Source of the DNA: Escherichia coli
GTDB lineage: Bacteria > Pseudomonadota > Gammaproteobacteria > Enterobacterales > Enterobacteriaceae
DNA: 64,000 nt
Reading direction: 5' to 3' (one strand)
Assembly (NCBI RefSeq): GCF_044647545.1
Contig: NZ_CP172818.1
Shown here: one piece after another, positions 1 to 64,000 of the stretch
Position numbering within the stretch: position 1 is the first letter of the stretch
How the letters are laid out: every line of letters begins with the position of its first letter
Made by a program: the position numbers and the translations under genes
The notes under the pieces: model-generated
Told to the model about the DNA's origin: nothing
The model's input: the letters and a program-made list of their open reading frames with translations, nothing else
Database searches by the model: none

Positions 1-346
1 TAAAGATGACCCCGATTTCTCTATTTCTCTCGGCGCAGACGGTATTGAACGCAAACTGGAAATTGAAAAAGCGGTTACTGACGTTGCGGAATTGAACGGT
101 GAATTACGTAATCGTCAGTATCTTGTTGAGCAGCTAACAAAAGCAAATATCAACGATGTGAATTTTACGCCGTTTAAATATCAGTTAAGCCCGTCATTGC
201 CAGTGAAAAAAGACGGTCCGGGTAAGGCGATTATTGTGATCCTTTCTGCGATGATCGGCGGGATGGTGGCTTGTGGTGGCGTGCTGTTGCGCCATGCGAT
301 GGCATCCAGAAAACAGGATGCCGTGATGGAAGAGCACTTAGTTTAA
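1..346 (+). CDS. fepE: FepE (Wzz-like polysaccharide co-polymerase family), 3' portion only; 5' end lies upstream of the window
   Basis: Frame open from window edge (codons from pos 2) to TAA at 344-346; C-terminal hydrophobic helix AIIVILSAMIGGMVACGGVLL; sits divergent to fepC as in the E. coli fep locus. Confidence 0.8.
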   Translation, partial: KDDPDFSISLGADGIERKLEIEKAVTDVAELNGELRNRQYLVEQLTKANINDVNFTPFKYQLSPSLPVKKDGPGKAIIVILSAMIGGMVACGGVLLRHAMASRKQDAVMEEHLV

Positions 347-1158
347 ATCTTGGCAGTTGAAGGTGCCGTTCGTCCGAGCGGCACCACGAGCGGAGTTCCG
401 GCTACCGGATCGTCAATAATCATGCAGCGCAGACCATAAATGCGCTCGATCAATTCAGCAGTGACAATCTCCTTCGGCGCTCCCTGAGCAACAATTTTCC
501 CTTCCCGCAATGCAATCAAATGGCTGGCGTAACGACAGGCCTGATTAAGATCGTGCAGCACCGCCGCCAGGGTATAGCCTTTCTCGCGGTTCAGTTCGCT
601 TAACAGTTCCAGCAAATCAATCTGATGACTGATATCCAGCCAGGTCGTGGGTTCATCGAGCAGCATAATTGCCGTTTCCTGGGCCAGCACCATTGCTATC
701 CACGCTCGCTGGCGTTGTCCGCCAGAAAGGGTATCCACGCTTTGATCTGCCAGATGAGTGATTCCCGTGGCCTGCATCGCTTTCGTTACCGCGTCTTCAT
801 CCTCTTTGCGCCAGCGGGTAAACAGCGGTTGATGCGGGTAACGTCCACGCGCCACCAGCTCCTGCACGGTGATATCGCCCGGCGTGGTAGCATTTTGCGC
901 CAACAGACCAATCCGGCGTGCAACCTCTTTACTGGCGTAATGTTGAATGTGCTCACCATCCAGCCAGACATGCCCGTGAGCAGGTGTCATCAGGCGGCTT
1001 AAAGTACGCAGTAACGTGGATTTACCGCAGCCATTTGGCCCGATAATTGCCGTGAAGTGACCATCAGGTATTTCTACAGTCAGATTCTCCGCAACGGTAT
1101 ATTTGCCATATCCGAGGGTTAACTGTTCGCCGCGCAAACGGGCTACTGATTCGGTCAT
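343..1158 (-). CDS. fepC: Ferric enterobactin ABC transporter ATP-binding protein
   Basis: 271 aa from ATG at 1158 (ORF-track start 1299 is an upstream extension); Walker A GPNGCGKST, ABC signature LSGGQRQR, Walker B LLLDEPT; 4-bp overlap with fepG stop. Confidence 0.93.
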   Translation of the reverse strand: MTESVARLRGEQLTLGYGKYTVAENLTVEIPDGHFTAIIGPNGCGKSTLLRTLSRLMTPAHGHVWLDGEHIQHYASKEVARRIGLLAQNATTPGDITVQELVARGRYPHQPLFTRWRKEDEDAVTKAMQATGITHLADQSVDTLSGGQRQRAWIAMVLAQETAIMLLDEPTTWLDISHQIDLLELLSELNREKGYTLAAVLHDLNQACRYASHLIALREGKIVAQGAPKEIVTAELIERIYGLRCMIIDDPVAGTPLVVPLGRTAPSTAKI

Positions 1159-2147
1159 TTTTTGCGAGACTCCTGAATTAACAAGACGATAAGGTAAATA
1201 CCGCCGAGGCTGACGGTAACGACGCCAACCGGAAGTTGATACGGCATAAACAGTTGTTGGGCGCAGAGATCGGCCGCCAGCAGTAACAACGCCCCGCACA
1301 GCGCCGCCTGGGTCAGCCCCCAGCGAGCGGTGCCGCTAATGCGTCGGGCAATGTGCGGCGCGACTAAAGCAATAAAGGAAATCGGCCCGGCAAGCGCTGT
1401 TGCCGCAGCGGTAAGCACCACTGCAACCAGCATCATTAACAGACGCGAACGTTCGACGCTGACGCCCAGCGCACACGCGGTATCATCGCCCATTTCCAGC
1501 AAGCGCATCCGGCGTACCAGTAAGGCGGCGGCAATTAGCATCAATATAATGATGGGTGCGGAAGGCGAGGTTTTTGCCCACGTCAGGCCGTTGAGCGATC
1601 CGGCATTCCATAAACCCGCTGTTAGCGCCGTTTCTAAAGACGCTTTCAGCAACAGCCAGGTATTAAAGGCCACCAGCATGGCGCGAACGCCGATACCAAT
1701 AATAATCAACCGAAAGGTGTCGATGCCGTTACGCCAGGCGAGCAGCCAGACCAGCAGCGAAGTGACAATGCCGCCCACCATTGCTGCCAGCGCGATAGCC
1801 GTCAGATCCTGACCAAACAGCACCATCGCCACCAGCACGCCGCTCCACGCCCCGGTGTTAAAGCCCATTACGTCAGGGCTACCGAGCGGGTTACGCATCA
1901 GCGACTGAAAAATCGCGCCGCTGACGCCCAGAGCCGCGCCAATTAACAGCGCCATCAGCACGCGTGGTAAACGCCATTCAGTGACCACCATCGTCATACT
2001 GCGCGGCGCATCGCCCATCAGCGCGGCGAATACCTGCGAGGTTTCCAGCGTGACGGTACCGCTGCGTAATCCCCAGATACCTGCAACCACACAGGCGGTA
2101 ATTAGCAGCAAACAGGTGATGATTAATCGGCGAGAGACGTAAATCAT
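1155..2147 (-). CDS. fepG: Ferric enterobactin ABC transporter permease (FecCD family)
   Basis: 330 aa polytopic membrane protein; overlaps fepC and fepD by 4 bp each. Confidence 0.93.
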   Translation of the reverse strand: MIYVSRRLIITCLLLITACVVAGIWGLRSGTVTLETSQVFAALMGDAPRSMTMVVTEWRLPRVLMALLIGAALGVSGAIFQSLMRNPLGSPDVMGFNTGAWSGVLVAMVLFGQDLTAIALAAMVGGIVTSLLVWLLAWRNGIDTFRLIIIGIGVRAMLVAFNTWLLLKASLETALTAGLWNAGSLNGLTWAKTSPSAPIIILMLIAAALLVRRMRLLEMGDDTACALGVSVERSRLLMMLVAVVLTAAATALAGPISFIALVAPHIARRISGTARWGLTQAALCGALLLLAADLCAQQLFMPYQLPVGVVTVSLGGIYLIVLLIQESRKK

Positions 2148-3148
2148 GCGCCACCTCGCGTTTTACGTCGCACGAGGAAGATCAGCACCGGTGCGCCAAT
2201 AAAGGCACTGACTACAGAAACGCGTAACTCGCCGGGCACAATCACCCGCCCGATGATATCGGCAAACAGCAGCAGGGCAGGGGTGGCAAGTAGCGTGACG
2301 GGCAGCGACCAGCGATGATCGGCACCTACCAGCCAGCGCGCCATATGCGGCATCATCAGGCCAATAAAGGCAATCGGGCCAACTACCGCCGTCGCACTAC
2401 CACAAAGCACGGTAATCGCCAGCAGACCAATCAACTGTGTGCGCGCCACGCGGCTGCCCAGCGCCGTCGCGGTGTCACTGCCGAGGCTTAAACTGTTCAG
2501 CGCGCGGCTCAGTAATAGCGCGGTTGCTCCGGCGATCAGCACCGGGATCAGCACAACTTTTAAGGTATATAGATTGCGAATATCCAGCGAACCGGCTTGC
2601 CAGAAACGCAGTTGATCGTAGACGTCAGGATTAAGCAGGGCGATGCCGCTGGTCAGCCCTTCCAGCACCGCCGCCAGCGCCACGCCCGCCAGGGTTAAAC
2701 GCACCGGACTTAACTGCCCGCCGCCCTGGCTGCCGGTAAAGGCAACAATCAACGAGGCCACTAGCGCCCCGGCGAAGGCCATCGCCAGTTGTTCCTGCGC
2801 GGATGAGTATCCAAACAGCGCCGCACCCAGCACAATGGCAAAGCTGGCTCCGGCGTTTACGCCAAGCAAGCCGGGGTCGGCAAGTGGGTTTCGGGTGAGG
2901 GTTTGCATCAACGCCCCGGCAAGGCCAAGCGCACCGCCGGCCAGTAAACCGGCAAGGGTGCGCGGCAGTCGTGCGTCGAGCACGATGGTGCAGTCGGCGC
3001 TCTGGCAGGTGCCGGAGAGGGCCTCCAGCACTACGGAAGCGGGGAGTGATTTTGCTCCAATGAGCAGGCTTAATGCCGTCGCGATAATCAGTAATAACAG
3101 CAATCCGGGCACGGCAATGGCGCGTGTCACGGCAACAGAACCAGACAT
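2144..3148 (-). CDS. fepD: Ferric enterobactin ABC transporter permease (FecCD family)
   Basis: 334 aa from ATG at 3148 (MSGSVAVTRAIAV...); ORF-track start at 3160 adds 4 residues and remains a possible alternative. Confidence 0.9.
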   Translation of the reverse strand: MSGSVAVTRAIAVPGLLLLLIIATALSLLIGAKSLPASVVLEALSGTCQSADCTIVLDARLPRTLAGLLAGGALGLAGALMQTLTRNPLADPGLLGVNAGASFAIVLGAALFGYSSAQEQLAMAFAGALVASLIVAFTGSQGGGQLSPVRLTLAGVALAAVLEGLTSGIALLNPDVYDQLRFWQAGSLDIRNLYTLKVVLIPVLIAGATALLLSRALNSLSLGSDTATALGSRVARTQLIGLLAITVLCGSATAVVGPIAFIGLMMPHMARWLVGADHRWSLPVTLLATPALLLFADIIGRVIVPGELRVSVVSAFIGAPVLIFLVRRKTRGGA

Positions 3149-3160
3149 ACGAACTTCCAT

Positions 3161-3185
3161 GATAATGAAATTAATTATCGTTATC
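3161..3185. promoter_or_regulatory. Fur-box-like sequence in the divergent fepD / entS promoter region
   Basis: gataatgaaattaattatcgttatc resembles the GATAATGATAATCATTATC iron-box consensus; placed between divergent iron-uptake genes. Confidence 0.6.
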
Positions 3186-3258
3186 GATCTTATTTGGATA
3201 TGTTAGCATGTGCAGCCTAAGAATAGGTATTTAAAATATTTGATGGCAAGGCATTGTA

Positions 3259-4509
3259 ATGAATAAACAATCCTGGCTGCTTAACCTCAGCCTGTTGAAA
3301 ACGCACCCGGCGTTTCGCGCAGTATTCCTCGCTCGTTTTATCTCAATTGTGTCTCTGGGTTTGCTCGGCGTCGCGGTGCCGGTGCAGATCCAGATGATGA
3401 CGCATTCTACCTGGCAGGTGGGGCTTTCGGTGACGCTGACCGGCGGCGCGATGTTTGTTGGCCTGATGGTCGGCGGTGTGCTGGCGGATCGCTATGAGCG
3501 TAAAAAAGTGATTTTGCTGGCGCGCGGCACCTGTGGCATTGGCTTCATTGGACTGTGCCTGAACGCGCTGCTGCCGGAGCCGTCATTGCTGGCAATCTAT
3601 TTACTTGGTTTATGGGATGGTTTTTTCGCATCACTTGGCGTTACGGCGCTACTGGCGGCGACACCTGCACTGGTAGGGCGTGAAAACCTAATGCAGGCCG
3701 GGGCGATCACCATGTTGACTGTGCGTCTGGGATCGGTGATTTCGCCCATGATTGGCGGTTTACTGCTGGCGACCGGAGGCGTAGCCTGGAACTACGGGCT
3801 GGCGGCGGCGGGCACGTTTATTACCTTGCTACCGTTGTTAAGCCTTCCGGCGTTGCCACCACCGCCGCAGCCGCGTGAGCATCCGTTGAAATCATTACTG
3901 GCAGGATTTCGTTTTCTACTCGCCAGCCCGCTGGTGGGAGGGATTGCGTTGCTGGGTGGTTTATTGACGATGGCGAGCGCGGTGCGGGTCCTGTATCCGG
4001 CGCTGGCTGACAACTGGCAGATGTCGGCGGCACAGATTGGTTTTCTCTATGCGGCGATTCCGCTCGGCGCGGCTATTGGCGCGTTAACCAGCGGGAAGCT
4101 GGCACATAGTGCGCGACCAGGGTTATTGATGCTGCTCTCCACGCTGGGATCGTTCCTTGCCATTGGTCTGTTTGGCCTGATGCCGATGTGGATTTTAGGC
4201 GTGGTTTGCCTGGCGCTGTTCGGTTGGTTGAGCGCGGTTAGTTCGTTGCTGCAATATACAATGCTGCAAACGCAAACCCCGGAAGCGATGTTAGGGCGGA
4301 TTAACGGTTTGTGGACGGCGCAAAACGTGACGGGCGATGCCATAGGCGCAGCGCTGCTGGGCGGTTTGGGCGCGATGATGACACCGGTTGCTTCCGCAAG
4401 CGCGAGCGGTTTTGGTTTGTTGATTATCGGCGTGTTGTTATTGCTGGTGCTGGTGGAGTTGCGACGTTTTCGCCAGACGCCGCCGCAGATGACAGCGTCC
4501 GACAGTTAA
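3259..4509 (+). CDS. entS: Enterobactin exporter, MFS transporter
   Basis: 416 aa, about 12 hydrophobic segments; divergent from fepD with an iron-box-like sequence between them. Confidence 0.93.
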
Positions 4510-4512
4510 TGC

Positions 4513-5469
4513 TTAAAACAGCGCCTTAAGTCGTTCCAGCACTTGCATGGCGCTGTAGTAATCCAGGCGGAACGTCTCGGTTCCCAGCGCATAAACCTGC
4601 TTGTTTTGTACTGCAGGCAGGTGCGCGAGCAGTGGATTGGCATAAATCGCATCGGCATCTTTCTGATCACCAGCGAACAGGAATAGTGAATCGCCATTTA
4701 ACCCTGCAGCCAGATTTTCTCCACCAAGCTGAATGATGTCATGGCGTTTGCCCTGGCTTTGGCTGGCGTTTAACCCTGCGGGCAATTTCGCCAACGTAAA
4801 GCCGAGTTGTTCCAGCATCTGCCCTTGTGCTGATTCCGGCGTCCAGAGATTGGCACTGTGTGCAGCGGCGGTATAGACAATGGCAGTGACCGGCTGCGGC
4901 GGTAATTTGATTTGCTCTTTCGCCGCCGCCAGTTGCTTATCAAACTGTGCAATCCGCTCTGCCGCTTGTTTCTCATGCCCGGTAATTTCGCCAAGCTGCG
5001 TTAACAGCGACTGCCAGCTTTTGTCGTCGTAATTGATGATTAATGTTGGGGCGATGGTAGAAAGCTGATCGTACAGCGCCAGCGCCGAATCGCCGCCGGT
5101 TGCGCTAATTAAAATCAGATCCGGCATTTGCGCGGCAACGGCTTCGGCGCTCGGTTCGCCGATATAGATCCGTTGCAGTTTGCGTTCTTTCGCCACCTTG
5201 CTCCACTGGCGTAAAAAGCCCTGGTCATCCGCGACGCGGTTATTTGGCGTGGTCGCGCCGCTGGCGATCACCGGAGCATCAATCGCCAGCAGTGAGCCGG
5301 TCAGGGTGACGCTGGTGGAAACTATACGCTGCGGCTGGCTTTCCAGGGTATGAGTGCCCCGGCTGTCAGTAATCTGACGCGGCCAGTCGGCGGCCTGAAC
5401 TGCGACTATTCCTGAAAGCAAAAGTCCTGTTAATAGAAGGGCGTTGCGGTAGAGCGGGGCGAGTCTCAC
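4513..5469 (-). CDS. fepB: Ferric enterobactin periplasmic binding protein
   Basis: 318 aa; N-terminal signal peptide [26 protein letters not shown]; convergent with entS (3-bp gap). Confidence 0.93.
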
Positions 5470-5610
5470 AAATTAGCTTCCTGTTATTAATAGAGTTAAT
5501 GCTTCTCATTTTCATTGTAACCACAAACAGATGCAACCCCGAGTTGCAGATTGCGTTACCTCAAGAGTTGACATAGTGCGCGTTTGCTTTTAGGTTAGCG
5601 ACCGAAAATA

Positions 5611-5631
5611 TAAATGATAATCATTATTAAA
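5611..5631. promoter_or_regulatory. Fur box in the divergent fepB / entC promoter region
   Basis: taaatgataatcattattaaa is a near-consensus iron box; a second AT-rich half-match (ttattaatagagttaatg) lies near 5485-5505. Confidence 0.7.
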
Positions 5632-5657
5632 GCCTTTATCATTTTGTGGAGGATGAT

Positions 5658-6833
5658 ATGGATACGTCACTGGCTGAGGAAGTACAGCAGACCATGGCAA
5701 CACTTGCGCCCAATCGCTTTTTCTTTATGTCGCCGTACCGCAGTTTTACGACGTCAGGATGTTTCGCCCGCTTCGATGAACCGGCTGTGAACGGGGATTC
5801 GCCCGACAGTCCCTTCCAGCAAAAACTCGCCGCGCTGTTTGCCGATGCCAAAGCGCAGGGCATCAAAAATCCGGTGATGGTCGGGGCGATTCCCTTCGAT
5901 CCACGTCAGCCTTCGTCGCTGTATATTCCCGAATCCTGGCAGTCGTTCTCCCGTCAGGAAAAACAAGCTTCCGCACGCCGTTTCACCCGCAGCCAGTCGC
6001 TGAACGTGGTGGAACGTCAGGCCATTCCGGAACAAGCCACGTTTGAACAGATGGTTGCCCGTGCTGCCGCACTTACCGCCACGCCGCAGGTCGACAAAGT
6101 GGTGTTGTCACGGTTGATTGATATCACCACTGACGCCGCCATTGATAGTGGCGTATTGCTGGAACGGTTGATTGCGCAAAACCCGGTTAGTTACAACTTC
6201 CATGTTCCGTTGGCTGATGGTGGCGTTCTGCTGGGGGCCAGCCCGGAACTGCTGCTACGTAAAGACGGCGAGCGTTTTAGCTCCATTCCGTTAGCCGGTT
6301 CCGCGCGTCGTCAGCCGGATGAAGTGCTCGATCGCGAAGCGGGTAATCGTCTGCTGGCGTCAGAAAAAGATCGCCATGAACATGAACTGGTGACTCAGGC
6401 GATGAAAGAGGTACTGCGCGAACGCAGTAGTGAGTTACACGTTCCTTCCTCTCCACAACTGATCACCACGCCGACGCTGTGGCATCTCGCAACGCCCTTT
6501 GAAGGTAAAGCGAATTTGCAAGAAAACGCACTGACTCTGGCCTGTCTGCTGCATCCGACCCCCGCGTTGAGCGGTTTCCCGCATCAGGCCGCGACTCAGG
6601 TTATTGCTGAACTGGAGCCGTTCGACCGCGAACTGTTTGGCGGCATTGTGGGTTGGTGTGACAGCGAAGGTAACGGCGAATGGGTTGTGACCATCCGCTG
6701 CGCGAAGCTGCGGGAAAATCAGGTGCGTCTGTTTGCCGGAGCGGGGATTGTGCCTGCGTCGTCACCGTTGGGTGAGTGGCGCGAAACGGGCGTCAAACTT
6801 TCTACCATGTTGAACGTTTTTGGATTGCATTAA
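5658..6833 (+). CDS. entC: Isochorismate synthase
   Basis: 391 aa from ATG at 5658 (ORF-track GTG at 5646 is an extension); first gene of entCEBAH operon; Fur-box-like sequence upstream. Confidence 0.93.
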
Positions 6834-6842
6834 GGAGCGAGG

Positions 6843-8453
6843 ATGAGCATTCCATTTACCCGCTGGCCGGAAGAGTTTGCCTGTCGCTATCGGGAAAAAG
6901 GCTACTGGCAGGATTTGCCGCTGACCGACATTCTGACGCGACATGCTGCGAGTGACAGCATCGCGGTTATCGACGGCGAGCGGCAGTTGAGTTACCGGGA
7001 GCTGAATCAGGCGGCGGATAACCTCGCGTGTAGTTTGCGCCGTCAGGGCATTAAACCTGGTGAAACCGCGCTGGTACAGCTGGGTAACGTCGCTGAATTG
7101 TATATTACCTTTTTCGCGCTGCTGAAACTGGGCGTTGCGCCGGTGCTGGCGCTGTTCAGCCATCAGCGTAGTGAACTGAACGCCTACGCCAGCCAGATTG
7201 AACCGGCGTTACTGATTGCCGATCGCCAACATGCGCTGTTTAGCGGGGATGATTTCCTCAACACATTTGTTGCAGGGCATTCTTCCATTCGCGTGGTGCA
7301 ACTTCACAACGACAGCGGTGAGCATAACTTGCAGGATGCGATTAACCATCCGGCTGAGGATTTTACTGCCACGCCATCTCCTGCTGATGAAGTGGCCTAT
7401 TTCCAGCTTTCCGGCGGAACCACCGGCACACCGAAACTCATCCCACGCACTCATAATGACTATTACTACAGCGTGCGTCGTAGCGTCGAGATTTGTCAGT
7501 TCACACAACAGACGCGCTACCTGTGCGCGATCCCGGCGGCTCATAACTACGCCATGAGTTCACCGGGATCGTTGGGGGTATTTCTCGCTGGCGGCACTGT
7601 CGTTCTGGCTGCCGACCCCAGCGCCACGCTTTGCTTCCCATTGATTGAAAAACATCAGGTGAACGTCACCGCGCTGGTGCCACCAGCAGTCAGCCTGTGG
7701 TTACAAGCGCTGACCGAAGGTGAAAGCCGGACGCAGCTTGCTTCCCTGAAACTGTTACAGGTCGGCGGCGCCCGTCTTTCTGCCACGCTGGCAGCGCGTA
7801 TTCCCGTAGAGATTGGCTGCCAGTTACAGCAGGTGTTCGGTATGGCGGAAGGGCTGGTGAACTACACCCGACTTGATGATAGCGCGGAGAAAATTATCCA
7901 TACCCAGGGTTACCCAATGTGTCCGGACGATGAAGTGTGGGTTGCCGATGCCGAAGGAAATCCACTGCCGCAAGGGGAAGTTGGACGCCTGATGACCCGC
8001 GGTCCGTACACCTTCCGTGGCTATTACAAAAGCCCGCAGCACAATGCCAGCGCCTTTGATGCCAACGGTTTTTACTGTTCCGGCGATCTGATCTCTATTG
8101 ATCCAGAGGGTTACATCACTGTGCAGGGGCGCGAGAAAGATCAGATCAACCGTGGCGGCGAGAAGATCGCTGCCGAAGAGATCGAAAACCTGCTGCTGCG
8201 CCATCCGGCGGTGATCTACGCCGCACTGGTGAGCATGGAAGATGAGCTGATGGGCGAAAAAAGCTGTGCTTATCTGGTGGTAAAAGAGCCGCTGCGCGCG
8301 GTGCAGGTGCGTCGTTTCCTGCGTGAACAGGGTATTGCCGAATTTAAATTACCGGATCGCGTGGAGTGTGTGGATTCACTTCCGCTGACGGCGGTCGGGA
8401 AAGTCGATAAAAAACAATTACGTCAGTGGCTGGCGTCACGCGCATCAGCCTGA
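6843..8453 (+). CDS. entE: 2,3-dihydroxybenzoate-AMP ligase (adenylation enzyme)
   Basis: 536 aa; adenylate-forming core motif SGGTTGTPK. Confidence 0.95.
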
Positions 8454-8466
8454 AGGAGAGAACACG

Positions 8467-9323
8467 ATGGCTATTCCAAAATTACAGGCTTACGCACTGC
8501 CGGAGTCTCACGATATTCCTAAGAATAAAGTCGACTGGGCCTTTGAACCGCAACGTGCCGCGTTGTTAATCCATGATATGCAGGACTATTTTGTCAGCTT
8601 CTGGGGCGAGAACTGCCCGATGATGGAGCAGGTGATCGCGAATATTGCGGCACTACGCGACTACTGCAAACAGCACAATATCCCGGTTTATTACACCGCC
8701 CAGCCGAAAGAGCAGAGCGATGAAGATCGGGCGCTGTTGAATGATATGTGGGGGCCAGGCCTGACCCGTTCGCCGGAACAGCAAAAGGTGGTGGATCGCC
8801 TGACGCCAGATGCCGACGACACGGTGCTGGTGAAGTGGCGCTACAGCGCGTTTCATCGTTCCCCGCTGGAGCAAATGCTGAAAGAGAGTGGACGTAACCA
8901 GCTGATTATTACCGGGGTATATGCCCACATTGGCTGTATGACCACCGCAACGGACGCATTTATGCGCGATATTAAACCGTTTATGGTGGCAGATGCGCTG
9001 GCCGATTTCAGCCGTGACGAGCATTTGATGTCGCTGAAATATGTGGCCGGACGTTCTGGCCGGGTGGTGATGACCGAAGAATTGCTGCCAGCACCTATCC
9101 CCGCCAGCAAAGCGGCGCTGCGTGAGGTGATCCTGCCGTTGCTGGACGAGTCCGATGAACCGTTCGATGATGACAACCTGATCGACTACGGTCTGGATTC
9201 GGTGCGGATGATGGCGCTGGCGGCGCGCTGGCGCAAAGTGCATAGCGATATCGACTTTGTCATGCTGGCGAAAAACCCGACCATCGACGCCTGGTGGAAG
9301 CTACTTTCCCGCGAGGTGAAATA

Positions 9324-9324
<1 letters not shown>
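8467..9324 (+). CDS. entB: Isochorismatase / aryl carrier protein
   Basis: 285 aa; C-terminal carrier domain with phosphopantetheine-site Ser in GLDSVRMM; stop overlaps entA start by 1 bp. Confidence 0.95.
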
Positions 9325-10486
<1,162 letters not shown>

Positions 10487-10666
10487 GCCCGACAGAATTA
10501 AATGAGATTGCAGGAAAACGCGGTTAACGGAGTGATCGAGTTAACATTGTTAAGTTAAATATTGGTTTCAACTCTGATTTACATGGTTGCTGTGTTGTTA
10601 AATTGTACAAAGATGTTATAGAAACAAAATGTAACATCTCTATGGACACGCACACGGATAACAACT
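10487..10666 (+). promoter_or_regulatory. cstA promoter and leader (expected CRP and CsrA control region)
   Basis: 180-bp AT-rich non-coding region upstream of cstA; GGA-containing leader near the start codon; exact sites not resolved by eye. Confidence 0.4.
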
Positions 10667-12772
10667 ATGAACAAATCAGGGAAATACCTCGTCTGGACAG
10701 TGCTCTCTGTAATGGGAGCATTTGCTCTGGGATACATTGCTTTAAATCGTGGGGAACAGATCAACGCGCTGTGGATTGTGGTGGCGTCGGTCTGTATCTA
10801 TCTGATCGCTTACCGTTTTTATGGGTTGTATATCGCCAAAAATGTGCTGGCGGTTGACCCGACGCGTATGACGCCAGCGGTGCGCCATAACGACGGGCTG
10901 GACTATGTGCCGACGGACAAGAAAGTGCTGTTCGGTCACCATTTTGCGGCCATTGCCGGAGCTGGCCCGCTGGTGGGGCCGGTACTGGCGGCGCAAATGG
11001 GTTACCTGCCAGGGATGATCTGGCTGCTCGCCGGGGTGGTTCTCGCCGGTGCGGTGCAGGATTTCATGGTGCTGTTTGTTTCTACGCGCCGTGACGGTCG
11101 CTCGCTGGGTGAGCTGGTCAAAGAAGAGATGGGGCCAACCGCCGGGGTGATAGCGCTGGTGGCCTGCTTTATGATCATGGTCATTATCCTTGCCGTGCTG
11201 GCGATGATCGTGGTGAAAGCCCTGACTCATAGCCCGTGGGGAACGTATACCGTTGCGTTCACCATTCCGCTGGCGCTGTTTATGGGGATCTACCTGCGCT
11301 ATTTGCGTCCGGGGCGTATTGGCGAAGTGTCGGTGATTGGTCTGGTGTTCCTGATTTTCGCCATTATCTCTGGCGGCTGGGTGGCAGAAAGCCCGACCTG
11401 GGCACCGTACTTTGACTTTACCGGCGTGCAGCTGACCTGGATGCTGGTGGGCTACGGTTTTGTGGCGGCGGTGCTGCCGGTGTGGTTGCTGCTGGCCCCG
11501 CGCGACTACCTCTCAACCTTCCTGAAAATCGGGACTATCGTCGGTCTGGCGGTAGGCATTCTGATTATGCGCCCGACGCTGACCATGCCTGCGCTAACTA
11601 AATTTGTCGATGGCACTGGCCCGGTATGGACCGGTAACCTGTTCCCGTTCCTGTTTATCACCATCGCCTGTGGCGCGGTGTCTGGCTTCCATGCACTGAT
11701 CTCTTCCGGCACTACACCGAAGATGCTGGCGAACGAAGGGCAGGCGTGCTTTATCGGCTACGGTGGGATGTTGATGGAATCCTTCGTGGCGATTATGGCG
11801 CTGGTTTCCGCCTGTATCATCGATCCGGGTGTGTACTTCGCCATGAACAGCCCGATGGCGGTGCTGGCTCCGGCAGGGACGGCGGATGTGGTTGCTTCTG
11901 CCGCGCAGGTGGTGAGTAGCTGGGGCTTTGCGATTACCCCGGATACGCTAAACCAGATTGCCAGCGAAGTGGGTGAACAGTCGATCATTTCCCGTGCGGG
12001 CGGTGCGCCGACCCTGGCGGTGGGGATGGCCTACATTCTGCACGGTGCGCTGGGCGGCATGATGGATGTGGCGTTCTGGTATCACTTCGCCATTCTGTTT
12101 GAAGCACTGTTTATTCTGACGGCGGTGGATGCAGGTACGCGTGCTGCGCGCTTTATGTTGCAGGATCTGCTGGGCGTGGTGTCTCCGGGCCTGAAACGGA
12201 CCGATTCACTGCCTGCTAACCTGCTGGCAACGGCGCTGTGCGTACTGGCGTGGGGCTACTTCCTCCATCAGGGCGTGGTCGATCCGCTGGGCGGTATTAA
12301 CACTCTGTGGCCGCTGTTTGGTATTGCCAACCAGATGCTGGCAGGGATGGCGCTGATGCTCTGTGCTGTGGTGCTGTTCAAAATGAAACGTCAACGTTAC
12401 GCCTGGGTGGCGCTGGTACCAACGGCCTGGCTGCTGATTTGTACCCTGACCGCAGGCTGGCAGAAAGCGTTTAGCCTGGATGCAAAAGTCGGCTTCCTGG
12501 CGATTGCTAACAAGTTCCAGGCAATGATCGACAGCGGCAATATTCCGTCGCAGTATACCGAGTCACAGCTGGCGCAACTGGTGTTCAACAACCGTCTGGA
12601 TGCCGGGTTAACCATCTTCTTTATGGTGGTCGTGGTGGTTCTGGCACTGTTCTCGATTAAGACGGCACTGGCGGCATTGAAAGAGCCGAAGCCAACGGCG
12701 AAAGAAACGCCGTATGAGCCGATGCCGGAAAATGTCGAGGAGATCGTGGCGCAGGCAAAAGGCGCGCACTAA
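10667..12772 (+). CDS. cstA: Carbon starvation protein A (peptide/pyruvate transporter family)
   Basis: 701 aa polytopic membrane protein. Confidence 0.95.
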   Translation: MNKSGKYLVWTVLSVMGAFALGYIALNRGEQINALWIVVASVCIYLIAYRFYGLYIAKNVLAVDPTRMTPAVRHNDGLDYVPTDKKVLFGHHFAAIAGAGPLVGPVLAAQMGYLPGMIWLLAGVVLAGAVQDFMVLFVSTRRDGRSLGELVKEEMGPTAGVIALVACFMIMVIILAVLAMIVVKALTHSPWGTYTVAFTIPLALFMGIYLRYLRPGRIGEVSVIGLVFLIFAIISGGWVAESPTWAPYFDFTGVQLTWMLVGYGFVAAVLPVWLLLAPRDYLSTFLKIGTIVGLAVGILIMRPTLTMPALTKFVDGTGPVWTGNLFPFLFITIACGAVSGFHALISSGTTPKMLANEGQACFIGYGGMLMESFVAIMALVSACIIDPGVYFAMNSPMAVLAPAGTADVVASAAQVVSSWGFAITPDTLNQIASEVGEQSIISRAGGAPTLAVGMAYILHGALGGMMDVAFWYHFAILFEALFILTAVDAGTRAARFMLQDLLGVVSPGLKRTDSLPANLLATALCVLAWGYFLHQGVVDPLGGINTLWPLFGIANQMLAGMALMLCAVVLFKMKRQRYAWVALVPTAWLLICTLTAGWQKAFSLDAKVGFLAIANKFQAMIDSGNIPSQYTESQLAQLVFNNRLDAGLTIFFMVVVVVLALFSIKTALAALKEPKPTAKETPYEPMPENVEEIVAQAKGAH

Positions 12773-12778
12773 AGTCAG

Positions 12779-12870
12779 AGTGAGGGGGGATGTTGGCGAA
12801 TGTTGGCATGGTGCCGAGGGTTCCCCCTCACCCTAACCCTCTCTCCTGTGGGGCGAGGGGACTGACCGAG
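12779..12870. repeat. GC-rich imperfect palindromic intergenic repeat element between cstA and ybdD
   Basis: tgagggggga (12781-12790) pairs with ttccccctca (12821-12830), followed by ccctaaccctctctcctgtggggcgagggga; resembles E. coli intergenic palindromic repeat families, family not assigned. Confidence 0.5.
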
Positions 12871-12915
12871 CGCGTTGATAGCACCCTCTCAGCAACCTGT
12901 TTACCGGAGGTTTAG

Positions 12916-13113
12916 ATGTTTGATTCACTGGCAAAAGCCGGAAAATATTTAGGTCAGGCGGCGAAACTGATGATTGGTATGCCTGATTACGACAACTATG
13001 TCGAACATATGCGGGTTAACCATCCCGATCAAACGCCGATGACCTACGAAGAGTTTTTCCGTGAGCGGCAGGACGCGCGCTACGGTGGAAAAGGCGGCGC
13101 GCGCTGCTGCTAA
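12916..13113 (+). CDS. ybdD: Small protein co-located with cstA (DUF466 family)
   Basis: 65 aa; SD-like ggagg 7 nt upstream of ATG; conserved partner downstream of cstA-type transporters. Confidence 0.85.
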
Positions 13114-13122
13114 ATCTGTACG

Positions 13123-14211
13123 TCAGGCTTTAAACGATTCCACTTTTTCGAACGCTGCACGCAACGTATCCGGTGTCAGCGTGACCGGCAGGTAATGAAT
13201 GGATTCCACCGGACGTAAGGTGTGGGCAATCACTTTGTCGATCTCCGCCTGATTATTGATATCCACTTCCAGCTCCGCCAGCGTAGTCGGCAGATGAAAA
13301 CGCTGATACGCTCCAGTTAATTGCGCCAGCACATCATCCTGACCCAGCAAGGCGCTTTGCACCAGAATTCCGTAGGCGACTTTGGTGCCGTGGAGAAACT
13401 TCTCGGTTTGCGGCAGCACGGTCAGACCGTTATGCACGGCATGAGCTGCCGCCACACGCGTAAAACGATCGCCCAGACCACCAACCATCCCACCACCAGC
13501 AATAATGGCATCCACCACATCGCAAAATGATTGCGTTAACTGGTGATTTTGCTGATCGCTCAGCGCCTGTTCGCTACTGTTTAACAAGACGTCGCGAATG
13601 GCCTGCGCATTATTGATCCCCAGTCGCACGGTTAGCGGCAACGTTTCTGGTTGCGGGGCCAGCACCACCGCTTCATACCATTTCGCCAGCGTGTCACCGA
13701 TCCCCGCCAGCAGATATTGTTGCGGCGCGTTGAGGATAATCTCCGGTTCCACCAGCACCATAAAATTGGCGTCGTCGAAAATCTCATAATGCAGCGCCTG
13801 TCCGGCATCGTTATACCAGACAGAGAGCGGTGTCCAGGCGGCGCAGGTAGCGGCGATCGTCGGAACGGCAACAAATGGCAGACCGAGACGGCGGGCGAGG
13901 GCTTTCGCGGTGTCGAGCAGTGCGCCGCCGCCGACGCCAATCACCACGTTGCGATCGTCAGCGGATTCAGCCGCCAGTTGCTGTACATCGCTTTCGCTGC
14001 AATGACCACGAAACAAAATATGCTTTGCCCCTGGCAGTTCAAACGCTGGCGGCAGTTTGGTTTGCGCCGCAGCAATGGCGCGTTCGCCGTAGATCCACAC
14101 CGCGCGAGAAAGCTGTTCATCAGTGAAAAAATCGTGCAGGTGATTGAAACTTCCTGGATGTGAAAAGTAGTTAGCCGGGCCGACGACCACGCGGATAGGA
14201 TTGTGAGGCAT
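13123..14211 (-). CDS. ybdH: Iron-containing alcohol/glycerol dehydrogenase family oxidoreductase
   Basis: 362 aa; dinucleotide-binding motif GVGGGALLDTAKA. Confidence 0.9.
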   Translation of the reverse strand: MPHNPIRVVVGPANYFSHPGSFNHLHDFFTDEQLSRAVWIYGERAIAAAQTKLPPAFELPGAKHILFRGHCSESDVQQLAAESADDRNVVIGVGGGALLDTAKALARRLGLPFVAVPTIAATCAAWTPLSVWYNDAGQALHYEIFDDANFMVLVEPEIILNAPQQYLLAGIGDTLAKWYEAVVLAPQPETLPLTVRLGINNAQAIRDVLLNSSEQALSDQQNHQLTQSFCDVVDAIIAGGGMVGGLGDRFTRVAAAHAVHNGLTVLPQTEKFLHGTKVAYGILVQSALLGQDDVLAQLTGAYQRFHLPTTLAELEVDINNQAEIDKVIAHTLRPVESIHYLPVTLTPDTLRAAFEKVESFKA

Positions 14212-14319
14212 GTTGTGTTGTCCTTATTGTTTTATTTAGACATCTAAACGTCTTGATTGCCAAATACTAGCATCGTGTTATAGTGCCTTCAACACGCAAC
14301 TTCATCAGGCACAATAAAA

Positions 14320-15480
14320 ATGACAAATAACCCTCTGATTCCACAAAGCAAACTTCCACAACTTGGCACCACTATTTTCACCCAGATGAGTGCACTGGCG
14401 CAGCAACACCAGGCGATTAACCTGTCGCAAGGCTTTCCTGATTTTGATGGTCCGCGCTATTTGCAGGAACGGCTGGCGTACCACGTTGCCCAGGGGGCAA
14501 ACCAATACGCACCCATGACCGGCGTGCAAGCATTACGCGAGGCGATTGCTCAGAAAACGGAACGGCTGTATGGCTATCAACCAGATGCCGACAGCGATAT
14601 CACCGTAACAGCAGGGGCGACGGAAGCGCTATACGCAGCGATTACTGCATTGGTTCGCAATGGCGATGAAGTGATTTGCTTTGATCCCAGCTATGACAGT
14701 TACGCGCCCGCCATCGCGCTTTCTGGGGGAATAGTGAAGCGTATGGCACTGCAACCACCGCATTTTCGCGTGGACTGGCAGGAATTTGCCGCATTGTTAA
14801 GCGAGCGCACCCGACTGGTGATCCTCAACACCCCGCATAACCCCAGTGCAACTGTCTGGCAGCAGACTGATTTCGCCGCTCTGTGGCAGGCGATTGCCGG
14901 GCACGAGATTTTTGTCATTAGCGATGAAGTTTACGAGCACATCAACTTTTCACAACAGGGCCATGCCAGCGTACTGGCGCATCCGCAGCTGCGTGAGCGG
15001 GCGGTGGCGGTGTCATCGTTTGGCAAGACCTATCATATGACCGGCTGGAAAGTGGGTTATTGCGTTGCGCCAGCGCCCATCAGTGCCGAAATTCGCAAGG
15101 TACACCAGTATCTGACCTTTTCGGTGAATACCCCGGCACAGCTGGCACTTGCGGATATGCTACGTGCAGAACCTGAGCATTATCTTGCGTTACCGGACTT
15201 TTATCGCCAGAAGCGCGATATTCTGGTGAATGCCTTAAATGAAAGTCGGCTGGAGATTTTACCGTGCGAAGGTACATACTTTTTGATGGTGGATTACAGC
15301 GCCGTATCTACGCTGGATGATGTTGAGTTTTGCCAGTGGCTGACGCGGGAGCACGGCGTAGCGGCGATTCCGCTGTCGGTGTTTTGCGCCGATCCCTTCC
15401 CACATAAACTGATTCGTCTCTGTTTTGCCAAGAAGGAATCGACGTTGCTGGCAGCAGCAGAACGCCTGCGCCAGCTTTAG
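14320..15480 (+). CDS. ybdL: PLP-dependent aminotransferase (class I; methionine aminotransferase)
   Basis: 386 aa; PLP-lysine motif SSFGKTY. Confidence 0.92.
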   Translation: MTNNPLIPQSKLPQLGTTIFTQMSALAQQHQAINLSQGFPDFDGPRYLQERLAYHVAQGANQYAPMTGVQALREAIAQKTERLYGYQPDADSDITVTAGATEALYAAITALVRNGDEVICFDPSYDSYAPAIALSGGIVKRMALQPPHFRVDWQEFAALLSERTRLVILNTPHNPSATVWQQTDFAALWQAIAGHEIFVISDEVYEHINFSQQGHASVLAHPQLRERAVAVSSFGKTYHMTGWKVGYCVAPAPISAEIRKVHQYLTFSVNTPAQLALADMLRAEPEHYLALPDFYRQKRDILVNALNESRLEILPCEGTYFLMVDYSAVSTLDDVEFCQWLTREHGVAAIPLSVFCADPFPHKLIRLCFAKKESTLLAAAERLRQL

Positions 15481-16110
15481 TTATTTAACCGTCCAGGCGC
15501 GGGAAAATTGACGGTCGGCAAACAACTCTTGCAGGCCGTTAATTTGCTTCAGGCGCAACACTTCGTCGCTGTCCATTCCCAGCTCTTTGCCAATTTTATT
15601 ATCGTCCCATCCCAACTGGCTGAGTTCTCGGACGATTTCTGACATGGCAGTGATTTGGTGACGTCCACGAGCGCGATTATGACGAATAGTTGCGGCGATG
15701 CGTTGATTACGCGTACCTTCCAGACAGGTCACCGGCAAATAACCTTTTAAGCGTAATTTTAACGATGATGAGCCTTTACCAATTTCATGGCGGTGAAAAC
15801 CATCCACGATTTCCAGGGCATTTTTATCCGTATGCGTGACCACAATGGGTTGGGTAAAACCATCTATTTCAATGGATTTTTTCAGCAGTTTTTTTTCGGG
15901 TGGTGCCACGTTGTTTGGGTTGTAATCATTAGGCATAAGTTGGCTGTTTTTAACCCACAGAACGCAATCCACTGGCTCTTCACGAAAGGGGCTAACCTGA
16001 TGGATCGCCATGCGGATTTCATTAATCGCTTTGATGCGATCATCTTCCGGCAAGCTGGCGAGAAATTGGGTTAAATCCTGCGTTAATCGTTGTTGCATAG
16101 TATCCCCCAT
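15481..16110 (-). CDS. ybdM: ParB/sulfiredoxin-like domain protein
   Basis: 209 aa; ParB/Srx signature IVDGFHRHE; 28-bp overlap with upstream ybdN; stop abuts ybdL stop. Confidence 0.88.
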   Translation of the reverse strand: MGDTMQQRLTQDLTQFLASLPEDDRIKAINEIRMAIHQVSPFREEPVDCVLWVKNSQLMPNDYNPNNVAPPEKKLLKKSIEIDGFTQPIVVTHTDKNALEIVDGFHRHEIGKGSSSLKLRLKGYLPVTCLEGTRNQRIAATIRHNRARGRHQITAMSEIVRELSQLGWDDNKIGKELGMDSDEVLRLKQINGLQELFADRQFSRAWTVK

Positions 16111-17303
16111 TCCTGACGTTTTCCTTTTATCCGTTCGTTATAACGCTGATAGTTCTTCGCTTTCGTAGGACTAAATGATAATGCCCGGCACCAGTAATCG
16201 TTATTGAGTAAAACTTTGCATATTCGCCGCCAGGAGGGGATATCTTTCGCGCCAATGTCCCCTTGCTGGGTTTGTGGAACTTCGATGCCTTTTTTCTGAT
16301 ACCAGTGCAAATAAATGGCGATTTTATTGCGGTAATGCTCAGCTGTTTTTTCCGGCATGCTATTGAGCAGCAATAATGCATATTCTTGCCAGTCTAAATG
16401 TTCTGGCTTGAGGATTTTCCGATGACCATAAAAATGATTATCATGTCCGGCGTAAATGCCGCCACTTTTTACCCCGCTGACTCGTGCGCACATAGCAGCC
16501 CAGCGATCCGGTTCGATAACGTGATAGAGCCATAATCCTTGCCGTTGCTCCGGGCCAAAAGGTTCGCAAATTCGCATATGACGCAGAGGAACGCCTGCCT
16601 GATACATTATATTATACAGTGGGTTACAGAGCTGTTGATGGTTAGCATACCAGGTCCAGATATCAGCCACTTTCCAGTCGTAGATGGGGTAAATGTACCA
16701 ACTATGACCGCCTGGTGCGGCGGTGGTCCAGGGCTTATCATCGGCAAAACGTTGTTTATTTAAACTGGCGATGGCGACAAAACGGTTGTAGGACTCATCT
16801 GCACGGATGCCGATCATCATCGCCGCCGGACGTTTTTGTGAAAACCATTCAGCAAACTCACGCACAAATTGTTCGAAGGTCATGCCAGGCTGGTAAAAGG
16901 AGAAAAAGTCAGGATCGGTTATCGCATCTTGCGGGGGCTGACGCACCCATTCGACATCAGGTTCCCAGCACTGCCATTCGGGTTGGTATTGAGAAAGGGA
17001 ATTTTGCGTCGTAAGCGGGAGCGCAACCCAGTAAAACTCTTCGATGACATCGGCGTAAAACTCACGTAATGACTGAACATAGTTAATAGTGCATGAGAAC
17101 TGCGCTTCCCAGTCGATAAACAAAACGCAGATTTTTTTGCCCATTTGTCGGGCAATTTCGGCGGTCAGATGCAGCATTAATCCGGAATCTTTACCACCCG
17201 AAAAAGAAACGCAGACACGGGGTAGGGTATTAAGTGTCCAGGTAATACGTTCTTTTGCAGCTTCCAGAATATTCAGTGGAAGCGGGATTTTATAAATAGA
17301 CAT
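16083..17303 (-). CDS. ybdN: PAPS-reductase-like PP-loop ATP pyrophosphatase family protein
   Basis: 406 aa; PP-loop motif SFSGGKDS near N-terminus. Confidence 0.88.
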   Translation of the reverse strand: MSIYKIPLPLNILEAAKERITWTLNTLPRVCVSFSGGKDSGLMLHLTAEIARQMGKKICVLFIDWEAQFSCTINYVQSLREFYADVIEEFYWVALPLTTQNSLSQYQPEWQCWEPDVEWVRQPPQDAITDPDFFSFYQPGMTFEQFVREFAEWFSQKRPAAMMIGIRADESYNRFVAIASLNKQRFADDKPWTTAAPGGHSWYIYPIYDWKVADIWTWYANHQQLCNPLYNIMYQAGVPLRHMRICEPFGPEQRQGLWLYHVIEPDRWAAMCARVSGVKSGGIYAGHDNHFYGHRKILKPEHLDWQEYALLLLNSMPEKTAEHYRNKIAIYLHWYQKKGIEVPQTQQGDIGAKDIPSWRRICKVLLNNDYWCRALSFSPTKAKNYQRYNERIKGKRQEWGILCNND

Positions 17304-17449
17304 CTAAAAACGCTCTCTGAACGTTACGGGGTGACTCGTGAGATGAATCCGCTAATTATAGGATAAACGAAGCAAGATAGAGCACATTATTTTATATTCA
17401 CATAATGAATTAATTGATGCGTAATATATTATTTGCCAGTGGTAATGAA

Positions 17450-18352
17450 TCAGAAGCTATCATTTAAACGATCTATGAATCGGGAGAAGACAAGGTTGTT
17501 CAACGAAGCCTTGTTATAGGAAATATAAAGTTTAACCGCAGGAAGAGGTTGTTCCAGTTTTATTTCTTTTAACTTCAAAAAGTCACGATGTAAATTGTAC
17601 AGTTCGGTGGGCACAATGCCTAATAAGTCAGTAACAGAAATACTATTAATTATAGTCATCAAAGAAGAACTGCGAAATGAAACTTTACGGTTCATAAAAC
17701 GTTCATCTATGTCCATTTGAATTTCGTCAATCCCTGCTGATTTAGATATCAACAGGGTGAATTCTTCGGCGATAATTTGTTCATAGTTACTGGTATCGGT
17801 AATACGAGGATGTTTGTTGCTACATATAAGAGAATTGCGAATAGTATGTAACGGCATGCAGATGACAGAGCGGCTAATTACTGGTTGTAGTGTAATTGCC
17901 AGGTCAGTTTTGCGTTGAACCAACAGTTCTTCGGCATTTTCAGCTGAAAGCAGTATGTCATGGCATTCTATATCGATTGAAGTATCTTGTCTAAGACAGC
18001 GGATTAGCATGTTGTTATTAGTACAAGAAATAAGCTGAGGACCGTAGATAATAAAATTTTTCTTTAGCTCAGACTTATTAACAATATTGATCGTTTGTTC
18101 AATGCCTCTGAGATTTTTCTCAAGATGATGATGCAGATTTAACCCTGTCGTAGTCGGCGCGATACCTTTCCCTGAACGAATGAATAACGGGTCATTAAAT
18201 TGCGCACGTAAACGTTGTAACGACTGACTAACAGCAGAGGGCGTTATATATAATGATTCTGCCGCTTTACTAATGCTGAGATGTTGATAAATACATTCAA
18301 ATATGACCAGTAAATTGAGGTCAAATTTTTTTAGATCATAAAGATTCGCCAT
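17450..18352 (-). CDS. ybdO: LysR-family transcriptional regulator
   Basis: 300 aa from ATG at 18352 (alternative upstream ATG at 18388); N-terminal HTH; markedly AT-rich coding sequence. Confidence 0.85.
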   Translation of the reverse strand: MANLYDLKKFDLNLLVIFECIYQHLSISKAAESLYITPSAVSQSLQRLRAQFNDPLFIRSGKGIAPTTTGLNLHHHLEKNLRGIEQTINIVNKSELKKNFIIYGPQLISCTNNNMLIRCLRQDTSIDIECHDILLSAENAEELLVQRKTDLAITLQPVISRSVICMPLHTIRNSLICSNKHPRITDTSNYEQIIAEEFTLLISKSAGIDEIQMDIDERFMNRKVSFRSSSLMTIINSISVTDLLGIVPTELYNLHRDFLKLKEIKLEQPLPAVKLYISYNKASLNNLVFSRFIDRLNDSF

Positions 18353-18556
18353 AACATACTCCGTTGTATTGTCTCTTCCATAAATCATTCACTTGATCAA
18401 TATTGTTGTTGTATTTATATGTGTTATGTTTTTCTGCTTAACTTTGGATTAAGATTTTCTAAAATAGCATAGCTGTCAGGTGGGTTACGAGCAATTCATG
18501 CTTTTTTAGGATGGTTGAAAAGCAGGAATATATTTCAACCATCCATAAATTATCTT

Positions 18557-19303
18557 TTATTTATTCCCCATAATGATATTAAGCGTTTTCTGATCGGGCA
18601 ACCCCACGGCCTGTTGCAGTGTATTTTCCTTACTCATGTAATAGATAGCTGGCGTGACATTTGCCCCCAGATCGTCCATCAGTTTCTCGTTATCGCTTAA
18701 CACTTTCATTTGCTCTGTACTTACGTTTGCAGGCACGTTTAGTTTAAGCTTGCCACCAGAGGCTTCATATTCTTGCCAGGTTTTTGCGGGATCTTTGGAG
18801 GCAAGAATTGCCGCTGCTGTCGCCGGGCTTTCTGGCTTGATAACGCCAACCAACAATGTTCTTAATTGCACTTTGCCAGAATCTACCCACGGGCGAGCCT
18901 GCTGCCAGAACTGTTTACAATATGGGCAGAACGGATCGGCGAAGACGTAGACAATGACCGGCGCGTCTTTTTTACCGTCGAGGAGCCAGTGGGATTGTTC
19001 CATCCGTTGCCACATTTCGCGTCCGGCGGGTGCGTAAATTTCTTTTTCGATAAGTGTGTTACTCAGGTTTTCACCTTTCTCGTTGTACATGTAACCGGAG
19101 ATAGCGTGCTTACCATCTGGAGTCAGGTAGATGGTGACGCCCATATCCTGATACTTGCCGAGATAACCTTTCATTCCTCCGGGAGCATCGAACGTTTTGA
19201 TGATTGTAATGCCCTGTTTTTCAATCGCTTTTACTGGGGCAGGAAGTTCCTCTGCGAAGGCGATTGCAGGAAGCAGAGCCAGTAAAAGTATCTTTTTTAA
19301 CAT
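18557..19303 (-). CDS. dsbG: Periplasmic thiol:disulfide interchange protein
   Basis: 248 aa from ATG at 19303; signal peptide [17 protein letters not shown]; thioredoxin CPYC motif. Confidence 0.92.
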
Positions 19304-19589
19304 TAATTTGTCCTTTTCAGTCAGTGCAAAAGTCGAGTAAAAGGCATAACCTATCACTGTCATAGGTAAGAGCTTAGATCAGGTGATTGCCCTTTGTTTA
19401 TGAGGGTGTTGTAATCCATGTCGTTGTTGCATTTGTAAGGGCAACACCTCAGCCTGCAGGCAGGCGCTGAAGATACCAAAGGGTAGTTCAGATTACACGG
19501 TCACCTGGAAAGGGGGCCATTTTACTTTTTATCGCCGCTGGCGGTGCAAAGTTCACAAAGTTGTCTTACGAAGGTTGTAAGGTAAAACT

Positions 19590-19640
19590 TATCGATTTGA
19601 TAATGGAAACGCATTAGCCGAATCGGCAAAAATTGGTTAC
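19590..19640. promoter_or_regulatory. Putative OxyR-controlled ahpC promoter region
   Basis: AT-rich segment (gataatggaaacgcattagccgaatcggcaaaaattggttacc) about 40-90 bp upstream of ahpC; ahpCF is a classical OxyR target; site boundaries approximate. Confidence 0.35.
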
Positions 19641-19674
19641 CTTACATCTCATCGAAAACACGGAGGAAGTATAG

Positions 19675-20238
19675 ATGTCCTTGATTAACACCAAAATTAA
19701 ACCTTTTAAAAACCAGGCATTCAAAAACGGCGAATTCATCGAAATCACCGAAAAAGATACCGAAGGCCGCTGGAGCGTCTTCTTCTTCTACCCGGCTGAC
19801 TTTACTTTCGTATGCCCGACCGAACTGGGTGACGTTGCTGACCATTACGAAGAACTGCAGAAACTGGGCGTAGACGTATACGCAGTATCTACCGATACTC
19901 ACTTCACCCACAAAGCATGGCACAGCAGCTCTGAAACCATCGCTAAAATCAAATATGCGATGATCGGCGACCCGACTGGCGCCCTGACCCGTAACTTCGA
20001 CAACATGCGTGAAGATGAAGGTCTGGCTGACCGTGCGACCTTCGTTGTTGACCCGCAGGGTATCATCCAGGCAATCGAAGTTACCGCTGAAGGCATTGGC
20101 CGTGACGCGTCTGACCTGCTGCGTAAAATCAAAGCAGCACAGTACGTAGCTTCTCACCCAGGTGAAGTTTGCCCGGCTAAATGGAAAGAAGGTGAAGCAA
20201 CTCTGGCTCCGTCTCTGGACCTGGTTGGTAAAATCTAA
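19675..20238 (+). CDS. ahpC: Alkyl hydroperoxide reductase, peroxiredoxin subunit
   Basis: 187 aa; peroxidatic Cys motif FTFVCPTE. Confidence 0.97.
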
Positions 20239-20255
20239 TCGCAATCGCGTAATTA

Positions 20256-20282
20256 ATCGGGTGCTGCGGCACCCGATTTTCT
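20256..20282 (+). terminator. Hairpin plus T-tract immediately after ahpC (partial terminator/attenuator before ahpF)
   Basis: atcgggtgc ... gcacccgat stem followed by ttttctt. Confidence 0.5.
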
Positions 20283-20363
20283 TCCCCGCACCATGATGCA
20301 AGCTGCATCCAGGTAGCCGCAGAGGCCGCTTGCATGATGATGTTTAAAGCCCAGGAGATAAAC

Positions 20364-21929
20364 ATGCTCGACACAAATATGAAAACTCAACTCAAGGCTT
20401 ACCTTGAGAAATTGACCAAGCCTGTTGAGTTAATTGCCACGCTGGATGACAGCGCTAAATCGGCAGAAATCAAGGAACTGTTGGCTGAAATCGCAGAACT
20501 GTCAGACAAAGTCACCTTTAAAGAAGATAACAGCTTGCCGGTGCGTAAGCCGTCTTTCCTGATCACTAACCCAGGTTCCAACCAGGGGCCACGTTTTGCA
20601 GGATCCCCGCTGGGCCACGAGTTCACCTCGCTGGTACTGGCGTTGCTGTGGACCGGTGGTCATCCGTCGAAAGAAGCGCAGTCTCTGCTGGAGCAGATTC
20701 GCCATATTGACGGTGATTTTGAATTCGAAACCTATTACTCGCTCTCTTGCCACAACTGCCCGGACGTGGTGCAGGCGCTGAACCTGATGAGCGTACTGAA
20801 CCCGCGCATCAAGCACACTGCAATTGACGGCGGCACCTTCCAGAACGAAATCACCGATCGCAACGTGATGGGCGTTCCGGCAGTGTTCGTAAACGGGAAA
20901 GAGTTTGGTCAGGGCCGCATGACGTTGACTGAAATCGTTGCCAAAATTGATACTGGTGCGGAAAAACGTGCGGCAGAAGAGCTGAACAAGCGTGATGCTT
21001 ATGACGTATTAATCGTTGGTTCCGGCCCGGCGGGTGCAGCGGCAGCAATTTACTCCGCACGTAAAGGCATCCGTACCGGTCTGATGGGCGAACGTTTTGG
21101 TGGTCAGATCCTCGATACCGTTGATATCGAAAACTACATTTCTGTACCGAAGACCGAAGGCCAGAAACTGGCAGGTGCGCTGAAAGTTCATGTTAATGAA
21201 TACGACGTTGATGTGATCGACAGTCAGAGCGCGAGCAAACTGATCCCGGCAGCGGTTGAAGGCGGCCTGCATAAGATTGAAACAGCTTCTGGCGCGGTAC
21301 TGAAAGCACGCAGCATTATCGTGGCGACCGGTGCAAAATGGCGCAACATGAACGTTCCGGGCGAAGATCAGTATCGCACCAAAGGCGTGACCTACTGCCC
21401 GCACTGCGACGGCCCGCTGTTTAAAGGCAAACGCGTAGCGGTTATCGGCGGCGGTAACTCCGGCGTGGAAGCGGCAATTGACCTGGCGGGTATCGTTGAG
21501 CACGTAACGCTGCTGGAATTTGCGCCAGAAATGAAAGCCGACCAGGTTCTGCAGGACAAACTGCGCAGCCTGAAAAACGTCGACATTATTCTGAATGCGC
21601 AAACCACGGAAGTGAAAGGCGACGGTAGCAAAGTCGTAGGTCTGGAATATCGCGATCGTGTCAGCGGCGATATTCACAACATCGAACTGGCCGGTATTTT
21701 CGTCCAGATTGGTCTGCTGCCGAACACCAACTGGCTCGAAGGCGCAGTCGAACGTAACCGCATGGGCGAGATTATCATTGATGCGAAATGCGAAACCAAC
21801 GTCAAAGGCGTGTTCGCAGCGGGTGACTGTACGACGGTTCCGTACAAGCAGATCATCATCGCTACTGGCGAAGGTGCCAAAGCCTCTCTGAGTGCTTTTG
21901 ACTACCTGATTCGCACCAAAACTGCATAA
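20364..21929 (+). CDS. ahpF: Alkyl hydroperoxide reductase, flavoprotein subunit
   Basis: 521 aa from ATG at 20364 with SD aggag upstream; redox CHNC and CPHC motifs; FAD-binding GSGPAG. Confidence 0.96.
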
Positions 21930-21958
21930 GAAGAAGTAAGATTCACCTGCAATTGCTT

Positions 21959-21990
21959 AGCCGCCGGGGTCAAACCTGGCGGCTTTTTTA
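21959..21990 (+). terminator. Intrinsic terminator after ahpF
   Basis: agccgccgggg / cctggcggct stem followed by ttttttatt. Confidence 0.7.
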
Positions 21991-21995
21991 TTGCA

Positions 21996-22031
21996 TTAAA
22001 AAGCCCTGCAGGGATGGCTCCGGGCAGGGCG
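21996..22031 (-). terminator. Intrinsic terminator after uspG (minus strand)
   Basis: gccctgc ... gcagggc inverted repeat; on the minus strand the hairpin is followed by a T-run. Confidence 0.55.
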
Positions 22032-22049
22032 GGATATTTATTCTGGCAA

Positions 22050-22478
22050 TTAACGCACAACCAGCACCGGCAGATTGGCGTGGCGGATCACGCTCGAGGC
22101 GTTAGAACCCAACAGATGAGTTGAAATTGATGGGTTACGCGAACCAATCACTACTACATCTGCATCAAGTTCTTTCGCTAACTCGTTAACTTCATCCCGC
22201 ACACTACCAAAACGGACATGTTGCTTAATGCGGGAAGGATCGATGGTGAAGTGGCTGACCATCGTTTGCAGACGTTCTTCTGCTTCATGTTGCAGATGCT
22301 CTTCAAAACGACGTACATCAGCGGCAAAACGGTGCAGACTCAGGCTGGCGGACCCCGGTAGTACGTGAAGTAGATGAATAACTCCGTCATCCTGGGCGAG
22401 GAATTCAGCGTGGCGAACCGCTTTGTCGCTCAATTCCATTTCGAAAACATCCACTGGCATGATGATTGTTTTGTACAT
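22050..22478 (-). CDS. uspG: Universal stress protein G
   Basis: 142 aa from ATG at 22478; Usp fold, C-terminal GSRNPS ATP-binding-type motif. Confidence 0.9.
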
Positions 22479-22699
22479 AAGCATTCTCTCCTTGTTTTTG
22501 CATGTTATAAAGAACTAAAGCGTTGTTCAAGGTATAGCACTGCAGCACACAATAATTGCTGCTATGAATATATAAATATGCAGTGATATCGAGAGCTTCG
22601 CTCATATGAGGTTATTCCGCAGATGAATAACCAGTTCAGATTAGAATGCTGCAGCATAAGAGAAAAATGATAAATCTGGATAAATTGATATTTGAGCGG

Positions 22700-22725
22700 A
22701 AAGAGGATGCGAGTGCATCCTCTGG
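22700..22725 (-). terminator. Putative terminator hairpin after rnk
   Basis: Perfect 9-bp stem agaggatgc / gcatcctct with 4-nt loop, 34 bp past the rnk stop; weak U-tract. Confidence 0.35.
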
Positions 22726-22756
22726 GCAAAGCGAGTTGTCGCTTGTGCAGATGGGA

Positions 22757-23167
22757 TTAAAGCAGGTAGTCGCCAGCAGCTTCTGGCTGGTATTCGAGTT
22801 CCAGCACTTCAAGGTGGGTTGCAACGCCGCCCGGAAGTTCCCAGTGAATGGAATCGCCAACGCGCAGCCCCAGCAGTGCGGCACCTACCGGAGCCATAAC
22901 GGAAAGCTGAGTATTGCTGTCGGTCATTTTTGCCGGATACACCAGCGTGCGCACACGCACTTCGCCATCGCTAAGATTGCGGAATTTAACCCGGCTGTTC
23001 ATTGTCACCACGTCGTGTGGCATCTCTTCTGGCGAACACATTTGGGCGCGATCCAACTCTGCGTTTAACGCGTCGGCGATTGGCAAACCAGCATAGGCGG
23101 GTTGCTCCAGCAGAATATCGATGCGTTCGGCATCCAGGTCGTTAATGATGATAGTTGGTCTGGACAT
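22757..23167 (-). CDS. rnk: Regulator of nucleoside diphosphate kinase (GreA/GreB-like)
   Basis: 136 aa. Confidence 0.9.
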
Positions 23168-23221
23168 TTTTACTCCATGTCGTCGGTACTGCGAGTGTCG
23201 CAGATAAACATACCCAAAAGA

Positions 23222-23259
23222 AAACCCTCACCGTCAGGCGGCGAGGGTTTAACTCACAT
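23222..23259 (-). terminator. Intrinsic terminator downstream of rna (minus strand)
   Basis: aaccctc / gagggtt stem; minus-strand transcript continues with ttcttttggg. Confidence 0.5.
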
Positions 23260-23396
23260 GATGATACTGACTGTTGCTCACTCTTTGAAGTGATTTGCGT
23301 CACATTCAGGGAATTCCTCAATGTAGCGCATTATGTATAAATCTTAATCGTCATGGTTTATGGAAGACGAATTAGCGTGTTTTGTAAATCAGAGGA

Positions 23397-24203
23397 TTAA
23401 TAACCAGCTTTATCAATCACAAAGGTTTTGCCACAGTTGCCTGGGTGTGGTTGTGGCAAGAATGAGTTGGCAGAAAGCGGAGCGTTGATGGCGTCAGCTT
23501 TGATCGAGATCTGAATTTCAGTCAAATACGCAGGGTTACCCTGGCACGTTAGCTTAACTGCTTTCACGTTCTCTTTTCCCCAGCTTTTGGCAAAGGCGGC
23601 ATCAAAGTCACGGCGGCTCACTGTTTTACCGTAGTTATCCGCAAGGAATTTTCCGGCTTCGCTCTCTTTAATTTCTTGATTCAGGCGTACCATCGTGCCG
23701 AAGTATGCGTCTGGATCAAAACCAAAGCAGGCACCGTGTTTGGCATATTCGTAGCGTTCCAGGCAGGAACGTCCGCCAGCTCCTGGCATGACTTCACTTA
23801 GTTTAGCGGCCGTTTCCAGCGATAACCCGGTTTCCGGAGATGAACACATTCGGCTGGCGCGCGCTTCTGGTAGATTCGGGATTGGGCGAGTAGCGCAACC
23901 GAAGCGCATCCAGCGGCGTTCATCAACACCACGGGCAGCAACCGATTTAGGCAATCCTGGCCACAGACCATGTACGGTCAGAAAATCAGCTTTGTTGGTC
24001 GTTTCGGTTTGCAGGCGACATTCATCTCGTTCGTTACGATTTCGATCGTGTTGACTCTGGCAAAATCCGGTTTGCCAGGAGAGGGCCAGGACATAGCGAT
24101 CAAAATCGCCATACTGTTTTGCCTGCAACGCCACGGCGTTGGCAGAAGAGAAGGGAAGCAGAGAAACCGCGAGCAACGCGGCGTTACGCCAGAATGCTTT
24201 CAT
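23397..24203 (-). CDS. rna: Ribonuclease I (RNase T2 family), periplasmic
   Basis: 268 aa from ATG at 24203; signal peptide; T2 catalytic motif FLTVHGLWP. Confidence 0.93.
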   Translation of the reverse strand: MKAFWRNAALLAVSLLPFSSANAVALQAKQYGDFDRYVLALSWQTGFCQSQHDRNRNERDECRLQTETTNKADFLTVHGLWPGLPKSVAARGVDERRWMRFGCATRPIPNLPEARASRMCSSPETGLSLETAAKLSEVMPGAGGRSCLERYEYAKHGACFGFDPDAYFGTMVRLNQEIKESEAGKFLADNYGKTVSRRDFDAAFAKSWGKENVKAVKLTCQGNPAYLTEIQISIKADAINAPLSANSFLPQPHPGNCGKTFVIDKAGY

Positions 24204-24249
24204 AATGGGTGTGGAACTCATACATATACTGAATACTATCTATTAAATC

Positions 24250-24286
24250 ATAAAAAAGCCCGCCAGGTGGGCTTACCTGGCGGGCG
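24250..24286 (-). terminator. Intrinsic terminator after citT, end of the cit operon
   Basis: 11-bp stem gcccgccaggt / acctggcgggc with 6-nt loop; minus-strand transcript continues with tttttt. Confidence 0.75.
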
Positions 24287-24316
24287 TGATGATTTATTCA
24301 GCGTTTGGCGAACGTA

Positions 24317-25780
24317 TTAGTTCCACATGGCGAGAATCGGCCAGCCAACCAACAGCAGCATAGAGATGTAAATCACCCCGAAGATTGCACCAAGTCGCCA
24401 GTAATCTTTTGATTTCACATAGCCACAGCCGTAAATAATCACCCCAGGACCGGTTGCATACGGCGTCAGACAGCCCATGATACCGATAGACAGCACCAGC
24501 AGAATACACAGTTGTTCCATTGGTACGCCCGGAATACCTTTACCGACGGCCAGAATAACCGGCAGCATGGTTGCGGTGTGCGCAGACAGGCTGGCAAACA
24601 GGTAGTGTGCAAAGTAGAACACCAGAACCAGTACAATCACCGTTGCGTTTGGTGAGAAGCCTTCCAGGTGTGTACTCATCGTGTTGGCGAACCAGTCGAT
24701 AAAGCCAGAACGGGTCAGGCCATTCGCCATAACAACCAGCGTTGCCAGGTTGACCAGCGTGTTCCATGCGCTGTTATAGCGAGTAATGTCTTTCCACGGC
24801 ACAACGTGCAGCGCCAGCATCAGCGAAACTGCCAGCAGACCTACCGCAGTAGCATTAATGACTTCACTGCCAAATACCCACAAACCTAAGCTGAGCAATA
24901 CAAGGCCAATCAGCGTCCACTCTCTGCGCGTCAGCGCACCCATGGTTTTTAGTTCATCACCCGCCCAGGTTGCCACTTCTTCACTGTGTGTGATTTCCGG
25001 TTTGTACAGCACGTAGGAAAGCCACGGCGCAATGATAAGCAAGATAACCCCAACCGGCAGGAAGCAGAGGAACCACTGCAACCAGCTAATCTGGATACCA
25101 GCAATTTTGCTGACGAACTCCAGACCCAGCACGTTTGGTGCCGCACCGGTGACAAACATGGACGAACTCAGACTGGTACTAATGACCATCATCCACATCA
25201 AATAGCCGCCAATACGACGCGCGGACGGATCGTTCGGGAATGATTTAAACAGCGGCGGCAGGTTTTTAATGACCGGAAAAACCGTACCCCCGGTACGCGC
25301 GGTGTTGGACGGTGTAAACGGTGCCAGCAGAATGTCGATAATGACAATCGCATAACCCAACGTCAGCGTGCGTTTGCCCATGAATTTCACCAGGAAAAGG
25401 GCAATGCGACGACCTAACCCGGAAACTTCATACCCTAATGCAAAAATAAATGCGCCAAATACCAGCCATACCGTGGTGCTGGAAAAACCAGCCAGACCCC
25501 ATTTCAGCGCCTGTTTTTGCGCATTAAACGCTGGGTCAGCTAATTCTTTGGCATCAAAGAGCAGGTAATTACTGCCAATAACGCAAATAGTAACCGCAAT
25601 AAAACTGATCGCCGTTGCCGGAATTGGCTCGAGGATCATGCCGACAATCATTGCCACAAACACTGCAAAGTAATGCCACGCCTGCGGCGGCATACCGTCA
25701 GGTACAGGGATAAGAAACATGACACCCATCACCACCAGGGGCGCCAATAATTTCCATATATTATCTTTTGCTAAAGACAT
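24317..25780 (-). CDS. citT: Citrate:succinate antiporter
   Basis: 487 aa polytopic membrane protein; last gene of the cit operon. Confidence 0.93.
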   Translation of the reverse strand: MSLAKDNIWKLLAPLVVMGVMFLIPVPDGMPPQAWHYFAVFVAMIVGMILEPIPATAISFIAVTICVIGSNYLLFDAKELADPAFNAQKQALKWGLAGFSSTTVWLVFGAFIFALGYEVSGLGRRIALFLVKFMGKRTLTLGYAIVIIDILLAPFTPSNTARTGGTVFPVIKNLPPLFKSFPNDPSARRIGGYLMWMMVISTSLSSSMFVTGAAPNVLGLEFVSKIAGIQISWLQWFLCFLPVGVILLIIAPWLSYVLYKPEITHSEEVATWAGDELKTMGALTRREWTLIGLVLLSLGLWVFGSEVINATAVGLLAVSLMLALHVVPWKDITRYNSAWNTLVNLATLVVMANGLTRSGFIDWFANTMSTHLEGFSPNATVIVLVLVFYFAHYLFASLSAHTATMLPVILAVGKGIPGVPMEQLCILLVLSIGIMGCLTPYATGPGVIIYGCGYVKSKDYWRLGAIFGVIYISMLLLVGWPILAMWN

Positions 25781-25829
25781 ACGGGTTCTCCGACAATTAA
25801 TATTCCAATTTTATCAAGTGCTTAAATTA

Positions 25830-27234
<1,405 letters not shown>

Positions 27235-27237
27235 GGC

Positions 27238-28770
27238 TTATTCCTTCACCTGATGCACAACATCGATCACCGAGCCATCGCGGTAACGCACAACGGCAAC
27301 GACGCGGTCGGTGAATTCAATCGGCTGTGGTTCACCGGTCAGCAGACGCGCACGTTCACGCAGCCACTCAATAGAAACCACTTTGATCCCCGCTTCCTGC
27401 AGACGTTCTGCCAGCTCCGGACGTGCCGGGTTAACAGCGATGCCGTGGTCTGTGACCAGAATATCGACACTGGAGCCCGGGGTGATGCAGGTCAGCACGT
27501 TATCCACCAGCGTCGGAATACGACCGCGTACCAGCGGCGCGACGATGATGGAAAGCGCAGAGGCAATCGCGGTATCGCAGTGACCACCGGAAGCACCACG
27601 CAGTACGCCGTCAGAGCCGGTCAGCACGTTAACGTTGAACTGGGTGTCAATTTCCAGCGCACTCAGTACCACCACGTCGAGACGATCAACCGATGCGCCT
27701 TTCGACCCCCAGTTAGCGTACTGGTTGGCGCTGATTTCGATGTGATTGGGGTTACGGGCCAGCGATTGCGCAGCATGGCTGTCAAAGCTCTGCACATCCA
27801 GCAGTTTGCGGATCAAACCTTTTTCGTGCAGCTCAACCATCGTTGCGGTAATACCGCCGAGGGCGAAGTCGGCGCGAATATCGCGGCTACGCATTTTGTC
27901 TTCCAGGAAACGGGTTACCGCCAGCGAAGCGCCGCCGGTGCCGGTCTGCATGGAGAAACCTTCTTTGAAGTAGCCAGAGTTAACAATCACATCCGCAGCG
28001 CTACGGGCAATAAGCAGTTCGCGCGGGTTAGTGGTCATACGGGTAGCACCAGCGCCGATTTTTGCAGCATCGCCAACGCGATCAACTTTGACGATCAGAT
28101 CAACCTGATCTTGCTCAATGCTTGCCGGATTATGCGGATAAGGCAGCAGTTCTTCGGTAAGCATCACGACCTGTTTTGCGTTGTCGGCATCAACCATTGC
28201 ATAGCCGAGGGAGCCGCAGCAGGCTTTACCGGAGTAGCCGTTGGCATTACCGAATTCATCACAGGACGGGACGCCGAGGAAAGCCACGTCGATATTCAGT
28301 TCGCCGCTCTGTACCAGATGCACACGTCCGCCGTGAGAGTGGATTTGCACCGGTTCCGCCAGCAGACCACGGGAGATTTCTTCCGCCAGTGGACCGCGCA
28401 GGCCAGAGGTATAAATGCGGGTAACCACGCCCTGGCGAATGTGTTCTACCAGCGGCGCATGGCAATCACTCAGGGAGCTGGAGGCCAGAGTCAGGTTTTT
28501 AAAGCCCATCTTCGCGATGACGTCCATCACCATATTGACGGTCAGGTCACCGCCACGGAAAGCGTGATGGAAGGAAACCGTCATACCGTCCTGTAAGCCA
28601 GAGCGACGAATCGCTTCTTCCAGGTTGGCGCACAGTTTGCGATCGCGCGCTTTTTCAGCCTGGTAGGTTTGCTTTGGCGAGTTCTGGAAAGCGGCAAGAT
28701 CGCATTCAGCGCGACGATTCCAGGCCGCTACCCGTTCTTGTCGTTGAGATTGTTCAATTTTCTGCGTCAT
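27238..28770 (-). CDS. citF: Citrate lyase alpha subunit (citrate CoA-transferase)
   Basis: 510 aa. Confidence 0.95.
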   Translation of the reverse strand: MTQKIEQSQRQERVAAWNRRAECDLAAFQNSPKQTYQAEKARDRKLCANLEEAIRRSGLQDGMTVSFHHAFRGGDLTVNMVMDVIAKMGFKNLTLASSSLSDCHAPLVEHIRQGVVTRIYTSGLRGPLAEEISRGLLAEPVQIHSHGGRVHLVQSGELNIDVAFLGVPSCDEFGNANGYSGKACCGSLGYAMVDADNAKQVVMLTEELLPYPHNPASIEQDQVDLIVKVDRVGDAAKIGAGATRMTTNPRELLIARSAADVIVNSGYFKEGFSMQTGTGGASLAVTRFLEDKMRSRDIRADFALGGITATMVELHEKGLIRKLLDVQSFDSHAAQSLARNPNHIEISANQYANWGSKGASVDRLDVVVLSALEIDTQFNVNVLTGSDGVLRGASGGHCDTAIASALSIIVAPLVRGRIPTLVDNVLTCITPGSSVDILVTDHGIAVNPARPELAERLQEAGIKVVSIEWLRERARLLTGEPQPIEFTDRVVAVVRYRDGSVIDVVHQVKE

Positions 28771-28780
28771 TTTGATTGCC

Positions 28781-29689
28781 TTATTCTTCGCGGATGCCGG
28801 AAAGTTCTGCGCGGGAGAGCACCAGACGGGCGCGATCGATAACCGGACCGTCTACCATCTTGCCGTTCAGGGAAACCACGCCGAGGCCTTCGCGAGCGGC
28901 GGCTTCAGCGGCTTCTACGACGCGGCGGGCGTGATCCACTTCTTTCTGAGTCGGTGCGTAGAGGTTGTGCAGCAGATCAATCTGACGCGGGTTGATCAGC
29001 GATTTGCCGTCAAAGCCCAGCTGTTTGATGTGGGCGGCTTCTTGCAGGAATCCGGCTTCGTTGTTAGCGTCGGAATAGACGGTATCGAACGCCTGAATAC
29101 CCGCAGAGCGCGCGGCCTGCAAAATGGAGCAGCGTGCGAACAGCAGTTCAGTTCCTTCCGGAGAGCGTTCTGTACGCAGGTTGCGCACATAGTCTTCTGC
29201 ACCGAGGGCGATACCGATCAAACGCTCGGAAGCGTGAGCGATTTCCACTGCGCGGGTAATGCCCAGCGGAGATTCAATCGCTGCCAGCAGGCCGGTGCTG
29301 CCGGGTTCACGACCACAGGCTTTTTCGATGCGCAGGATCTCTTTTTCGATATCCAGAACATCCTGAGCGGTATCGGTTTTCGGCAGACGCACAACGTCCG
29401 CACCACCGCGAACGACGGCTTCCAGGTCGTTAACACCCCATTCGGAATCCAGCGCGTTTACACGCACAATGGTTTCAATATCGCGATACAGCGGATGTTG
29501 CAGCGCGTGGTAAACCATGCGGCGGGCTGTGTCTTTTTCACGCAATGCCACGGAGTCTTCGAGGTCAAACATCAGGGCATCAGCCGGGTAGATGAATGAG
29601 TTGCTGACCATCGCGGCATTGGCACCTGGCACAAACAGCATGCTGCGGCGGGTGCGAGTTTTACGTTGTTGCAGCGAAGCGGAAATCAT
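28781..29689 (-). CDS. citE: Citrate lyase beta subunit (citryl-CoA lyase)
   Basis: 302 aa from ATG at 29689; 4-bp ATGA overlap with citD stop. Confidence 0.93.
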
Positions 29690-29982
29690 TGGCAATCCTC
29701 CCATGGCAGAGCCGGGATACCGCTGGCGCGTGCCAGCAGGGCTTCCAGTCGTGCACGTAAAATGCAGTCCAGTGCGCCTTTGTCATCGACATTCAGCTGT
29801 ACGCCGCGCACGTTGTAGCGGGCGAGAACGTCCAGAATGGTGGTGCGAATTGCATCGCCAAACTGTTTCTCAACGCTGCTGTTGATTTGCAGGTCGATAT
29901 CCTGCGTATCGAGTGGGGCGATGCGTATCATCACATCCCCAGACTCAAGGGTGCCTGCAACGGCGGGCTGGTTTATTTTCAT
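29686..29982 (-). CDS. citD: Citrate lyase gamma subunit (acyl carrier protein)
   Basis: 98 aa. Confidence 0.93.
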
Positions 29983-29996
29983 TTTTCACCTGTTTC

Positions 29997-31055
29997 TCAT
30001 GCGGGGGTCTTTTGACGAGCTGCCGCGTCCTGGCGGGAGTGCTCAAGCAGGTTCTGCAAATAATGCAGCGTGACTGCAGGGACCAGCGGCGCGATAGCCG
30101 TGAGATCGTTTTTCGCCAGCAGTTGACGTACCCGGGAAGCGGATATCGGCATCTCCTGGTAACGCAGCCGCTCAATTTCAACCAGTTCGATGGGCGGTGC
30201 GGAGATAGTCGGCGTTTCCAGCCAGTAGCGCATATCCTGGTTGTACTGGGCGGTAACGCGACAAAAGGGTTCAGTACCGACAAAGCGGTGAGTTACACCC
30301 AGCGCGGGAGCGAGGTACTGACGGAAAATCTTCAGATCAATTTCGGTGTAACAATGGTTAATGACGCTCTGTTCTTTAATGAAGTAGCAAGGGAACGTAG
30401 CGCGGGAGATGATGTATTCGGAGCCGCGATGCACAGTCAGGCGTGGAATATCGGCGGTGCCTTTTAACACCAGATCCAGCCGGTCTTCATAGGGGAAGCG
30501 TGAAGAATCTTCTTTGACTAAAAACAGATGCAACCAGTCGCACTGTGCCGCAGCCTGTTGAATCAGATAACGGTGACCATTCGTAAAGGGATTGGCGTTC
30601 ATCACAATGCAGCCAATCTTGTTCCCTGGATGACGAAATTTTTTCAGCGATTCGGCATAGCGTTTCAGTCGCGTGGCGCTGTTTTCCATCAGCACCATCA
30701 CGCCGGGTACGCTGGTCAGCGTGGAAAAACCGCACTGGCGGAACAGCGCCTCGTATTCGGTTTTGGTATAAATAAACAGATGCGTGCTGTGCCGCTCATA
30801 GGCGAGGTTTATCAATTCAGTGGCTAATGTCAGCGCCAGTCCTTCACCGCGAACGGATTCACTGATAGCAACGCATTTAATAATATTTCCGGCAATTCCA
30901 CCGCACGCGATAAGCTTTTCATCGCGGGTTACGGTAATAAATACTTCGACTGTGGTGTCAACGCTCAAATCATTTTCATGCAGGAATTGGGCGATTTCCG
31001 CCATTTTTTTATTTTCTGAACGTTTTACACGGGTGAAAATATCATTGCCGAACAT
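29997..31055 (-). CDS. citC: [Citrate (pro-3S)-lyase] ligase
   Basis: 352 aa from ATG at 31055 (ORF-track start 31142 is an extension); first gene of citCDEFXG-citT. Confidence 0.9.
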   Translation of the reverse strand: MFGNDIFTRVKRSENKKMAEIAQFLHENDLSVDTTVEVFITVTRDEKLIACGGIAGNIIKCVAISESVRGEGLALTLATELINLAYERHSTHLFIYTKTEYEALFRQCGFSTLTSVPGVMVLMENSATRLKRYAESLKKFRHPGNKIGCIVMNANPFTNGHRYLIQQAAAQCDWLHLFLVKEDSSRFPYEDRLDLVLKGTADIPRLTVHRGSEYIISRATFPCYFIKEQSVINHCYTEIDLKIFRQYLAPALGVTHRFVGTEPFCRVTAQYNQDMRYWLETPTISAPPIELVEIERLRYQEMPISASRVRQLLAKNDLTAIAPLVPAVTLHYLQNLLEHSRQDAAARQKTPA

Positions 31056-31434
31056 AATAAATAGTATCCTGAAGGTGCATGTTGTTATCGATTTGCAACG
31101 AATGTTGTTCGATGTTGCAAACTGATAACCTTTTATTTTCACTTGGGAGAAAGGGGGGCGATCGAGGTATATCTTTTTCTCCTTTCGCTATACATCCTAA
31201 GGAGTATTGCTGCGTGAAATTTTGATTTATTTCACATAGAGTTAGTGGTTTTTTATTTATTTAATGGTTTTAAGTTTTTTAATTAATGTAATTACGAAAT
31301 GACCCGCAGGTTTAAGTGATTTAATTGATTTAATGAATAAAATTTGCCACGATTATATTTAATATCTATGTATTTTGATTCAACATTTTAATTACATCTG
31401 TCAAAGAGGCTCGGGACAACCCGCAAGGAAAACA
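31056..31434. promoter_or_regulatory. Divergent citC / dpiB control region
   Basis: 379-bp very AT-rich intergenic region with tandem gatttaat direct repeats (31318-31325 and 31327-31334) and further ttaatg/ttaatt motifs; expected location of DpiA and CRP sites. Confidence 0.5.
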
Positions 31435-33093
31435 ATGTTGCAGCTTAACGAGAATAAACAGTTTGCATTTTTCCAAAGACTGGCATTTCCGCTGCGTATC
31501 TTTTTGCTGATTCTGGTGTTCTCAATATTTGTCATTGCAGCCCTGGCGCAATATTTTACGGCCAGTTTTGAGGACTATTTAACGCTTCATGTGCGCGACA
31601 TGGCAATGAATCAGGCAAAAATTATTGCTTCTAATGACAGTATCATCAGCGCAGTGAAAACGCGTGACTACAAGAGGCTGGCGACCATCGCTGACAAATT
31701 ACAAAGAGATACTGATTTCGATTATGTGGTGATTGGCGATCGGCACTCGATTCGTCTTTACCATCCTAATCCGGAGAAAATTGGTTATCCTATGCAGTTC
31801 ACCAAACCGGGCGCGCTGGAGAAAGGGGAGAGCTACTTCATCACCGGGAAAGGGTCAATTGGCATGGCGATGCGTGCCAAAACGCCAATCTTTGATGACG
31901 ATGGAAAAGTCATCGGCGTGGTGTCGATTGGCTACCTGGTGAGTAAAATCGATAGCTGGCGGGCTGAGTTTTTATTACCGATGGCTGGCGTGTTTGTCGT
32001 GCTGTTAGGGATTCTGATGTTGCTATCGTGGTTCCTGGCCGCGCATATCCGTCGGCAAATGATGGGCATGGAGCCAAAGCAAATCGCACGCGTGGTCCGT
32101 CAGCAAGAGGCGCTGTTTAGTTCGGTTTATGAAGGGCTCATTGCGGTGGATCCGCATGGTTACATTACCGCCATCAATCGTAACGCAAGAAAGATGCTGG
32201 GTCTGAGTTCCCCCGGACGGCAATGGTTGGGTAAACCCATTGCTGAAGTGGTCAGGCCCGCCGATTTCTTTACCGAACAGATTGATGAAAAACGTCAGGA
32301 TGTGGTGGCGAACTTTAACGGTCTGAGCGTTATTGCCAATCGGGAAGCTATTCGTTCAGGTGATGATTTGCTGGGGGCCATTATCAGCTTTCGTAGTAAA
32401 GACGAAATTTCCACCCTCAATGCACAACTGACGCAAATTAAACAATACGTCGAGAGCCTGCGCACATTGCGACACGAGCATCTCAATTGGATGTCGACGC
32501 TCAATGGTCTGTTGCAGATGAAAGAGTATGATCGCGTGTTGGCGATGGTGCAGGGGGAGTCTCAGGCCCAGCAACAGCTTATTGATAGCCTGCGCGAGGC
32601 GTTTGCCGATCGCCAGGTGGCGGGGCTGCTTTTTGGTAAAGTGCAGCGCGCCCGCGAACTGGGGCTAAAAATGGTCATCGTCCCCGGAAGTCAGCTTTCG
32701 CAACTGCCGCCAGGACTGGACAGCACCGAGTTTGCCGCCATTGTTGGCAATTTACTTGATAACGCCTTCGAAGCCAGCCTGCGTAGCGATGAAGGAAACA
32801 AGATCGTTGAATTATTCCTCAGCGATGAAGGCGATGATGTGGTGATTGAAGTCGCCGATCAGGGCTGCGGCGTTCCAGAGTCTCTACGAGACAAAATATT
32901 TGAGCAGGGTGTCAGTACGCGTGCTGACGAGCCCGGCGAACATGGCATTGGGTTGTACTTGATTGCCAGTTACGTAACGCGCTGCGGTGGTGTTATCACT
33001 CTCGAAGATAATGATCCCTGCGGTACCTTATTTTCAATCTATATTCCGAAAGTGAAACCTAATGACAGCTCCATTAACCCTATTGATCGTTGA
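31435..33093 (+). CDS. dpiB: Sensor histidine kinase of the citrate two-component system
   Basis: 552 aa from ATG at 31435; two TM segments flanking a periplasmic domain; H-box LRHEHLNWMSTL; 32-bp overlap with dpiA. Confidence 0.93.
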   Translation: MLQLNENKQFAFFQRLAFPLRIFLLILVFSIFVIAALAQYFTASFEDYLTLHVRDMAMNQAKIIASNDSIISAVKTRDYKRLATIADKLQRDTDFDYVVIGDRHSIRLYHPNPEKIGYPMQFTKPGALEKGESYFITGKGSIGMAMRAKTPIFDDDGKVIGVVSIGYLVSKIDSWRAEFLLPMAGVFVVLLGILMLLSWFLAAHIRRQMMGMEPKQIARVVRQQEALFSSVYEGLIAVDPHGYITAINRNARKMLGLSSPGRQWLGKPIAEVVRPADFFTEQIDEKRQDVVANFNGLSVIANREAIRSGDDLLGAIISFRSKDEISTLNAQLTQIKQYVESLRTLRHEHLNWMSTLNGLLQMKEYDRVLAMVQGESQAQQQLIDSLREAFADRQVAGLLFGKVQRARELGLKMVIVPGSQLSQLPPGLDSTEFAAIVGNLLDNAFEASLRSDEGNKIVELFLSDEGDDVVIEVADQGCGVPESLRDKIFEQGVSTRADEPGEHGIGLYLIASYVTRCGGVITLEDNDPCGTLFSIYIPKVKPNDSSINPIDR

Positions 33094-33742
33094 GGACGAA
33101 ACGCCGCTGGCAGAGATGCATGCGGAATATATTCGTCACATTCCCGGATTCAGTCAGATATTACTGGCGGGAAACCTGGCGCAGGCCCGAATGATGATCG
33201 AGCGTTTTAAGCCGGGGCTAATCTTGCTCGATAACTATCTTCCTGACGGTAGAGGGATTAATTTACTGCATGAACTGGTGCAGGCGCATTATCCCGGCGA
33301 CGTGGTGTTTACCACTGCAGCCAGCGATATGGAAACGGTGTCTGAAGCCGTACGTTGTGGTGTATTTGATTATCTCATTAAGCCCATTGCCTATGAACGG
33401 CTGGGGCAAACGCTAACCCGTTTCCGCCAGCGTAAACATATGCTGGAAAGTATTGATAGCGCCAGCCAGAAGCAAATCGATGAGATGTTTAATGCCTATG
33501 CTCGCGGTGAACCCAAAGACGAACTGCCGACCGGCATTGACCCCTTGACGCTAAACGCGGTGCGAAAACTGTTTAAAGAGCCTGGTGTCCAACATACGGC
33601 AGAAACGGTGGCGCAGGCACTGACCATCAGTCGCACCACTGCCAGGCGTTATCTTGAATATTGCGCCAGCCGCCATCTGATTATTGCTGAAATTGTTCAC
33701 GGCAAAGTTGGCAGACCGCAACGCATATACCACAGTGGGTGA
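33062..33742 (+). CDS. dpiA: Response regulator of the citrate two-component system
   Basis: 226 aa; receiver domain with ILLDNYLPDG phospho-acceptor region. Confidence 0.93.
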   Translation: MTAPLTLLIVEDETPLAEMHAEYIRHIPGFSQILLAGNLAQARMMIERFKPGLILLDNYLPDGRGINLLHELVQAHYPGDVVFTTAASDMETVSEAVRCGVFDYLIKPIAYERLGQTLTRFRQRKHMLESIDSASQKQIDEMFNAYARGEPKDELPTGIDPLTLNAVRKLFKEPGVQHTAETVAQALTISRTTARRYLEYCASRHLIIAEIVHGKVGRPQRIYHSG

Positions 33743-33750
33743 CATGATAA

Positions 33751-33775
33751 AGCCGGAGGAAGCTTGCCTCCGGCA
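33751..33775. terminator. Shared hairpin between convergent dpiA and dcuC
   Basis: 8-bp stem gccggagg / cctccggc with 7-nt loop in the 40-bp gap between the two stop codons. Confidence 0.5.
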
Positions 33776-33782
33776 TGACTAT

Positions 33783-35168
33783 TTACTTGCCTGTGACCGC
33801 GGCTGCCGTTCCTGGCACCATCAGCTCTGTAGCAACGATAACAATCACCAGCCCAACAAGCACCGGTACCGAGGTGCGTTTTACGACTTCAAATGGTGAG
33901 ATTTTCGCCATCCCGGCAACCGCAACGACTACGCCAGAAACGGGTGACAGGGTACGACCGAGGTTTGACGCCTGCAGCATTGGGATAGTCAAATACGCCG
34001 GGTTAATGCCGGAAGAGTGCGCCAGTTTCGGGATCATCTCAACAAACGCATAAAACGGCGCATTGCCTGAACCGGTCGTGACTGCCGCCAGCATTGTCAG
34101 GATCACTAATACCAGCATCAGGATGATACTCGCCGAACCAAACGAGGTGGCGATAGAAATCAGACTTTGAATAAAGCCGATGGTGCTAAGCCCCTGAGCG
34201 AATACCCCAGCGGCAACCAGCAGCATCACCACGTTAGCAAACGCATCGGCCATCCCGCGATAAGCCACTTCCAGACCAGAGAAAACTTTCTGGGTATTAA
34301 AGCTGCGGATGAACTCCAGAATGGAGGCAATCAGCATACAAATCACCAGAATAGTGATGATGTGTAATTGCGGACCCCATTTGCCGTCAAAAATCAGCAC
34401 TCCGATGATCGGCGTGAACGGCAAAATGGCATAAAACGCAGGAGCAGTAGTGGTGATTTCACTGACATCTAACATTTCATGAGAGATATGCTCTTTTTTA
34501 TCCAGATAACGTTGCCAGAAGAAGTGGGCGATCGCCATGCCGATAATTGCAGCAATTGAGATAGGCAGCGTCGTTTTGAAGGCGAAGTCAATCAGCGACA
34601 TTTCGGAAGCCTGCGCCGCCAGCACCACATCCCCTGAAGTCGGTGCGAGAATAATCGCCGCCGGGGAGGCACAAATAGCAGCAGCTGCACCACGGCTGAT
34701 ACCAACGTTTACCATCACCGGAAACAGGGTTGCCATCAGCAAAACACCCAGACCGGTTGCGGAAGAGACGGCCAGAGACATCAGACAGGCGACAAAATAG
34801 GCGGCAATCATCAGCAGGTAAGGGGAGTTAATATACTGCAATGGTTTTGACGCCAGCTTGACCACCATATCATTCGCGCCGATATGGGTCATGTAAGCGG
34901 CAAAGCCACACAGCATCATAATCATCATGCCGAGGTCGCCGCCGCGGCTCATTAGCAATATTTTAACGTATTCAACGATATCCGTGGCGCTGTAGCCTGT
35001 TGAAGCCTGGCTGGACGGTAACACTTTGTGCCCCATAATGGCACTGATAATCAGCAATAACAGGCCACCGACAAATAACACGCCAGTGGCGGAATACCCT
35101 TTAATGATGTAGCGAGCTACACCCACAATAACCATAACCCCAATAAGGAGTTCAATGAATGTCAGCAT
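33783..35168 (-). CDS. dcuC: Anaerobic C4-dicarboxylate transporter
   Basis: 461 aa polytopic membrane protein; intact, no insertion. Confidence 0.93.
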   Translation of the reverse strand: MLTFIELLIGVMVIVGVARYIIKGYSATGVLFVGGLLLLIISAIMGHKVLPSSQASTGYSATDIVEYVKILLMSRGGDLGMMIMMLCGFAAYMTHIGANDMVVKLASKPLQYINSPYLLMIAAYFVACLMSLAVSSATGLGVLLMATLFPVMVNVGISRGAAAAICASPAAIILAPTSGDVVLAAQASEMSLIDFAFKTTLPISIAAIIGMAIAHFFWQRYLDKKEHISHEMLDVSEITTTAPAFYAILPFTPIIGVLIFDGKWGPQLHIITILVICMLIASILEFIRSFNTQKVFSGLEVAYRGMADAFANVVMLLVAAGVFAQGLSTIGFIQSLISIATSFGSASIILMLVLVILTMLAAVTTGSGNAPFYAFVEMIPKLAHSSGINPAYLTIPMLQASNLGRTLSPVSGVVVAVAGMAKISPFEVVKRTSVPVLVGLVIVIVATELMVPGTAAAVTGK

Positions 35169-35756
35169 AATTTTTCCTGTCTCCAGGCCCCAAAGTAAAT
35201 AATAAAAAATTCCTAAAAATTAAGGAAAAAATATGCCCAATAAATTGGCGGTGAATGCTGATTAAAATCAAGAAAAACTGCCATTAAGACATTGAAGTTG
35301 CTGTTTTTATACGTAGATAACAAAACGCATATTTAGCGGTTGGCAAATATCACATAATAATGTGTGTAAATTGATGGTGGATTGATGCAAATTTGTTAAT
35401 TGCAATGGTGTTAGCTGCGGCCATGCGCTCAAAAAATAATCTAATATGAGCATGGGTTGACGATATATATTATATACTTCGTTAAGATGATTGTTGTATC
35501 TCGTTAAAAAATAAAATAATTTTTCCTTGATTGCATTTTGTCATCAAAAAAGACTTGGTTTTTCTTTTTTGACTATTCCCATCGCAGAAAACGACGCATC
35601 ATCTTTAATCGATGCGCGGAAATATTTAACTTAAACAAGCGGAAATAAATAGAGCAGCTATTCAGATTATTTTTTATGTTGGGGCTATTAAGGTTATGTT
35701 AATTGTAGCTTTGCTATGCTAGTAGTAGATTTTTGATAAATGTTTAATGGTCACAA

Positions 35757-36317
35757 ATGAACGTGAGTAAATATGTCGCTATATTTTTCTTTGTTTTTAT
35801 TCAGTTAATCAGTGTTGGTAAAGTTTTTGCTAACGCTGATGAGTGGATGACAACGTTTAGAGAAAATATTGCACAAACCTGGCAACAGCCAGAACATTAT
35901 GATTTATATATTCCTGCCATCACCTGGCATGCGCGTTTTGCCTATGACAAAGAAAAAACCGATCGCTATAACGAGCGACCGTGGGGCGGCGGTTTTGGTC
36001 AGTCGCGTTGGGATGAAAAAGGAAACTGGCATGGCCTGTATGCCATGGCATTTAAGGACTCGTGGAACAAATGGGAACCGATTGCCGGATACGGATGGGA
36101 AAGTACCTGGCGACCGCTGGCGGATGAAAATTTTCATTTAGGCCTGGGATTTACCGCTGGCGTAACGGCGCGCGATAACTGGAATTACATCCCTCTTCCG
36201 GTTCTACTGCCATTGGCCTCTGTGGGGTATGGCCCCGCGACGTTTCAGATGACCTACATTCCGGGTACCTACAACAATGGCAATGTGTACTTTGCCTGGA
36301 TGCGCTTTCAGTTTTGA
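35757..36317 (+). CDS. pagP: Lipid A palmitoyltransferase (outer-membrane beta-barrel)
   Basis: 186 aa; signal peptide [25 protein letters not shown]. Confidence 0.93.
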
Positions 36318-36491
36318 GACAAATGAAGTTTTAGTAAATTCTTTAAAATCAACCACTAAAATAATTAACATCAAAAATAACGCGACTTTTATCACTTTTT
36401 AGTAAAGTTGCACTGGACAAAGCGTACCACAATTGGTGTACTGGTAACCGACACAGCATTTGTGTCTATTTTTCATGTAAAGGTAATTTTG

Positions 36492-36701
36492 ATGTCTAAG
36501 ATTAAAGGTAACGTTAAGTGGTTTAATGAGTCCAAAGGATTCGGTTTCATTACTCCGGAAGACGGCAGCAAAGACGTGTTCGTACACTTCTCTGCAATCC
36601 AGACTAATGGTTTTAAAACTCTTGCTGAAGGTCAGCGCGTAGAGTTCGAAATCACTAACGGTGCCAAAGGCCCTTCTGCTGCAAACGTAATCGCTCTGTA
36701 A
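36492..36701 (+). CDS. cspE: Cold-shock-domain protein
   Basis: 69 aa from ATG at 36492; RNP1 motif KGFGFI; ORF-track start 36408 is an extension. Confidence 0.95.
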
Positions 36702-36718
36702 GATACGTCAGCAAGAAT

Positions 36719-36750
36719 TCAAAACCCGCTTAATCAGCGGGTTTTTTTTG
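36719..36750. terminator. Bidirectional intrinsic terminator between convergent cspE and crcB
   Basis: aaaacccgct taat cagcgggtttttttt: A-tract, GC stem, T-tract. Confidence 0.8.
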
Positions 36751-36754
36751 GTCT

Positions 36755-37138
36755 TTAGTGTGCGGTTGAGGCGGAAAACAGCCAGAAAGCCAGTGCGGTC
36801 ATGGCAAAAGACCCCAGAAGGTTGACGAAAACGTTCAGTAACGCCCAGCCAAAGCGGCCCTCTTGTAACAAAAACACCACTTCTGCCGAAAATGTTGAGA
36901 AGGTTGTTAGACCGCCACAAAATCCGGTGGTGATTAATACTTTCCACACTGGATCAATGTTCGTCATCCTGCTAAACCAGGCGAATCCCATTCCTATGAT
37001 GAATGCCCCAATCAGGTTTGCAGCCAGCGTCCCCAACGGAATCGCCTGATGCAGCGGGTTAAATCGCATACTTAACAGCCATCTCGCCACGCTTCCCGTA
37101 CCACCGCCTATAAAAACTGCTAAAAGAAGTTGTAACAC
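36755..37138 (-). CDS. crcB: Fluoride channel (CrcB/Fluc family)
   Basis: 127 aa, four hydrophobic helices. Confidence 0.92.
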
Positions 37139-37233
37139 TGCAAAATCCTGCTATTTGATTTGTATGAGTGATAAGTGTAACGCCGAATAATCGCCGTTGG
37201 CGAATTTTACGACTCTGACAGGAGGAGGTGGCA

Positions 37234-38022
37234 ATGCTGGTTGCCGCAGGACAGTTTGCTGTTACATCTGTGTGGGAAAAGAACGCTGAGATTTGTGCCT
37301 CGTTGATGGCGCAGGCGGCGGAAAACGACGTTTCGCTGTTTGTCCTGCCGGAAGCATTGTTGGCGCGTGATGATCATGATGCAGATCTATCGGTTAAATC
37401 AGCACAGCTGCTGGAAGGCGAATTCCTCGGACGTTTACGGCGAGAAAGTAAACGTAACATGATGACGACAATTCTGACGATTCATGTTCCTTCAACGCCG
37501 GGGCGCGCATGGAATATGCTGGTGGCGCTACAGGCAGGAAACATCGTCGCCCGTTATGCCAAACTGCATCTCTATGATGCATTTGCCATTCAGGAATCAC
37601 GCCATGTTGATGCTGGTAATGAAATAGCTCCATTACTGGAGGTGGAAGGGATGAAGGTCGGTCTGATGACCTGTTATGACTTACGCTTTCCAGAGCTGGC
37701 GCTGGCACAGGCATTACAGGGAGCTGAAATCCTGGTACTTCCTGCCGCCTGGGTTCGCGGGCCGCTCAAAGAGCATCACTGGTCAACGTTGCTTGCCGCT
37801 CGTGCGCTGGATACCACCTGTTATATGGTGGCGGCGGGGGAGTGCGGGAACAAAAATATCGGGCAAAGCCGGATTATAGATCCCTTTGGCGTCACCATTG
37901 CGGCAGCGTCAGAAATGCCTTCACTCATTATGGCGGAAGTGACGCCCGAACGTGTGCGTCAGGTGCGCGCGCAACTGCCCGTCTTAAACAACCGTCGCTT
38001 TGCGCCGCCGCAATTATTATGA
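37234..38022 (+). CDS. ybeM: Nitrilase-superfamily C-N hydrolase (Nit1-like amidase); intact reading frame here
   Basis: 262 aa from ATG at 37234 with SD aggagg upstream; Glu (LPE), Lys (AKLHL) and Cys (MTCYD) triad residues all present, no frameshift or stop. Confidence 0.85.
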
Positions 38023-38150
38023 TGTTTTTTTACTCGGCGCTTGATTCACCTTGTTACAGATTGCTATTGTGTGCGCGCGTCGAATGACCGTTAATATTCT
38101 CTGGTTTTTAAGGCGCGTTCTGTTGCCGGTTATATGTCAAGAAGGTATCT

Positions 38151-38354
38151 ATGGGTGAGATTAGTATTACCAAACTGCTGGTAGTTGCGGCGCTGGTCGT
38201 TCTGCTGTTTGGGACTAAGAAGTTACGTACGCTGGGCGGAGACCTTGGAGCGGCCATTAAAGGGTTCAAGAAGGCGATGAATGATGACGATGCTGCGGCG
38301 AAAAAAGGCGCAGACGTTGATCTTCAGGCTGAAAAGCTCTCTCATAAAGAGTGA
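38151..38354 (+). CDS. tatE: Twin-arginine translocase subunit (TatA/E family)
   Basis: 67 aa; N-terminal TM helix followed by amphipathic helix. Confidence 0.93.
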
Positions 38355-38394
38355 CGTGGCGAGCAGGACGCTCCCTCAATATCTTGTTCGATAC

Positions 38395-38426
38395 AAAAAA
38401 CCCGCTTCAAAAAGCGGGTTTTTTAT
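38395..38426. terminator. Bidirectional intrinsic terminator between convergent tatE and lipA
   Basis: aaaaaacccgc ttcaaaaa gcgggtttttt: A-tract, stem, T-tract. Confidence 0.8.
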
Positions 38427-38454
38427 CAGACAGATGTAAGTAATTATTACAGGA

Positions 38455-39420
38455 TTACTTAACTTCCATCCCTTTCGCCTGCAAATCGGCGTGGTAAGAC
38501 GAGCGGACAAACGGACCGCATGCAGCATGGGTAAAGCCCATCGCCAGCGCTTCGGCTTTCATTTCGTCGAACTCATCCGGGCTAACGTAACGTTGAACCG
38601 GCAGGTGATGGCGGCTTGGCTGCAAATATTGCCCCAGCGTTAACATCGTCACACCATGACGGCGCAGGTCGCGCATTACCTCAATAATTTCTTCATTGGT
38701 TTCACCCAGACCCACCATCAGACCAGACTTGGTCGGGATTTCCGGATGCGCTTCTTTAAAGCGTTCCAGCAGCTTCAGCGACCAGTTGTAATCTGCACCA
38801 GGCCGTACCTGACGGTAAATACGCGGTACGTTTTCCAGGTTATGGTTGAACACATCTGGTGGTGTGGCGGTCAGAATATCCAGAGCACGATCCATACGAC
38901 CGCGGAAATCAGGCACCAGAGTTTCAATTTTGATTTGCGGGCTTTTTTCCCGAATGGCAGTAATGCAATCCGCAAAGTGCTGGGCACCGCCATCGCGCAG
39001 GTCATCACGGTCAACGGAGGTGATAACCACATAACGCAGCGCCATATCGGCAATGGTTTGCGCCAGTTTCACTGGTTCATTGGCATCCGGAGCTACCGGG
39101 CGACCGTGGGCAACGTCACAGAACGGACAACGGCGGGTACAAATAGCGCCGAGGATCATAAACGTTGCTGTGCCGTGGTTGAAGCATTCCGCCAGGTTAG
39201 GGCAGGAGGCTTCCTCGCAGACAGAATGCAGGCCATTTTTGCGCATTGCGGCTTTGATGCCCTGGATACGTGTAGAGTCCGCTGGAAGCTTGATTTTCAT
39301 CCATTCCGGCTTGCGCAGCAGGGCTTCGCGCTCTGTTGCCACGTTTTTAACCGGGATAAGGGCCATCTTATCGGCATCGCGGTATTTAACACCGCGTTCC
39401 ATCACAATGGGTTTACTCAT
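38455..39420 (-). CDS. lipA: Lipoyl synthase (radical SAM)
   Basis: 321 aa; radical-SAM CxxxCxxC as CTRRCPFC. Confidence 0.96.
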
Positions 39421-39628
39421 AGCGTGCGTGTTCCAGTTGCGAATTACGAAGGAAAGCGTTTCAATTCAATAGATTGTTGTAATTATCAACTATTTTTGAA
39501 TTAACGACTGGCAGTATATCATTGAAACGGACCTGAAAGCAGCCAAAGCGGTCGCGAAAATGTAAAATTGTTGTTGGATTGTGCCATTTTTTCGTTCTTC
39601 GCTGTGATCTGGCTGTAACAATACTTTT

Positions 39629-40582
39629 TCAAAATGCATTACGGATAACATCTATTACCCCGTGCAGGATGGGATCACGCAGGCTGAATTTGTTGTAGTG
39701 GATAGAGAAATCTATTTGCTCCTCATTTAAGGACGGAAAAGGCAGTTTTTCCAGCGGCCAGCAACGGCTAAACAGGTTATAAAAACGGCTGGGAATAATC
39801 GCTAACATGTCACTGTTGGCAACCAGTGCAGCGATTGTCAAAATGTTGTAGCTGGTGAAACTGATTTGCCGGTCCGGAAACATCTCTTGAACTCTCTGCC
39901 GCAGACCGCTGAAATTTTGCCCTTCCGGTAACAGGAGTATATGCGCAGCGTTGTCGATAGTCTCTCTGTCATCTTCTAAAGAGAGTAGTGGATTTCCCTC
40001 ACGGCAAATTAACACCATATTGTCGGTGAACAGAACATGATGTTGCACCGTACGATTGGTGCAAAACATGTTATCGATGATGAGATCGGTTTGAAACTGA
40101 CTGAGTTGGTTTTCCGCGTCGCTGATGGGGGGGTTGCGCAGTAAAAGCTGCGGATAGTGAGATTTAATCGCCCGATAGATGACAGGAAGGACCAGGGCTC
40201 CGACCGAGGGGGTGGTCGCAATAGTTATCGTTCGTTGCTTATCATAGCTTCCTTCGATATCCAGCGCGCCAAGAATGGACTCAAGGCCCTGACTGATATA
40301 CTCATGTAGATGCATCGCAAATGCGGTAGGAGTGACACCCTGGCCTTTGCGAATAAACAATGGGTCAGGGAATATAACGCGCAGTTTCTGAATAGACTGA
40401 CTGATTGCCGAGGGTGTCAGATTAAGCACTTTCGCTGCATTAACGATCCCTTTATGTACATATACAGCTTCAAAAATAGTCAGAAGGTTAAGATCAATAT
40501 TTCGTAAGGTTGTAAATATTTGTGGTTTACCTTCTGACGACTTTCTGCTTAAACAGGTTTCAATTTGATTATTACTATCCAC
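39629..40582 (-). CDS. ybeF: LysR-family transcriptional regulator
   Basis: 317 aa; N-terminal HTH closely similar to YbdO; AT-rich coding sequence. Confidence 0.87.
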   Translation of the reverse strand: MDSNNQIETCLSRKSSEGKPQIFTTLRNIDLNLLTIFEAVYVHKGIVNAAKVLNLTPSAISQSIQKLRVIFPDPLFIRKGQGVTPTAFAMHLHEYISQGLESILGALDIEGSYDKQRTITIATTPSVGALVLPVIYRAIKSHYPQLLLRNPPISDAENQLSQFQTDLIIDNMFCTNRTVQHHVLFTDNMVLICREGNPLLSLEDDRETIDNAAHILLLPEGQNFSGLRQRVQEMFPDRQISFTSYNILTIAALVANSDMLAIIPSRFYNLFSRCWPLEKLPFPSLNEEQIDFSIHYNKFSLRDPILHGVIDVIRNAF

Positions 40583-40841
40583 GCACTTACTCCAATTTTA
40601 TTCATGGAAAAATAATATTAAAAAAAATTACAATAATCTTATGTCTAATTGGAACGGAACGCTTTTGCTCACCATAATCAACTATTTCAATAAGTTAATC
40701 AATGGGGTGAGTTACGGAGCAAGGCGTAGCATCGCATTTCTGCTAGTGATAAAGAAAATATACAAACGCGAAGGAGATGTAAAGCATTAGCAGGTATTAT
40801 GAGTAATGACCCAGTGTAAATTGGGCCATTGATGTATGCAA

Positions 40842-41483
40842 TTAAGCGGTAATATATTCGAAGTCAGGATTGTTTAGTAGCGCTAAAATATTTTCCAGTA
40901 AACGCGGTGCAATATTATTAGTCGTCGCTTCGGGTTTCCATTGTGATATTTTAGCCATTTCCATTCCGGCATACCCACAAGGATTAATACGTAAAAATGG
41001 TGAAAGATCCATATTGACGTTTAATGCCAGACCGTGGAATGAACAACCGCGTCGAATACGTAAACCCAGTGAGCAAATTTTCTTTTCCCCGACATAGACA
41101 CCAGGCGCGTCAGCCCGAGGATGCGCTTCTATACCCAGTTCAGCCAGGGTATTCACCACTGTTTGCTCAAGCAAGGTTACCAGTTCACGCACACCGAGTT
41201 TACGGCGTTTCAGGTTAAGCAACACATACATCACCTGTTGCCCCGGCCCGTGATAAGTCACCTGCCCACCGCGATCGCTCTTAATCACCGGAATATCACC
41301 CGGCATTAAAATGTGCTCCGCTTTTCCTGCCTGCCCTTGGGTAAATACCGGATAGTGCTCGACCAGCCAGATTTCATCAAGGGTACTTTCATCGCGGGTA
41401 TCGGTGAATTCATGCATAGCCTGGGAGATTGGCTCGTAAGGCTGAAGACCGAGCTGGCGGACAAGAATTTTATCCTGATACAA
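40842..41483 (-). CDS. lipB: Octanoyltransferase (lipoate-protein ligase B)
   Basis: 213 aa. Confidence 0.92.
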
Positions 41484-41583
41484 AACGGCATCTCCGTGGA
41501 GAATGAGTAAAAGTGGGGGAAAAGTATATCACAGCGAGGAGAGGGGAGTTACCCGACCAGGAGCCGGGTAACGGAGAAGCGAG

Positions 41584-41847
41584 TTACAGAACCATGCGGA
41601 CAATATCGATTTTGCCCAGTTCTTCATACAGTGTTTCAACCTGCTCGATATGAGTCGCGTTGATAGTGATAGATACCGAGTGGTAGTTGCCTTTGCTGCT
41701 TGGTTTTACCGTTGGGGTGTAGTCACCTGGCGCATGGCGCTGTACCACTTCAACCACCTGATCAACCAGCTCAGGTAACGCCTGCCCCATAACTTTGTAA
41801 GTAAAAGGAGTAGGGAATTCAAGCAGTTCGTTAAGTTTGGTTTTCAT
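41584..41847 (-). CDS. ybeD: UPF0250 family small protein
   Basis: 87 aa; lies between dacA and lipB. Confidence 0.9.
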
Positions 41848-41876
41848 GTCAGCTCCGGCGTAACGTAATTAAATAG

Positions 41877-41908
41877 CAACTCCCGCCAGAAGGCGGGAGT
41901 TTTTTACT
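41877..41908. terminator. Terminator-like hairpin between dacA and ybeD
   Basis: 9-bp stem actcccgcc / ggcgggagt with 4-nt loop, followed on the plus strand by tttttt; both flanking genes are on the minus strand. Confidence 0.55.
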
Positions 41909-41956
41909 GATGCTTAGTATATGGGGACGGAAATTACACTTTCAAGTGTTCGATTT

Positions 41957-43168
41957 TTAACCAAACCAGTGATGGAACATTAATTTAATGTAATCAATGA
42001 TTTTGCCGAAGAAGTTGCCTTCCGGGATTTCTTGCAGCACAACCAGCGGGCGTTGTTCGATCGTTTTGCCATCAAGCTGGAAGTTGATAGTACCGACGAC
42101 CTGATTCTTTTGCAGCGGCGCATGCAATTCACTGCTGTTCAGCACATAGCTGGCTTTCAGATCTTTCATGCGGCCACGCGGAATGGTCAGATACACGTCT
42201 TTATCAACACCTAACGAAGCGCGATCAGAATCACCAAACCAAACCGGTTCAGAGGCGAACTCTTTACCTACTTTCAGTGGGTTAACGGTTTCGAAGAAAC
42301 GGAAGCCCCAGGTTAGCAGTTTTTTACTTTCGGCTTCACGGCCTTTAAAAGTACGTCCGCCCATCACCGCAGAGATCAAGCGCATCTGGCCTTCAGTCGC
42401 AGAAGCAACAAGGTTGTAACCTGCTTTGTCAGTGTGTCCGGTTTTGATGCCGTCGACATTCAGGCTGTTATCCCATAACAGGCCGTTACGGTTCAGCTGG
42501 CGAATACCGTTAAACGTAAATTCTTTTTCTTTATAGATCGAGTATTCATTCGGTACGTCACGGATCAACGCCTGGCCGATCAGCGCCATATCTCGCGCGG
42601 AGCTGTACTGACCATCAGCATCCAGACCATGTACCGTCTGGAAGTGGGTATTTTTCAGGCCCAGGGCGTTAACGTAGCTGTTCATCAAGCCAACAAAAGC
42701 GTCCTGGCTACCAGCGGCAAAATCGGCCATGGCGACACAAGCATCGTTACCCGATTGCAGGTTAATACCGCGGATTAGCTGAGAAACCGGAACCTGCATG
42801 CCCGGTTTGAGGAACATCAGTGAAGAACCTTTAAACACCGGGTTACCGGTGGCCCATGCGTCGTTGCCGATAGTGACTAAATCAGTTTCTTTAAATTTAC
42901 CGGCTTTCATTGCCTGGCCGATAACGTAACTGGTCATCATTTTGGTCAGGCTGGCAGGATCGCGGCGGACATCTGCGTTCTGTTCGGCGAGCACTTTGCC
43001 GGAGTTATAGTCAATCAGGATGTAGGACTCCGCATCGATCTGCGGTACACCCGGGATCATAGTTTTGATATTCAGGTCATCGGCATGTGCAGCAGAGATA
43101 AAGGCTGTGCAAAGAGCCGTGGTGAGCGCCAGGCGCTTCATGATACGAGCGGAAAAAATGGTATTCAT
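41957..43168 (-). CDS. dacA: D-alanyl-D-alanine carboxypeptidase (PBP5)
   Basis: 403 aa; signal peptide; active-site SxxK as SLTK. Confidence 0.96.
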
Positions 43169-43307
43169 GGTCTGAACTACGACATCCGTGATGGAATTAA
43201 AAAAAGTGCCCTACTATAGCAAATGCACTACCGGCAGGCATCTGACTTTCCGCGTGACTTTGTTAACGTCATTTACAGAAATTGACACATCAGATGCCTG
43301 CTTTACG

Positions 43308-44396
43308 CTACTGCGCGGTGGTAATAAATGACTGTAATTGGGCTTCGGTTTGCAAACGTTGCTGCAAGGTACTGGCTTCGGCTTTGCTGGCGAATGGGCC
43401 AAGCTGGATCCGCCAGACCGCGCCATTTTGAGTTACGCGACCGGGGACGCCGAACTTCTGTCCCAGTTGCTGTTGGTACTGTTGCGCACGAGCCTGATCG
43501 CTAACGGCCCCGACTTGCACCATAAAGTTGCCGCTGGCGCTTTGTGAGGCGGCTTGCGGTGTCACCATTGCAGGCGAGGTTGCAGGCGTTGTCGAGGGGG
43601 CTGTAACAACGGGCTGTGGTGCAGGTGTTGGTTCGCTGCCTTCCAGAACACCAGGCGCTAAGGTCGTTGGTGCACCGAGGAAACCGCTGCTGGTTACCGG
43701 CGCGCCGGTCGGATCTTCGCTTTTTAGCGTCGAATTACTGACCGGAAGAATGTCACCCTGCGGGCCAGACACTGAACTTGTTCCCGCGCCGCCGCTTAAA
43801 TCGGGAGGTGCAGGCAGGGCGTAAGTCTGTTTAGCAACTGTGGTACAGGCCATACCAGGACCAGAAAGCGAACCATCCTGGGCGACAATAATCGGATCGA
43901 TACGAACTTTGGTGTTGTTTGACGTGTTAAGACGGTCAGCTGCCGCGCGAGAAAGCGAAATAACGCGGTCGTTGCCGTAAGGACCGCGATCATTAATGCG
44001 CACCACGATCATTCGCCCGTTAGCCAGGTTAGTGATTCTGGCGTAGCTGGGGATCGGAAGCGTTGGATGGGCCGCCGTCAGCTGTGTCGGATCGAAAGCT
44101 TCGCCAGAGGCCGTCAGGTTACTGCCGGGTTCGGCATCATAGATTGCCGCCAGTCCCGCCTGGCTAAATCGAGACGGATCCTGCACGATTTTGTAGCTTT
44201 TACCGTCGCGCTGGTAATCCTGATTTGCCGTCGCGTTCAGTGGTTCGAAACGCGGGTCCGCCCCGCTAATTTCAACTATGGGGCCGTTACATACCGCAGG
44301 CTGCGGTACACTTACCGTCTGTTGCTGACCATCATCGCTTGTACATGCCGCGAGCATTCCTGCCGCGATGCAGATCCCGAGCCACTGCTTACGCAT
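43308..44396 (-). CDS. rlpA: Septal lytic transglycosylase lipoprotein RlpA (DPBB plus SPOR domains)
   Basis: 362 aa; lipobox LAACTS; Pro/Thr-rich linker; C-terminal SPOR-like region. Confidence 0.93.
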   Translation of the reverse strand: MRKQWLGICIAAGMLAACTSDDGQQQTVSVPQPAVCNGPIVEISGADPRFEPLNATANQDYQRDGKSYKIVQDPSRFSQAGLAAIYDAEPGSNLTASGEAFDPTQLTAAHPTLPIPSYARITNLANGRMIVVRINDRGPYGNDRVISLSRAAADRLNTSNNTKVRIDPIIVAQDGSLSGPGMACTTVAKQTYALPAPPDLSGGAGTSSVSGPQGDILPVSNSTLKSEDPTGAPVTSSGFLGAPTTLAPGVLEGSEPTPAPQPVVTAPSTTPATSPAMVTPQAASQSASGNFMVQVGAVSDQARAQQYQQQLGQKFGVPGRVTQNGAVWRIQLGPFASKAEASTLQQRLQTEAQLQSFITTAQ

Positions 44397-44406
44397 TGCG
44401 CACCTC

Positions 44407-45519
44407 TTACACGCTTTTCGACAACATTTTCCTGTGGGTGTGGATTGACATTACAATCCCGAACCCAGCCATCAGCACAATTAGCGCCGATCCTCCATAA
44501 CTGACCAGTGGGAGCGGAACCCCTACAACCGGCAGAATACCGCTTACCATACCAATATTTACGAAGACATAAACGAATAATATCAGCATTAAGCCGCCAG
44601 CCATGACGCGACCAAAGGTGGTTTGCGCTCTGGCGGCTATCCACAGCCCGCGCATGATCAGCAGAATGTAAAGAGCGAGCAGAATCAAAATGCCCACTAA
44701 TCCCAGCTCTTCCGCCAGTACCGCGAAGATAAAGTCGGTATGGCGTTCGGGGAGAAATTCAAGCTGTGACTGAGTGCCATGCAGCCAGCCTTTGCCGCGT
44801 AATCCGCCGGAGCCAATAGCAATTTTAGACTGAATAATGTGATAGCCCGCGCCGAGTGGGTCTGATTCCGGGTCCAGGAGCATCATTACGCGCTGGCGCT
44901 GGTAATCATGCATCAGGAAGAACCACAGAATCGGAATGAACGCCGCTACCAGCACTACTGCGACGCCAATCAGACGCCAGCTAAGGCCAGAGAGGAACAG
45001 TACAAACAGACCGGAAAGCGCAACGAGGATTGATGTTCCCAGGTCAGGCTGTGCAGCCACCAGCAGCGTGGGCATAAATATCAGCACCAGCGCGATAGCT
45101 GTATTCTTCAATGAAGGTGGGCAAACGTCGCGGTTGATAAAGCGTGCAACCATCAGTGGTACGGCTATCTTGGCAATTTCCGACGGTTGAAAACGAACAA
45201 TACCGAGGTCCAGCCAGCGTTGAGCGCCTTTAGAGATGGCACCGAAAGCATCTACCGCCACCAGCAAAATAATACAGATGATATAGAGATAGGGGGCCCA
45301 GCCTTCATAAACGCGTGGAGGAATTTGCGCCATCACCACCATGATGACCAGACCCATCGCAATCTGGCCGATTTTACGCTCCATCATGCCAATATCCTGA
45401 CCGCTGGCGCTCCAGATAACCAGGGCGCTGTAAACCAGCAATGCCAGTAAGATCAGCAGCATTGTGGGATCGAGATGGACTTTATCCCAGAATGTTTTTT
45501 TATTCGGATTATCCGTCAT
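44407..45519 (-). CDS. mrdB: Peptidoglycan glycosyltransferase RodA (SEDS family)
   Basis: 370 aa polytopic membrane protein. Confidence 0.95.
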
Positions 45520-45521
45520 GA

Positions 45522-47423
45522 TTAATGGTCCTCCGCTGCGGCAACCGCTGGATTTTCCGCAGGCAGATCGGTGTTGTTATCACCCAGCATAATGTGGTCG
45601 AGGATCTGGCGCATCAGCGTACCAACCGCCGGACCCGCGCCACCGTTCTCCAGAATCATGGCGACAGCCACTTGCGGATTGTTGTATGGCGCAAAGGCGG
45701 TCATCAGTTTGTGGTCACGTAAACGCTCGGCAATTTTGTGCGCATTATAGGTTTCGTTCGCTTTCAGGCCGAAGACCTGAGCCGTACCGGATTTTGCTGC
45801 AATTTTGTACGGTGCGCTGGCAAAGTATTTATGCGCCGTACCGTTAGGGCGGTTAGCAACACCGTACATACCGTCTTTTGCCAGCTCCCAGTAACCGGAA
45901 TGAATATCGCCGACGGGCGGTTCATGCGGTTGTACCCATGGCACCTGTTTGCCGTCTTCGGCGGTGCTCATCAGCAAATGCGGAACCTTCACGATACCGT
46001 CATTAATCAGGATCATCAGTGCCTTACTCATCTGGATTGGGGTCGCTGTCCAGTAACCCTGACCGATACCAACCGGAATGGTGTCACCCTGATACCACGG
46101 TTTTTTAAAGCGTTTCTGTTTCCATTCGCGGGTAGGCATGTTGCCGGAACGTTCTTCCGCCAGGTCGATACCGGTGTAATGACCATAACCGAATTTACCC
46201 ATCCATTCGGAGAGGCGATCGATTCCCATATCGTAGGCCACCTGATAGAAGAAGGTATCCGCAGATTCTTCCAGCGATCTTGTGACATTCAGACGCCCGT
46301 GGCCCCATTTTTTCCAGTCACGATAACGTTTTTCTGAACCTGGCAGTTGCCACCAGCCTGGGTCAAACAGCGTCGTATTGCGCGTGATCACCCCGGCACT
46401 CAATGCCGAAACCGCAACATAGGGTTTAACTGTAGACGCGGGAGGATAAACTCCCTGTGTGGCGCGGTTCACCAGCGGTGTATTCGGGTCGTTCAGCAAG
46501 GCGGAATAATCTTTGCTGGAGATACCGTCAACAAACAGGTTTGGGTCATAACTAGGCGTGGAAACCAGCGCCAACACCCCACCTGTACGCGGATCGGTGA
46601 CTACCACAGCTGCGCGGCTACCCGCCAGCAGCGTTTCAATATATTGCTGGAGTTTGAGATCCAGCGTCAGGTAAATATCGTGTCCGGCTTGCGGTGGTAC
46701 TTCTTTTAACTGGCGGATAACACGCCCACGGTTGTTAACTTCAACCTCTTCATAACCAGTCTGACCGTGCAGCACGTCTTCATAGTAACGCTCAATGCCC
46801 AGCTTACCTATATCATGCGTTGCCGCATAGTTGGCCAGTTTGCCGTCATTATTCAGGCGTTCGACGTCTTTATCGTTGATTTTCGACACATAGCCGATGA
46901 CGTGGGTCAACGCCGAACCGTAAGGATAGTAACGACGTTTATAGCCTTTAACTTCAACACCCGGAAAACGGTACTGATTGACGGCAAAGCGAGCTACTTG
47001 TACTTCGGTCAGGTTAGTTTTCACCGGAATAGAGGTGAAACGGTGTGAACGTGCGCGCTCTTTTCGGAATGCAGCAATATCATCATCGGTCAGATCAACC
47101 ACGCTGCGCAAAGCGTCCAGCGTTTGCTGCACATTATCGACTTTCTCCGGCATCATTTCTATCTGGTAGATAGTGCGGTTGAGAGCCAGAGGGATACCGT
47201 TACGGTCGTAGATAATGCCGCGGCTGGGTGCGATAGGCACCAGCTTAATGCGGTTTTCATTAGAGCGGGTCTGGTAGTCGGTAAAGCGAACAATTTGCAG
47301 ATTATACAGGTTGGCGATAAGCACGCCGGTCAGCAGCAAAATCCCCAAAAAGGCGACCAGCGCCCGGCGCACAAACAGCGCGGACTCTGCCGTATAGTCG
47401 CGAAAAGAGTTCTGTAGTTTCAT
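45522..47423 (-). CDS. mrdA: Peptidoglycan transpeptidase PBP2
   Basis: 633 aa; N-terminal TM anchor; transpeptidase STVK motif. Confidence 0.96.
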
Positions 47424-47453
47424 CCGCTGCGTTTTCTACTCAAAGCTCACTTA

Positions 47454-47921
47454 TCACTCACGGTGATAAGGATGGTTGGTGGTGATGCTCCACGCCCGGT
47501 ACAGACTCTCTGCGACCAGCACGCGAACCAGCGGATGGGGGAGGGTAAGCGCCGACAGCGACCAGCTCTGCTCCGCCGCCGCTTTACAGGCAGGCGACAA
47601 CCCTTCAGGCCCGCCAATCAGTAGACTGACGTCGCGACCATCCAGCTTCCAGCGTTCCAGCTCAGCGGCTAACTGCGGCGTATCCCAGGGCTTGCCTGGA
47701 ATATCGAGGGTGACAATGCGGTTTTTGCCTGCGGCCGCCAACATCTGCTCACCCTCTTTGTCGAGTATGCGCTTGATGTCCGCATTCTTGCCGCGTTTTC
47801 CGGCCGGAATTTCAATCAGCTCGAAGGGCATATCTTTCGGAAAACGACGCAGGTACTCGGTAAAACCGGTTTGTACCCAGTCCGGCATTTTCGTTCCCAC
47901 GGCGACAAGTTGCAGCTTCAC
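47454..47921 (-). CDS. rlmH: 23S rRNA (pseudouridine1915-N3)-methyltransferase
   Basis: 155 aa SPOUT-fold protein. Confidence 0.93.
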
Positions 47922-47924
47922 GCA

Positions 47925-48260
<336 letters not shown>

Positions 48261-48501
48261 TCAAATAGATAAAAATGGTCTGTCAGTATACCTGAACCAG
48301 AGGCGATTTCGGGACAATTGTCGCCGAATCGGCTTTCGAAAGTGGGCTATCATCCCACCCCGCGCCGCAGATTGCATCGCCATTTTTGTAAAACAATTTC
48401 TACAAAGTCGTGTCTGGCGAAAAAAGTCTGGCTGCGGAGAATATCAGCCTGCCCGGGGCTGTCAATGGTCGTTGCGGCTTACCCGTAAAAAAACAGAAAA
48501 G

Positions 48502-49113
48502 TCATGCATTCTCGACCCCGATGGCACGGCTATTGAGGACGCGTAGCGTCGCGAATTTTTGGTTGATATCAATGGCGCTCCAACACCCCTGGTCAACGCG
48601 AAAATGCCACATAGCCTCGGCAGGCATGCCAATTAAACGAGCGATTAACAGACTCAGTACACCCTGATGGCTGACGACTAAAATATTCTGATAGTGCTGA
48701 AATTCACTAAGCCTTGCGATAAACCGTTCCACACGTTGTGAAAATGCCTGAAATCCTTCACCGTTCGTGGGGATAGCATGCTGCCAGTCATTGCACCACG
48801 CGCTATAGTTTTCGGCATCTTCTTGCATGAGGTCGCGATGATGTCGCATCTCCCAGTCGCCAAAAAACATTTCGTTGAGTTCAGGGATGATTTGCACGGG
48901 GAGCTGGCGATCACTGAGAACCCGTCGAGCGGTATGCTGTGCCCGTTCCAGTTCACTGCATAAAACCAGGTCAAAGGAAACACCATGTAGCAGCGTATGC
49001 AGATTTTGCGCTTGCTCAATACCGCGCGCCGTCAGGGGAGTGGGCGCATGACCGCTGTACAGACCATCGACATTCGCTTGCGTTTCGCCATGACGAATTA
49101 ACCACAGTCGCAT
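48502..49113 (-). CDS. cobC: Phosphoglycerate-mutase-family phosphatase (adenosylcobalamin/alpha-ribazole phosphatase)
   Basis: 203 aa from ATG at 49113; catalytic RHGET motif. Confidence 0.9.
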   Translation of the reverse strand: MRLWLIRHGETQANVDGLYSGHAPTPLTARGIEQAQNLHTLLHGVSFDLVLCSELERAQHTARRVLSDRQLPVQIIPELNEMFFGDWEMRHHRDLMQEDAENYSAWCNDWQHAIPTNGEGFQAFSQRVERFIARLSEFQHYQNILVVSHQGVLSLLIARLIGMPAEAMWHFRVDQGCWSAIDINQKFATLRVLNSRAIGVENA

Positions 49114-49136
49114 CATGCCCTCCGTAACGACAGGTA

Positions 49137-49778
49137 TCAGCGATACAAGCCTTGTTGGTTAATGTAAGTCAGTACCGGTTCCGGCAATAAATCCTCACAC
49201 GATTCACCGTTTTGCAAACGTTCGCGGATGATGGTCGCCGAGATGTTAAACCACGGCGTTTCAGCCAGATAAATTTTACCGGCAGGCTGAAGGTGAAGAT
49301 CTTCCGGGTTATGTGTCAAATGATCTTCCAGCCATTGCTGGTATTGCGGTTGCGCCATTTCAAGTGGGTAACCTGGACGCCGACAGACGATCAAATGTGC
49401 ATTGTCGAGTATCGTTTCGTATTCGTACCAGGTCGGAAAGGTCAGCAATGAATCCTGACCTATAATAAACGCCAGCGGCACGTCCGGCCCTTGTTCCTGC
49501 CGCCACTCTTTCAGTGTTTGCGCAGTGTAAGAAGGGGCATTGCGCTTTAGCTCGCGTTCATCAAGAGTAAATAATGGCTTGTCGGCAATCGCCAGTTCAA
49601 GCATGTGTTTACGCTGTACGCTGTTCGCTTCCGGCTGGGGACGATGCGGAGGAACATTATTAGGGATGATTGTGACCCGCGTCAGACCAATCAAATTCGC
49701 CAGCGTTTCCACGGGTTTAAGATGACCATAGTGCACCGGATCAAAGGTGCCACCAAACAGAGCCTGTAAAGATTTCAT
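49137..49778 (-). CDS. nadD: Nicotinate-mononucleotide adenylyltransferase
   Basis: 213 aa; nucleotidyltransferase motif [11 protein letters not shown]. Confidence 0.95.
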
Positions 49779-49779
49779 A

Positions 49780-50811
49780 TCAACCGTCGATAAATACGTC
49801 CGCCAGGGGTTTATGGCACAACAGAAGAGATAACCCTTCCAGCTCTGCCCACACTGACTGACCGTAATCTTGTTTGAGGGTGAGTTCCGTTCGTGTCAGG
49901 AGTTGCACGGCCTGACGTAACTGCGGCTGGCTTAAGCGATTTAACGCCTCGCCCATCATGCCCCGGCGGTTCTGCCATACCCGATGCTTATCAAACAATG
50001 CTCGCAGTGGCGTATGGGCAGACTGGCGTTTCAGGTTAACCAGTAACAACAGTTCACGTTGTAATGTGCGCAACAAAATAACCGGTTCGCTGCCTTCCAG
50101 ACGCAGTTGCTGAAGAATATGCAACGCGCGCTTACTTTTTCCCATCAACAAAGCATCAACCCAATGAAAAGGGGTGAAATGCGCGGCATCATTCACCGCC
50201 TGTTCAACGCGAGGTAATGTCAGTTTGCCGTCTGGCCAGAGTAGCGATAAACGCTCCAGTGCCTGAGCCAGCGCCAGCAGGTTACCTTCATAACAGTAGC
50301 AGAGCACCTGATTCGCCGCGTCATCCAGTTCTAAGTTGAGCTGTTTTGCGCGCGCAGCAACCCAGCGGGGAAGCTGAGCCTGCTCCGGCGTCTGACAGGT
50401 CACCTGCACGCTGCGATTCGCAAGAGCAGTAAACCAGGCGGCATTTTCTTGCGCTTTGCTTAATTTATTACCGCGGACGATCAACAGCAGGTCGTCATGC
50501 AGAAGTCCGGTGAGTGTGAGAAGTTGTTCATTGATCGCCGCATTCGGTCCGTTTTCTGGTAACAACAGCAATAGCGTTTGTCGACTGGCAAACAGACTCA
50601 TGGCCTGGCATAACGAAAAGATCGCATTCCAGTCAGTGTTGGGATCAATGGAAAAAGTGTGGTGTTCTTCGAATCCTTGTACCGCAGCTACCTGACGAAT
50701 AGCGTCCTGGCTTTCCTGCAATAACAGAGGATCGTTACCAAGTAAAAGATACGCCGCGCGCAGCCCTTCATTGAGCTGCGCGCGGAGTTGTTCCGGGTAC
50801 AACCGAATCAT
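49780..50811 (-). CDS. holA: DNA polymerase III delta subunit
   Basis: 343 aa; 1 bp after nadD start, 1-bp overlap with lptE. Confidence 0.93.
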
Positions 50812-51392
50812 CAGTTACCCAGCGTGGTAGAGACGCGTGCAGGCGTTGCCGGAGTATCCGTTGTGGTCGACGTCTGTTCTTCGTCGGAACGAATATCCGC
50901 AGCACGGATGCTTGGCAGCTTACGAATCAGCTGTTCGGCAGCACGGTCGTACATCTCTTTTACGATCATGTCTTGTTCGTTATCTTTCGCTAACGCCATT
51001 TGCGGGTTATCGAAGAACGAACGGAAGACTTTGGCGCTAATCGGGTAGATGTCACGGCCGGGGATCAACACGGTCGCATTGACCGTCATGATCATCTGAT
51101 ACTCTGCTGTTTGACCGTTACGGAATACCGATGCGGTATCTTTCGCGATGCTCACTTTACCCAAACGCAGGGATGGAACGTCCTTACGCGTGGTTTCTTT
51201 ATCAAGCAACTCGACACCATTCAGACGTAACTGGTTACGCACCGCACGGCTTAATGGCCCGTTCGGATCGCCTGAGTCCAGGATCATGACCTTCATAGTG
51301 GAAGGAACCTGCGTGGTATCACGCAGATGCCAGCCACACCCGGCGGTGATTAACACCGCCAGAGATAACAACAATGTTGCCAGATATCGCAC
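50811..51392 (-). CDS. lptE: LPS assembly lipoprotein LptE
   Basis: 193 aa; lipobox LITAGCG. Confidence 0.93.
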
Positions 51393-51406
51393 GCTTCCTC
51401 CCGCGC

Positions 51407-53989
51407 TTAGCCAACGACCAGATTGAGGAGTTTACCGGGTACGTAAATCACTTTACGCACGGTAACGCCATCAAGATATTTTGCTACCAGATGTTCCTGG
51501 CCAGCACGTTCGCGAACCTGTTCTTCCGTTGCGTCCACCGGAACGGTGATTTTTGCACGGACTTTACCGTTAACCTGCACCACGACCAGCGTGGAGTCTT
51601 CCACCATCGCTTTTTCGTCGGCAACCGGCCACGGCGCGTTGTCGATATCGCCTTCGCCTTTCAGTTCCTGCCACAGCGTGAAGCAGATGTGCGGGGTGAA
51701 CGGGTTAAGCATACGGACAACGGCCAGCAGTGCTTCCTGCATCAGGGCGCGGTCCTGCTCGCCATCGGTCGGTGCTTTCGCCAGTTTGTTCATCAGCTCC
51801 ATAATCGCCGCAATTGCGGTGTTGAAGGTCTGACGACGGCCGATATCATCGGTCACTTTAGCGATCGTTTTATGCACATCGCGACGCAGCGCTTTCTGAT
51901 CTTCAGTCAGCGCATCAACGTTCAGTGCTGCAACATCACCTTTCGCTGTGTGCTCGTAAACCAGTTTCCAGACACGTTTCAGGAAGCGGTTAGCCCCTTC
52001 CACGCCGGATTCCTGCCATTCGAGAGTCATATCAGCCGGAGAAGCAAACATCATAAACAGACGAACGGTGTCCGCGCCGTAACGTTCAACCATCACCTGC
52101 GGGTCGATACCGTTGTTCTTCGACTTGGACATTTTGCTCATGCCGGTATAAACCAGTTCATGGCCTGCCGCATCTTTCGCTTTCACGATACGGCCTTTCT
52201 CGTCACGTTCAACGATAGCATCAACCGGGGAAACCCAGTTACGTTCGCCGTTTTCGCCAACATAGTAGAAGGCATCTGCCAGCACCATACCCTGACACAG
52301 CAACTGTTTTGCTGGTTCGTCAGAGTTCACCATGCCTGCATCACGCATCAGTTTGTGGAAGAAGCGGAAGTAGAGCAGGTGCATAATGGCGTGTTCGATA
52401 CCACCAATGTAGATATCCACCGGCAGCCAGTAGTTAGCCGCTTTGGAATCCAGCATACCTTCTTTGTACTCCGGGCAAGTGTAGCGCGCATAGTACCAGG
52501 AGGACTCCATAAAGGTGTCGAAAGTGTCGGTTTCACGCAGCGCTGGCATACCGTTAACGGTAGTTTTTGCCCACTCCGGATCTGCTTTAATCGGGCTGGT
52601 AATGCCGTCCATCACCACATCTTCCGGCAGGATCACCGGCAGCTGGTCGTCCGGGGTCGGCATTACGGTACCGTCTTCCAGCGTCACCATCGGAATCGGC
52701 GCGCCCCAGTAACGCTGACGAGAAACACCCCAGTCGCGCAGGCGGTAGTTCACTTTACGCTCGCCAACGCCCATCGCAGTCAGTTTATCGGCGATGGCGT
52801 TGAAGGCCGCTTCATGGTCAAGACCGTTGAACTCGCCAGAGTTGAACAGCACGCCTTTTTCAGTCAGGGCTTGCTGAGAAAGATCTGGCTCAGAGCCGTC
52901 AGCTGCCAGGATAACCGGTTTGATATTCAGGCCGTATTTAGAGGCAAACTCGTAGTCGCGCTGGTCGTGACCCGGAACCGCCATAACTGCGCCCGTGCCG
53001 TATTCCATCAATACGAAGTTTGCTGCCCAAACGGGAATTTCTTCGCCCGTTAATGGGTGAACCGCTTTAAAGCCAGTATCGACGCCTTTTTTCTCCATCG
53101 TCGCCATTTCAGCTTCGGCAACTTTGGTGTTACGGCATTCGTCAATAAAGGCCGCCAGTTCAGGATTATTTTCCGCCGCTTTCTGCGCCAGCGGATGACC
53201 CGCCGCTACCGCCAGGTAGGTACAACCCATAAAGGTGTCCGGACGGGTAGTGTAAACGGTCAGCGTGTTGTCATAGTCGTTAACGTTGAAGGTGATTTCC
53301 ACGCCTTCGGAACGACCGATCCAGTTACGCTGCATGGTTTTAACGGTGTCTGGCCAGTGATCCAGTTTATCCAGATCGTTAAGCAGCTCGTCAGCGTAAG
53401 CGGTGATTTTGATAAACCACTGCGGGATCTCTTTACGTTCAACTTTGGTATCGCAGCGCCAGCAGCAGCCGTCGATAACTTGTTCGTTCGCCAGTACGGT
53501 CTGGTCGTTCGGGCACCAGTTGACCGCAGAAGTCTTTTTATATACCAGGCCTTTTTTATACAGCTCGGTGAAGAATTTCTGTTCCCAACGGTAGTATTCC
53601 GGCGTACAGGTTGCCAGCTCGCGGCTCCAGTCATAACCAAAGCCCAGCATTTTGAGCTGGTTTTTCATGTATGCGATGTTGTCGTACGTCCACGGTGCCG
53701 GAGCGGTGTTGTTTTTTACCGCCGCGCCTTCCGCAGGCAGACCAAATGCGTCCCAGCCAATCGGCTGCAGAACGTTTTTGCCCAGCATGCGCTGGTAACG
53801 GGCGATCACGTCACCGATGGTGTAGTTACGTACGTGGCCCATGTGTAGTCGACCAGAAGGATAGGGAAGCATAGACAGGCAGTAATACTTCTCTTTGCTC
53901 TCGTCTTCGGTTACTTCAAATGTGCGCTTCTCATCCCAATGAAGCTGTACTTTGGATTCTATCTCTTCCGGGCGGTATTGCTCTTGCAT
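51407..53989 (-). CDS. leuS: Leucyl-tRNA synthetase
   Basis: 860 aa from ATG at 53989 (ORF-track start 54130 is a 47-codon extension); class I HMGH and KMSKS motifs. Confidence 0.96.
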
Positions 53990-54223
53990 GGCAGCCAGTG
54001 GTCCTGTTTTCAATACGGCTACAAATGTAGCGTTGAGGTGGTTTTTCAGATCCGCATAGCATAGCCCAAACGTCCGCGTCAAAACAGCCTTTCGCGCACT
54101 CGACGTTGAAATGATGCCCGGATTATTCATACATTAATTTACAGAGTTTGTGGGCGTATTAGCAAAGCAAGGAACAAAGAACGTCTATTATTATAGTCAG
54201 TTAACGACCCGGGAGATGAAACG

Positions 54224-54706
54224 ATGAACAAGGTTGCTCAATATTACCGTGAACTGGTCGCGTCACTGAGCGAACGCCTGCGTAATGGCGAACGTGATAT
54301 CGACGCACTGGTGGAACAGGCGCGCGAGCGCGTAATAAAAACAGGGGAGTTAACGCGAACCGAGGTCGATGAGCTGACGCGAGCTGTCAGACGTGACCTG
54401 GAAGAGTTCGCCATGAGCTATGAAGAGAGCCTGAAAGAAGAATCTGACAGCGTCTTTATGCGGGTGATTAAAGAAAGCTTGTGGCAGGAGCTGGCAGACA
54501 TCACCGATAAAACGCAGCTTGAATGGCGCGAAGTTTTCCAGGACCTCAATCATCATGGGGTTTATCACAGCGGAGAAGTGGTAGGGCTGGGAAATCTGGT
54601 CTGCGAGAAATGTCACTTCCATCTCCCGATCTACACACCGGAAGTGCTGACGCTATGCCCGAAATGTGGTCATGACCAGTTCCAGAGACGCCCGTTCGAG
54701 CCTTAA
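54224..54706 (+). CDS. ybeL: Conserved protein of unknown function (DUF1451-type, C-terminal zinc-ribbon-like CxxC pairs)
   Basis: 160 aa; C-terminal CEKC...CPKC; divergent from leuS. Confidence 0.88.
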   Translation: MNKVAQYYRELVASLSERLRNGERDIDALVEQARERVIKTGELTRTEVDELTRAVRRDLEEFAMSYEESLKEESDSVFMRVIKESLWQELADITDKTQLEWREVFQDLNHHGVYHSGEVVGLGNLVCEKCHFHLPIYTPEVLTLCPKCGHDQFQRRPFEP

Positions 54707-54736
54707 TGGTCTGATTTCGCACAGCAATAAAGATAT

Positions 54737-54771
54737 ATGGGCCGAATAAAATTCCCCGGCCCTTGTTTTTA
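54737..54771 (+). terminator. Putative terminator after ybeL
   Basis: gggccg ... cggccc short stem followed by ttgttttta; weak. Confidence 0.35.
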
Positions 54772-54775
54772 TCTC

Positions 54776-55753
54776 TTACAGTAAATCTTCAATCTCACGG
54801 ATTTTTTGACTGACATCCCTGGTACCGGATGACTGAGCTTTACGATACAGATCGAGAGCCTGTCGGAGATCGACAGGTCTTCCTTCTCCGTAATGATACA
54901 TAATGGCAAGGTTATACCAGGCAGTGGCATTATCGCATTCAGCGGCTTTCGTAAACCATTCAAAGGCGGCCTGATAATCTTTCTCAACGCCTTGTCCATG
55001 TTTATACATATAACCGATGTTGACGTAAGCGCCGACGCTTTCCTGAGCGGCAGCCTTCAGATACCAGTACATCGCTTGCTTATAGTCCTGGTCCACCCCT
55101 TCGCCAGCGTTATAATCCCATGCAATTTGAAACTGGGCATGCCGATTACCCTGCTGTGCGCTTTTCAAATACCAGAATGCGGCGAGTGTCTTATTTTGAG
55201 CAACGCCTTCTCCGTCTTTATAGAGATCGGCCAGGTTGTCTTGCGCGTAACTATGGCCTTGTAATGCAGCTTGTTTGTACCAGAAAAATGCCAGCGCATA
55301 GTCTTGTGCGACTCCGTTGCCATTTCTGTACATCCACCCAAGATTATTTTGCGCATAAGACATTCCGCTCTCCGCGGCTATCTGATACCAGGCAACCGCT
55401 TCTTTATAGTTGGGGTCTTCTCCACGATCCTGTATCCAGCCAAGGGCGTTGGAAGCGAAAGTATGGCCTTGTAGGGCAGCTTTTTTCAGCCAAAAGATGG
55501 CTTGCCCATTATCTTTATGACGGCTTTTATCCTCGGTATACTTTTGCCCTAAGGAATATTGTGCTTCACAATGACCTTGCTCAGCGGCAAGCTTCAGCCA
55601 GTAAAAGGCCTTTTCGTCGTCCGGAGAGTCAATTGCGCTATCGCGATTATAATAAAACCCAATAATATATTGAGCCTCGCAATCGCCTTTTTCAGCACGT
55701 TCGATAATCTCATCTATTGATAAATTATCGCAGCAACTTGACGTAAAAATCAT
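54776..55753 (-). CDS. ybeQ: Sel1-repeat (TPR-like) protein, no signal peptide
   Basis: 325 aa from ATG at 55753; tandem roughly 36-aa repeats with recurring A-x-QG-x-x-A-Q-x-x-L-G / YxxG motifs. Confidence 0.88.
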   Translation of the reverse strand: MIFTSSCCDNLSIDEIIERAEKGDCEAQYIIGFYYNRDSAIDSPDDEKAFYWLKLAAEQGHCEAQYSLGQKYTEDKSRHKDNGQAIFWLKKAALQGHTFASNALGWIQDRGEDPNYKEAVAWYQIAAESGMSYAQNNLGWMYRNGNGVAQDYALAFFWYKQAALQGHSYAQDNLADLYKDGEGVAQNKTLAAFWYLKSAQQGNRHAQFQIAWDYNAGEGVDQDYKQAMYWYLKAAAQESVGAYVNIGYMYKHGQGVEKDYQAAFEWFTKAAECDNATAWYNLAIMYHYGEGRPVDLRQALDLYRKAQSSGTRDVSQKIREIEDLL

Positions 55754-55916
55754 TATCATTTCCTTATGGTTGCATATAAAGCATATTATATTTTTATGTG
55801 TTCCATTTTTGCGTAAGCCTTATTTTATGCGTATTATGTTGCGTCAGAAAAGTATAAATAAATGAGCCTCGCAACGTGGTTAATATTCATTGAATGAATA
55901 TTTAAGGATAAATTAT

Positions 55917-56624
55917 ATGGACATGGAGTCGCAAAAAATATTGTTTGCACTTTCCACTCCGATGGAAATACGCAATGAATGCTGTTTACCTTCGCATTCA
56001 TCCCCCAAAATGTATTTAGGTACACGCTTTTTTGACCTTTCTTCCTCCTGGGGAATTGATGACCGTGATGACCTGCTGCGCACAATTCACCGAATGATCG
56101 ATAACGGTCATGCCGCTCGGTTGGCAGGGCTTTATCACCGCTGGTTTCGTTATTCTCCGTGTGAATGGCGTGACTATCTTGCTGAACTAAATGAGCAAGG
56201 TCAGGCTTATGCGCAATTTGTCGCCAGCACCGCCGAATGCTGTGGCGAAGGGGGAATCAAAGCCTGGGATTATGTCCGGATGGGTTTTTTAAGCCGAATG
56301 GGCGTACTTAATAACTGGTTGAGTGAAGAAGAAAGCCTGTGGATCCAGTCGCGCATTCATCTACGGGCTCTACGTTATTATAGTAACTGGCAGCAATACT
56401 TTGCCGGTTATACCTTTGGTCGGCAATATTGGCAGTCTCCCGAGGATGATGATCTGCCTTTATTACGTGAATTCTTAGCGCGTAAAGAATACGACGATTC
56501 CGGCAATGATATGTTTTATCAATTATTTGCCAGTGACGATGCATATTACGCGACCTTACCCTGGCAACCACTGGCTGACTACCCCACATGCCCGGAAACG
56601 CTTAAGGATATGAGCGACCTATGA
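55917..56624 (+). CDS. ybeR: DUF1266-family protein, paralog of YbeU
   Basis: 235 aa from ATG at 55917; stop overlaps djlB start (ATGA). Confidence 0.88.
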
Positions 56625-58048
56625 AAAATTGCTGGAAGATTCTCGAAATAGAGGAAACGACTGACGTCGATATTATCCGCCGCGCTTATCTGGCGCTGTT
56701 ACCGTCCTTTCATCCAGAAACCGATCCGCAGGGTTTTAAACAACTTCGTCAGGCGTATGAGGACGCGCTACGGATTGCGCAGTCGCCTGCTAAATCTGTT
56801 TGGCAACCAGAAGAACATGAAGTTGCAGAACATGAAATTCTGCTCGCCTTTCGTGCGTTACTCGCCTCTGATAGCGAACGTTTTCTGCCCTCTGCCTGGC
56901 AGCGATTCATTCAGCAATTAAATTATTGCTCGATGGAAGATATTGATGAATTACGCTGGTCGCTGTGCACAATAGCCATGAACACTGCCCATTTATCCTT
57001 CGAGTGCGTGGTGTTATTAGCAGAAAGATTGCGGTGGTTGCAGGAGGAAAACGTCGGGGAAATAGACGAAGAAGAACTGGAATCCTTTTTATATGCCATT
57101 GCGAAGGGGAATGTTTTTAACTTCCAGACCATTCTGCATCTGCCCGTTGCCGTACAAAATGACACCATTGATTTTTACCAAATGTTCGCTCGGATTTGGT
57201 CATCGCATCCAGAATGGCTGACATTGTATTTAGCGCAACATCGCGCAGTGATTATCCCCGATGATGCAAATTTGCACAGAAATTTACTCCGCTGGTATAG
57301 CACAAGCCGTCTGGATATCCCCGAACTTCTGGATTACGCCCGGTCGTGGCGGGAAGCTGAACCTGATAATGAAGATGCGCGTTATTATGAATACGCGCAA
57401 CGCGTCTATTGTGGAGAAGGCGAAAGCCTGCTGGCAGAACTTTGTGACTACTGGCGCGAGTATCCCTCCACCCAGGCGGATGCTTTAATGTTGCAATGGT
57501 GCCGTCAGCATCGGGTCGATTATTACCCGTTAGTGGTGATGATGATTGAAGCGCGTGATCTGGTTAACGATCAGGGAAAACCGCTACTTTATGTCCCTGG
57601 TGACAGCGCTCGTACGCGTTTTCATTTATACGAAATACTCAGTGATGAAAAACTCTCTGCGCTGGGGCGTTCTCTGGTCGAGATGGTTTTGCACAAAGGA
57701 CGTAAGCCGCGGATCTCACTCACGCGTGATACAGAACATACCTTATGGTCATTATATCTAGTTGCCAAACAATTAGTGCAGGCCAGCCAACCGACAGAAG
57801 AATCATTAATGCCGATTGTGAGCCGCCTTGATGCAGAAGATCGTTGTCCTCTGGAAGCATTAATTATTCGACGGTTATTAATTCAGGCGGCGAATTTTAC
57901 CGAGAAGCAAACCGTCGAACCGGAGCCGCAACCGCAGTCGATGCCCGTTGACGATGGTGGGCCGGGCTGTCTGGGCGTCATCAAAATTATTTTCTACATT
58001 TTTATCTTTGCCGGTTTAATAGGGAAAATACTCCATCTGTTCGGGTGA
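56621..58048 (+). CDS. djlB: J-domain-like protein with C-terminal membrane anchor, paralog of DjlC
   Basis: 475 aa; N-terminal J-like helix pair with HPE where HPD is expected (HPETDP); C-terminal hydrophobic tail [20 protein letters not shown]. Confidence 0.9.
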
Positions 58049-58057
58049 CAGTCGACG

Positions 58058-58612
58058 TTAATGTGCGGGAAGCCCGGCAAGTAATCTTTCCGCGTTTTTG
58101 TAATGTTGTTTGGCGGCCAGTTTTAACCATTTTTGAGATTCATAATGGTTAACATTAATACCTGAGCCATTTCTGTAGATCAAACCCAAAGTATATTGAG
58201 CATGAGCATACCCTTGTTCAGCTGCTTCCTTATACCAGAGAATTGCTTTACGGGTATCGGGTTTGACCCCCAGACCTTTGAGGTAGATCCACCCCAGTTT
58301 ACTTTGCGCGCGTGGATTTTCCTGTTCCGCTGATTGCTCATACCAGTATCTCGCCTGTGTATAATCCAGTGGTTTACCGTCGCTACCATGAAGATAAAAT
58401 TCTCCAAGGCGATATTGCGACGTTGAGTGACCATGAATCGCGGAAAGCTCCGTGGCTGCCGTGGTGAATGGAAGACTGCCCGGTGAGCTTAAATAATCAA
58501 AGGCATAATTCGCCATGGCTTTATCACGCAACGTCGTTTTCTTGGGTTGGCTAATACAGGTTATTGCTGCAACTATAAATATTGCGAATGTATACATTAA
58601 TTTTTTATTCAT
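58058..58612 (-). CDS. ybeT: Sel1-repeat protein with N-terminal signal/anchor sequence
   Basis: 184 aa; hydrophobic N-terminus [21 protein letters not shown] then Sel1-type repeats. Confidence 0.88.
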
Positions 58613-58713
58613 GTGTGAATGCTTCGATTTTCTTTTTATTTTGAAAGCGTCAAGTTTATACTCATCAATAATAAAAAAGTAGTCAGTTAATGCACTTAAG
58701 GGATTATTAACAA

Positions 58714-59421
58714 ATGAATAAGGAAGAACAATATCTTCTTTTTGCGCTTTCTACGCCCATGGAAATACTTAATCAGGGTTGCAAGCCCGCGCATGACTCG
58801 CCAAAAATGTATACCGGGATAAAAGAATTCGATCTCTCATCATCCTGGGGAATAAATAATCGTGATGATTTAATTCAGACTATTTATCAGATGACCGATG
58901 ATGGTCATGCCAATGATTTAGCTGGCTTATATCTGACATGGCATCGCTCTTCCCCTGAAGAGTGGAAAGCATTAAATGCTGGTGGCTCGGAGAGAGGGTT
59001 GATTTATACCCAATTCGTTGCCCAAACCGCTATGTGTTGTGGGGAAGGGGGAATCAAAGCCTGGGATTATGTGCGGATGGGTTTTTTATCACGGGTTGGT
59101 GTGCTCAACAAGTGGCTGACGGAAGACGAGAGTTTATGGCTGCAATCGCGCGTCTATATACGAGCACACCATTACTATCACAGCTGGATGCACTATTTTT
59201 CCGCCTATTCGTTAGGGCGTCTCTACTGGCAATCTTCTCAGTGCGAAGACAACGCTTCGCTACGCGAGGCGCTAACCCTGTACAAATACGATAGCGCCGG
59301 GAGTCGGATGTTCGAAGAGCTGGCAGCGGGAAGCGACCGTTTCTATGCCACGCTTCCCTGGCAGCCATTAACTGTCCAGCCTGAATGCCCGGTAACGCTT
59401 AAGGATGTGAGCGACCTATGA
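58714..59421 (+). CDS. ybeU: DUF1266-family protein, paralog of YbeR
   Basis: 235 aa; stop overlaps djlC start (ATGA). Confidence 0.9.
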
Positions 59422-60869
59422 AAACATGTTGGCAAATCCTCGAAATTGAAAGCACGACGCAAATAGACATTATCCGCCAGGCTTATCTTGTTCGCTTACC
59501 GTTGTGTCATCCCGAAACCGATCCGCAGGGGTTTAAAGCATTACGCCAGGCCTATGAAGAGGCGCTGCGACTGGCGGTAAATCCTGTCGAGGAGGCAGAT
59601 GATGAAGAAAAAGATGCCGCCGCTGAACATGAAATACTACGTGCATTCAGGGCATTACTGGATTCTGAAAGTGATCGTTTTCAGCCCTCCGCCTGGCAGA
59701 AATTTATTCAGCAATTAAATACCTGGAACATGGAGGATGTCGATCAATTACGCTGGCCGCTGTGTGCAGTCGCTATAGAAGCGCGATATCTTTCATTAAA
59801 TTGTGCTTCTTTGCTGGCAGAGCGTTTGAACTGGCATTCGTTTAATGACAGCGAAGGAATGGATGAGGAAGAAAGGGAGGCTTTTCTTGAGGCCATTCAG
59901 GCTGGTGATTGTTTCGATTTCCTTAGCCTTCTGGAATATCCCGTCGCGTTGCAGAACCAGACTGTTGAGTATTACTTCGCGCTGGAACGCTGCTGCCGTT
60001 ACCATCCTGACTATGTCACTGCGTTTATGGCAATGGAAGGTCCGTGGTTCATTCCTGATGATGTCAAGTTACATCGCAAACTGTTGCGCTGGTACAGCTC
60101 GGTGAAAACAGGTATGGCGGAACTTATTCCTGTTGCCCAACAGTGGCAAGCAGAAAATCCAGAAAGCGAAGATGCCCGTTATTACCAGTGTGCGCAACGG
60201 TTGTACTGTGGCGAGGGGGAAAGCCTGCTTGCCGATCTCTGCGCATACCGGGAGAGTTACCCATCTACACAAGCTGATAATTTGTTGTTGCAGTGGAGCA
60301 AGCGTCATTGCCCGGATTATTTCGCGTTATTAGTGATGGTTATCGAAGCGCGAAGCATGATAGATGCGCAAGGTCAACCGTTGAAATATGTTCCTGGTGA
60401 GAGCGCCCGGACGCGGCTGTTATGGGCGGAAATTTTACATAGCGGAAAATTATCGCCGTTAGGTCAATCGTTTATTGAGTCGTTATTCTTCAAGCGCAAA
60501 GCATGGGCATGGTGGAAATCGAGAGTCGGTAGCGAGACAGAACAAGATTCACCGTTACTGGATTTGTATCGGGTAGCGGAACAGGTTGTGCTGGAAGCGT
60601 TCCCGAAACAAGAGATGCTGGCCCGTCTTAATACAAGGCTGGAAGGTGGAGATGCTCATCCATTAGAGGCCATTATCACGCGGATGCTGTTGACGAAAGT
60701 GAAACTCGAGCCGGAGGATGAAGATGTCGATGAGCCAACACCTGAAAACCACGAAGAAAAAAATGATGAGGATGAAAAACCACAGAGCATTACCAGCATT
60801 ATCAAAATCAGCTTAACGGTGCTGGTGATAGGTTATGCTCTCGGAAAAATCGCGATGTTGTTTAGCTGA
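59418..60869 (+). CDS. djlC: J-domain-like co-chaperone of HscC with C-terminal membrane anchor
   Basis: 483 aa; N-terminal J-like region with HPETDP; acidic linker; C-terminal TM tail [17 protein letters not shown]. Confidence 0.92.
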
Positions 60870-60884
60870 GGATGTGTTTTTTGC

Positions 60885-60925
60885 GCCGATGCCGGATGCA
60901 GCGTTTATGCCGCATCCGGCAGCCG
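60885..60925. repeat. REP (repetitive extragenic palindrome) element between convergent djlC and hscC
   Basis: gccggatgcagcgtttatgccgcatccggc matches the GCCGGATGCGGCG... REP consensus family. Confidence 0.6.
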
Positions 60926-60928
60926 TGT

Positions 60929-62599
60929 TTAAGGGATCTCAATAGCCAAATAATCGCTCGCCCGTCGCCGAACTTCATCGACGCGGGCCATATCGTTTGA
61001 CTGCAACGCCGCATCAAAATCGGTGATCACCCGGCCGATCTCTTCTCGCTCGTCACCCAGCGCCCGCGCCCACAACTCTTCCAGTTTGGCCTTAAAGGTG
61101 CGGTTGATGAGCATATCGCGCGGATAAATTTTCAATGCGGATAACCGCGTCCGACTCTCTTCAATCTGCTGTGCGCTCAATGTTACAGGACTGTGATTAA
61201 TGACTCTGGACTTAACGCTGCCGTCTTCCAGAAGCACGTCAACTTCAAGCAACCCGTTGATATCATAACTAAAGCGAATATCAATCGACTGATAAGCCCC
61301 GGTTTTCTTCAACGGCACATCGAAGGATTCCACCAGAATGTTATTTTTAACTTTGTGGTTTTCTCCCTGATAGACGTTAACCGTAATTGAATCCTGTTCC
61401 CGGTGCATGGTCGAGTAAGTTTCTACACGCGACACCGGTACAGTGGTGTTTCGTTCAATAATCGGCGAGAAAATGCCGGAAACGCCCTGGCGGTTAACTT
61501 CAACACCCAACGAGTAAGGGCAAATATCAGTGAGGATCACCTCTTCAATATCTTCACTGCGTAAGCGGCAGGCGGCCTGGATTGCTGCGCCCAGCGCGAC
61601 AATGGTGCTCGGATCGTAACTTTGATACGGTAATTTGCCAAACAGACGCACGGCGATTCGCTGCACCAGCGGCATTTGTGATGCGCCGCCAACCAGCACC
61701 AGACTGTCGATTTGACTTGGCTTCAGACGTGCATCGCGCAACGCCTGTTCAATCGGTACTCGCAAGCGATTGAGCAGCGGCAACCACAAATCTTCCAGTT
61801 CGTTCTCGTAAAATTCGCACTCACGCGTTTCTTCCTGACACTGCCAGCTAATTTGCAGCGGTAATTGATTGCTGCATTTTGCCGCTTCCACGCTGGTGTA
61901 CAGGGCTGCCAGCTCACTTTCGTTGAGCATGTTTTTAGCCACTGCGGCGCGTTTTAAAACTTCATCCACCAGCATATGAGTAAAATCTTCGCCGCCAAGA
62001 AAGTTGTCGCCAGCGGAGGCGTGAACTTCAATCACCGGCGTGGCGTATTCGAGCACCGTGACGTCAAACGTGCCGCCACCGAGATCAAAAACCAGCGAGC
62101 GGGTATTTTGTTGCGTATGCAGGCCATATGCCATCGCAGCTGCTGTGGGTTCATTAATTAAGCGTACCGCATTTAACCCGGCTAACTCCGCTGCTAAACG
62201 GGTATGCTTGCGTTGTTCATCGCTGAAATAAGCCGGAACGGAGATCACCACATCTTTAATCGGACGTTGCAGAAATTCTTCGGCATCTTCTTTTAATGAG
62301 CGTAATACCAAAGAGGACAGTTCTGGCGCGTTAAATGTGTCGCTGCCTAACCGCCAGTTGGTATTACTGCCCATTGCACGTTTAAATAACGCTGCCGTTT
62401 TATCCGGATGCGAAGTACGCCGTGATACAGCCGGTTTTCCGACTAAAATATGATTATTTTCATCCATGCTAATTATGGATGGTGTTAAATATTCACCGAA
62501 CTTATTTGGAATTAATTGCGCGGCACCGTCTTTCCAGACGGCAATTAAACTATTGGTAGTACCGAGATCGATACCAATGGCGAGTTCTGCATTATCCAT
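60929..62599 (-). CDS. hscC: Specialised Hsp70-family chaperone (Hsc62)
   Basis: 556 aa; Hsp70 ATPase motifs IDLGTTNS and DLGGGTFD; shorter C-terminus than DnaK. Confidence 0.95.
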   Translation of the reverse strand: MDNAELAIGIDLGTTNSLIAVWKDGAAQLIPNKFGEYLTPSIISMDENNHILVGKPAVSRRTSHPDKTAALFKRAMGSNTNWRLGSDTFNAPELSSLVLRSLKEDAEEFLQRPIKDVVISVPAYFSDEQRKHTRLAAELAGLNAVRLINEPTAAAMAYGLHTQQNTRSLVFDLGGGTFDVTVLEYATPVIEVHASAGDNFLGGEDFTHMLVDEVLKRAAVAKNMLNESELAALYTSVEAAKCSNQLPLQISWQCQEETRECEFYENELEDLWLPLLNRLRVPIEQALRDARLKPSQIDSLVLVGGASQMPLVQRIAVRLFGKLPYQSYDPSTIVALGAAIQAACRLRSEDIEEVILTDICPYSLGVEVNRQGVSGIFSPIIERNTTVPVSRVETYSTMHREQDSITVNVYQGENHKVKNNILVESFDVPLKKTGAYQSIDIRFSYDINGLLEVDVLLEDGSVKSRVINHSPVTLSAQQIEESRTRLSALKIYPRDMLINRTFKAKLEELWARALGDEREEIGRVITDFDAALQSNDMARVDEVRRRASDYLAIEIP

Positions 62600-62682
62600 T
62601 GCATTTATATCTTGAAAGAAAAAGAGATAAACAGATTAAGACCACCCAGGTAACGCGTGGTGATCTTAATCAATGACGTGTG

Positions 62683-63618
62683 TTAAGCGTAAAATTTCAG
62701 ACGATCGGCCAGTAAATCAACAAAGCCCTGACGATCAACATCGACCATTACAGTGGCATTCGGTTTATTGCCAGTCAGATAATAATAATCAACAACCGTC
62801 ATACCCTGGGTATATTTCCCTTGTGTTTCCACGCCAACCCAGCGCTCAACAGTGGTAAACAACTCCGGTTTTAACAGCCAGGCGATGGTGCATGGGTCAT
62901 GCAGCGGTGCGCCGACAAAGCCCCATTTTTCGTCTTTATGATATTCGAGGAAGAAATCCAGCAGTTCGGCAACAATGGTTGAAACAGGGTTGCCAATCGC
63001 GCGGAAACGCTCAGTGTCTTCAACGTGGATTTGTGCTTTGTGAGTAACATCCAGACCGGCCATCACCACCGGAATTCCTGACTGGAAGACAATTTCTGCC
63101 GCTTCCGGGTCAACGTAAATATTAAATTCAGCCGCAGGCGTCCAGTTACCAAGCCCCATTGCGCCGCCCATAATCACGATACGGGCAATTTTGCTATGCA
63201 GTTCCGGGTGGCTATTGAGCAGCAAGGCAACGTTCGTTTGCGGTCCGGTAGAAACAATGGTGACAGGTTCCGCACTTTCACGCAGCGTTTTCGCCATCAG
63301 CTCCACCGCCGTACAGTTTTGCGGTGCGAACGTCGGTTCCGGTAATGCAGGGCCGTCGAGACCGCTTTCGCCGTGCACATTGTCCGCGATAATCAAATCA
63401 CGCATTAATGGTTTTACCGCACCGCTTGCTACCGGAATATCGGTGCGATTAAGCAAGGTCAGCATACGCAGAACATTGCGTAAGGTTTTTTCTGGTGTCT
63501 GGTTTCCGGCGGAAGACGTAATTGCTTTGACATCAAGCTCTGGTGAGGCGAGGGCGAGAACGATTGCGATAGCGTCATCATGACCAGGGTCGCAATCTAA
63601 CAGAATTGGCAGTGCCAT
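62683..63618 (-). CDS. rihA: Pyrimidine-specific ribonucleoside hydrolase
   Basis: 311 aa from ATG at 63618; nucleoside hydrolase motif DCDPGHDD. Confidence 0.93.
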
Positions 63619-63735
63619 TGTTGCTCCTTGTTGTGTGCTTCTTTGCGACAAGGGTACCGCCAGGATGTAACAGATACGAGGAGCGAAACGATAAAGCGTG
63701 AGATGGCGCGCACTTGGGTATGCGCGCCAGAGTGA

Positions 63736-64000
63736 TTAATGCAGGATTTTTGCGAGGAAGTCTTTTGCGCGGTCCGATTTCGGATCATCGAAGAAAGCGT
63801 CTTTCGGCGAGTCTTCGACAATTTTACCCTCGTCCATAAAGATCACCCGATTCGCCACTTTACGGGCAAAGCCCATTTCGTGGGTCACCACCATCATGGT
63901 CATTCCTTCGTTCGCCAGTTCCACCATCACGTCCAGCACTTCGTTGATCATCTCCGGATCCAGCGCCGATGTCGGTTCGTCGAACAGCATCGCGATAGGA
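63736..64000 (-). CDS. gltL: Glutamate/aspartate ABC transporter ATP-binding protein, 3' portion only (5' end beyond window)
   Basis: C-terminal ABC ATPase region: Walker [11 protein letters not shown] and H-loop VVTHEM; frame open to window edge. Confidence 0.85.

Follow-up and report, generated by a model that had tools for sequence, protein, structure and literature searches.

The enterobactin gene cluster of Escherichia coli consists of six operons with three Fur-controlled bidirectional regions (PMC4911079), and fes, fepDGC, entS and entCEBAH have been named as strongly Fur-repressed (PMC4676285). Two intergenic regions with divergent promoters, fepD–entS and fepB–entC, lie in the stretch of DNA analysed here, and they raise the question whether the iron-box-like sequences found in them are Fur operators and how such operators would serve two promoters that point away from each other. 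The stretch as a whole, a segment of 64,000 nucleotides of an E. coli chromosome, is called the window in the following. It carries fepC-fepG-fepD, entS, fepB and entCEBAH. According to the RefSeq annotation of an identical genome fepC, fepG, fepD and fepB are located on the minus strand and entS, entC, entE and entB on the plus strand. The genes and the spacer under study are:

2144–3148, minus strand: fepD coding sequence, ferric-enterobactin ABC permease (ATG at 3148; RefSeq annotation of a 100% identical genome and the list of open reading frames).
3149–3258, no strand: fepD–entS intergenic control region, 110 bp, 100% identical to K-12.
3259–4509, plus strand: entS coding sequence, enterobactin exporter (list of open reading frames and RefSeq annotation).
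4513–5469, minus strand: fepB coding sequence, periplasmic ferric-enterobactin binding protein (GTG start at 5469).
5658–6833, plus strand: entC coding sequence, first gene of entCEBAH (ATG at 5658).

As the ATG of fepD ends at 3148 and the ATG of entS starts at 3259, positions 3149–3258 are exactly the fepD–entS intergenic region. Several complete E. coli chromosomes match the 3-kb stretch around this region at 100% identity, and the stretch was found in 5417 of the 5426 complete E. coli genomes. Every base of the intergenic region itself is as in K-12 MG1655, and among the 5416 E. coli genomes containing the region 5277 have it with an identity of at least 99%. In the fepB–entC region the entC-proximal 210 bp are identical to K-12 except for one substitution at window position 5526. 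Both intergenic regions are rich in AT (69% for fepD–entS and 65% for fepB–entC).

From the analysis described below we conclude, with a probability of about 0.96, that the sequences represent the well-known Fur operators by which the enterobactin genes of E. coli are controlled. The fepD–entS and fepB–entC regions are the published K-12 promoter-operators themselves, not mere relatives of them, and are as such already known. The genes next to the operators are those of enterobactin uptake, export and synthesis.

The window was scanned with a Fur position weight matrix. The matrix was made from the best 19-mer of each of eight footprinted K-12 promoters, all of them situated outside the window (fepA-fes, fur, tonB, cir, sodA, fecA, fecI and fhuF; coordinates from PMC2189734 Table 3), and was symmetrised. 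In a leave-one-out procedure the eight sites scored between 10 and 21 bits. The three top scores of the 64 kb were found at 3167–3185 (20.6 bits), 3161–3179 (18.8 bits) and 5495–5513 (17.6 bits), in this order; all other matches were placed on genes by exact sequence look-up. A score of at least 18.8 bits was reached in 2.5% of the dinucleotide shuffles of the whole window. When the 110 bp between fepD and entS were shuffled, the observed maximum was attained in 0.05% of the cases, and for local dinucleotide shuffles of the fepB–entC intergenic region the corresponding value was 0.2%. About 5.5 matches of at least 10 bits are to be expected per shuffled window.

The two best matches together form the core of the fepD–entS operator, onto which the footprint published for K-12 was mapped:

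3161–3185, no strand: Fur operator core, GATAAT GAAATT A ATTATC GTTATC, a hexamer array of the type F-F-x-R-R (matrix ranks 1 and 2).
3130–3198, no strand: mapped DNase I Fur footprint of K-12 (PMC2189734 Table 3, NC_000913.2 621394–621462; the mapped sequence is identical).

The core consists of two overlapping 19-mers with an offset of 6 bp. The left one, GATAATGAAATTAATTATC (3161–3179), has 16 of its 19 positions in common with the classical Fur consensus GATAATGATAATCATTATC and is the sole consensus match with at most three mismatches in the 64-kb window, while 0.03 such matches are expected from shuffles. A Fur box, understood as the 19-bp consensus or as at least three GATAAT-like hexamers or overlapping 7-1-7 repeats, is thus present. 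The centre of the published Fur cluster is located 25 bp from fepD and 86 bp from entS, and the site has been both footprinted and gel-shifted (PMC2189734); in the window this centre is position 3173, the middle A of the hexamer array. For the entS site three Fur dimers and an apparent Kd of 3.0 nM have been reported (Lavrrar and McIntosh, quoted in PMC2189734). The first-pass annotation, which had noticed an iron-box-like sequence between fepD and entS at 3161–3185, was therefore right on this point: the consensus match, the two highest ranks in the scan and a footprint on identical sequence all coincide there.

The promoters served by this operator have been studied as well. In a 2026 study fepD/entS was one of five bidirectional promoters tested, all with divergent start sites 10–23 bp apart; Table S2 of that study gives tgttagcat as the shared −10 region and TTATCG and the complement of ATAGGT as the −35 hexamers (PMC12825309). 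The sequence tgttagcat maps to window positions 3201–3209, and the promoter elements are arranged as follows:

3181–3186, plus strand: entS −35 hexamer TTATCG (mutated as −35 in PMC12825309 Table S2; 17 bp from the −10 element).
3199–3210, no strand: shared near-palindromic −10 core TATGTTAGCATG (PMC12825309 Table S2; 10 of the 12 positions invariant in 21 genera).
3204–3209, plus strand: entS −10 element TAGCAT (the strand reads TGtTAGCAT).
3205 to 3200, minus strand: fepD −10 element TAACAT (the strand reads TGcTAACAT).
3223–3228, minus strand (read from 3228 to 3223): fepD −35 hexamer ACCTAT (replaced by TTGACA in PMC12825309 Table S2; 17 bp from the −10 element; moderately conserved).

At its right end the Fur operator extends into the −35 hexamer of entS. 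Judged from their letters, TGtTAGCAT and TGcTAACAT may be extended −10 elements. Extrapolating from the hexamers, transcription would start near 3216 on the plus strand (entS) and near 3193 on the minus strand (fepD); this predicted spacing of 23 bp falls inside the range of 10–23 bp given above. The region thus shows what characterises a bidirectional promoter with a shared −10 region, that is, opposed and overlapping −10 elements with two −35 hexamers at about 17 bp, the spacing of the starts being a literature-derived value. We conclude that the fepD–entS region contains just one operator, shared by the two promoters whose −10 elements overlap.

In Table S2 of PMC12825309 the labels of the −35 mutants 'fepD down' and 'entS up' appear to be swapped relative to the genomic orientation (window 3181–3229), because the left TTATCG on the top strand must drive transcription toward entS. 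The promoter assignment given here follows the genome geometry and not these mutant labels. A generic promoter scan proposed two other pairs of hexamers, TCGATA-17-TATCAT (3187 to 3159) and TTGCCA-18-TATTCT (3249 to 3220), which we rejected since they are unconserved across genera. The generic scan missed the functional promoters because TAGCAT and TAACAT with their weak −35 hexamers, and likewise the TAGGTT upstream of entC, fall under its thresholds.

For the fepB–entC region the proposal of the first-pass annotation can be refined. Two distinctly protected regions have been described for it and both are listed in PMC2189734; together with the putative promoters the following features can be given:

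5489–5519, no strand: fepB Fur operator, mapped K-12 footprint (core 19-mer GTTAATGCTTCTCATTTTC at 5495–5513, 17.6 bits).
5508–5536, minus strand: putative fepB promoter, −35 TTGCAT (5536 to 5531), 17-bp spacer, −10 GAAAAT (5513 to 5508), proposed from sequence and hexamer conservation.
5568–5596, plus strand: putative entC promoter, −35 TTGACA (5568–5573), 17-bp spacer, −10 TAGGTT (5591–5596).
5604–5652, no strand: entC Fur operator, mapped K-12 footprint (PMC2189734 Table 3; sequence identical to K-12; contains 5611–5631).
5604–5640, no strand: core array of the entC operator, GAAAAT ATAAAT GATAAT C ATTATT AAAGCC TTTATC (F-F-F-x-R..R).

An iron box for fepB and entC had been assigned to 5611–5631. 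This sequence does lie within the entC operator; fepB has a separate operator at 5489–5519, which the annotation had overlooked. We conclude that the fepB–entC region contains two distinct operators, one per promoter, and that 5611–5631 belongs to entC only. The fepB operator has a hexamer array of the type F-F-x-R-R at 5495–5519, and its core TAATGCTTCTCATTTTCATTGTA is the same as in K-12. The mapped footprint agrees with K-12 over its right 22 bp and departs from it in the left 9 bp. Two Fur dimers and an apparent Kd of 8.6 nM have been reported for the fepB site (Lavrrar and McIntosh, quoted in PMC2189734).

The first-pass annotation had suggested a scan with a Fur matrix as a check on both of its sites. 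As stated above, the scores are high at 3161–3185. At 5611–5631 they are modest for each single 19-mer, and it is as a phased cluster that the site stands out. The entC cluster consists of overlapping 19-mers 6 bp apart, starting at 5604 (8.2 bits), 5610 (10.9 bits), 5616 (9.9 bits) and 5622 (4.6 bits), which are singly unremarkable under the small eight-site matrix. Four matches of at least 8 bits within the fepB–entC intergenic region, three from the entC cluster and the one at 5495, were not obtained in any of 2000 local shuffles. In addition, TGATAATCATTATTA at 5615–5629 is the best 7-1-7 Fur-box match of the window with a single mismatch. Because a score of 10.9 bits is reached about five times per shuffled window, the case for the entC site is built on the cluster, the 7-1-7 match, the conservation described below and the footprint.

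The putative starts, again extrapolated from the hexamers, would be near 5603 for entC and near 5501 for fepB, about 102 bp apart. In the work of Brickman et al. from 1990 the two starts were reportedly found roughly 103 bp apart, in agreement with this estimate. TACAAT (5519 to 5514) was considered as the −10 element of fepB and rejected; its distance from the conserved TTGCAT is only 11 bp, and it is itself unconserved. At all three operators the Fur site overlaps the promoter of an iron-acquisition gene or lies just downstream of it, when the predicted starts are used. A search of Rfam at gathering thresholds gave no match in either intergenic region.

Relatives of the locus were collected by scanning one genome per species with a degenerate DNA pattern that encodes an EntS motif of 10 protein letters. 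The scan yielded 120 loci, mostly from Enterobacterales, and in 100 of them fepD is located divergently upstream of entS. In these 100 loci the 250 bp upstream of entS were scored, and the median of the highest Fur score is 22.1 bits. A match of at least 14 bits is found beside the fepD ATG in 90 of them; it stays next to the fepD start in loci with a longer intergenic region as well, and in 86% the fepD-side match outscores the rest of the locus. In an alignment of 21 genera the blocks 3160–3168, 3175–3185 and 3199–3210 and the entS ribosome-binding site are invariant or nearly so, while the bases in between vary freely. The first two blocks are conserved to 95–100%. Within the entS −35 hexamer positions 3181–3184 are invariant, 3185 is conserved to 86% and 3186 is variable (48%). 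Among 58 fepB–entC regions the entC-proximal match reaches at least 10 bits in 83% and the fepB-side match at least 14 bits in 69%. The conserved blocks of this region fall on the two operators and on the promoter hexamers: positions 5612–5625 and 5636–5639 of the entC operator are conserved, the fepB operator is kept across genera, and in 17 genera the TTGACA of entC is invariant and TAGGTTA nearly so. The Fur sites are hence conserved in the orthologous promoters.

Two other explanations were weighed against Fur operators. First, the blocks could be conserved for the sake of the core promoters or of another DNA-binding protein, with Fur playing a minor part. The right end of the fepD–entS operator overlaps the −35 hexamer of entS and the fepB operator overlaps the −10 element of fepB, so that at these places conservation alone cannot separate constraint on the promoter from constraint on the operator. 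However, the conserved positions 3160–3179 reach well past the promoter hexamers and have the symmetry of a Fur box, the entC array is situated downstream of the −10 element where no promoter element is expected, and the Fur footprints and the gel shift provide direct evidence (PMC2189734). We regard this explanation as highly improbable. Second, the matches could be accidents of AT-rich sequence between genes, of no consequence for regulation. The AT content of both regions and the further Fur-like matches in AT-rich parts of the window (at 16430, 54972, 55745 and 62778) might be quoted in favour of this explanation, but it can practically be dismissed, as local shuffles attain the observed maxima in only 0.05% and 0.2% of the cases, about 20 genera share invariant motif positions and differ at the intergenic bases around them, and footprints have been published on identical sequence.

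The further Fur-like matches are found at several places. One is situated at the start codon of ybeQ (55745–55763, 14.8 bits) and a 7-1-7 match with two mismatches is located inside the same gene (54972–54986). For K-12 a Fur cluster at position +2 of ybeQ has only been predicted (PMC2189734); the score level of the ybeQ matches is compatible with chance in AT-rich DNA. Two more matches are intragenic, one in ybdN (16430–16448, 14.3 bits) and one near the 3' end of rihA (62778–62796, 12.0 bits). Altogether the window contains five 7-1-7 matches with at most two mismatches, compared with 0.24 expected from whole-window shuffles, an excess that is probably inflated by local AT-rich patches.

With the two regions read as canonical Fur operators, regulation would proceed as follows. 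Under iron-replete conditions Fur dimers loaded with Fe2+ would occupy the GATAAT-like hexamer arrays overlapping the promoters and would thereby bar RNA polymerase from them. The fepD–entS operator, with its core at 3161–3185 and its footprint at 3130–3198, adjoins the fepD start and would cover the −35 hexamer of entS; on the other side it would also cover the start of the fepD promoter and the early transcribed region, roughly the first 60 bp. Because the array covers both divergent promoters that share the −10 core, a single Fur array would silence fepDGC (uptake) together with entS (export), and one operator may in this way exclude the polymerase in both orientations. In the fepB–entC region the promoters would stand back to back about 100 bp apart, each with an operator of its own; the entC operator (5604–5652) would extend from the transcription start downstream, and the fepB operator (5489–5519) would lie over the −10 element and the start of fepB. 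Upon iron starvation Fur without metal would leave the DNA and all four transcription units would be switched on together. The exact transcription starts and the steric mechanism are what we infer for these promoters, and Fur binding and iron regulation at the operators would be as described in the literature on the K-12 sequence.

The window strain differs from K-12 in the leader of fepB. In K-12 the ribosome-binding site of fepB is separated from the fepB operator by an inserted GC-rich repeat of 186 bp, whereas the window strain has no repeat there (window 5470–5500); accordingly the fepB–entC intergenic region measures 374 bp in K-12 and 188 bp in the window strain. The left 9 bp of the fepB footprint differ because of the repeat junction: in K-12 they are repeat sequence, and the window strain has AATAGAGTT at this place. 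The K-12 repeat contains GGGAGAGGGTTAGGGTGAGGG, the G-quadruplex-hairpin motif 'HPG1', and presumably belongs to the boxC repeat family. Copies of the repeat are found at a median of six places per genome. For K-12 the HPG1 motif has been listed at this place between fepB and entC, with about 15 further sites elsewhere (Kaplan et al. 2016, PMC5100583). A second copy similar to HPG1/boxC, GAGAGAGGGTTAGGGTGAGGG, with one mismatch, was observed in the cstA–ybdD intergenic region of the window (12825–12845, minus strand), where an HPG1 site is also listed for K-12 (Kaplan et al. 2016, PMC5100583).

With a junction-spanning K-12 query and a coverage of at least 80% the K-12-type allele was detected in 2723 of the 5426 complete E. 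coli genomes. Since half of the genomes lack the repeat, the K-12 fepB–entC region, on which most published work is based, does not stand for E. coli as a whole. The short fepB leader of the window strain looks ancestral, because other genera mostly have intergenic regions of 175–190 bp. For the K-12 leader stretch of 236 nt a fold of −98 kcal/mol is predicted (z = −4.6). For the short leader, which measures about 32 nt from the putative start, the prediction is about −2 kcal/mol; this leader would be essentially unstructured. On the basis of these folding models one could speculate that the two leader alleles lead to a lineage-specific difference in the post-transcriptional control of FepB synthesis below the same Fur operator, an idea that we consider rather unlikely.

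Other elements were observed elsewhere in the window. At gathering score Rfam reports a thermoregulator of the cspA type upstream of and within cspE (36301–36749, plus strand), the rnk leader (23213–23321, minus strand) and the small RNA STnc70 between dsbG and ahpC (19437–19530, plus strand). Compared with strain FDAARGOS_497 the window shows indels of 3 bp and 77 bp in the ahpF-uspG-rnk part (about 20300–22700), and the ent region is 100% identical.

The present analysis serves as a sanity check: a textbook element was recognised that couples the synthesis, export and uptake of enterobactin to the iron supply, and no new biology is claimed. The first-pass annotation had called coordinate Fur repression expected for this locus and not novel. 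This judgement holds, because the identity to the K-12 sequence together with the published footprints and gel shift covers both sites; DNase I footprints exist for fepD–entS, fepB and entC and a gel shift for fepD–entS (Chen et al. 2007, PMC2189734). The closest known system is the K-12 fepDGC–entS (fepD–ybdA) promoter-operator (Christoffersen et al. 2001; Lavrrar et al. 2002, cited in PMC2189734), with which the window shares the 110 bp, the operator centre, the −35 hexamers and the shared −10 region. There is no difference between the two control regions; the window strain, another E. coli, has the very same element. With the K-12 fepB–entC region (Brickman et al. 1990, cited in PMC2189734) the window has in common the same two protected regions, the entC operator and promoter, and the core of the fepB operator. 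Finally, the fepD–entS region has the overlapping opposed −10 elements, the near-palindromic core and the flanking −35 hexamers of the symmetric promoters with a shared −10 region described in PMC12825309 and in earlier work, among which fepD/entS is a listed member.

Follow-up and report, generated by a model that had tools for sequence, protein, structure and literature searches.

The cstA translation-initiation region of Escherichia coli, a known CsrA operator: extent of the leader, conserved GGA sites and overlap with GcvB pairing

The window, by which we mean the whole 64,000-nucleotide stretch of DNA analysed here, belongs to the E. coli chromosome and carries the gene order entB-entA-entH followed by cstA-ybdD. 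The open reading frames near cstA translate to EntB, EntA, EntH, a 701-aa membrane protein, YbdD and HcxA. A 601-bp query spanning positions 10300-10900 found a 100% match in several RefSeq E. coli genomes and was present in 5419 of 5426; RefSeq annotates this segment as entH and 'pyruvate/proton symporter CstA', and most E. coli genomes diverge from the window strain by 1-5% over the same query. CstA, formerly described as a 'carbon starvation' peptide transporter, functions as a pyruvate/proton symporter (PMC7730263). The entH gene ends at 10486 and the cstA ATG begins at 10667, and the intergenic region is thus exactly 10487-10666, the 180 nt that a preliminary description of this DNA had presented as the cstA leader. 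In what follows, positions given relative to the start codon count the A of the ATG as +1. The elements of the gene and of the region upstream are:

10667-12772, + strand: cstA coding sequence, 701 aa, with a product that starts MNKSGKYLVW, as in the RefSeq E. coli annotation.
10667-10669, + strand: cstA start codon ATG; both the ATG and the N-terminus MN(K/N)SGKY are conserved.
10628-10666, + strand: cstA 5' untranslated leader, 39 nt, 41% GC and unstructured, delimited by the published mRNA 5' end and by a CsrA CLIP peak that starts at -38.
10624-10637, + strand: invariant block ACAAAATGTAACAT, spanning -4 to +10 around the cstA transcription start.
10614-10622, + strand: candidate extended -10 element, TGtTATAGA, with TG.T.TAGA conserved.
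10595-10600, + strand: candidate -35 hexamer TTGTTA, lying within GTTGTTAA, which is invariant in the cross-genus alignment.
10531-10546, no strand assigned: cAMP-CRP site AGTGATCGAGTTAACA, centred at 10538.5, conserved and with two mismatches to TGTGA-N6-TCACA.
10513-10515 and 10529-10531, + strand: two GGA triplets outside the leader, 97-115 nt before the start of transcription.

Where does the cstA leader begin? In the supplement of a CsrA modelling study (PMC6028588), the modelled cstA mRNA begins with AATGTAAC, is listed as AATGTAACATCTC... and has its start codon at position 40, which places its first nucleotide at 10628. The published 139-nt mRNA and the window are identical at 139 of 139 positions. 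Since the published 5' end corresponds to 10628, the transcribed leader is 39 nt long. The label 'leader' therefore applies to 10628-10666, and the remainder of the 180 nt is promoter DNA. The composition of the region had been called AT-rich, and it is: GC content is 36% in the intergenic region and 41% in the leader proper, compared with 51% in the whole window.

The promoter elements were placed from conservation and from the published 5' end. The candidate -35 hexamer stands 16 nt before the candidate -10 element, which ends 6 nt ahead of 10628, and together they match 8 of 12 consensus positions, a value under the threshold of the promoter scan. The promoter and terminator scan of the entH-cstA region returned nothing above thresholds, intrinsic terminators included. 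The CRP site is centred some 89.5 bp ahead of the transcription start, and its sequence (AGTGATC....TTAACA, 10531-46) is near-invariant across Enterobacteriaceae in the cross-genus upstream alignment. According to PMC7730263, the CRP site of cstA falls within -200 to -120 of the start codon, around 80 nt ahead of the transcription start; the same paper describes activation of the promoter by CRP and repression by Fis. A scan of the whole window with the CRP consensus gave fewer matches than expected by chance, and the pattern alone proves nothing.

Two inverted half-sites, TGTTA at 10614-10618 and TAACA at 10632-10636, flank the -10 element and the transcription start, and we take them to resemble the halves of a DeoR operator. 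Their spacing is 13 rather than 6, and the left arm is not conserved. DeoR has been captured on the cstA promoter, and deletion of deoR was without effect (PMC7730263). A further observation concerns the upstream gene: with no terminator detected in 10487-10627, read-through from the iron-regulated ent genes would give a longer cstA 5' region that carries the GGAs at 10513 and 10529.

That possibility underlies a wider reading of the region, according to which all 180 intergenic nucleotides are leader RNA and the two upstream GGAs are CsrA sites as well. Read-through of the ent operon could indeed include them, as the entH-cstA interval yielded no intrinsic terminator. However, the published 5' end and the start of the CLIP peak both lie downstream, at 10628 and -38; the conserved -35/-10 pair and the CRP site separate these GGAs from the start codon; neither GGA is conserved outside Escherichia in the cross-genus alignment; and the one at 10529 directly adjoins the CRP site. 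We consider this reading extremely improbable, and the GGAs at 10513 and 10529, being upstream of the transcription start and not conserved, were rejected as leader sites.

The block ACAAAATGTAACAT over the transcription start hardly varies among the 58-60 Enterobacteriaceae leaders that were aligned, while the next 20 nt or so vary freely. Its single-base variants (ACAAATTG, ACAAACTG, ACAACTTG and GTAACAG) occur only in Klebsiella and relatives. It contains no GGA, shows no conserved structure and matches no sRNA convincingly. Pairing of Spot 42 with this invariant 5' end was considered and rejected, being no better than with shuffled mRNA (fraction 0.74). The block could be the operator of some further regulator, or it could reflect a constraint on the promoter or on the initial transcript.

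The preliminary description had started from a 16-mer placed directly 5' of the cstA ATG, in which it saw a GGA compatible with translational control of the CsrA type that overlaps the ribosome-binding region. The 16-mer, cacacggataacaact, is found at 10651-10666, immediately before the ATG at 10667, and its GGA at 10656-10658, that is, at -11 to -9; it is the only Shine-Dalgarno-like (SD) element, 7 nt before the ATG. On the + strand, GGA triplets begin at 10513, 10529, 10644 (-23), 10656 (-11), 10680 (+14), 10695 (+29) and 10715 (+49). The following sites and peak are relevant to CsrA:

10629-10715, + strand: in vivo CsrA CLIP-seq peak_65, AUGUAACAUCUC...GUAAUGG (-38 to +49), from the PMC5694010 supplement and identical in sequence to the window.
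10642-10646, + strand: CsrA site 1, AUGGA (GGA at -23), inside the CLIP peak; it also forms the core of the site with which GcvB R3 pairs.
10650-10659, + strand: CsrA site 2, GCACACGGAU (GGA at -11 to -9), overlapping the SD sequence and containing the motif first noticed.
10677-10687, + strand: putative CsrA site 3, CAGGGAAAUAC, codons 4-7 (GGA at +14), inside the CLIP peak.
10693-10697, + strand: putative CsrA site 4, CUGGA (GGA at +29); the published 139-nt mRNA contains no other CTGGA.

CsrA binding to cstA RNA has been published in vitro, with gel shift, footprint and toeprint data. According to PMC7652899, which cites Dubey et al. 2003, the cstA leader carries up to four CsrA sites, one of them over the SD, and toeprinting showed that CsrA, once bound, is a steric obstacle to attachment of the 30S subunit. 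The supplement of the 2017 CLIP-seq study states the position of the SD site as -11 to -9 (PMC5694010), exactly where the quoted GGA falls, and its peak encloses four complete GGAs, at -23, -11, +14 and +29. The type of control that had been proposed is thus the mechanism published for cstA (PMC7652899; PMC5694010). CTGGA also appears as a 'secondary' CsrA site in PMC4066749, which credits it to the cstA paper. We infer that the four published sites are the GGAs at -23, -11, +14 and +29, judging by where the GGAs lie, by the extent of the CLIP peak and by this CTGGA entry. The CLIP-seq study also reports that ribosome footprints on cstA respond to CsrA, and that its translation efficiency, RNA level and stability are unchanged (PMC5694010); a change in footprints without a change in these three quantities indicates that repression in vivo was modest under those conditions. 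Taken together, we are highly confident that 10628-10700, the translation-initiation region of cstA mRNA, acts as a CsrA operator.

How much of this could have been anticipated from one GGA? A GGA at -16 to -5 is found in 33 of 51 neighbouring annotated genes, and therefore the single GGA first quoted is ordinary Shine-Dalgarno content. Because most SD sequences contain GGA, an inference of CsrA control from one such triplet is weak on its own, right as its conclusion was; a GGA standing alone close to the ATG does not diagnose CsrA control. Nor is the triplet enriched in the 180 nt as a whole (four in 10487-10666, 2.8 expected, P 0.28). What is unusual is its clustering in the mRNA. Four GGAs, at -23, -11, +14 and +29, lie within the 72 nt from -39 to +33 (composition shuffle P 0.0018), a number reached in only 5 of the 51 neighbouring genes, and cstA alone has three A-N-GGA motifs. 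The sites of A(N)GGA type are AUGGA at -25, ACGGA at -13 and AGGGA at +12, to which CUGGA at +27 can be added, and the gaps between successive GGAs are 12, 24 and 15 nt. A single CsrA dimer can bridge sites about 10-63 nt apart, a range that reportedly comes from the work of Mercante et al. in 2009.

These counts also bear on the simplest reading of the -11 GGA, namely that it is merely the core of an ordinary SD sequence on which no regulator acts. Both the frequency of such triplets among the neighbouring genes and the lack of enrichment in the 180-nt span are in keeping with it, and the universal conservation of the -11 GGA described below is expected of any SD. Against it, CsrA binding, toeprint and CLIP-seq results have been published on exactly this sequence, the exact 10-mer is common to a proven CsrA site of glgC, and three more GGAs stand within 40 nt. 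As an exclusive account it has already been refuted by the published binding and regulation results. The probability of an SD free of any regulator is, in our judgement, practically negligible; the -11 GGA is an SD as well as a CsrA site, and the two roles are not exclusive.

Several known systems are close to this one. The element is that of the E. coli cstA leader of Dubey et al. (2003, J Bacteriol 185:4450), with the same locus and sequence, and nothing in it differs: an SD site at -11 to -9, four GGA sites and ribosome exclusion. The leader of glgCAP, the founding target of CsrA translational repression, has the exact 10-mer GCACACGGAU in common with cstA. In DNA letters, the 10-mer (GCACACGGAT, 10650-59, including the -11 GGA) occurs once in the window. 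Its setting in the two leaders is different: in glgC it is the upstream CsrA site beside the complementary run GCACACGGATTGTGTGTG, and presumably sits in a hairpin loop, whereas in cstA the 10-mer is itself the SD. Otherwise glgC resembles cstA, with several GGA sites, one of them at the SD, and repression by ribosome occlusion (PMC7652899). Among paralogues of the CstA family, btsT (yjiY) is likewise reported to have CRP as an activator and CsrA as a post-transcriptional repressor, and it differs from cstA in being additionally under the BtsS/BtsR two-component system (PMC7730263).

Unlike glgC, cstA has none of its GGAs in a stable stem-loop. In our folding, the leader with the adjoining start of the coding sequence (10628-10720) was no better than shuffled sequences (z-score -0.42), and stem-loop presentation of the CsrA sites is absent. 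When 22 diverse leaders were folded, conserved structure was limited to an invariant 3-bp AGG/CCU stem around +14, without covariation. A search of Rfam returned no known RNA family, only a meaningless sub-threshold match to a fly lncRNA. The unstructured leader agrees with the literature, in which cstA is listed among the footprinted 'classical' CsrA targets with GGAs that lie outside stem-loops and are bound less tightly, and in which the absence of such structures is linked to lower affinity. An out-of-frame AUG at -24 (10643-10645) overlaps the -23 GGA in Escherichia and opens an 84-codon frame that has no SD. In Salmonella and Citrobacter CUGGA stands there, and this AUG is probably not translated.

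Which of the four GGAs are conserved? A search with a degenerate DNA pattern, designed on a stretch of coding sequence specific to CstA (YRFYG...DPTR), gave 120 loci, and the comparison set drawn from them comprised 67 distinct Enterobacteriaceae 5' coding sequences and 60 distinct -45 to +45 regions, from around 20 genera. The GGAs were distributed as follows:

SD GGA: 60 of 60 leaders, in 53 of them at -11; ACGGA in 41.
+14 GGA: 60 of 60 leaders, inside CAGGGAA(A/G)UA(C/U).
-23 GGA: 18 of 60 leaders, only in Escherichia, Salmonella and Citrobacter.
+29 GGA: 27 of 60 leaders, dependent on a Trp-Thr dipeptide.

Conservation of the -11 GGA would also be expected from the Shine-Dalgarno function alone. 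The +14 site lies within the coding sequence, and its codons can be compared with others of the same gene. Codon 4 is NCA in 67 of 67 sequences despite changes among Ser, Pro and Ala, and codon 5 is GGG in all 67, while at the third position of other conserved Gly codons the entropy is 1.07-1.40 bits. Codon 6 reads AAA in 62 of 67 and codon 7 TAC in 66 of 67, against 0.77-0.79 bits for other Tyr codons, and codons 2-3 and 8-9 on either side vary freely. On these alignments, CAGGGAAAUAC at +11 to +21 is held by synonymous-site constraint. The motif is invariant and hence offers no covariation test, and a constraint other than CsrA could act on +14. In our reading, the GGAs at -11 and +14 form a conserved core of two sites, one on each side of the start codon. 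Pairing of the sRNA RprA was considered as a cause of the +14 conservation, as RprA-cstA RNA chimeras are reported to be common to RIL-seq and TRIC-seq, and was rejected: the best predicted complementarity falls at about 10717-10741 (codons 17-25, approximately +51 to +75; about -19.8 kcal/mol), with a weak whole-region P of 0.10.

Outside Enterobacteriaceae, the leaders of cstA homologues are unrelated and GC-rich. In homologues from Xanthomonadales (Rhodanobacter, Dyella, Stenotrophomonas and relatives) an upstream GGA, in a context like GGAcgacCCTTG, lies around 22-25 nt before a GGAG SD. This layout could be a two-site arrangement for RsmA, or just promoter sequence in GC-rich genomes.

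The cstA leader is also the target of an sRNA, GcvB. According to PMC9299463, GcvB represses a cstA translational fusion, both its R1 and R3 regions are needed, and the cstA change G-22C is compensated by GcvB C162G. The GcvB sequence used as our query had a 100% match in E. coli genomes and carries G156, G160 and C162 as in that study. Two regions of the leader are concerned:

10640-10648 (-27 to -19), + strand: GcvB R3 pairing site CUAUGGACA, which contains the -23 GGA; the pairing was reproduced by duplex prediction.
10643-10667 (-24 to +1), + strand: predicted GcvB R1 pairing region, C/A-rich and including the SD; RNAduplex gave -18.8 kcal/mol with GcvB nt 62-89.

In the RNAduplex prediction, UGUCCAUAG of GcvB R3 pairs with CUAUGGACA through, among others, G-22:C162 and C-20:G160, which sets C162 opposite the middle base of the -23 GGA. 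GcvB pairing would thus cover both the -23 and the -11 GGAs, and CsrA and GcvB address overlapping nucleotides; two post-transcriptional regulators share nucleotides of 10640-10667, the action of each on the cstA leader being already known from separate publications. The pairing of a C/A-rich leader with the GU-rich R1 seed, with validated repression, is shared with other GcvB/Hfq targets, mRNAs of amino-acid and peptide transporters. In contrast to them, cstA needs R1 and R3, and a CsrA GGA motif falls on the R3 site. The neighbour of cstA on the opposite strand, hcxA (ybdH; 13123-14211, - strand), is a GcvB-regulated gene according to the GcvB regulon paper, and the two adjacent transcription units, cstA and hcxA, may share GcvB. 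A predicted pairing of GcvB nt 147-156 with CAGGGAAAU was rejected, since G156C had no effect in the published work (PMC9299463).

Might GcvB, together with Hfq, be the main regulator of this leader, with R3 on CUAUGGACA, R1 over the SD and the GGAs mattering as parts of the duplexes? The repression of the fusion, the requirement for R1 and R3 and the G-22C/C162G compensation, as given in PMC9299463, all agree with this, and duplex prediction reproduces the two R3 base pairs and the R1 duplex over -24 to +1. Yet there is independent proof of CsrA binding, both in vitro and in vivo; the region around -23 that R3 targets is present only in Escherichia, Salmonella and Citrobacter while the -11/+14 pair is universal; and GcvB G156C, expected to disrupt pairing to the CAGGG at +11, was without effect. 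We regard control mainly by GcvB as very improbable. GcvB is essentially certain to be an additional layer on the CsrA-controlled leader, and unlikely to be the sole mechanism.

With these distributions in mind, we tentatively propose a history of the operator, which we hold to be possible, if somewhat short of probable. The ancestral cstA CsrA operator would have been a two-site clamp, composed of the SD GGA at -11 and CAGGGAAAUAC at +14 and kept by selection on the synonymous sites of codons 4-7. The AUGGA or CUGGA at -23 would have been gained later, in Escherichia, Salmonella and Citrobacter, and in E. coli it is also the GcvB R3 site, so that CsrA and GcvB would compete or cooperate there.

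A model of cstA control can be drawn from the published steps and from the arrangement of the sites. Under carbon limitation, cAMP-CRP activates the cstA promoter, opposed by Fis during fast growth, as published. The CsrA sites lie in the 39-nt leader and in the first ten codons. According to the published mechanism, CsrA on the SD (GCACACGGAU) excludes the 30S subunit, and CstA is not made while CsrA is free. CsrA on the SD is probably clamped to the +14 site, a pairing of sites suggested by their arrangement: because the conserved -11/+14 pair brackets the start codon, with its members 24 nt apart, one CsrA dimer could clamp both. The sRNAs CsrB and CsrC sequester CsrA on entry into stationary phase, relieving repression, and such sequestration would relieve that of cstA. 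In rich medium GcvB/Hfq adds to the repression, as published. The layers of CRP, Fis, CsrA and GcvB together restrict CstA synthesis to carbon-limited, nutrient-poor conditions.

CsrA control of the cstA leader is already known in detail, and its description here is no discovery: repression through ribosome exclusion is a textbook case that dates from 2003 and that CLIP-seq confirmed in 2017. What the present analysis does is to separate leader bases from promoter bases at cstA, and to make two modest additions, the conserved -11/+14 GGA pair, constrained at synonymous sites, and the block over the transcription start that scarcely varies. The -11/+14 pair, together with the lineage-specific sites that overlap GcvB pairing, could guide work on how CsrA and an sRNA share one short leader.

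Follow-up and report, generated by a model that had tools for sequence, protein, structure and literature searches.

Background

REP/BIME elements stabilise the 3' ends of mRNAs, as for example in malE-malF. For the BoxC/TMECO elements, a second class of intergenic palindromes, we know of no function that has been assigned in 30 years.

This second family was named BoxC in the 1990s (Bachellier), and Hoyne and Maher (2000, 2002) came upon it again as the PIT element. It was renamed TMECO by Holder et al. 2015 (PMC4666352), with the strict motif CCCTCNCCC N3-6 GGGNGAGGG N3 GGGNGAGGG, and was found again by Kaplan et al. 2016 (PMC5100583) in the form of the HPG1/HPG2 putative G-quadruplex motifs. 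According to the summary of Hoyne and Maher's work given by Holder et al. (PMC4666352), PIT elements have neither terminator nor promoter activity and no effect on RNA polymerase. The K-12 copy that concerns us here is HPGQ 19 in Table 1 of Kaplan et al. (PMC5100583), located 51 nt after cstA on the minus strand, with its midpoint at 632058 and 108 nt to ybdD.

Constitutive pyruvate uptake requires the products of both genes on either side of this copy, CstA and YbdD. A sequence-only reading of the DNA studied here had expected cstA and ybdD to be co-transcribed; RegulonDB, as cited by Kaplan et al. 2016 (PMC5100583), gives them instead as separate one-gene units. The same reading pointed to a palindromic repeat between the two genes, and we report here what this repeat is, how it varies and what it might do.

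Results

The cstA-ybdD spacer

The window (the whole stretch of E. coli DNA that was analysed, 64,000 nucleotides of contig NZ_CP172818.1) is 100% identical over the region to strain FDAARGOS_497 and has the gene order entA-entH-cstA, a 143-nt spacer, ybdD and then the convergent gene hcxA. Using the list of open reading frames and the RefSeq annotation of the identical genome, we placed cstA, which encodes a pyruvate/proton symporter, at 10667..12772 (+) and ybdD, which encodes a small protein of the YbdD/YjiX family (WP_000460431.1), at 12916..13113 (+), leaving the spacer at 12773-12915. The ribosome-binding site of ybdD, GGAGG at 12906..12910 (+), lies 5 nt before the ATG and outside the repeat, and its GGAG is kept in all alleles. 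A 41-codon open reading frame that spans much of the spacer (12790-12915) was considered as a small protein gene and rejected, the corresponding frame having 3, 18, 32 or 50 codons, or being absent, in other alleles. Downstream, the stop codons of ybdD and hcxA are separated by 9 nt (13114-13122) without a terminator, so that each transcript must run antisense into the other gene. In the curated K-12 MG1655 record, the interval NC_000913.3 632000-632181 carries zero annotated features, despite the presence of a TMECO copy and a REP element.

The description of a roughly 90-bp GC-rich element with nested imperfect inverted repeats proved accurate: the composite element is 93 nt long (12774..12866, +) and has two inverted repeats, the first pairing 12774-12788 with 12823-12837 (15 nt, 87% complementary) and the second pairing 12824-12833 with 12851-12860 (10 nt, 90% complementary). 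RNA folding, which had been suggested as a check, agreed with the stable RNA structure that had been proposed. In the cstA sense, 12774-12866 is predicted to form two hairpins, an outer and an inner one, closed by GUCAG/CUGAC (GTCAG at 12774-12778 with CTGAC at 12862-12866), with an MFE of -49.0 kcal/mol and z = -3.41 against dinucleotide shuffles, 1 of 200 shuffles folding as well. The antisense strand gave -39.2 kcal/mol (z = -2.99). The full 149-nt stretch named in the earlier reading is unexceptional (z = -1.07), and the folding signal therefore sits in the 93-nt element.

Within this element, the left arm GTGAGGGGGGAT (12780..12791, +) pairs with 12820-12831. The loop of the outer hairpin contains a 10-nt tandem repeat, ATGTTGGCGA, in 1.8 copies (12790..12807, +, from two alignments), and the inner hairpin of the sense RNA, at 12837..12859 (+), reads CCCUC.CUCC UGU GGGG.GAGGG from the fold and the sequence. 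At position 12844, a C-to-T substitution still allows pairing (G-U) in the sense RNA but leaves A mismatched with C in the antisense RNA.

Family identity of the element

When the window was scanned with the strict TMECO pattern (Holder et al. 2015), zero matches were obtained, and a single match, at 12825-12859 on the minus strand, was obtained with 1 substitution. This match is a type-A TMECO/BoxC core, CCCTCGCCC CACAG GAGAGAGGG TTA GGGTGAGGG (12825..12859, -), in which the substituted position is the T at 12844, where the family has C. The core 19-mer occurs a single time in the window, with 0 occurrences expected by chance. Alignment with 10 K-12 copies from 7 loci showed that the family flanks, GTTCCCC... 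and GGGGACnGnnCGnGC, are present together with the type-A TTA loop, the right flank of the window copy reading GACTGACCGAGCGC (12860..12873, +). The orthologous alleles of O157, Lstone01, CH4793 and VG38 match the strict pattern; the K-12 allele fails it, in the third block. In the left half of the spacer, GTGAGGGGGG and the ATGTTGGC...GGTGCCGAGGGTT after it have homologues in the type-B partner of the K-12 inverted pairs at fepB-entC and ygfF-gcvP, namely its last G block and inner spacer. Taken with the first inverted repeat and the fold, this homology identifies the left arm at 12780..12791 as the last G block left from a truncated type-B partner.

Used as a query against 5,426 complete E. 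coli genomes, the 143-nt spacer matched 35,830 places in 4,824 of them (35,819 chromosomal and 11 on plasmids), with a median of 9 places per genome; what the query detects is therefore a dispersed repeat. In a search of Rfam 15 at a permissive threshold, no family reached its gathering score, the best hits being to unrelated families (19.9 bits against a gathering score of 40).

From its sequence, the cstA-ybdD element is thus almost certainly a copy by descent of the BoxC/PIT/TMECO/HPG1 dispersed intergenic repeat, slightly decayed, and the window copy is best described as a mutated member of the family and not a canonical one. It consists of a complete type-A unit on the minus strand and what remains of an inverted partner, namely the inner spacer and the last G block, the other two blocks having been lost; such a truncated inverted A/B pair accounts for the nested inverted repeats. 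The sequence-only reading had missed this known family, to which the K-12 locus had already been assigned in print. With both the family and the K-12 copy in the literature, the locus is an ordinary one.

Terminator, promoter and G-quadruplex signals

A scan of 12773-12915 with promoter and terminator consensus sequences found no terminator-like or promoter-like site. The two hairpins are followed by CCUAAC and by CGAGCGCG, with no U tract after either of them, and an intrinsic (Rho-independent) terminator was ruled out on the ground that no U tract directly follows a GC-rich stem-loop. A G-quadruplex was likewise rejected for the window allele, which has no (G3+N1-7)x4 motif on either strand; the motif is present in the K-12 and O157 alleles and has been lost in the window through the substitution at 12844.

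RNA 3' ends at TMECO copies in K-12

The Term-seq data of Adams et al. 2021 (PMC7815308) place a K-12 3' end at 632098(+) (LB, OD 2.0, 1,686 reads). Mapped onto the sequence, this end lies 4 nt past the closing CUGAC, and its counterpart in the window is position 12870, in the right family flank; this end is weak, was seen under one of the three conditions and comes from an allele other than the window's, one with an additional REP element. The filter used by Adams et al. (PMC7815308) retained it in their '5' UTR' table, and under that rule a transcription start would lie no more than 200 nt upstream. According to the same tables, 3' ends also lie 4-10 nt after the TMECO hairpins of hrpB-mrcB (164636+), the fepB leader (624567-), lldD (3781065+) and ppiC (3959467-). 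Given 3,110 ends genome-wide and 46 twelve-nucleotide windows (23 copies x two strands), chance alone would give about 0.2 coincidences, rising to about 1.5 on the assumption that all ends are intergenic. The end at 3781065+ is the primary lldD end; it has an intrinsic-terminator score of 1.3 (cut-off 3) and lies within a Rho region (PMC7815308), which fits trimming back to a stable stem rather than intrinsic termination.

Beyond the spacer, a K-12 Rho termination region is reported at 632836(+), inside hcxA in antisense (PMC7815308), and sense transcription thus continues past ybdD. On the other strand, a Rho region is called, coarsely, at 631994(-), 9 nt beyond the element and 5 nt into the 3' end of cstA (PMC7815308); the repeat may also bound the hcxA 3' UTR. 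The TERMITe supplementary files have no entry at the cstA-ybdD locus.

Spacer alleles among Escherichia

We aligned the spacer alleles of nine E. coli and four other Escherichia. The stop-proximal arm AGTCAGAGTGAGGGG and the complementary right arm are kept in all aligned alleles. Copies of the ATGTTGGCGA tandem repeat number 1.8 in the window and K-12, 2.8 in STLIN_13 and 0.8 in CH4793, VG38 and KKa019; the unit behaves as a small variable-number repeat, with slippage as the probable cause. After GTTGATA, the K-12 and O157 types carry a 38-nt REP element; in the window, alignments place the corresponding empty site at 12880..12883, the REP of K-12-type alleles being bordered there by a GC dinucleotide. 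A REP/BIME identity was rejected for the window element, the REP consensus (GCCGGATAAGGCG...CGCCGCATCCGGC) being precisely absent between 12880 and 12883; it is found in the K-12, O157 and CH4793 alleles and in other Escherichia.

The TMECO core itself is missing in B2 strains, strain KKa019, E. albertii, E. whittamii and two further lineages. Among the 5,426 complete E. coli genomes, at least 3,699 have TMECO with REP (K-12 type), about 400 have TMECO without REP (window type) and 1,187 lack the core (B2 type). The word "inserted", used for the element in the earlier reading, is reasonable, as the core is absent with its flanks kept in four other Escherichia lineages and in those 1,187 genomes; in the B2 allele, a non-TMECO right arm stands together with the TMECO right flank CCGAGCGTGTTGATAGC. 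The YbdD protein has the same accession, WP_000460431.1, in all nine alleles examined. YbdD is unchanged where the core is mutated, as in K-12 and the window, and where it is absent, as in 1,187 genomes, and the exact structure is therefore dispensable. Absence from other strains, which the sequence-only reading had named, together with uniform read-through and unchanged ybdD expression, as evidence against a role, was observed in part: the element is altered or missing in many strains with an identical YbdD and present in the several thousand others counted above.

Each allele was folded separately, as the C and G runs vary in length and shift the pairing register in a column-wise covariation count. 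The outer hairpin is retained in all 13 Escherichia alleles, and in 12 of the 13 the sense strand folds better than the antisense strand (B2, for example, gives -42.5 against -26.9 kcal/mol). Roughly four C-to-T changes were found in the C-rich arms and one G-to-A change in the G-rich arm, a difference that is not significant. With few events and related alleles, this asymmetry between sense and antisense is a strand hint only.

Two observations on neighbouring structures may be recorded here. The B2 spacer (positions 401-512 of the E. coli O6 locus) has a second hairpin, TTAAGCCCTCT...AGGAGGGCATTTG, just before ybdD, which resembles the single hairpin TTAAGCCCTCTCC...GGAGAGGGCGTTTG of Citrobacter and Salmonella arizonae spacers. 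This B2 hairpin may represent the original stem-loop, which other E. coli would have lost or exchanged for REP. Further upstream, at 5496-5497 in the fepB-entC interval, the window is without a 186-nt block (about 624497-624682 in K-12) that carries, in K-12, an inverted pair of TMECO units within the leader of fepB. In K-12 this block has strong Term-seq 3' ends on both sides, at 624680(-) with up to 243,213 reads and at 624567(-) with 50,301 reads; the structure of the fepB leader therefore differs between strains.

The paralogous pair and other Enterobacteriaceae

Comparison with the paralogous transporter/small-protein pair, another check proposed by the sequence-only reading, agreed with its interpretation. 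In K-12, the btsT-yjiX spacer is 49 nt long and contains GCCCCGC-TTCG-GCGGGGC followed by TTTGTTCTT, a canonical terminator hairpin, with a strong primary 3' end at 4589097(-) (59,788 reads) in the U-rich tail.

Taking one genome per species with YbdD, we collected 77 cstA-ybdD pairs in Enterobacteriaceae. Their spacers measure 14 to 195 nt, and 74 of the 77 fold at -15 kcal/mol or better (median z = -3.5, for cstA-ybdD spacers only), with stem sequences that are unrelated across the family. Simple CCCTCTCC...GGAGAGGG hairpins occur in Citrobacter, Salmonella arizonae and Kosakonia, REP-like palindromes in Enterobacter and Kluyvera, terminator-like hairpins with T runs in Atlantibacter, Buttiauxella, Kosakonia and one Citrobacter freundii, and TMECO pairs in other arrangements in Enterobacter asburiae, Enterobacter hormaechei, Lelliottia, Leclercia, Phytobacter, Pluralibacter and Pseudocitrobacter. 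Either selection keeps a stem-loop at this site, or palindromes are readily tolerated when they land there.

At eight of these loci, the TMECO pairs have their third blocks outward, opposite to the E. coli pairs, which suggests independent colonisation of one site, perhaps by targeting of an existing CCCTCTCC/GGAGAGGG hairpin. Enterobacterial ybdD sequences were also encountered in assemblies labelled Streptomyces (sp. DH24, a 465-nt contig, 98% identical) and Bacillota (a MAG, 89% identical), and most likely represent contamination or mis-binned contigs.

Discussion

The most likely reading of the element, one in which our confidence is evenly balanced, is that it acts as an RNA stem-loop that, in the manner of REP, marks or protects the 3' end of a cstA-only RNA. 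On transcription of cstA, the 93 nt of the element would fold in the sense RNA into a double hairpin (about -49 kcal/mol) that lacks a U tract. This structure would not be a classical terminator; it would mark or protect a 3' end lying a few nucleotides beyond the closing helix, giving a cstA-only RNA species, and in the simplest mode it would be a barrier to 3'-to-5' exonucleases, as in REP elements, or a pause or weak stop for RNA polymerase. The supply of ybdD RNA would come from read-through transcripts ended by Rho further downstream, or from a separate start site, with translation from the gene's own GGAGG site. By extension, the element might alter the CstA:YbdD ratio and might have selective value. 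One point runs counter to the exonuclease barrier: in K-12, an exonuclease coming from downstream meets the REP before the TMECO copy. The end at 632098 thus needs either a cut between REP and TMECO or an event at the level of the polymerase.

A broader version, which we put forward only tentatively, would have BoxC/TMECO elements generally define or stabilise RNA 3' ends when they are transcribed, the cstA-ybdD and btsT-yjiX spacers being selected to keep a stem-loop of any sequence family. It is compatible with what was found, since five K-12 TMECO copies have ends 4-10 nt past the hairpin, 74 of 77 spacers fold and substitutions in Escherichia tend to keep sense pairing.

The main rival is a neutral or selfish repeat, that is, a decaying BoxC/TMECO copy that landed in, or was converted into, a palindrome-tolerant spacer, the 3' end being a by-product of a stable hairpin without consequence for cstA or ybdD. 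We regard this as a real but rather unlikely alternative. Presence and decay of the element vary by strain with YbdD identical, the window is without the TMECO pair present in K-12 fepB-entC, and REP and TMECO are differently arranged in the same spacer across genera, the pattern that a permissive landing site would give. For the genes flanking these elements, Holder et al. 2015 (PMC4666352) reported no common function, and they saw more local variability around the elements; the lack of terminator and promoter activity in PIT, as summarised there, points the same way. A neutral origin does not, however, account readily for a strong stem-loop in the spacers of 74 of 77 species and in 13 of 13 Escherichia alleles, even without the TMECO core, nor for the functional-looking terminator at the same place in the paralogous pair.

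The two remaining readings are less likely. The main idea of the sequence-only reading was that the structure controls ybdD relative to cstA by attenuating or stabilising the transcript, and this stands in part. As a transcriptional attenuator, the hairpin or a non-B DNA/RNA structure would stop or pause RNA polymerase and only a fraction of cstA transcripts would reach ybdD. The K-12 end 4 nt past the foot of the structure is consistent with this, as is the occurrence at the same site of true terminator-like hairpins with T runs in the paralog, Atlantibacter, Buttiauxella, Kosakonia and one Citrobacter freundii, and for copies inside operons a role as terminators was suggested by Kaplan et al. 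2016 (PMC5100583). Against it, the U tract is absent, the scan found no terminator-like site, PIT is summarised as being without terminator activity, the equivalent lldD end scores below the intrinsic-terminator cut-off in a Rho region, and sense transcription continues to the Rho region beyond ybdD, all of which makes attenuation improbable. Least probable by our estimate, and very unlikely, is that the element acts solely at the DNA level, its G-rich minus strand folding into an intrastrand triplex or G-quadruplex with effects on replication, recombination or local mutation. In favour of this, stable triplexes of TMECO oligonucleotides have been obtained in vitro and unusual variability has been noted at TMECO loci (PMC4666352), HPG1 oligonucleotides alternate between a hairpin and a quadruplex (Kaplan et al. 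2016, PMC5100583) and the spacer is a patchwork of indels (tandem-repeat copy number, REP gain or loss, core loss). Against it, neither strand of the window allele has a (G3+N1-7)x4 motif and the allele does not match the strict triplex pattern, DMS probing in vivo gave no support for a stable triplex (PMC4666352), and the RNA 3' ends at hairpin feet would be left unexplained.

In itself the finding matters little, the family having been described since the 1990s and the locus listed for K-12. Its modest value is that of a test case, the natural spacer alleles forming a series of discrete steps (TMECO plus REP, TMECO without REP, a hairpin only, and spacers of 14-20 nt in some genera). Their comparison could show whether BoxC/TMECO acts at the RNA level, beyond the earlier promoter and terminator reporter tests.

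Comparison with known systems

The element shares with the BoxC/PIT/TMECO/HPG1 family the three-block core with the type-A TTA second loop and the same conserved flanks, and like the family it is intergenic, multi-copy and chromosomal. It differs from canonical BoxC/TMECO by the one substitution in the middle block, through which the window copy fails both the strict TMECO pattern and the G4 rule. Members of the family often occur as inverted A/B pairs; unlike these, the window copy has a partner unit cut down to its last G block and a 10-nt tandem duplication in the inner spacer.

The cstA-ybdD spacer resembles that of btsT(yjiY)-yjiX in having a stem-loop between a gene for a CstA-family transporter and that of its YbdD/YjiX-family partner, with an RNA 3' end just after it. 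In the 49-nt btsT-yjiX spacer, a 7-bp GC stem with a TTCG loop runs into a U-rich tail and the end there is strong, at 59,788 reads, whereas cstA-ybdD has a 93-nt repeat without a U tract and a weak end of 1,686 reads in K-12.

Like REP/BIME, the element is a GC-rich intergenic palindrome in or at the end of a transcription unit, has no U tract, is polymorphic between strains and has RNA 3' ends at the foot of its hairpin. Unlike REP/BIME, it has an unrelated sequence, and the window spacer is without a REP, which K-12-type alleles have 17 nt further downstream. The stabilising effect is established for REP and is proposed for TMECO by analogy.

Follow-up and report, generated by a model that had tools for sequence, protein, structure and literature searches.

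The convergent gene pairs ybdL/ybdM, entS/fepB and ybdD/hcxA of Escherichia coli, all located in the window (the whole 64,000-nucleotide stretch of DNA analysed here), are very probably ordinary, tightly packed convergent gene ends with read-through into the facing gene. The arrangement is most likely a tolerated genome compaction, not a dedicated regulatory device. We propose that RNA polymerase, for lack of an intergenic terminator, would continue beyond the stop codon and transcribe the facing gene in antisense, and that the read-through RNA would be untranslated after ribosome release. Some tens to a few hundred nucleotides further on, either Rho or modest hairpin-plus-U signals embedded in the coding sequence would end this RNA, and the complementary 3' ends could pair, after which RNase III would cut them.

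In all three cases, the ORFs and the annotation show two neighbouring genes that converge tail to tail from opposite strands (Table 1). In the ORF list and in the sequence itself, the stops of ybdL and ybdM abut (TAG immediately followed by TTA; gap 0), those of entS and fepB are separated by 3 bp (TAA tgc TTA) and those of ybdD and hcxA by 9 bp. The gaps reported in the initial annotation, i.e., 0 (15480/15481), 3 (4509/4513) and 9 bp (13113/13123), are thus exact. They were cross-checked against the RefSeq annotation of a strain that is 100% identical over window positions 12800-16300, and against K-12 MG1655; gene ends and gaps were identical in both. Two other junctions that the initial annotation had overlooked are similarly tight, namely fepE/fepC, the only pair sharing coding bases tail to tail (the three main pairs abut or nearly so, without overlap), and djlB/ybeT.

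Table 1. Convergent gene ends, read-through RNAs and candidate signals, in window coordinates.
Feature	Position	Strand	Details
fepE (+)/fepC (-) stop codon overlap	343-346		TTAA, 4 bp
Fur-box-like site	3161-3185		entS divergent promoter region
entS CDS	3259-4509	+	Enterobactin exporter; stop TAA 4507-4509
fepB CDS	4513-5469	-	Ferric-enterobactin binding protein; stop from TTA 4513-4515
GC-rich palindrome	4519-4555		Arms CAGCGCC/GGCGCUG; within the final 14 fepB codons
Fur-box-like sites	5495-5513 and 5610-5628		fepB side
hcxA read-through RNA (inferred for the window strain)	12891-13122	-	Antisense to the entire ybdD
ybdD CDS	12916-13113	+	YbdD/YjiX family, 65 aa; closes the cstA-ybdD unit
cstA-ybdD read-through RNA	13114-13570	+	Antisense to the hcxA 3' end; stops in a Rho termination region
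hcxA (= ybdH) CDS	13123-14211	-	Stop from TCA 13123-13125
ybdL CDS	14320-15480	+	Methionine-oxo-acid transaminase; stop TAG 15478-15480 (ORF list, sequence, RefSeq)
Hairpin in the final ybdL codons	15447-15475	+	Followed by UUUAGUUAUUUAA, across both stops; weak embedded-terminator candidate
ybdM CDS	15481-16110	-	IbrB-like/ParB-like nuclease domain protein; stop TAA, from TTA 15481-15483
Candidate intrinsic terminator of ybdL	15505-15553	+	Antisense within the final ~22 ybdM codons
djlB (56621-58048, +)/ybeT (58058-58612, -) gap	58049-58057		9 bp

Such junctions are common in E. coli. Five of the 11 convergent CDS pairs of the window are at most 9 bp apart (fepE/fepC overlap included), as compared with 11/47 pairs (23%; at most 9 bp apart or overlapping) across six 50-kb samples taken at even intervals from K-12, so that tight pairs are not clearly in excess over chance (Fisher P = 0.14). 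Four tight junctions follow one another in the first 16 kb of the window (P = 0.003 per position), and about two such runs are expected among the approximately 704 convergent pairs of E. coli. With these two results, a non-random clustering of tight junctions in the window was rejected. A zero-gap convergent junction is therefore no anomaly, as about one in four E. coli convergent pairs is alike, and regulation does not follow from it alone.

The overlap of the 3' ends as antisense RNA, also claimed in the initial annotation, agrees with published RNA-seq data and is already documented. The entS-fepB, ybdL-ybdM and ybdD-hcxA pairs are all listed as convergent excludons of E. coli MG1655 in Table 1 of the ExcludonFinder study (Sanmartin et al., NAR 2025, PMC12288877), i.e., with transcripts overlapping at their 3' ends in at least 50% of 58 RNA-seq samples. 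In our K-12 sample, 9/11 tight pairs are listed vs 2/36 wider pairs. The call is nearly automatic at gaps below 10 bp, and the listing is therefore weak evidence for long overlaps. The equally tight fepE/fepC and djlB/ybeT pairs are missing from the same table. Convergent operons of E. coli generally overlap at their 3' ends, at any spacing (276 of 370 pairs, 75%; mean overlap 286 nt; Conway et al., mBio 2014, PMC4161252), and the tight gap is therefore not the cause. Concerning individual 3' ends, the Term-seq and Rho tables of Adams et al. (eLife 2021, PMC7815308) have no entries near 6344-6349xx (ybdL/ybdM) or 6232-6237xx (entS/fepB), and searches of the SMRT-Cappable-seq and TERMITe supplements gave no match for the 3' ends of these two pairs.

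The ybdD/hcxA transcripts overlap by 522 nt in the map of Conway et al., as reproduced in Table S1d of PMC7373196, and a p19-captured RNase III dsRNA cluster crosses the junction (cluster 45 of the same table). On the plus strand, a bicyclomycin-sensitive Rho region is located some 457 nt into antisense hcxA, at K-12 position 632836 (Rho score 8.36, P = 1.3e-17; PMC7815308, Supplementary file 2), which corresponds to window position 13570. The stretch 13413-13513, upstream of this end, is C-rich and G-poor (C/G = 1.95). On the minus strand, the entry for cluster 45, quoting Conway et al., ends the K-12 hcxA unit at U00096.2 position 631380, which we aligned to window position ~12891; the K-12 REP55 element is missing from the window strain, for which this end is predicted from K-12. 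Folds across the ybdD/hcxA junction were weaker than those of shuffled sequences.

The ybdD read-through end, antisense to ybdH, resembles the Rho/NusG antisense suppression described by Adams et al. (PMC7815308), where antisense Rho regions form the largest class (51.5%) and where Peters et al. 2012 is cited on this suppression. In contrast, the read-through of ybdL, ybdM, entS, fepB, fepE and fepC lies outside the demonstrated set. Published end and composition together point to Rho-dependent termination only for the ybdD read-through into hcxA. Judging from the composition of the seven other read-through RNAs, which is Rho-favourable (C-rich, G-poor) for fepB, fepC, hcxA and ybdM and Rho-unfavourable for ybdL and entS, Rho may also operate on the fepB, fepC, hcxA and ybdM sides.

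The initial annotation had stated that no junction leaves room for a terminator. This statement stands for the gaps only. An intergenic bidirectional intrinsic terminator is absent, the gaps of 0, 3 and 9 bp being too short and the consensus terminator scan having called none at the junctions (25 were found overall vs 24.6 expected, i.e., chance). Likewise, no known Rfam RNA family occurs at any junction, and no REP/PU palindrome occurs between the stops in the window or in any Escherichia locus. The three pairs share inefficient termination and complementary 3' ends with the convergent operons of Conway et al. (PMC4161252), such as the classical dnaQ-rnh and ilvA-ilvY; however, most of those operons possess a leaky intergenic terminator, whereas here any terminator must be in the coding sequence, as there is no intergenic space. 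Candidate terminator-like hairpins do occur inside the coding ends, at 15447-15475, 15505-15545 and 4519-4555, so that certain transcripts may have only a short overlap.

These candidates raise the possibility, which we regard as the most serious alternative though still an unlikely one, that efficient intrinsic termination occurs in the coding sequence (ybdL, 15505-15553 or 15447-15483; fepB, 4519-4510), with overlaps of only 0-75 nt and negligible antisense effects. The candidate for ybdL at 15505-15553 combines an A-tract with a 12+4 bp stem (AAAUUGACGGUC.GCAA...UUGC.GGCCGUUAAUUU) and with a U-rich tail (UUUGCUUC), and its hairpin is positioned 25-65 nt beyond the ybdL stop. This hairpin (15505-15545) has a minimum free energy of -20.1 kcal/mol (z = -3.6), which none of 200 shuffles equalled; it is stable in 17/21 taxa, is more stable on the plus than on the minus strand in 16/21, and ranks 9/1138 windows by mean free energy. 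Against it, the RNAalifold rank is 118/1156, covariation is limited to a single pair (U-A to C-G) with marginal shuffle support (18/500), and the conservation cannot be separated from ybdM protein coding and codon bias. We regard this conserved hairpin, a new observation, as an unproven candidate for the ybdL terminator. The strand-asymmetric conserved hairpin just beyond the ybdL stop also hints, against tolerated compaction, at a selected element.

The two other hairpins lie at the very ends of ybdL and fepB, with U-rich tails across the stop codons. The ybdL one (15447-15475; dG -15.9, z = -2.25) is confined to Escherichia and one Pseudocitrobacter, not being conserved in Citrobacter or Salmonella. 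The fepB one (4519-4555; dG -13.1) is followed by UUUUAAGCAUUAAC on the minus strand (z = -1.6), making it terminator-like for fepB, and forms a hairpin without a U-tract on the plus strand (z = -2.5); outside Escherichia, where E. albertii has a weakened form, it occurs only in C. koseri, and it may be an embedded fepB terminator. We rejected both as conserved terminators, given their restriction mainly to Escherichia, their weakening in E. albertii and the absence of covariation; they remain weak candidates. Hairpin-plus-T-tail sites at most 10 nt from the eight stop codons number 2 vs 0.25 expected (P ~0.03, post hoc), and TransTermHP overlapping terminators were reported at 146/165 convergent excludons (PMC12288877). 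These two counts favour embedded termination, but the U-richness is partly owed to the stop codons and a terminal Lys codon, our terminator scan called none of the candidates, neither ybdD/hcxA nor fepE/fepC has anything comparable, and ybdD ends in a Rho-dependent manner hundreds of nucleotides downstream (PMC7815308). Moreover, translating ribosomes would disrupt hairpins located in the last codons of their own gene. A palindrome over the ybdL/ybdM junction (15463-15499, minus strand) was dismissed as chance (z = -1.0), its arms corresponding to Arg-Leu and Ala-Trp codons.

We compared these junctions with those of relatives. Of the 20 other enterobacterial loci carrying both genes, 17 retain the ybdL/ybdM zero gap, across at least five genera; its conservation across Escherichia, Salmonella, Citrobacter and relatives, as seen in these sequence comparisons, is new. 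Against tolerated compaction, these 17/20 loci could mean constraint instead of drift. Most Citrobacter and Salmonella orthologues of the entS/fepB and ybdD/hcxA junctions carry REP-like palindromes in 35-191 bp spacers; the REP-bearing cases comprise most of those in Citrobacter and several in Salmonella and Pseudocitrobacter. The tight entS/fepB and ybdD/hcxA gaps are thus largely Escherichia-specific, which is also new, and the tight state is one of several tolerated states since the junctions of relatives carry such spacers. The GC palindromes of relatives are similar to REP elements (preprint 10.64898/2026.03.23.713779), and the 4519-4555 palindrome and 15505-15545 hairpin are reminiscent of bidirectional or embedded hairpins; bidirectional terminators between convergent genes are covered in a Liu-lab preprint summarising Ju et al. 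2019 (10.1101/2022.10.23.513370). In contrast to junctions with such elements, the Escherichia gaps of 0, 3 and 9 bp contain no hairpin, and the candidates are embedded in coding sequence and strand-asymmetric.

From the ybdL/ybdM conservation and the 15505-15553 candidate, a selected, dual-use abutment can be envisaged, which we consider rather improbable: the last ~22 ybdM codons would also encode a strand-specific ybdL terminator, and the interlocking of the two coding ends with this terminator would keep the zero gap across genera. In a stronger version, if true, the ybdL read-through would tune the expression of the low-GC ybdM-ybdN genes. Three loci harbouring ybdL without ybdM (L035, L039 and L054) were discarded as a source for the ancestral ybdL terminator, as ybdL exceeds the end of each locus.

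Also improbable is the proposal that the overlaps were selected as regulatory excludons, whereby transcribing one gene would repress the other, either because polymerases collide or because RNase III cleaves the duplex. It would lead to exclusive or tuned expression of ybdL vs ybdMN, entS vs fepB, and cstA-ybdD vs hcxA. It is consistent with the cross-genus conservation of the ybdL/ybdM zero gap, the dsRNA cluster at ybdD/hcxA (PMC7373196), the cataloguing of the three pairs, the description of entS/fepB as a functionally linked pair, and the higher synteny and lower single-cell co-expression of excludon pairs in general (PMC12288877). This reduced co-expression would favour regulation over tolerated compaction; however, the catalogue provides no overlap length, mechanism or antagonism specific to the three pairs, and our literature search found no antagonism data for any of them. 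Several lines of evidence argue against selected repression. First, entS and fepB are both induced in iron starvation, when both are needed. Because both sit behind Fur-box-like sites, they are probably induced together and not in mutual exclusion, which would be counterproductive. Second, the tightness of entS/fepB and ybdD/hcxA is not conserved, REP spacers occupying these junctions in most Citrobacter and Salmonella. Third, tight pairs make up 23% of convergent pairs, and 75% of convergent operons overlap regardless. Fourth, p19 caught very few convergent 3'-end dsRNAs genome-wide.

Finally, the idea that one gene of a pair is unreal or mis-ended, and the zero gap spurious, is effectively refuted, since the stop codons are unambiguous, for all eight proteins tblastn shows conserved orthologues in many genera that share the same C-termini, and the RefSeq and curated K-12 annotations are concordant, even if ybdD and ybdM are little characterised and the GC content of ybdM and ybdN is low.

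Overlap of convergent 3' ends is documented genome-wide in E. coli, and the three pairs, being already catalogued, mainly serve for calibration. Our small addition is the contrast between ybdL/ybdM, frozen at zero gap over several genera, and entS/fepB and ybdD/hcxA, which bear REPs in most Citrobacter and Salmonella. This contrast offers a natural experiment on whether REPs and embedded hairpins substitute for each other as 3'-end signals. As a minor observation, the IS1 and IS5 insertions present in two near-identical strains, considered as possibly targeted to the junction, both lie inside ybdN.

The window covers the enterobactin/cstA/ybd region of E. coli; its segment 12800-16300 was found in 5,420 of 5,426 complete E. 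coli genomes, several sequenced strains being 100% identical. The initial annotation had described three convergent pairs, ybdL/ybdM, entS/fepB and ybdD/hcxA (hcxA is also named ybdH), with stop codons 0, 3 and 9 bp apart. Its coordinates are exact by the ORF list and the raw sequence, where the ybdL/ybdM junction reads CTT TAG directly followed by TTA TTT, and the gene ends are identical in the RefSeq annotation of an identical strain and of K-12 MG1655. Two further tight pairs had been left out: fepE/fepC, tighter than any of the three, and djlB/ybeT, the fifth tight junction in the window. The annotation strain (NZ_CP033850.1) shows an 80-bp offset arising somewhere within window 29800-58058.

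Coordinates of gene pairs, Fur-box-like sites and candidate hairpins
Feature	Coordinates	Strand	Remarks
fepE (+)/fepC (-) shared stop bases	343-346		convergent; TTAA, 4 bp; sequence
Fur-box-like site, entS	3161-3185
entS	3259-4509	+	ORF list, raw sequence
fepB	4513-5469	-	ORF list, raw sequence; entS/fepB gap 3
Candidate (b)	4555-4519	-	last 14 fepB codons; dG -13 to -15
Fur-box-like sites, fepB	5495-5513 and 5610-5628
ybdD	12916-13113	+	ORF list, raw sequence
hcxA/ybdH	13123-14211	-	ORF list, raw sequence; ybdD/hcxA gap 9
ybdL	14320-15480	+	ORF list, raw sequence
Candidate (a)	15447-15475	+	last ybdL codons; dG -15.9, z = -2.25
ybdM	15481-16110	-	ORF list, raw sequence; gap 0
Candidate (c)	15505-15545	+	dG -20.1, z = -3.6, as stable in 0/200 shuffles
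djlB	56621-58048	+
ybeT	58058-58612	-	convergent with djlB, gap 9 bp

The tight junctions are real but ordinary. The 11 convergent CDS pairs of the window have gaps of -4, 3, 9, 0, 120, 40, 53, 100, 69, 9 and 59 bp. As the baseline we took six 50-kb segments from the K-12 annotation, spaced evenly, in which 11 of 47 convergent CDS pairs (23%) overlap or are at most 9 bp apart, including yadE/panD (3 bp), zapC/ycbX, yccX/tusE and tatD/rfaH (-4 each), ypdC/fryA (2) and bioP/metR (-113). The comparison of the window with this baseline (5/11 vs 11/47) gives a Fisher P of 0.14. Four tight junctions in a row have a probability of 0.003 per position, so that about two such runs are expected genome-wide over the ~704 convergent pairs of E. 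coli.

The antisense overlap of 3' ends that the initial annotation had proposed is supported for all three pairs, which figure among the 165 convergent excludons (adjacent opposite-strand genes with overlapping transcripts) of MG1655, a call that requires the RNA-seq-defined transcripts to overlap in 50% or more of 58 samples (ExcludonFinder, NAR 2025, PMC12288877). The text of that paper mentions entS/fepB by name, and its table holds neither fepE/fepC nor djlB/ybeT. The table includes 9 of the 11 tight pairs of the K-12 sample vs 2 of the 36 wider ones; with a gap below 10 bp and both genes expressed, an excludon call is close to automatic. More generally, Conway et al. (mBio 2014) reported 3'-end overlap in 276 of 370 convergent operons, with a mean of 286 nt. 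Both the general phenomenon and the three pairs have been published before, and the interpretation is supported without being anything special. Our additions are modest: the base rate, the cross-genus zero gap of ybdL/ybdM, the contrast between junctions with and without REP at entS/fepB and ybdD/hcxA, and one candidate coding-embedded terminator.

We regard tolerated compaction as very probably the best explanation of the tight junctions. Polymerase would pass each stop codon onto the antisense strand of the neighbouring gene, the untranslated read-through RNA would be ended by Rho (as shown for ybdD) or, as we infer for ybdL and fepB, by modest embedded hairpins, and the complementary 3' ends could become RNase III substrates (as shown for ybdD/hcxA). 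At the latter junction, p19 dsRNA cluster 45 (U00096.2 631317-631915) extends across ybdD and the 3' end of ybdH and falls in the class of 3' (convergent) overlaps (mBio 2020, PMC7373196, Table S1d). As quoted in this table, the cluster is tied to a Conway minus-strand unit (promoter 632745, terminator 631380), with an overlap length of 522 that further backs the antisense overlap, and to the antisense start U00096.2 631808 (+) of Thomason et al. This start site corresponds to window 13319 (+), inside hcxA, and part of the hcxA-antisense RNA may initiate internally and not by ybdD read-through.

A Rho termination region antisense to ybdH was reported at NC_000913.3 632836 (+) (Rho score 8.36, P = 1.3e-17; Adams et al., eLife 2021, PMC7815308, Supp. 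file 2). It maps to window 13570, 457 nt beyond the ybdD stop and a short way downstream of a C-rich, G-poor stretch (13413-13513; C/G = 1.95, >95th percentile of the window). Folds at ybdD/hcxA are weaker than those of shuffles, which fits the Rho-dependent ends reported for ybdD. The composition of the downstream RNA also favours Rho loading for fepB (C/G 1.3-1.6 over 600 nt), fepC (1.95), hcxA (2.62 at +300-400) and ybdM (1.71 at +100-200), and does not favour it for ybdL and entS. K-12 has a 38-bp REP element (REP55) in the cstA-ybdD spacer, absent from the window strain (between 12880 and 12881), so that the hcxA 3' end may vary between strains; the K-12 hcxA read-through transcript reportedly stops ~11 nt short of REP55.

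Efficient terminators embedded at one or two transcript ends, at least one of them functional, would make the overlap negligible; we hold this to be possible but rather unlikely, and it is compatible with tolerated compaction. The earlier claim that no room is left for a terminator stands at the junctions themselves, where a consensus scan found none (window total at chance, 25 vs 24.6) and an Rfam search no match, but it does not extend to coding sequence. There, a hairpin-plus-T-tail scan with folding against shuffles yielded three candidates. Candidate (a) is followed by UUUAGUUAUUUAA, covering both stop codons of ybdL/ybdM, and candidate (b) by UUUUAAGCAUUAAC. Candidate (c), 25-65 nt beyond the ybdL stop and antisense within the last ~22 ybdM codons, is flanked by an A-tract before and UUUGCUUC after (whole element 15505-15553 (+)). 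Neither fepE/fepC nor ybdD/hcxA has a comparable hairpin. In the published 3'-end and Rho datasets that we searched, neither a 3' end nor a Rho region mapped to ybdL/ybdM or entS/fepB, as expected if these genes are poorly expressed in the media used.

The window has 1.47 hairpins with T-tails per kb and strand; at the eight stop codons, two lie no more than 10 nt away vs ~0.25 expected (P ~0.03, post hoc), the U-richness there being partly due to the stop codons themselves. Candidates (a) and (b) are mainly confined to Escherichia and weakened in E. albertii. In 17 of 21 taxa candidate (c) folds stably (-13.5 to -20.8 kcal/mol); G-U pairs make it more stable on the + than on the - strand in 16 of 21, and by mean MFE in a 3-kb multi-species alignment it comes 9th among 1138 windows. 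One of its base pairs covaries (U-A in 7 taxa, C-G in 8, U-G in 3). It ranks just 118th of 1156 by RNAalifold and has marginal shuffle support (18/500), and its conservation is inseparable from ybdM protein coding. It is better supported than (a) and (b), as a putative ybdL terminator that is a candidate and not a finding.

That the pairs are regulatory excludons appears improbable. This reading sits badly with entS/fepB, both genes lying behind Fur-box-like sites. The fepDGC-entS and fepB-entCEBA promoters are Fur-controlled, so that entS and fepB are probably co-induced.

An annotation artefact is effectively excluded by the comparison of orthologues, placed by tblastn and each lengthened to its stop codon, across 46 loci from one HcxA scan of species-representative genomes. 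The ybdL/ybdM gap is 0 in 17 of the 20 loci with both genes, including four Escherichia lineages, Salmonella enterica subsp. arizonae and diarizonae, most Citrobacter, Superficieibacter and Pseudocitrobacter. Three Citrobacter have 7-13 bp here, and the identity of the stop codons varies (TAG/TAA/TGA adjoining TTA/CTA). The entS/fepB gap is 3 bp in Escherichia and Superficieibacter only, 0 in C. amalonaticus and 43-105 bp elsewhere. The ybdD/hcxA stop codons are separated by 8-9 bp in Escherichia, by 11 bp in one Citrobacter, by 35-191 bp in the remaining Citrobacter and Salmonella loci, and by still more, with other genes in between, in other taxa. REP-like palindromes (gccggataaggcg...gccgcatccggc) with folding energies of -20 to -50 kcal/mol on either strand are present in most of the longer spacers. 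Judged from these sequences, ybdL/ybdM is an old, stable abutment, and the tightness of the two other pairs belongs mainly to Escherichia, most Citrobacter and Salmonella loci having REP-like spacers.

The GC content is 46.5% in ybdM, 46.6% in ybdN and 36.7% in citR (15481-18352) vs 53.9% in ybdL and a window mean of 51.0%. This low-GC stretch adjoining ybdL could be horizontally acquired DNA; despite it, the ybdL/ybdM abutment is conserved in several genera. In two clinical strains (loci L056 and L057), otherwise 100% identical to window 12800-16300, IS1 and IS5 lie inside ybdN (~16200-16300 equivalent), which suggests that ybdN is dispensable. Three contigs of 272-465 bp at ~0.75x coverage (L051, L053 and L055), in Terrisporobacter, Alkalicoccobacillus and Streptomyces assemblies, match E. 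coli hcxA/ybdD at 96-98% identity and probably represent E. coli contamination. Far from the junctions, Rfam gathering-level matches comprise a cspA-type thermoregulator upstream of cspE (36301-36749 (+)), the rnk leader (23213-23321 (-)) and the sRNA STnc70 in the dsbG-ahpC spacer (19437-19530 (+)).

What the first reader, a model, noticed from the sequence alone, without database searches (positions are those of the whole stretch)
15481..17303. Overlapping ybdM (ParB/Srx-like) and ybdN (PP-loop, PAPS-reductase-like) pair: a candidate nucleic-acid-directed module of unknown function
ybdN encodes a PP-loop ATP pyrophosphatase signature (SFSGGKDS) and ybdM a ParB/sulfiredoxin-type DGFHR motif. 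The genes overlap by 28 bp, implying translational coupling, and sit next to the AT-rich LysR regulator ybdO. ybdM ends base-to-base against convergent ybdL. The PP-loop fold is used by PAPS reductases, tRNA thiolation enzymes and DndC-type DNA sulfur-modification proteins, and ParB-like domains bind or nick DNA. From memory, homologous pairs (IbrA/IbrB) occur on prophage-associated islands. The biochemical activity of the K-12 pair is, as far as I know, undefined.
Basis: partly seen in the sequence, partly recalled or inferred. Interest (0 to 1): 0.65.

Follow-up and report, generated by a model that had tools for sequence, protein, structure and literature searches.

The report
Phage-derived PP-loop enzyme plus ParB-like partner
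E. coli's overlapping ybdN and ybdM genes are a silenced chromosomal copy of a two-gene module (IbrA/IbrB) found in phages, genomic islands and plasmids across bacteria, which most likely pairs an ATP-using enzyme with a DNA-binding partner and whose chemistry is still unknown.

Summary
The minus-strand ORFs 16083-17303 (YbdN, SFSGGKDS) and 15481-16110 (YbdM, DGFHR) overlap. They sit downstream of the AT-rich LysR gene ybdO and abut convergent ybdL.

- **Motifs are real.** YbdN is a PAPS-reductase-fold PP-loop domain plus DUF3440. YbdM has a ParB/Noc/KorB-like N-domain plus an HTH.
- **Pairing is obligate in both directions.** 91 of 91 loci seeded on IbrA carry IbrB. 79 of 80 viral loci seeded on IbrB carry IbrA.
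- **The "PAPS reductase" name is misleading.** There is no invariant Cys, and the CysH, DndC, TilS and ParB family cut-offs are all missed.
- **Mobile relatives point to DNA.** They sit in phage replication or packaging modules, often with SF2/SNF2 helicases, a small GNAT, methyltransferases and a second ParB.
- **The E. coli copy is core.** It occurs in 5420 of 5426 genomes, has dN/dS of about 0.04, and is repressed by YbdO.

The genes, their IbrAB homology and their regulation are already published. The biochemistry is not.

My best guess (about 0.4) is a ParB-guided adenylating enzyme acting on DNA, with effects on expression. The main rival is a VirB/KorB-like transcriptional co-activator.

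The parts
16083..17303 (-). ybdN CDS (406 aa): IbrA-family protein, PAPS-reductase-fold PP-loop domain plus DUF3440
   Evidence: ORF. Pfam. PHROG phrog_2302 at 1.5e-76. AF2 model pLDDT 91.5.
17184..17207 (-). PP-loop motif SFSGGKDS (aa 33-40), the ATP pyrophosphate-binding loop
   Evidence: Read from the sequence. G37, K38 and S40 are invariant and D39 is >=90% conserved in 45 diverse homologues. G37, K38, D39 and S40 are each 65/65 in the non-enterobacterial loci.
16602..17216 (-). PAPS_reduct (adenine nucleotide alpha-hydrolase) domain, aa 30-234
16155..16595 (-). DUF3440, an all-helical C-terminal domain (aa 237-383) with no assigned fold match
15481..16110 (-). ybdM CDS (209 aa by longest ORF; 205 aa if it starts at the conserved Met5 ATG at 16098): IbrB-family ParB-like protein
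   Evidence: ORF. PHROG phrog_2159 at 1.1e-68. Junction alignment.
15784..15951 (-). ParB N-terminal (ParB/Srx) domain, aa 54-109, including the NDYNPN box and DGFHR (15790-15804)
   Evidence: Pfam ParB_N 2.8e-4. Family profile against PDB: Noc 1.8e-6, ParB 2.6e-6. Foldseek hits to Noc, KorB and ParB-CDP at probability 1.0. N61, N64, P65, N66, D103, G104 and R107 are invariant.
15658..15684 (-). RHNRARGRH motif (aa 143-151), the family-invariant third box of the putative nucleotide pocket
   Evidence: R143, N145, A147, G149 and H151 are invariant in 41 IbrB homologues.
15544..15609 (-). Helix-turn-helix region (about aa 168-189, IGKELGMDSDEVLRLKQ)
   Evidence: G178 and E183 are invariant. The structural alignments to Noc, KorB and ParB span 138-157 columns; that is more than the ~56-residue Pfam ParB_N match, which I take to mean they include the HTH. 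Helices appear at this position in the fused model.
16083..16110 (-). ybdN/ybdM overlap: 28 nt as annotated, or 16 nt (16083-16098) from the conserved internal ATG
   Evidence: The same -28 geometry is seen in 17 of the YbdNM-type enterobacterial loci (L013-L031), and 4- or 16-nt overlaps are common elsewhere.
17450..18388 (-). ybdO (CitR), an AT-rich LysR regulator that represses ybdNM
   Evidence: ORF. GC 0.33-0.38. PMC9068703 reports a ChIP-exo peak upstream of ybdO-ybdNM, and in the ybdO deletion ybdN rises by log2FC 5.5 and ybdM by 2.5.
14320..15480 (+). ybdL, a convergent neighbour whose stop codon abuts the ybdM stop (context, not part of the module)
   Evidence: ybdL-ybdM is listed as a convergent excludon in PMC12288877.

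Best explanation
YbdN and YbdM are the vertically inherited, normally silenced enterobacterial copy of the IbrA/IbrB module of phages, islands and plasmids. They work as one unit on DNA.

YbdM is a minimal ParB/Noc/KorB-type protein, with a nucleotide-binding N-domain plus an HTH. I infer that it binds DNA and recruits or gates YbdN. YbdN is a PAPS-reductase-fold PP-loop ATP pyrophosphatase. I infer that it splits ATP into AMP and PPi to adenylate an oxygen on a DNA-associated substrate, most likely DNA itself, so that a non-sulfur group can be installed.

The visible outcome is altered expression or handling of foreign DNA, as when IbrAB switches on prophage eib genes.

- **Shown here:** the folds, the motif conservation, the obligate pairing and the genomic contexts.
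- **Shown in the literature:** the repression by YbdO.
- **Inferred:** complex formation, DNA as the substrate, and the chemistry.
For: **Enzyme.**
- G37, K38, S40, D64, E66, S171 and D214 are invariant over 45 homologues at 28-50% identity to YbdN, and D39 is >=90% conserved. All eight are 65/65 in non-enterobacterial loci.
- The closest solved proteins are adenylyl-transfer or PAPS-fold enzymes.

**Partner.**
- It has the ParB N-domain and HTH fold.
- Three family-invariant pocket boxes are present.

**One unit.**
- 91/91 loci have both genes on the same strand, and the reverse test gives 79/80.
- The phage host distributions of the two genes are nearly identical.
- The genes overlap.

**DNA-directed context.**
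- SNF2/SF2 helicases (19 genome/phage loci; 7 + 5 viral loci; annotated).
- Methyltransferases and terminase.
- Primase and RecT, RusA, or exonuclease.
- A second ParB paralogue.
- Phages reported or classified as lytic also carry the pair.

**A maintained gene.** It occurs in 5420/5426 E. coli genomes with dN/dS 0.03-0.04.

**Genetics.** ibrA plus ibrB together activate eib. This rests on Sandt 2002, recalled from memory; (PMC7649339) confirms only that ibrB presence enhances Eib expression.
Against: - No DNA modification, ATPase activity or YbdN-YbdM complex has been shown.
- The fused AF2 model gave only pTM 0.52 and no usable interface read-out.
- No palindromic binding site lies near the operon.
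- The E. coli copy lacks the helicase, GNAT and methyltransferase partners.
- In Enterobacteria the mobile copies sit beside PerC regulators, autotransporter genes and siderophore loci rather than DNA-metabolism genes. That fits a purely regulatory role equally well.
- K-12 DNA is not known to carry any unexplained modification (my own knowledge).
Confidence: 0.4

Rival explanations
1. The pair is a transcriptional co-activator or anti-silencer. YbdM/IbrB would act like the ParB-family regulators VirB or KorB: an NTP-switched DNA clamp that opens silenced (H-NS-bound) foreign promoters. YbdN/IbrA would be an accessory that makes or removes the ligand, or modifies the regulator. DNA itself would not be chemically changed.
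For: - The only reported phenotype is activation of prophage eib genes (Sandt 2002, as cited).
- YbdM's structural neighbours include KorB and Noc.
- The mobile enterobacterial copies are followed by PerC-family regulators and lie in virulence islands and plasmids.
- The operon itself is AT-rich, and PMC9068703 describes ybdO (citR) as H-NS-regulated.
- Deleting ybdO derepresses ybdNM and shifts 86 genes.
Against: - It gives no role to an enzyme whose catalytic motifs are invariant across phyla.
- The module is also carried by phages reported or classified as lytic, and in replication or packaging modules with helicases and methyltransferases.
- YbdM lacks the ParB C-terminal dimerisation domain needed for a closed clamp. 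The catalytic Glu of the GERR box is Phe (alignment).
Confidence: 0.25
2. The pair acts on nucleotides or on a protein, not on nucleic acid, as an anti-defence or defence device. The PP-loop enzyme would adenylate or conjugate a small molecule or a protein terminus, as QueC-like Cap9 does in type IV CBASS. Alternatively the ParB/Srx partner would hydrolyse or phosphorylate nucleotides.
For: - The ParB/Srx kinase SbnI scores 8.5e-4 against the IbrB family profile.
- The island copies lie next to AAA-domain and ATP-dependent nuclease genes.
- A GNAT, and in one phage an ectoine-synthase-like cupin fused to IbrB, suggest small-molecule chemistry.
Against: - PADLOC gives no hit beyond weak DndC and BrxP matches.
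- YbdM keeps an HTH that is conserved in the whole family.
- The helicase, methyltransferase and terminase contexts point to DNA.
Confidence: 0.1
3. It is an RNA (tRNA) base-modifying enzyme like TilS, TtcA or ThiI, with the ParB-like protein as a specificity factor.
For: - My own knowledge: many characterised PP-loop enzymes that act on nucleic acids act on tRNA.
Against: - The TilS model scores 21.8 against a cut-off of 93.6.
- The thiolases need Cys or Fe-S ligands, and none is conserved.
- The partner is a DNA-type ParB/HTH protein, and the neighbours are DNA enzymes.
Confidence: 0.07
4. It is a Dnd/Ssp-like DNA phosphorothioation pair, with YbdN acting as DndC and YbdM as DndB.
For: - The PP-loop plus ParB/Srx pairing mirrors DndC plus DndB.
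- There are weak DndC matches (7e-5; 1.9e-5).
- The Cys regulon rises in the ybdO deletion, where ybdN is derepressed.
Against: - The DndC model scores 21.9 against a cut-off of 290.4.
- No invariant Cys exists for an Fe-S cluster or a persulfide.
- No DndB model is hit.
- No DndA, DndD or DndE appeared among the conserved neighbour clusters of the loci examined.
Confidence: 0.04
5. It is a genuine PAPS/APS reductase or ATP sulfurylase used for sulfur assimilation, the 'auxiliary metabolic gene' reading used in phage annotation.
For: - The database name, the PAPS_reduct Pfam hit and the fold.
- CysD is the best PDB profile hit, at 8e-10.
Against: - The CysH models score 24-35 against cut-offs of 154-254, and the CysD models score 18.6-24.7 against 195-413.
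- No C-terminal catalytic Cys is conserved.
- The canonical ATP-type SGGKDS loop is present, unlike CysH (my own knowledge).
- The obligate ParB partner and the DUF3440 domain have no role in sulfate reduction.
- E. coli has its own cysH and cysDN (my own knowledge).
Confidence: 0.02

Closest known systems
IbrA/IbrB ('immunoglobulin-binding regulator', E. coli ECOR-9 island; Sandt, Hopper & Hill 2002)
   Same: - Same two-domain architectures, same gene order and same overlap.
- 57% (IbrA) and 57-58% (IbrB) identity to the phage and island copies.
- RefSeq already names YbdM 'IbrB-like'.
   Different: - YbdNM is a separate, syntenic, vertically inherited enterobacterial lineage at ybdO-ybdL. 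It is present in 5420/5426 E. coli genomes.
- IbrAB-type copies are accessory: 1930/5426 genomes, plus 854 plasmid records.
- Whether YbdNM activates anything is untested.
DndB-DndC of the DNA phosphorothioation machinery
   Same: A PAPS-reductase-fold PP-loop enzyme paired with a ParB/Srx-superfamily protein carrying a DGxHR-type motif, and acting on DNA.
   Different: - No Fe-S or persulfide cysteines.
- No DndA, DndD or DndE among the conserved neighbours.
- DUF3440 replaces the DndC C-terminal domain.
- The family models are far below cut-off or not hit at all.
DpdA-DpdB (7-deazaguanine DNA modification) and ParB-fused phage DNA methyltransferases
   Same: A ParB-like NTPase or DNA-binding module assists a DNA base-modifying enzyme (described in PMC12839542). 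YbdM hits the ParB-methyltransferase PHROG and PADLOC models weakly.
   Different: The catalytic partner here is a PP-loop ATP pyrophosphatase, not a transglycosylase or a methyltransferase.
ParB-family CTP switches Noc, KorB and VirB
   Same: The N-domain plus HTH fold (Foldseek E of about 4e-6 to 2e-5). These proteins give a precedent for ParB-like proteins that regulate transcription or DNA state rather than partition (my own knowledge).
   Different: - The GERR box is DGFHR, with the catalytic Glu replaced by Phe.
- The QPR box is NPN.
- There is no C-terminal dimerisation domain, no ParA and no parS-like palindrome.
- TIGR00180 scores 15.8 against a cut-off of 58.45.
CysD and eukaryotic FAD synthase (FMN adenylyltransferase), the closest solved structures
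   Different: - Only 18-21% identity over about 165 residues.
- YbdN has a Trp-rich insert (W110, W113, W119) and the DUF3440 domain.
- YbdN has an obligate ParB partner.

Membership tests
IbrA/IbrB family | IbrA-type architecture: PAPS_reduct plus DUF3440 | tested here: met
   Pfam on YbdN. 45/45 and 44/45 family members carry the two domains. Full-length match to phrog_2302 at 1.5e-76.
IbrA/IbrB family | IbrB-type ParB N-domain plus HTH, with the NDYNPN, DGFHR and RHNRARGxH boxes | tested here: met
   All three boxes are present in YbdM and invariant in 41 homologues. phrog_2159 at 1.1e-68.
IbrA/IbrB family | The two genes are adjacent, co-oriented and usually overlapping | tested here: met
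   91/91 loci and 79/80 in the reverse test. The window shows a 28- or 16-nt overlap.
IbrA/IbrB family | Joint activation of prophage (eib) gene expression | not testable with these tools
   This is known for ECOR-9 ibrAB from Sandt 2002 (paper not held; cited). It has never been reported for ybdNM.
PAPS/APS reductase (CysH) | Scores above the curated family cut-off | tested here: not met
   TIGR02057 scores 34.9 against 254.2, NF002537 34.0 against 154, and TIGR00434 24.2 against 165.1.
PAPS/APS reductase (CysH) | Conserved C-terminal catalytic cysteine (ECGLH-type) | tested here: not met
   No invariant or >=90% conserved Cys in 45 homologues. The best-conserved Cys column (39/45) is, by my reading of the alignment, Ala94 in YbdN.
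PAPS/APS reductase (CysH) | PAPS-reductase alpha/beta fold | tested here: met
DndC (DNA phosphorothioation sulfurtransferase) | Family model cut-off, Fe-S cysteines, and a DndA/D/E gene neighbourhood | tested here: not met
   TIGR03183 scores 21.9 against 290.4. No conserved Cys. The conserved neighbour clusters are helicases, GNAT, ParB, methyltransferase and replication genes, not Dnd genes.
DndB (DGQHR ParB/Srx protein) | Match to DndB family models | tested here: not met
   No DndB model is hit at E<=0.01 in NCBIfam or PADLOC.
ParB/Srx superfamily | ParB N-terminal domain fold | tested here: met
   Pfam ParB_N 2.8e-4, with 24/41 members at <=1e-3 and a best value of 1.3e-10. PDB profile hits to Noc and ParB at about 2e-6. 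Foldseek probability 1.0.
Partition ParB (ParABS CTPase clamp) | Curated model cut-off; GERR box II with catalytic Glu; C-terminal dimerisation domain; ParA partner and parS site | tested here: not met
   TIGR00180 scores 15.8 against 58.45. The box is DGFHR, with Phe at the Glu position and only the last Arg kept. The protein ends after the HTH at 209 aa. No ParA gene is adjacent and no inverted repeat is present.
tRNA PP-loop modifiers (TilS, TtcA, ThiI) | Family model cut-off, plus Cys or Fe-S ligands for the thiolases | tested here: not met
   TilS_N scores 21.8 against 93.6. No conserved Cys.
Known anti-phage defence systems (PADLOC-DB v2) | Significant match to a defence protein model | tested here: not met
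   Only weak matches to DndC (1.9e-5) and BrxP (1.1e-4) for YbdN, and to ParB-methyltransferase (6.5e-4) for YbdM.

The most novel reading that the evidence does not exclude
IbrA/IbrB, including YbdN/YbdM, may be a widespread and so far uncharacterised DNA-marking system that does not use sulfur. In this reading a ParB-type loader brings a PP-loop enzyme to DNA. The enzyme adenylates a base or backbone oxygen and installs a non-sulfur group. In the larger cassettes that group may be supplied with help from the GNAT or cupin partners and a SNF2/SF2 helicase. The result would be a new kind of DNA modification that phages use for protection or gene control, and that Enterobacteriaceae have domesticated under YbdO/H-NS control.
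Probability: 0.3. Interest if true: 0.8.

Novelty: new variant of a known kind. Interest (0 to 1): 0.55.

Why it matters
ybdN and ybdM are core E. coli genes with no known biochemical function. The same two-gene unit occurs in at least 594 viral contigs, 224 sequenced phages, 854 plasmid records (including Klebsiella virulence plasmids) and islands in about a third of E. coli genomes.

Phage annotation routinely labels the enzyme 'PAPS reductase' and counts it as a sulfur-metabolism auxiliary gene. The missing cysteines and the obligate ParB partner show that this reading is almost certainly wrong.

If the pair marks DNA or switches on silenced foreign genes, it would matter in three ways:

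- It would add a new enzyme-plus-ParB mechanism to phage-host biology.
- It would explain the long-standing IbrAB effect on eib genes.
- It would assign a function to two E. coli y-genes.

The predictions are directly testable in K-12.

Tried and rejected
- **parS-like site.** I looked for a palindrome in 15300-17650 and found no inverted repeats.
- **Promoters and terminators.** The scan of 15300-18800 gave counts equal to shuffled expectation, and no terminator lies between ybdM and ybdL.
- **Rfam.** The scan of 14000-19500 found nothing in the operon.
- **Complex prediction.** I folded a linker fusion with a paired alignment. It gave pTM 0.52 with no PAE or contacts, so it is not evidence for or against a complex.
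  - One hint: YbdN residues 5-11 and the conserved YbdM C-terminus both become strands in the fused model.
- **Papers not held.** Sandt 2002 (PMC135156) and Maindola 2014 (PMC4241021) could not be read.
- **Literature searches.** Searches for DUF3440, PAPS reductase plus ParB, and PP-loop plus ParB found no functional study.
- **Sulfur readings.** I considered and rejected the sulfur-assimilation and Dnd-like readings; see the rival explanations.
- **Bacteroides locus L086.** Its flanks were mostly unannotatable apart from a DnaB-like helicase.
Full report
**What is there.** The minus strand carries ybdO (17450-18388, a LysR-type gene), ybdN (16083-17303, 406 aa) and ybdM (15481-16110, 209 aa). 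Convergent ybdL (14320-15480) ends exactly where ybdM ends.
- SFSGGKDS lies at YbdN residues 33-40, and DGFHR at YbdM residues 103-107.
- GC content falls from 0.53-0.60 in the flanks to 0.44-0.49 in ybdNM and 0.33-0.38 in ybdO.
- The window is E. coli. The 1.8-kb segment is found in 5420 of 5426 complete E. coli genomes, and 5400 of them have at least 80% of it. RefSeq annotates it as ybdN 'phosphoadenosine phosphosulfate reductase' and ybdM 'IbrB-like domain-containing protein'.
- One refinement concerns the overlap.
  - An internal ATG (Met5 of the annotated YbdM, window 16098) is preceded by a GGGG(A/G) element.
  - It is conserved in nearly all YbdNM-type enterobacterial loci compared; two have GTG there.
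  - The upstream ATG is fixed by the Glu-Trp codons of YbdN.
  - The functional overlap may therefore be 16 nt, the value common in IbrAB-type loci, rather than 28 nt.

**Are the motif assignments real?** Yes.
- YbdN matches Pfam PAPS_reduct (aa 30-234, 6e-14) and DUF3440 (aa 237-383, 5e-23).
- YbdM matches ParB_N (aa 54-109, 2.8e-4).
- Both match phage protein families very strongly: phrog_2302 at 1.5e-76 and phrog_2159 at 1.1e-68.
- An AlphaFold2 model of YbdN built on 45 diverse homologues has mean pLDDT 91.5.
- A family profile of YbdM/IbrB hits the solved structures of Noc, ParB and Spo0J at 2e-6 to 7e-5.
- In a fused model, Foldseek matches the YbdM part to Noc, KorB and ParB bound to CDP or CTPgammaS at probability 1.0. 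These alignments span 138-157 columns, more than the ~56-residue Pfam ParB_N match, so I take them to cover the N-domain plus the HTH.

- Seeded on IbrA/YbdN: all 91 loci (79 from one genome per species; 12 annotated phage loci) carry an IbrB-family ORF on the same strand within 1.3 kb. It is usually directly downstream and overlapping.
- Seeded on IbrB: 79 of 80 IMG/VR viral loci carry IbrA on the same strand. The one exception is cut off by the contig end.
- In sequenced phages, the 224 records with YbdN relatives and the 226 with YbdM relatives have nearly the same host breakdown: Flavobacterium 90, Mycobacterium 60, Streptococcus 21, Arthrobacter 12, Bacillus 8.
- Gene order can flip, but the pair is never split.

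**What the conservation says about chemistry (YbdN).**
- Across 45 homologues at 28-50% identity to YbdN, the invariant residues are G37, K38 and S40 (PP-loop), D64, E66, W113, W119, S171 (the GIRxDES motif), D214 and Y230.
- The PP-loop and acidic residues are also 65/65 in the non-enterobacterial loci.
- No cysteine is invariant. The most conserved Cys column (39/45) is, by my reading of the alignment, Ala94 in YbdN. The phage PhiR5_2 IbrA reads WVALP at the same place.
- C246 is Cys in only 23/45 sequences.
- Every sulfur-handling PP-loop or PAPS-fold enzyme I know of needs conserved cysteines: CysH, DndC, MnmA, ThiI, TtcA/TtuA and LarE. This statement rests on my own knowledge.
- The curated family cut-offs are all missed by a wide margin: CysH 24-35 against 154-254, CysD 18.6-24.7 against 195-413, DndC 21.9 against 290, TilS 21.8 against 94.
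- YbdN is therefore a PAPS-reductase-fold enzyme with an intact ATP-type PP-loop. It is not a PAPS reductase or a Dnd-type sulfurtransferase.
- Its nearest solved relatives, CysD and FAD synthase, transfer AMP from ATP to an oxyanion.

**What the conservation says about chemistry (YbdM).**
- The IbrB family is even more conserved, at 34-58% identity across phyla.
- Its invariant boxes line up with ParB boxes I to III: NDYNPN against NxxQPR, DGFHR against GERR (the last Arg kept, the catalytic Glu replaced by Phe), and RHNRARGxH against ENxQR.
- The nucleotide pocket is thus under strong constraint but differs chemically from that of CTPase ParBs.
- The protein ends after the HTH and has no ParB dimerisation domain.

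**Context elsewhere.**
- In phages of Actinobacteria and Bacillus, the pair lies at the genome end before the terminase, with a second ParB-like gene and often a methyltransferase.
- In phages of Firmicutes, it lies between the lysis module and the cro/early or lysogeny genes, preceded by an SNF2-type helicase of about 420 aa.
- In Gaia, a Microcystis phage, a Chlorobi phage and many IMG/VR contigs, it lies among primase, RecT/YqaJ, RusA, exonuclease and replication-initiator genes.
- Clustering of the neighbours found the following:
  - an SNF2/SF2 helicase in 19 genome or phage loci;
  - SNF2-like and SF2 helicases in 7 and 5 viral loci;
  - a GNAT-like ORF of about 133 aa in 28 of 64 non-enterobacterial loci, plus several viral loci;
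  - 116 ParB-like ORFs in the 80 viral loci.
- Phages reported or classified as lytic also carry the pair, such as Flavobacterium FCL-2-type phages and S. thermophilus Moineauvirus. The function is therefore not limited to lysogenic conversion.
- In Enterobacteria the picture differs.
  - IbrAB-type copies occur in 1930/5426 E. coli genomes.
  - They lie in a tRNA-Phe island (CFT073) and in the cah island of O157:H7, each followed by a PerC-family regulator.
  - They also occur on 854 plasmid records. One is a Klebsiella virulence plasmid, where the pair lies between the fec and iro loci.

**The E. coli copy.**
- YbdN-type proteins at 65-98% identity fill the list of closest homologues across Escherichia, Citrobacter, Salmonella, Enterobacter, Klebsiella and related genera.
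- The loci keep ybdO upstream (14 loci) and ybdL downstream (18 loci).
- Citrobacter werkmanii has both a YbdNM-type and an IbrAB-type pair (L016 and L033).
- Against a divergent Escherichia lineage, dN/dS is 0.044 for ybdN and 0.034 for ybdM.
- I infer an ancient acquisition from a mobile element, followed by vertical inheritance under purifying selection.
- Published work adds the following.
  - YbdO (CitR) binds upstream of ybdO-ybdNM. Deleting ybdO raises ybdN by log2FC 5.5 and ybdM by 2.5 (PMC9068703).
  - YbdM protein rises 29-fold when plasmid pUUH239.2 with blaCTX-M-15 is present, and YbdM is called 'completely uncharacterized' there (PMC8764527).
  - A Keio ybdM knockout is resistant to a lacritin peptide (PMC12147183).
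  - None of these papers assigns a biochemical function.

**Most likely mechanism.** I propose that YbdM is the DNA-binding, nucleotide-gated targeting subunit and YbdN is the catalytic subunit.
- YbdN would use ATP to adenylate an oxygen on a DNA-associated substrate, most probably DNA itself, so that a non-sulfur group can replace or join it.
- The outcome would be seen as changed expression or handling of foreign DNA.
- Shown here: the folds, the intact catalytic and pocket motifs, the obligate pairing and the DNA-enzyme neighbourhoods.
- Shown in the literature: the repression by YbdO.
- Inferred: that the two proteins form a complex, that DNA is the substrate, and what group is transferred.
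- My confidence is about 0.4.

**Rivals.**
- The main rival (0.25) is a VirB/KorB-style transcriptional co-activator in which DNA is not modified. It fits the only known phenotype (IbrAB activating eib; Sandt 2002, from memory and cited) and the enterobacterial island contexts. It leaves the invariant enzyme unexplained.
- Nucleotide or protein chemistry in a defence or anti-defence role: 0.1.
- tRNA modification: 0.07.
- Dnd-like phosphorothioation: 0.04.
- True sulfur assimilation: 0.02.

**Novelty.**
- Already public: the genes, their overlap, the IbrAB homology and the regulator.
- Still open: the biochemistry.
- Added here:
  - the two-way obligate linkage across phyla;
  - the lack of any conserved cysteine, which undercuts the database name and the 'sulfur AMG' reading;
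  - the recurrent helicase, GNAT, second-ParB and methyltransferase partners;
  - the split between a core YbdNM lineage and mobile IbrAB lineages.
- Relative to systems whose mechanism is understood (Dnd, Dpd, ParABS, CysH), this is a distinct variant of the 'ParB-like partner plus nucleic-acid enzyme' theme.
- I score interest at 0.55.

Noticed in passing
window 15478-15483: The ybdL (+) and ybdM (-) stop codons abut with no intergenic base, and no terminator-like site lies between them. ybdL-ybdM is listed as a convergent excludon in E. coli RNA-seq data (PMC12288877).
   Followed up: partly
window 16083-16110: A conserved internal ATG (16098) with a GGGG(A/G) Shine-Dalgarno-like element suggests that YbdM starts at the annotated Met5. 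That would give a 16-nt overlap rather than 28 nt. The upstream ATG is fixed by the Glu-Trp codons of YbdN.
   Followed up: yes
L092 (O157:H7) 8978-11181; L093 (CFT073) 8968-11178: IbrAB-type second copies occur in 1930/5426 E. coli genomes. They lie in integrative islands, preceded by AAA-domain or ATP-dependent nuclease genes and followed by a PerC-family regulator. In CFT073, ibrB is frameshifted.
   Followed up: partly
L175 (K. pneumoniae pKP2185-vir) 8989-10850; L174 (E. coli plasmid) 8992-10841: The pair is on 854 plasmid records. On a Klebsiella virulence plasmid it lies between fecIA and iroBCDN. On an E. coli IncF plasmid it lies next to an autotransporter gene.
   Followed up: partly
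L005 (Mycobacterium phage Gaia) 6290-7189; GNAT ORFs such as L046 7297-7692 and L040 7206-7613: Gaia's IbrB is fused to an ectoine-synthase-like cupin (2.6e-34). Many cassettes carry a small GNAT acetyltransferase-like gene. EctC is a cupin and EctA a GNAT, so this may hint at amine or acetyl chemistry, or it may be coincidence.
   Followed up: partly
A1 alignment column 126, which I map to YbdN Ala94 (about window 17022-17024): A Cys present in 39 of 45 IbrA homologues (YWxCLP) appears to be Ala in YbdN, and the E. coli phage IbrA also reads WVALP there. The commonest cysteine of the family would then be dispensable in the enterobacterial clade.
   Followed up: yes
literature, PMC9068703 Table 1 (relates to window 16083-18388): In the ybdO deletion, where ybdN is strongly derepressed, the whole Cys regulon (cysDNC, cysJI, cysAUW) rises by about log2 2-2.8 and the flagellar genes rise by more. 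It is unknown whether this depends on YbdN or is a separate YbdO effect.
   Followed up: no
hit H1, E. coli EC488 (NZ_CP109874.1 3551891-3554489): One strain has an IS1 element inserted in ybdN. Only 26 of 5426 genomes lack a place covering at least 80% of the segment.
   Followed up: no
L013 6001-7823: The species-representative contig labelled E. coli SCPM-O-B-8794 differs from the window by dS of about 0.7 in both genes. That is far more than usual within E. coli, so it probably belongs to a divergent Escherichia lineage.
   Followed up: no
L007 1-693; L008 226-1422 and 3284-3907; L012 3906-4992; 116 ParB-like ORFs in L094-L173: Many phage cassettes carry a second, more canonical ParB-like (nuclease-type) paralogue beside IbrB. 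E. coli ybdNM has only one.
   Followed up: partly
window 19437-19500: There is a weak match to the enterobacterial sRNA STnc70 upstream of ahpC (28.3 bits, below the gathering score of 40, E 0.009). It is cut off by the edge of the searched stretch.
   Followed up: no
protein P0235: A 493-aa database protein joins a UvrA C-terminal fragment to an IbrA body. It is probably an assembly or gene-call chimera rather than a true fusion.
   Followed up: no

Follow-up and report, generated by a model that had tools for sequence, protein, structure and literature searches.

The two LysR-type regulator genes of the analysed window, a stretch of 64,000 nt of the Escherichia coli chromosome running from fepC to rihA, are the known genes citR (ybdO) and ybeF. 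They are very probably old paralogues, with citR encoding an H-NS-silenced repressor whose AT bias is maintained and with no recent import involved. For identity, paralogy, composition, synteny and alleles this model draws on our own analyses, for H-NS repression and the CitR targets on published work, and for the operators and the cause of the AT bias on inference. The genes needed for the argument are the following:

17450–18352, minus strand: citR (ybdO), 300-aa LysR-type regulator; RefSeq citR match at 100% identity.
39629–40582, minus strand: ybeF, 317-aa LysR-type regulator with a GTG start; RefSeq ybeF match at 100% identity.
16083–17303, minus strand: ybdN, PAPS-reductase + DUF3440.
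15481–16110, minus strand: ybdM, ParB/IbrB-like.
15481–17303, minus strand: ybdNM operon, adjoining citR; CitR-repressed according to PMC9068703.
24317–31055, minus strand: citCDEFXG-citT citrate lyase/antiporter operon (from the annotation), between citR and ybeF; published CitR target (PMC9068703).

Of 5,426 complete E. coli genomes, 5,422 matched a 4.5-kb query around citR. Annotated CDSs mapped onto the window at 99.9–100% identity, with yldA of strain ECONIH1 as the sole exception. RefSeq names the product of 17450–18352 ‘DNA-binding transcriptional repressor CitR’; ybdO is the former name of the gene. The program-made list of open reading frames extends ybdO to an ATG at 18388, and the stretch before MANLYDLKK is not conserved as protein. 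Since the orthologues of all genera begin with MANLYDLKK, we place the true start at 18352. Open reading frames, RefSeq annotation and orthologue starts thus agree with the coordinates and gene names given in the preliminary description, which are correct. A defence-system reading of ybdNM/ybdO was rejected: PADLOC returned marginal PAPS-reductase-fold matches for YbdN (DndC 21.9 bits, BrxP 18.5 bits), a marginal methyltransferase match for YbdM and no match for YbdO, and scores this marginal lend such a reading no support.

Both proteins are full-length LysR-type regulators of about 300 aa with an N-terminal HTH and an effector domain. Pfam HTH_1 covers residues 12–70 of YbdO (E 8.7e-19) and 31–89 of YbeF (E 1.5e-14), and LysR_substrate covers residues 137–298 of the 300 aa of YbdO and 116–316 of the 317 aa of YbeF, both above the gathering score. 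BLASTP aligned the two over 302 aa at 30% identity (E 2e-42); a hand count puts identity at about 58% for the first 60 residues aligned (HTH) and at about 24% thereafter. The motifs DLNLL.IFE, TPSA.SQS.Q.LR and DPLFIR occur in both. Against the NCBIfam families, YbdO scored 454.5 bits on the CitR equivalog (NF047710; cutoff 400; model positions 1–294 of 295), followed by YbeF at 169.5 bits and LeuO at 101, while YbeF scored 612 bits on its own family (NF008554; cutoff 277), followed by CitR at 181 bits, BsrA and then LeuO at 112. With 169.5 bits on the YbeF model, below the cutoff of 277, YbdO is therefore a paralogue and not a member of the YbeF family. The reciprocal second-best families make CitR and YbeF the nearest curated relatives of each other, within a LeuO-like branch, as judged by NCBIfam families rather than by each of the 47 E. 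coli LTTRs. The paralogy proposed from the shared N-terminal motifs is thus borne out by the BLASTP alignment, the motifs themselves and the reciprocal ranks. The two proteins have previously been termed paralogues at 30% identity (PMC9068703). Our search of the literature on CitR and YbeF found a small-molecule effector known for neither.

Base composition separates the two genes. Across the 62 genes of the window (mean GC 0.518, sd 0.046; window GC 0.51), ybdO has both the lowest GC (0.367, z −3.3) and the lowest GC3 (0.342, z −2.9); its GC is low evenly along the whole gene, and only 1.4% of windows of the same length are as AT-rich. ybeF, with a GC of 0.451 (rank 4 of 62, z −1.46) and a GC3 of 0.478 (rank 10), lies among neighbours of 0.474 (lipB), 0.462 (ybeD) and 0.536 (lipA), and 12% of windows of its length reach its AT content. 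Its AT-richness is confined to the first ~200 nt (GC 0.33–0.39) and to the upstream spacer:

40583–40841, minus strand: lipB-ybeF spacer, presumed ybeF promoter region; GC 0.344.

As a whole gene, ybeF is not clearly AT-rich. Codon adaptation was low for both genes and extreme for neither (ybdO 0.218, rank 3 of 62; ybeF 0.240, rank 8; window mean 0.332); these values, computed with Sharp-Li weights, are approximate, with ahpC at 0.79 and cspE at 0.57 as a sanity check. The preliminary description had both genes visibly more AT-rich than their neighbours and proposed windowed GC and codon adaptation as the check. Its statement applies strongly to ybdO, a GC outlier, but only weakly to ybeF, which is close to lipB.

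A scan of one genome per species yielded ybdO relatives at no fewer than 40 loci in at least 11 enterobacterial genera: Citrobacter, Salmonella, Enterobacter, Klebsiella, Raoultella, Kluyvera, Leclercia, Lelliottia, Pseudocitrobacter, Pluralibacter and Superficieibacter. Almost all of these loci share the context ahpF-ahpC-(dsbG)-ybdO-ybdN-ybdM-ybdL, and in all 40 the orthologue lies 4–15 GC points under its own flanks. GC3 of ybdO was lower than that of the flanks in 25 of 25 taxa (mean −0.13) and correlated with it (r 0.85). Because GC3 follows the host with a constant AT offset, we read the offset as a maintained bias and not as the mark of an un-ameliorated import. The YbdO protein tree roughly matches the genera. 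YbdO is also the fastest-evolving protein locally, at 47–61% identity to the E. coli protein, compared with 95–98% for AhpC and 72–85% for YbdN, and its first 25 residues hardly vary from one genus to the next.

Salmonella, Enterobacter, Kosakonia and a Cedecea-like genome likewise carry ybeF between lipB and lipA. The GC of the whole gene in these four genera is near the locus mean, and only the promoter/spacer and the 5′ coding end are AT-rich; intact copies share 64–72% identity across genera. The same position has been reported for four enterobacteria, with ybeF absent there from Yersinia and Shewanella (PMC4398509); given these two genera without the gene at lipB-lipA, an ancient insertion of ybeF in the ancestor of the family is plausible. 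A scan of the window for tRNA genes and a search for flanking repeats of the island type were both negative, and citR and ybeF are each present in about 98–100% of the 5,426 E. coli genomes. The suggestion that the regulators were horizontally acquired, taken as a recent event, is refuted by synteny in at least 11 genera, the genus-like tree, the tracking of GC3 and the lack of island marks, and it is tenable only for an ancient event. ybdO has long been resident and is no recent import.

H-NS silencing of ybdO is documented. The gene was chosen as an H-NS-bound, horizontally transferred gene with H-NS binding conserved in strains K-12, SE11 and SE15, is derepressed in an hns mutant, and carries H-NS-dependent elements at −250 to −176 (URE) and +27 to +164 (DRE); its transcription starts 106/107 nt upstream of the ATG, and its expression under laboratory conditions is very low (PMC4720273, Higashi et al. 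2016). In a K1 strain, H-NS represses ybdO directly, with relief at acid pH, and YbdO directly activates the kpsM capsule promoter (PMC9141747, Fan et al. 2022). YbdO was renamed CitR on the basis of a study (PMC9068703, Rodionova et al. 2022) in which a ChIP-exo peak lay at citR-ybdNM and both ybdNM and citCDEF were derepressed in a citR deletion mutant; the remaining CitR ChIP-exo peaks did not coincide with differentially expressed genes. In a ybeF deletion mutant, expression of lrhA fell and that of flagellar genes rose, but no binding site was identified (PMC9068703). A literature search for ybeF together with H-NS found no direct binding data; the sole hint is the adjacent lipB, which the S2 table of PMC4720273 counts among H-NS-bound genes. 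citA, too, is listed as H-NS-bound. The proposal of H-NS-silenced regulators therefore stands for ybdO, with the lipB call as the one hint for ybeF, and the conjecture that they may control neighbouring functions matches the published repression of ybdNM by CitR.

Taken together, citR and ybeF are old paralogues of the LeuO-like branch, very probably fixed in place before the enterobacterial genera split, with ybdO between dsbG/ahpC and ybdNM and ybeF between lipB and lipA. H-NS on the AT-rich promoter and 5′ coding region keeps citR almost silent. Expression rises in early stationary phase, and acid pH lifts H-NS repression in the K1 strain. CitR then binds its own locus and represses the adjoining ybdNM; it also represses, directly or indirectly, the citrate lyase operon located between the paralogues, and in K1 strains it activates the capsule promoter. 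The AT-richness of ybdO is most simply explained as maintained and needed for H-NS silencing; the offset could also stem from mutation that is locally biased in silent DNA, or from a protein rich in I, N, K and S.

The regulatory region of citR and the candidate CitR operators comprise the following elements:

18353–18556, minus strand: ybdO promoter and 5′ UTR; GC 0.309.
18489–18494 and 18466–18471, minus strand: ybdO −35 (TTGCTC) and −10 (TATGCT), separated by a 17-nt spacer; read by eye.
18504–18549: dsbG terminator hairpin, from a hairpin search.
18437–18453, minus strand: palindrome CTTAA-N7-TTAAG within the ybdO transcript (about +6 to +22); putative operator for autoregulation.
18387–18401, minus strand: ATTGATCAAGTGAAT, T-N11-A-type dyad ATTGA-N5-TGAAT, beginning 49 nt before the ybdO ATG; candidate.
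17396–17410, minus strand: ATTCATTATGTGAAT, perfect dyad ATTCA-N5-TGAAT; candidate CitR operator of the ybdNM promoter.
31324–31338, plus strand: ATTGATTTAATGAAT, ATTSA-N5-TGAAT in the divergent citC-dpiB promoter spacer; candidate CitR site for citCDEFXGT.
55885–55899: ATTSA-N5-TGAAT in the ybeQ-ybeR spacer, from the pattern search.

The published ybdO TSS falls at 18458/18459, and Escherichia, Citrobacter and Salmonella share a conserved −10/TSS block. A consensus promoter/terminator scan of 17250–18650 returned no more sites than in shuffled controls; it missed the published ybdO promoter because only 8 of its 12 positions match, and was given no weight. The palindrome in the ybdO leader is the single match to CTTAA-N7-TTAAG in the window (0.05 expected by chance), and its TTAAG half and spacing are conserved in alignments of Escherichia, Citrobacter and Salmonella. 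Five of six Escherichia lineages have the ATTGATCAAGTGAAT dyad in the same place (about −52 in E. albertii), and E10V10 has ATAGA there. In an alignment of six Escherichia ybdO-ybdN spacers, ATTCATTATGTGAAT sits ~45 nt upstream of a conserved TATAAT (17355–17360); the K-12 copy is one base off (CGAAT for TGAAT). The ATTGATTTAATGAAT site is identical in K-12. Across the 64 kb, ATTSA-N5-TGAAT gave six strand-matches at four sites against 0.32 expected, a partly circular count, as the pattern was built from two of the four matched sites, and one in which chance matches in AT-rich DNA are likelier than the shuffle control implies. A relaxed motif scan across genera gave scattered matches, some of which were discarded as coding artefacts inside the conserved C-terminal coding sequence (IDRLN). 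Since ATTSA-N5-TGAAT and CTTAA-N7-TTAAG differ, at most one of them may be the CitR site. We infer that CitR may act via T-N11-A-type sites in the leader of ybdO, the promoter of ybdN and the spacer between citC and dpiB.

Comparison with K-12 revealed an exceptionally divergent segment around citR, with edges set by sliding identity and maximum-likelihood change points:

17181–18487, no strand assigned: hyperdivergent block relative to K-12; 1.3 kb, 22.2% mismatch inside and 3.0% outside.

The block takes in 123 nt at the start of ybdN together with its promoter, the whole of ybdO and the ybdO 5′ UTR/promoter, and ends just before the −35 hexamer. With the ybdO of the window as query, megablast matched only 1,791 of the 5,426 genomes, and a sensitive search matched 5,345 in two modes, 1,771 at 95% identity or more and about 3,570 near 80%. 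Reciprocal searches found the K-12-type allele in 3,559 genomes and a third type in about 15, plus nine at 90–95% to the third type, which shares 85% identity with K-12 and 77.5% with the window; there were almost no intermediates between classes. Between window and K-12, ybdO has a dS of ~2.07, a dN of 0.066 and a dN/dS of 0.03, and 54% of four-fold sites differ. The first 83 YbdO residues are identical in these two classes. For the same pair of strains, dS was 0.008–0.27 in the ybdO flanks, 0–0.17 in the genes around ybeF and 0.043 in ybeF itself. Within classes, the dS of ybdO was 0.097 for the window against GPEC606 (flanks 0.012–0.229) and 0.064 for K-12 against 2010C_3902 (flanks 0–0.058). 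Between the window and the outlying Escherichia lineage L041 it was 0.62, the same as in the flanks (0.42–0.76).

Trees of the two regions disagree. In the flank tree (3.9 kb), the window, K-12 and the third-type strain L047 form one clade with 100% bootstrap, while the ybdO tree groups the window with L041, K-12 with the third type of L047, and E. albertii with Escherichia sp. E10V10, each with 100% bootstrap. The Escherichia relatives compared include E. albertii, sp. E10V10 and the third E. coli allele; E. fergusonii is absent from the set. A supported conflict of topology is beyond the reach of a uniform rate increase. We conclude that the citR classes are old haplotypes, kept across splits or moved by recombination, and not the product of local hypermutation. 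The DNA-binding domain is identical between the allele classes; what sets them apart is their cis-regulatory elements and the effector domain. A more far-reaching possibility, which we put forward only tentatively and regard as somewhat doubtful, is that the citR cassette at 17181–18487 exists as at least three old Escherichia haplotypes that predate or cross species-level splits, are kept discrete by balancing selection or repeated introgression, and provide different E. coli lineages with alternative regulation of ybdNM, citrate lyase and capsule.

ybeF, the sister gene of citR, is under weak constraint and often a pseudogene. About 1,056 of 5,423 genomes carry a truncated, frameshifted copy, and the dN/dS of the gene is 0.16. 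These partial matches were considered as a second divergent allele and rejected as such, being deletions with frameshifts that are annotated as pseudogenes.

Three other explanations were weighed against these data. Locally accelerated substitution in H-NS-bound, AT-rich DNA, the view taken in PMC4720273, would make the citR alleles divergent without being old. The rough coincidence of the block at 17181–18487 with the AT-rich H-NS-bound segment speaks for it, as do the published faster evolution of H-NS-bound regions and the 0.134 substitutions per site in the ybdO-dsbG spacer (PMC4720273). Acceleration of this kind should, however, also operate within classes and towards L041, and there the dS of ybdO is ordinary (0.097 and 0.064 within classes, flanks 0.004–0.23) or equal to that of the flanks; nor does it fit the discreteness of the classes or the fully supported conflict between the ybdO and flank topologies. 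As a control, the AT-rich citC-dpiB spacer, whose flank citA is H-NS-bound, is ~98% identical between the window strain and K-12. We therefore hold this explanation to be improbable and retain the old haplotypes.

Recent acquisition of citR and ybeF as xenogeneic islets that are not yet ameliorated would account for the lowest GC among 62 genes, the low codon adaptation and many rare codons of ybdO, and agrees with its classification among H-NS-bound horizontally transferred genes (PMC4720273). It is already refuted for time scales shorter than the divergence of Enterobacteriaceae genera: ybdO is syntenic in at least 11 genera with a tree that roughly follows the genera and a GC3 that tracks the host, ybeF keeps its place in four further genera at a GC close to average, both genes are nearly universal in E. 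coli, and tRNA genes, integrases and flanking repeats are lacking. As an overall account we consider it hardly credible. A decay of both genes into functionless relics, with composition set by relaxed selection, is very unlikely. The frequent truncation and the dN/dS of ybeF point in that direction, as do IS1 insertions in citR in some genomes, its loss from about 80 and its very low laboratory expression (PMC4720273), but ybdO is under strong purifying selection even at saturated dS, with its N-terminal residues conserved between classes and genera, deletion phenotypes have been published for K-12, K1 and APEC strains, and intact ybeF has kept its identity across genera.

In summary, the observation of paralogous, AT-rich regulators is partly confirmed, and its interpretation is partly supported and largely published; paralogy, H-NS silencing of ybdO and control of ybdNM are all on record and not new, and the finding is an ordinary one. 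The constant AT offset of ybdO at one position across enterobacterial genera illustrates that AT-richness alone does not equal recent horizontal transfer. citR also offers a clean case of discrete, very old regulator alleles within one species, which bears on how H-NS-bound genes ‘diversify’ and on the transfer of CitR results from K-12 to B2-type pathogens. If true, the old-haplotype reading reverses the published view of H-NS-accelerated in-situ divergence at ybdO (PMC4720273). The candidate dyad common to the ybdN, citR and citC promoters would provide a testable route to the direct CitR regulon. The remaining interest thus lies in the old discrete citR haplotypes, the function of ybdNM and the candidate operator shared with the cit promoter.

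Compared with known systems, the window protein corresponds to CitR of K-12 (b0603) in gene, locus and neighbours (ybdNM, dsbG, ahpCF) and passes the CitR equivalog cutoff. The two alleles share 79.8% nucleotide and 88.7% amino-acid identity, with all amino-acid differences beyond residue 83 and thus confined to the linker and effector domain, and the ybdN and ybdO promoters of the window differ from those of K-12. The published CitR target data stem from the K-12 allele, whereas the window carries the other major allele class. The K1 study strain RS218, which we take to be a B2 strain, should carry the window-type citR allele. YbeF (b0629) is 98.4% identical in amino acids to its K-12 counterpart and has the same position between lipB and lipA, with nothing notable different. 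Among the curated families, LeuO ranks third for YbdO and, behind BsrA, fourth for YbeF, so that in both cases it is one of the two that follow the reciprocal CitR/YbeF match; with a LeuO cutoff of 262 bits against scores of 101 and 112, neither protein is LeuO. LeuO is an H-NS-silenced LysR-type regulator that counteracts H-NS, and leuO is H-NS-repressed and poorly expressed in the laboratory. For ybdO, too, low laboratory expression and H-NS repression are published; the anti-H-NS activity is that of LeuO, with none on record for CitR or YbeF. Finally, YbdN and YbdM have the same PAPS-reductase and ParB-like domain make-up as IbrA and IbrB, the regulators of the Eib immunoglobulin-binding proteins; the likeness is one of domains and of the RefSeq name of YbdM (‘IbrB-like domain-containing protein’).

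Between the window and K-12, 22% of positions are mismatched within the block 17181-18487, compared with 3% outside it, and the edges of the block are sharp. Across 5,426 E. coli genomes, citR (ybdO; 17450-18352, minus strand), the LysR-type regulator gene within this block, falls into three discrete allele classes: K-12 type, window type and a third type. Synonymous divergence between these classes is high (dS ~2, dN/dS 0.03), that within them is normal, and the citR gene tree conflicts with the tree of its flanks. Just beyond the edge of the hyperdivergent block lies a repeat that is kept throughout Escherichia:

18504-18549, 17-nt inverted repeat (GGATGGTTGAAA...TTTCAACCATCC), immediately 3' of dsbG

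In E. albertii and the Escherichia sp. lineage E10V10, the repeat shows compensatory changes (GGATAACTG...CAGTTATCC). It is likely the dsbG terminator.

In some E. coli, citR is split by IS1 insertions (hits H24, H51 and H101), and ~80 of the 5,426 genomes contain no citR match whatsoever. In the strain with the third citR allele (locus L047), ybdN, the first gene of the ybdNM operon adjoining citR, is present as two ORFs of 295 and 127 aa (7049-8270), which suggests a frameshifted gene. This strain also carries a 412-aa zinc alcohol-dehydrogenase gene in the rnk-uspG interval (L047 410-1648), where it lies between yldA and uspG; the gene is missing from the uspG-rnk spacer of the window (22479-22756) and from strain ECONIH1, whose yldA region differs as well, by ~80 nt. 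For uspG itself (22050-22478), dS between Escherichia lineages is unusually high at 0.36-1.17 (0.01-0.46 for the neighboring ahpCF); by this sequence comparison, uspG is a second local divergence hotspot.

The paralogous regulator gene is ybeF (39629-40582, minus strand). Among 5,423 complete E. coli genomes, ~1,056 (including those of loci L045 and L046) have a frameshifted ybeF from which the 3' ~400 nt are missing; the gene is therefore dispensable across a large share of the species. The shortened, frameshifted form carries a pseudogene annotation.

The highest AT content of the window is found not in ybdO but within 35018-36491, a stretch that extends from the dcuC 5' end across the dcuC-pagP spacer (35169-35756, GC 0.313); the 900-nt segment of minimum GC starts at 35018. 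The pagP-cspE spacer is similarly AT-rich (GC 0.310). The ybeQ to djlC cluster (54776-60869) combines a low GC content (0.43-0.48) with low codon adaptation, and its spacers are very AT-rich (GC 0.276-0.277). It comprises a duplicated module, adjoined by hscC, of ybeQ/ybeT (Sel1/TPR), ybeR/ybeU (DUF1266) and djlB/djlC (J-domain).

The dyad ATTSA-N5-TGAAT, the candidate CitR operator at the ybdN and ybdO promoters, has two extra copies:

31324-31338, dyad copy in the citC-dpiB spacer
55885-55899, dyad copy in the ybeQ-ybeR spacer

The ybeQ-ybeR copy is identical to the dyad at the ybdN promoter of E. albertii.
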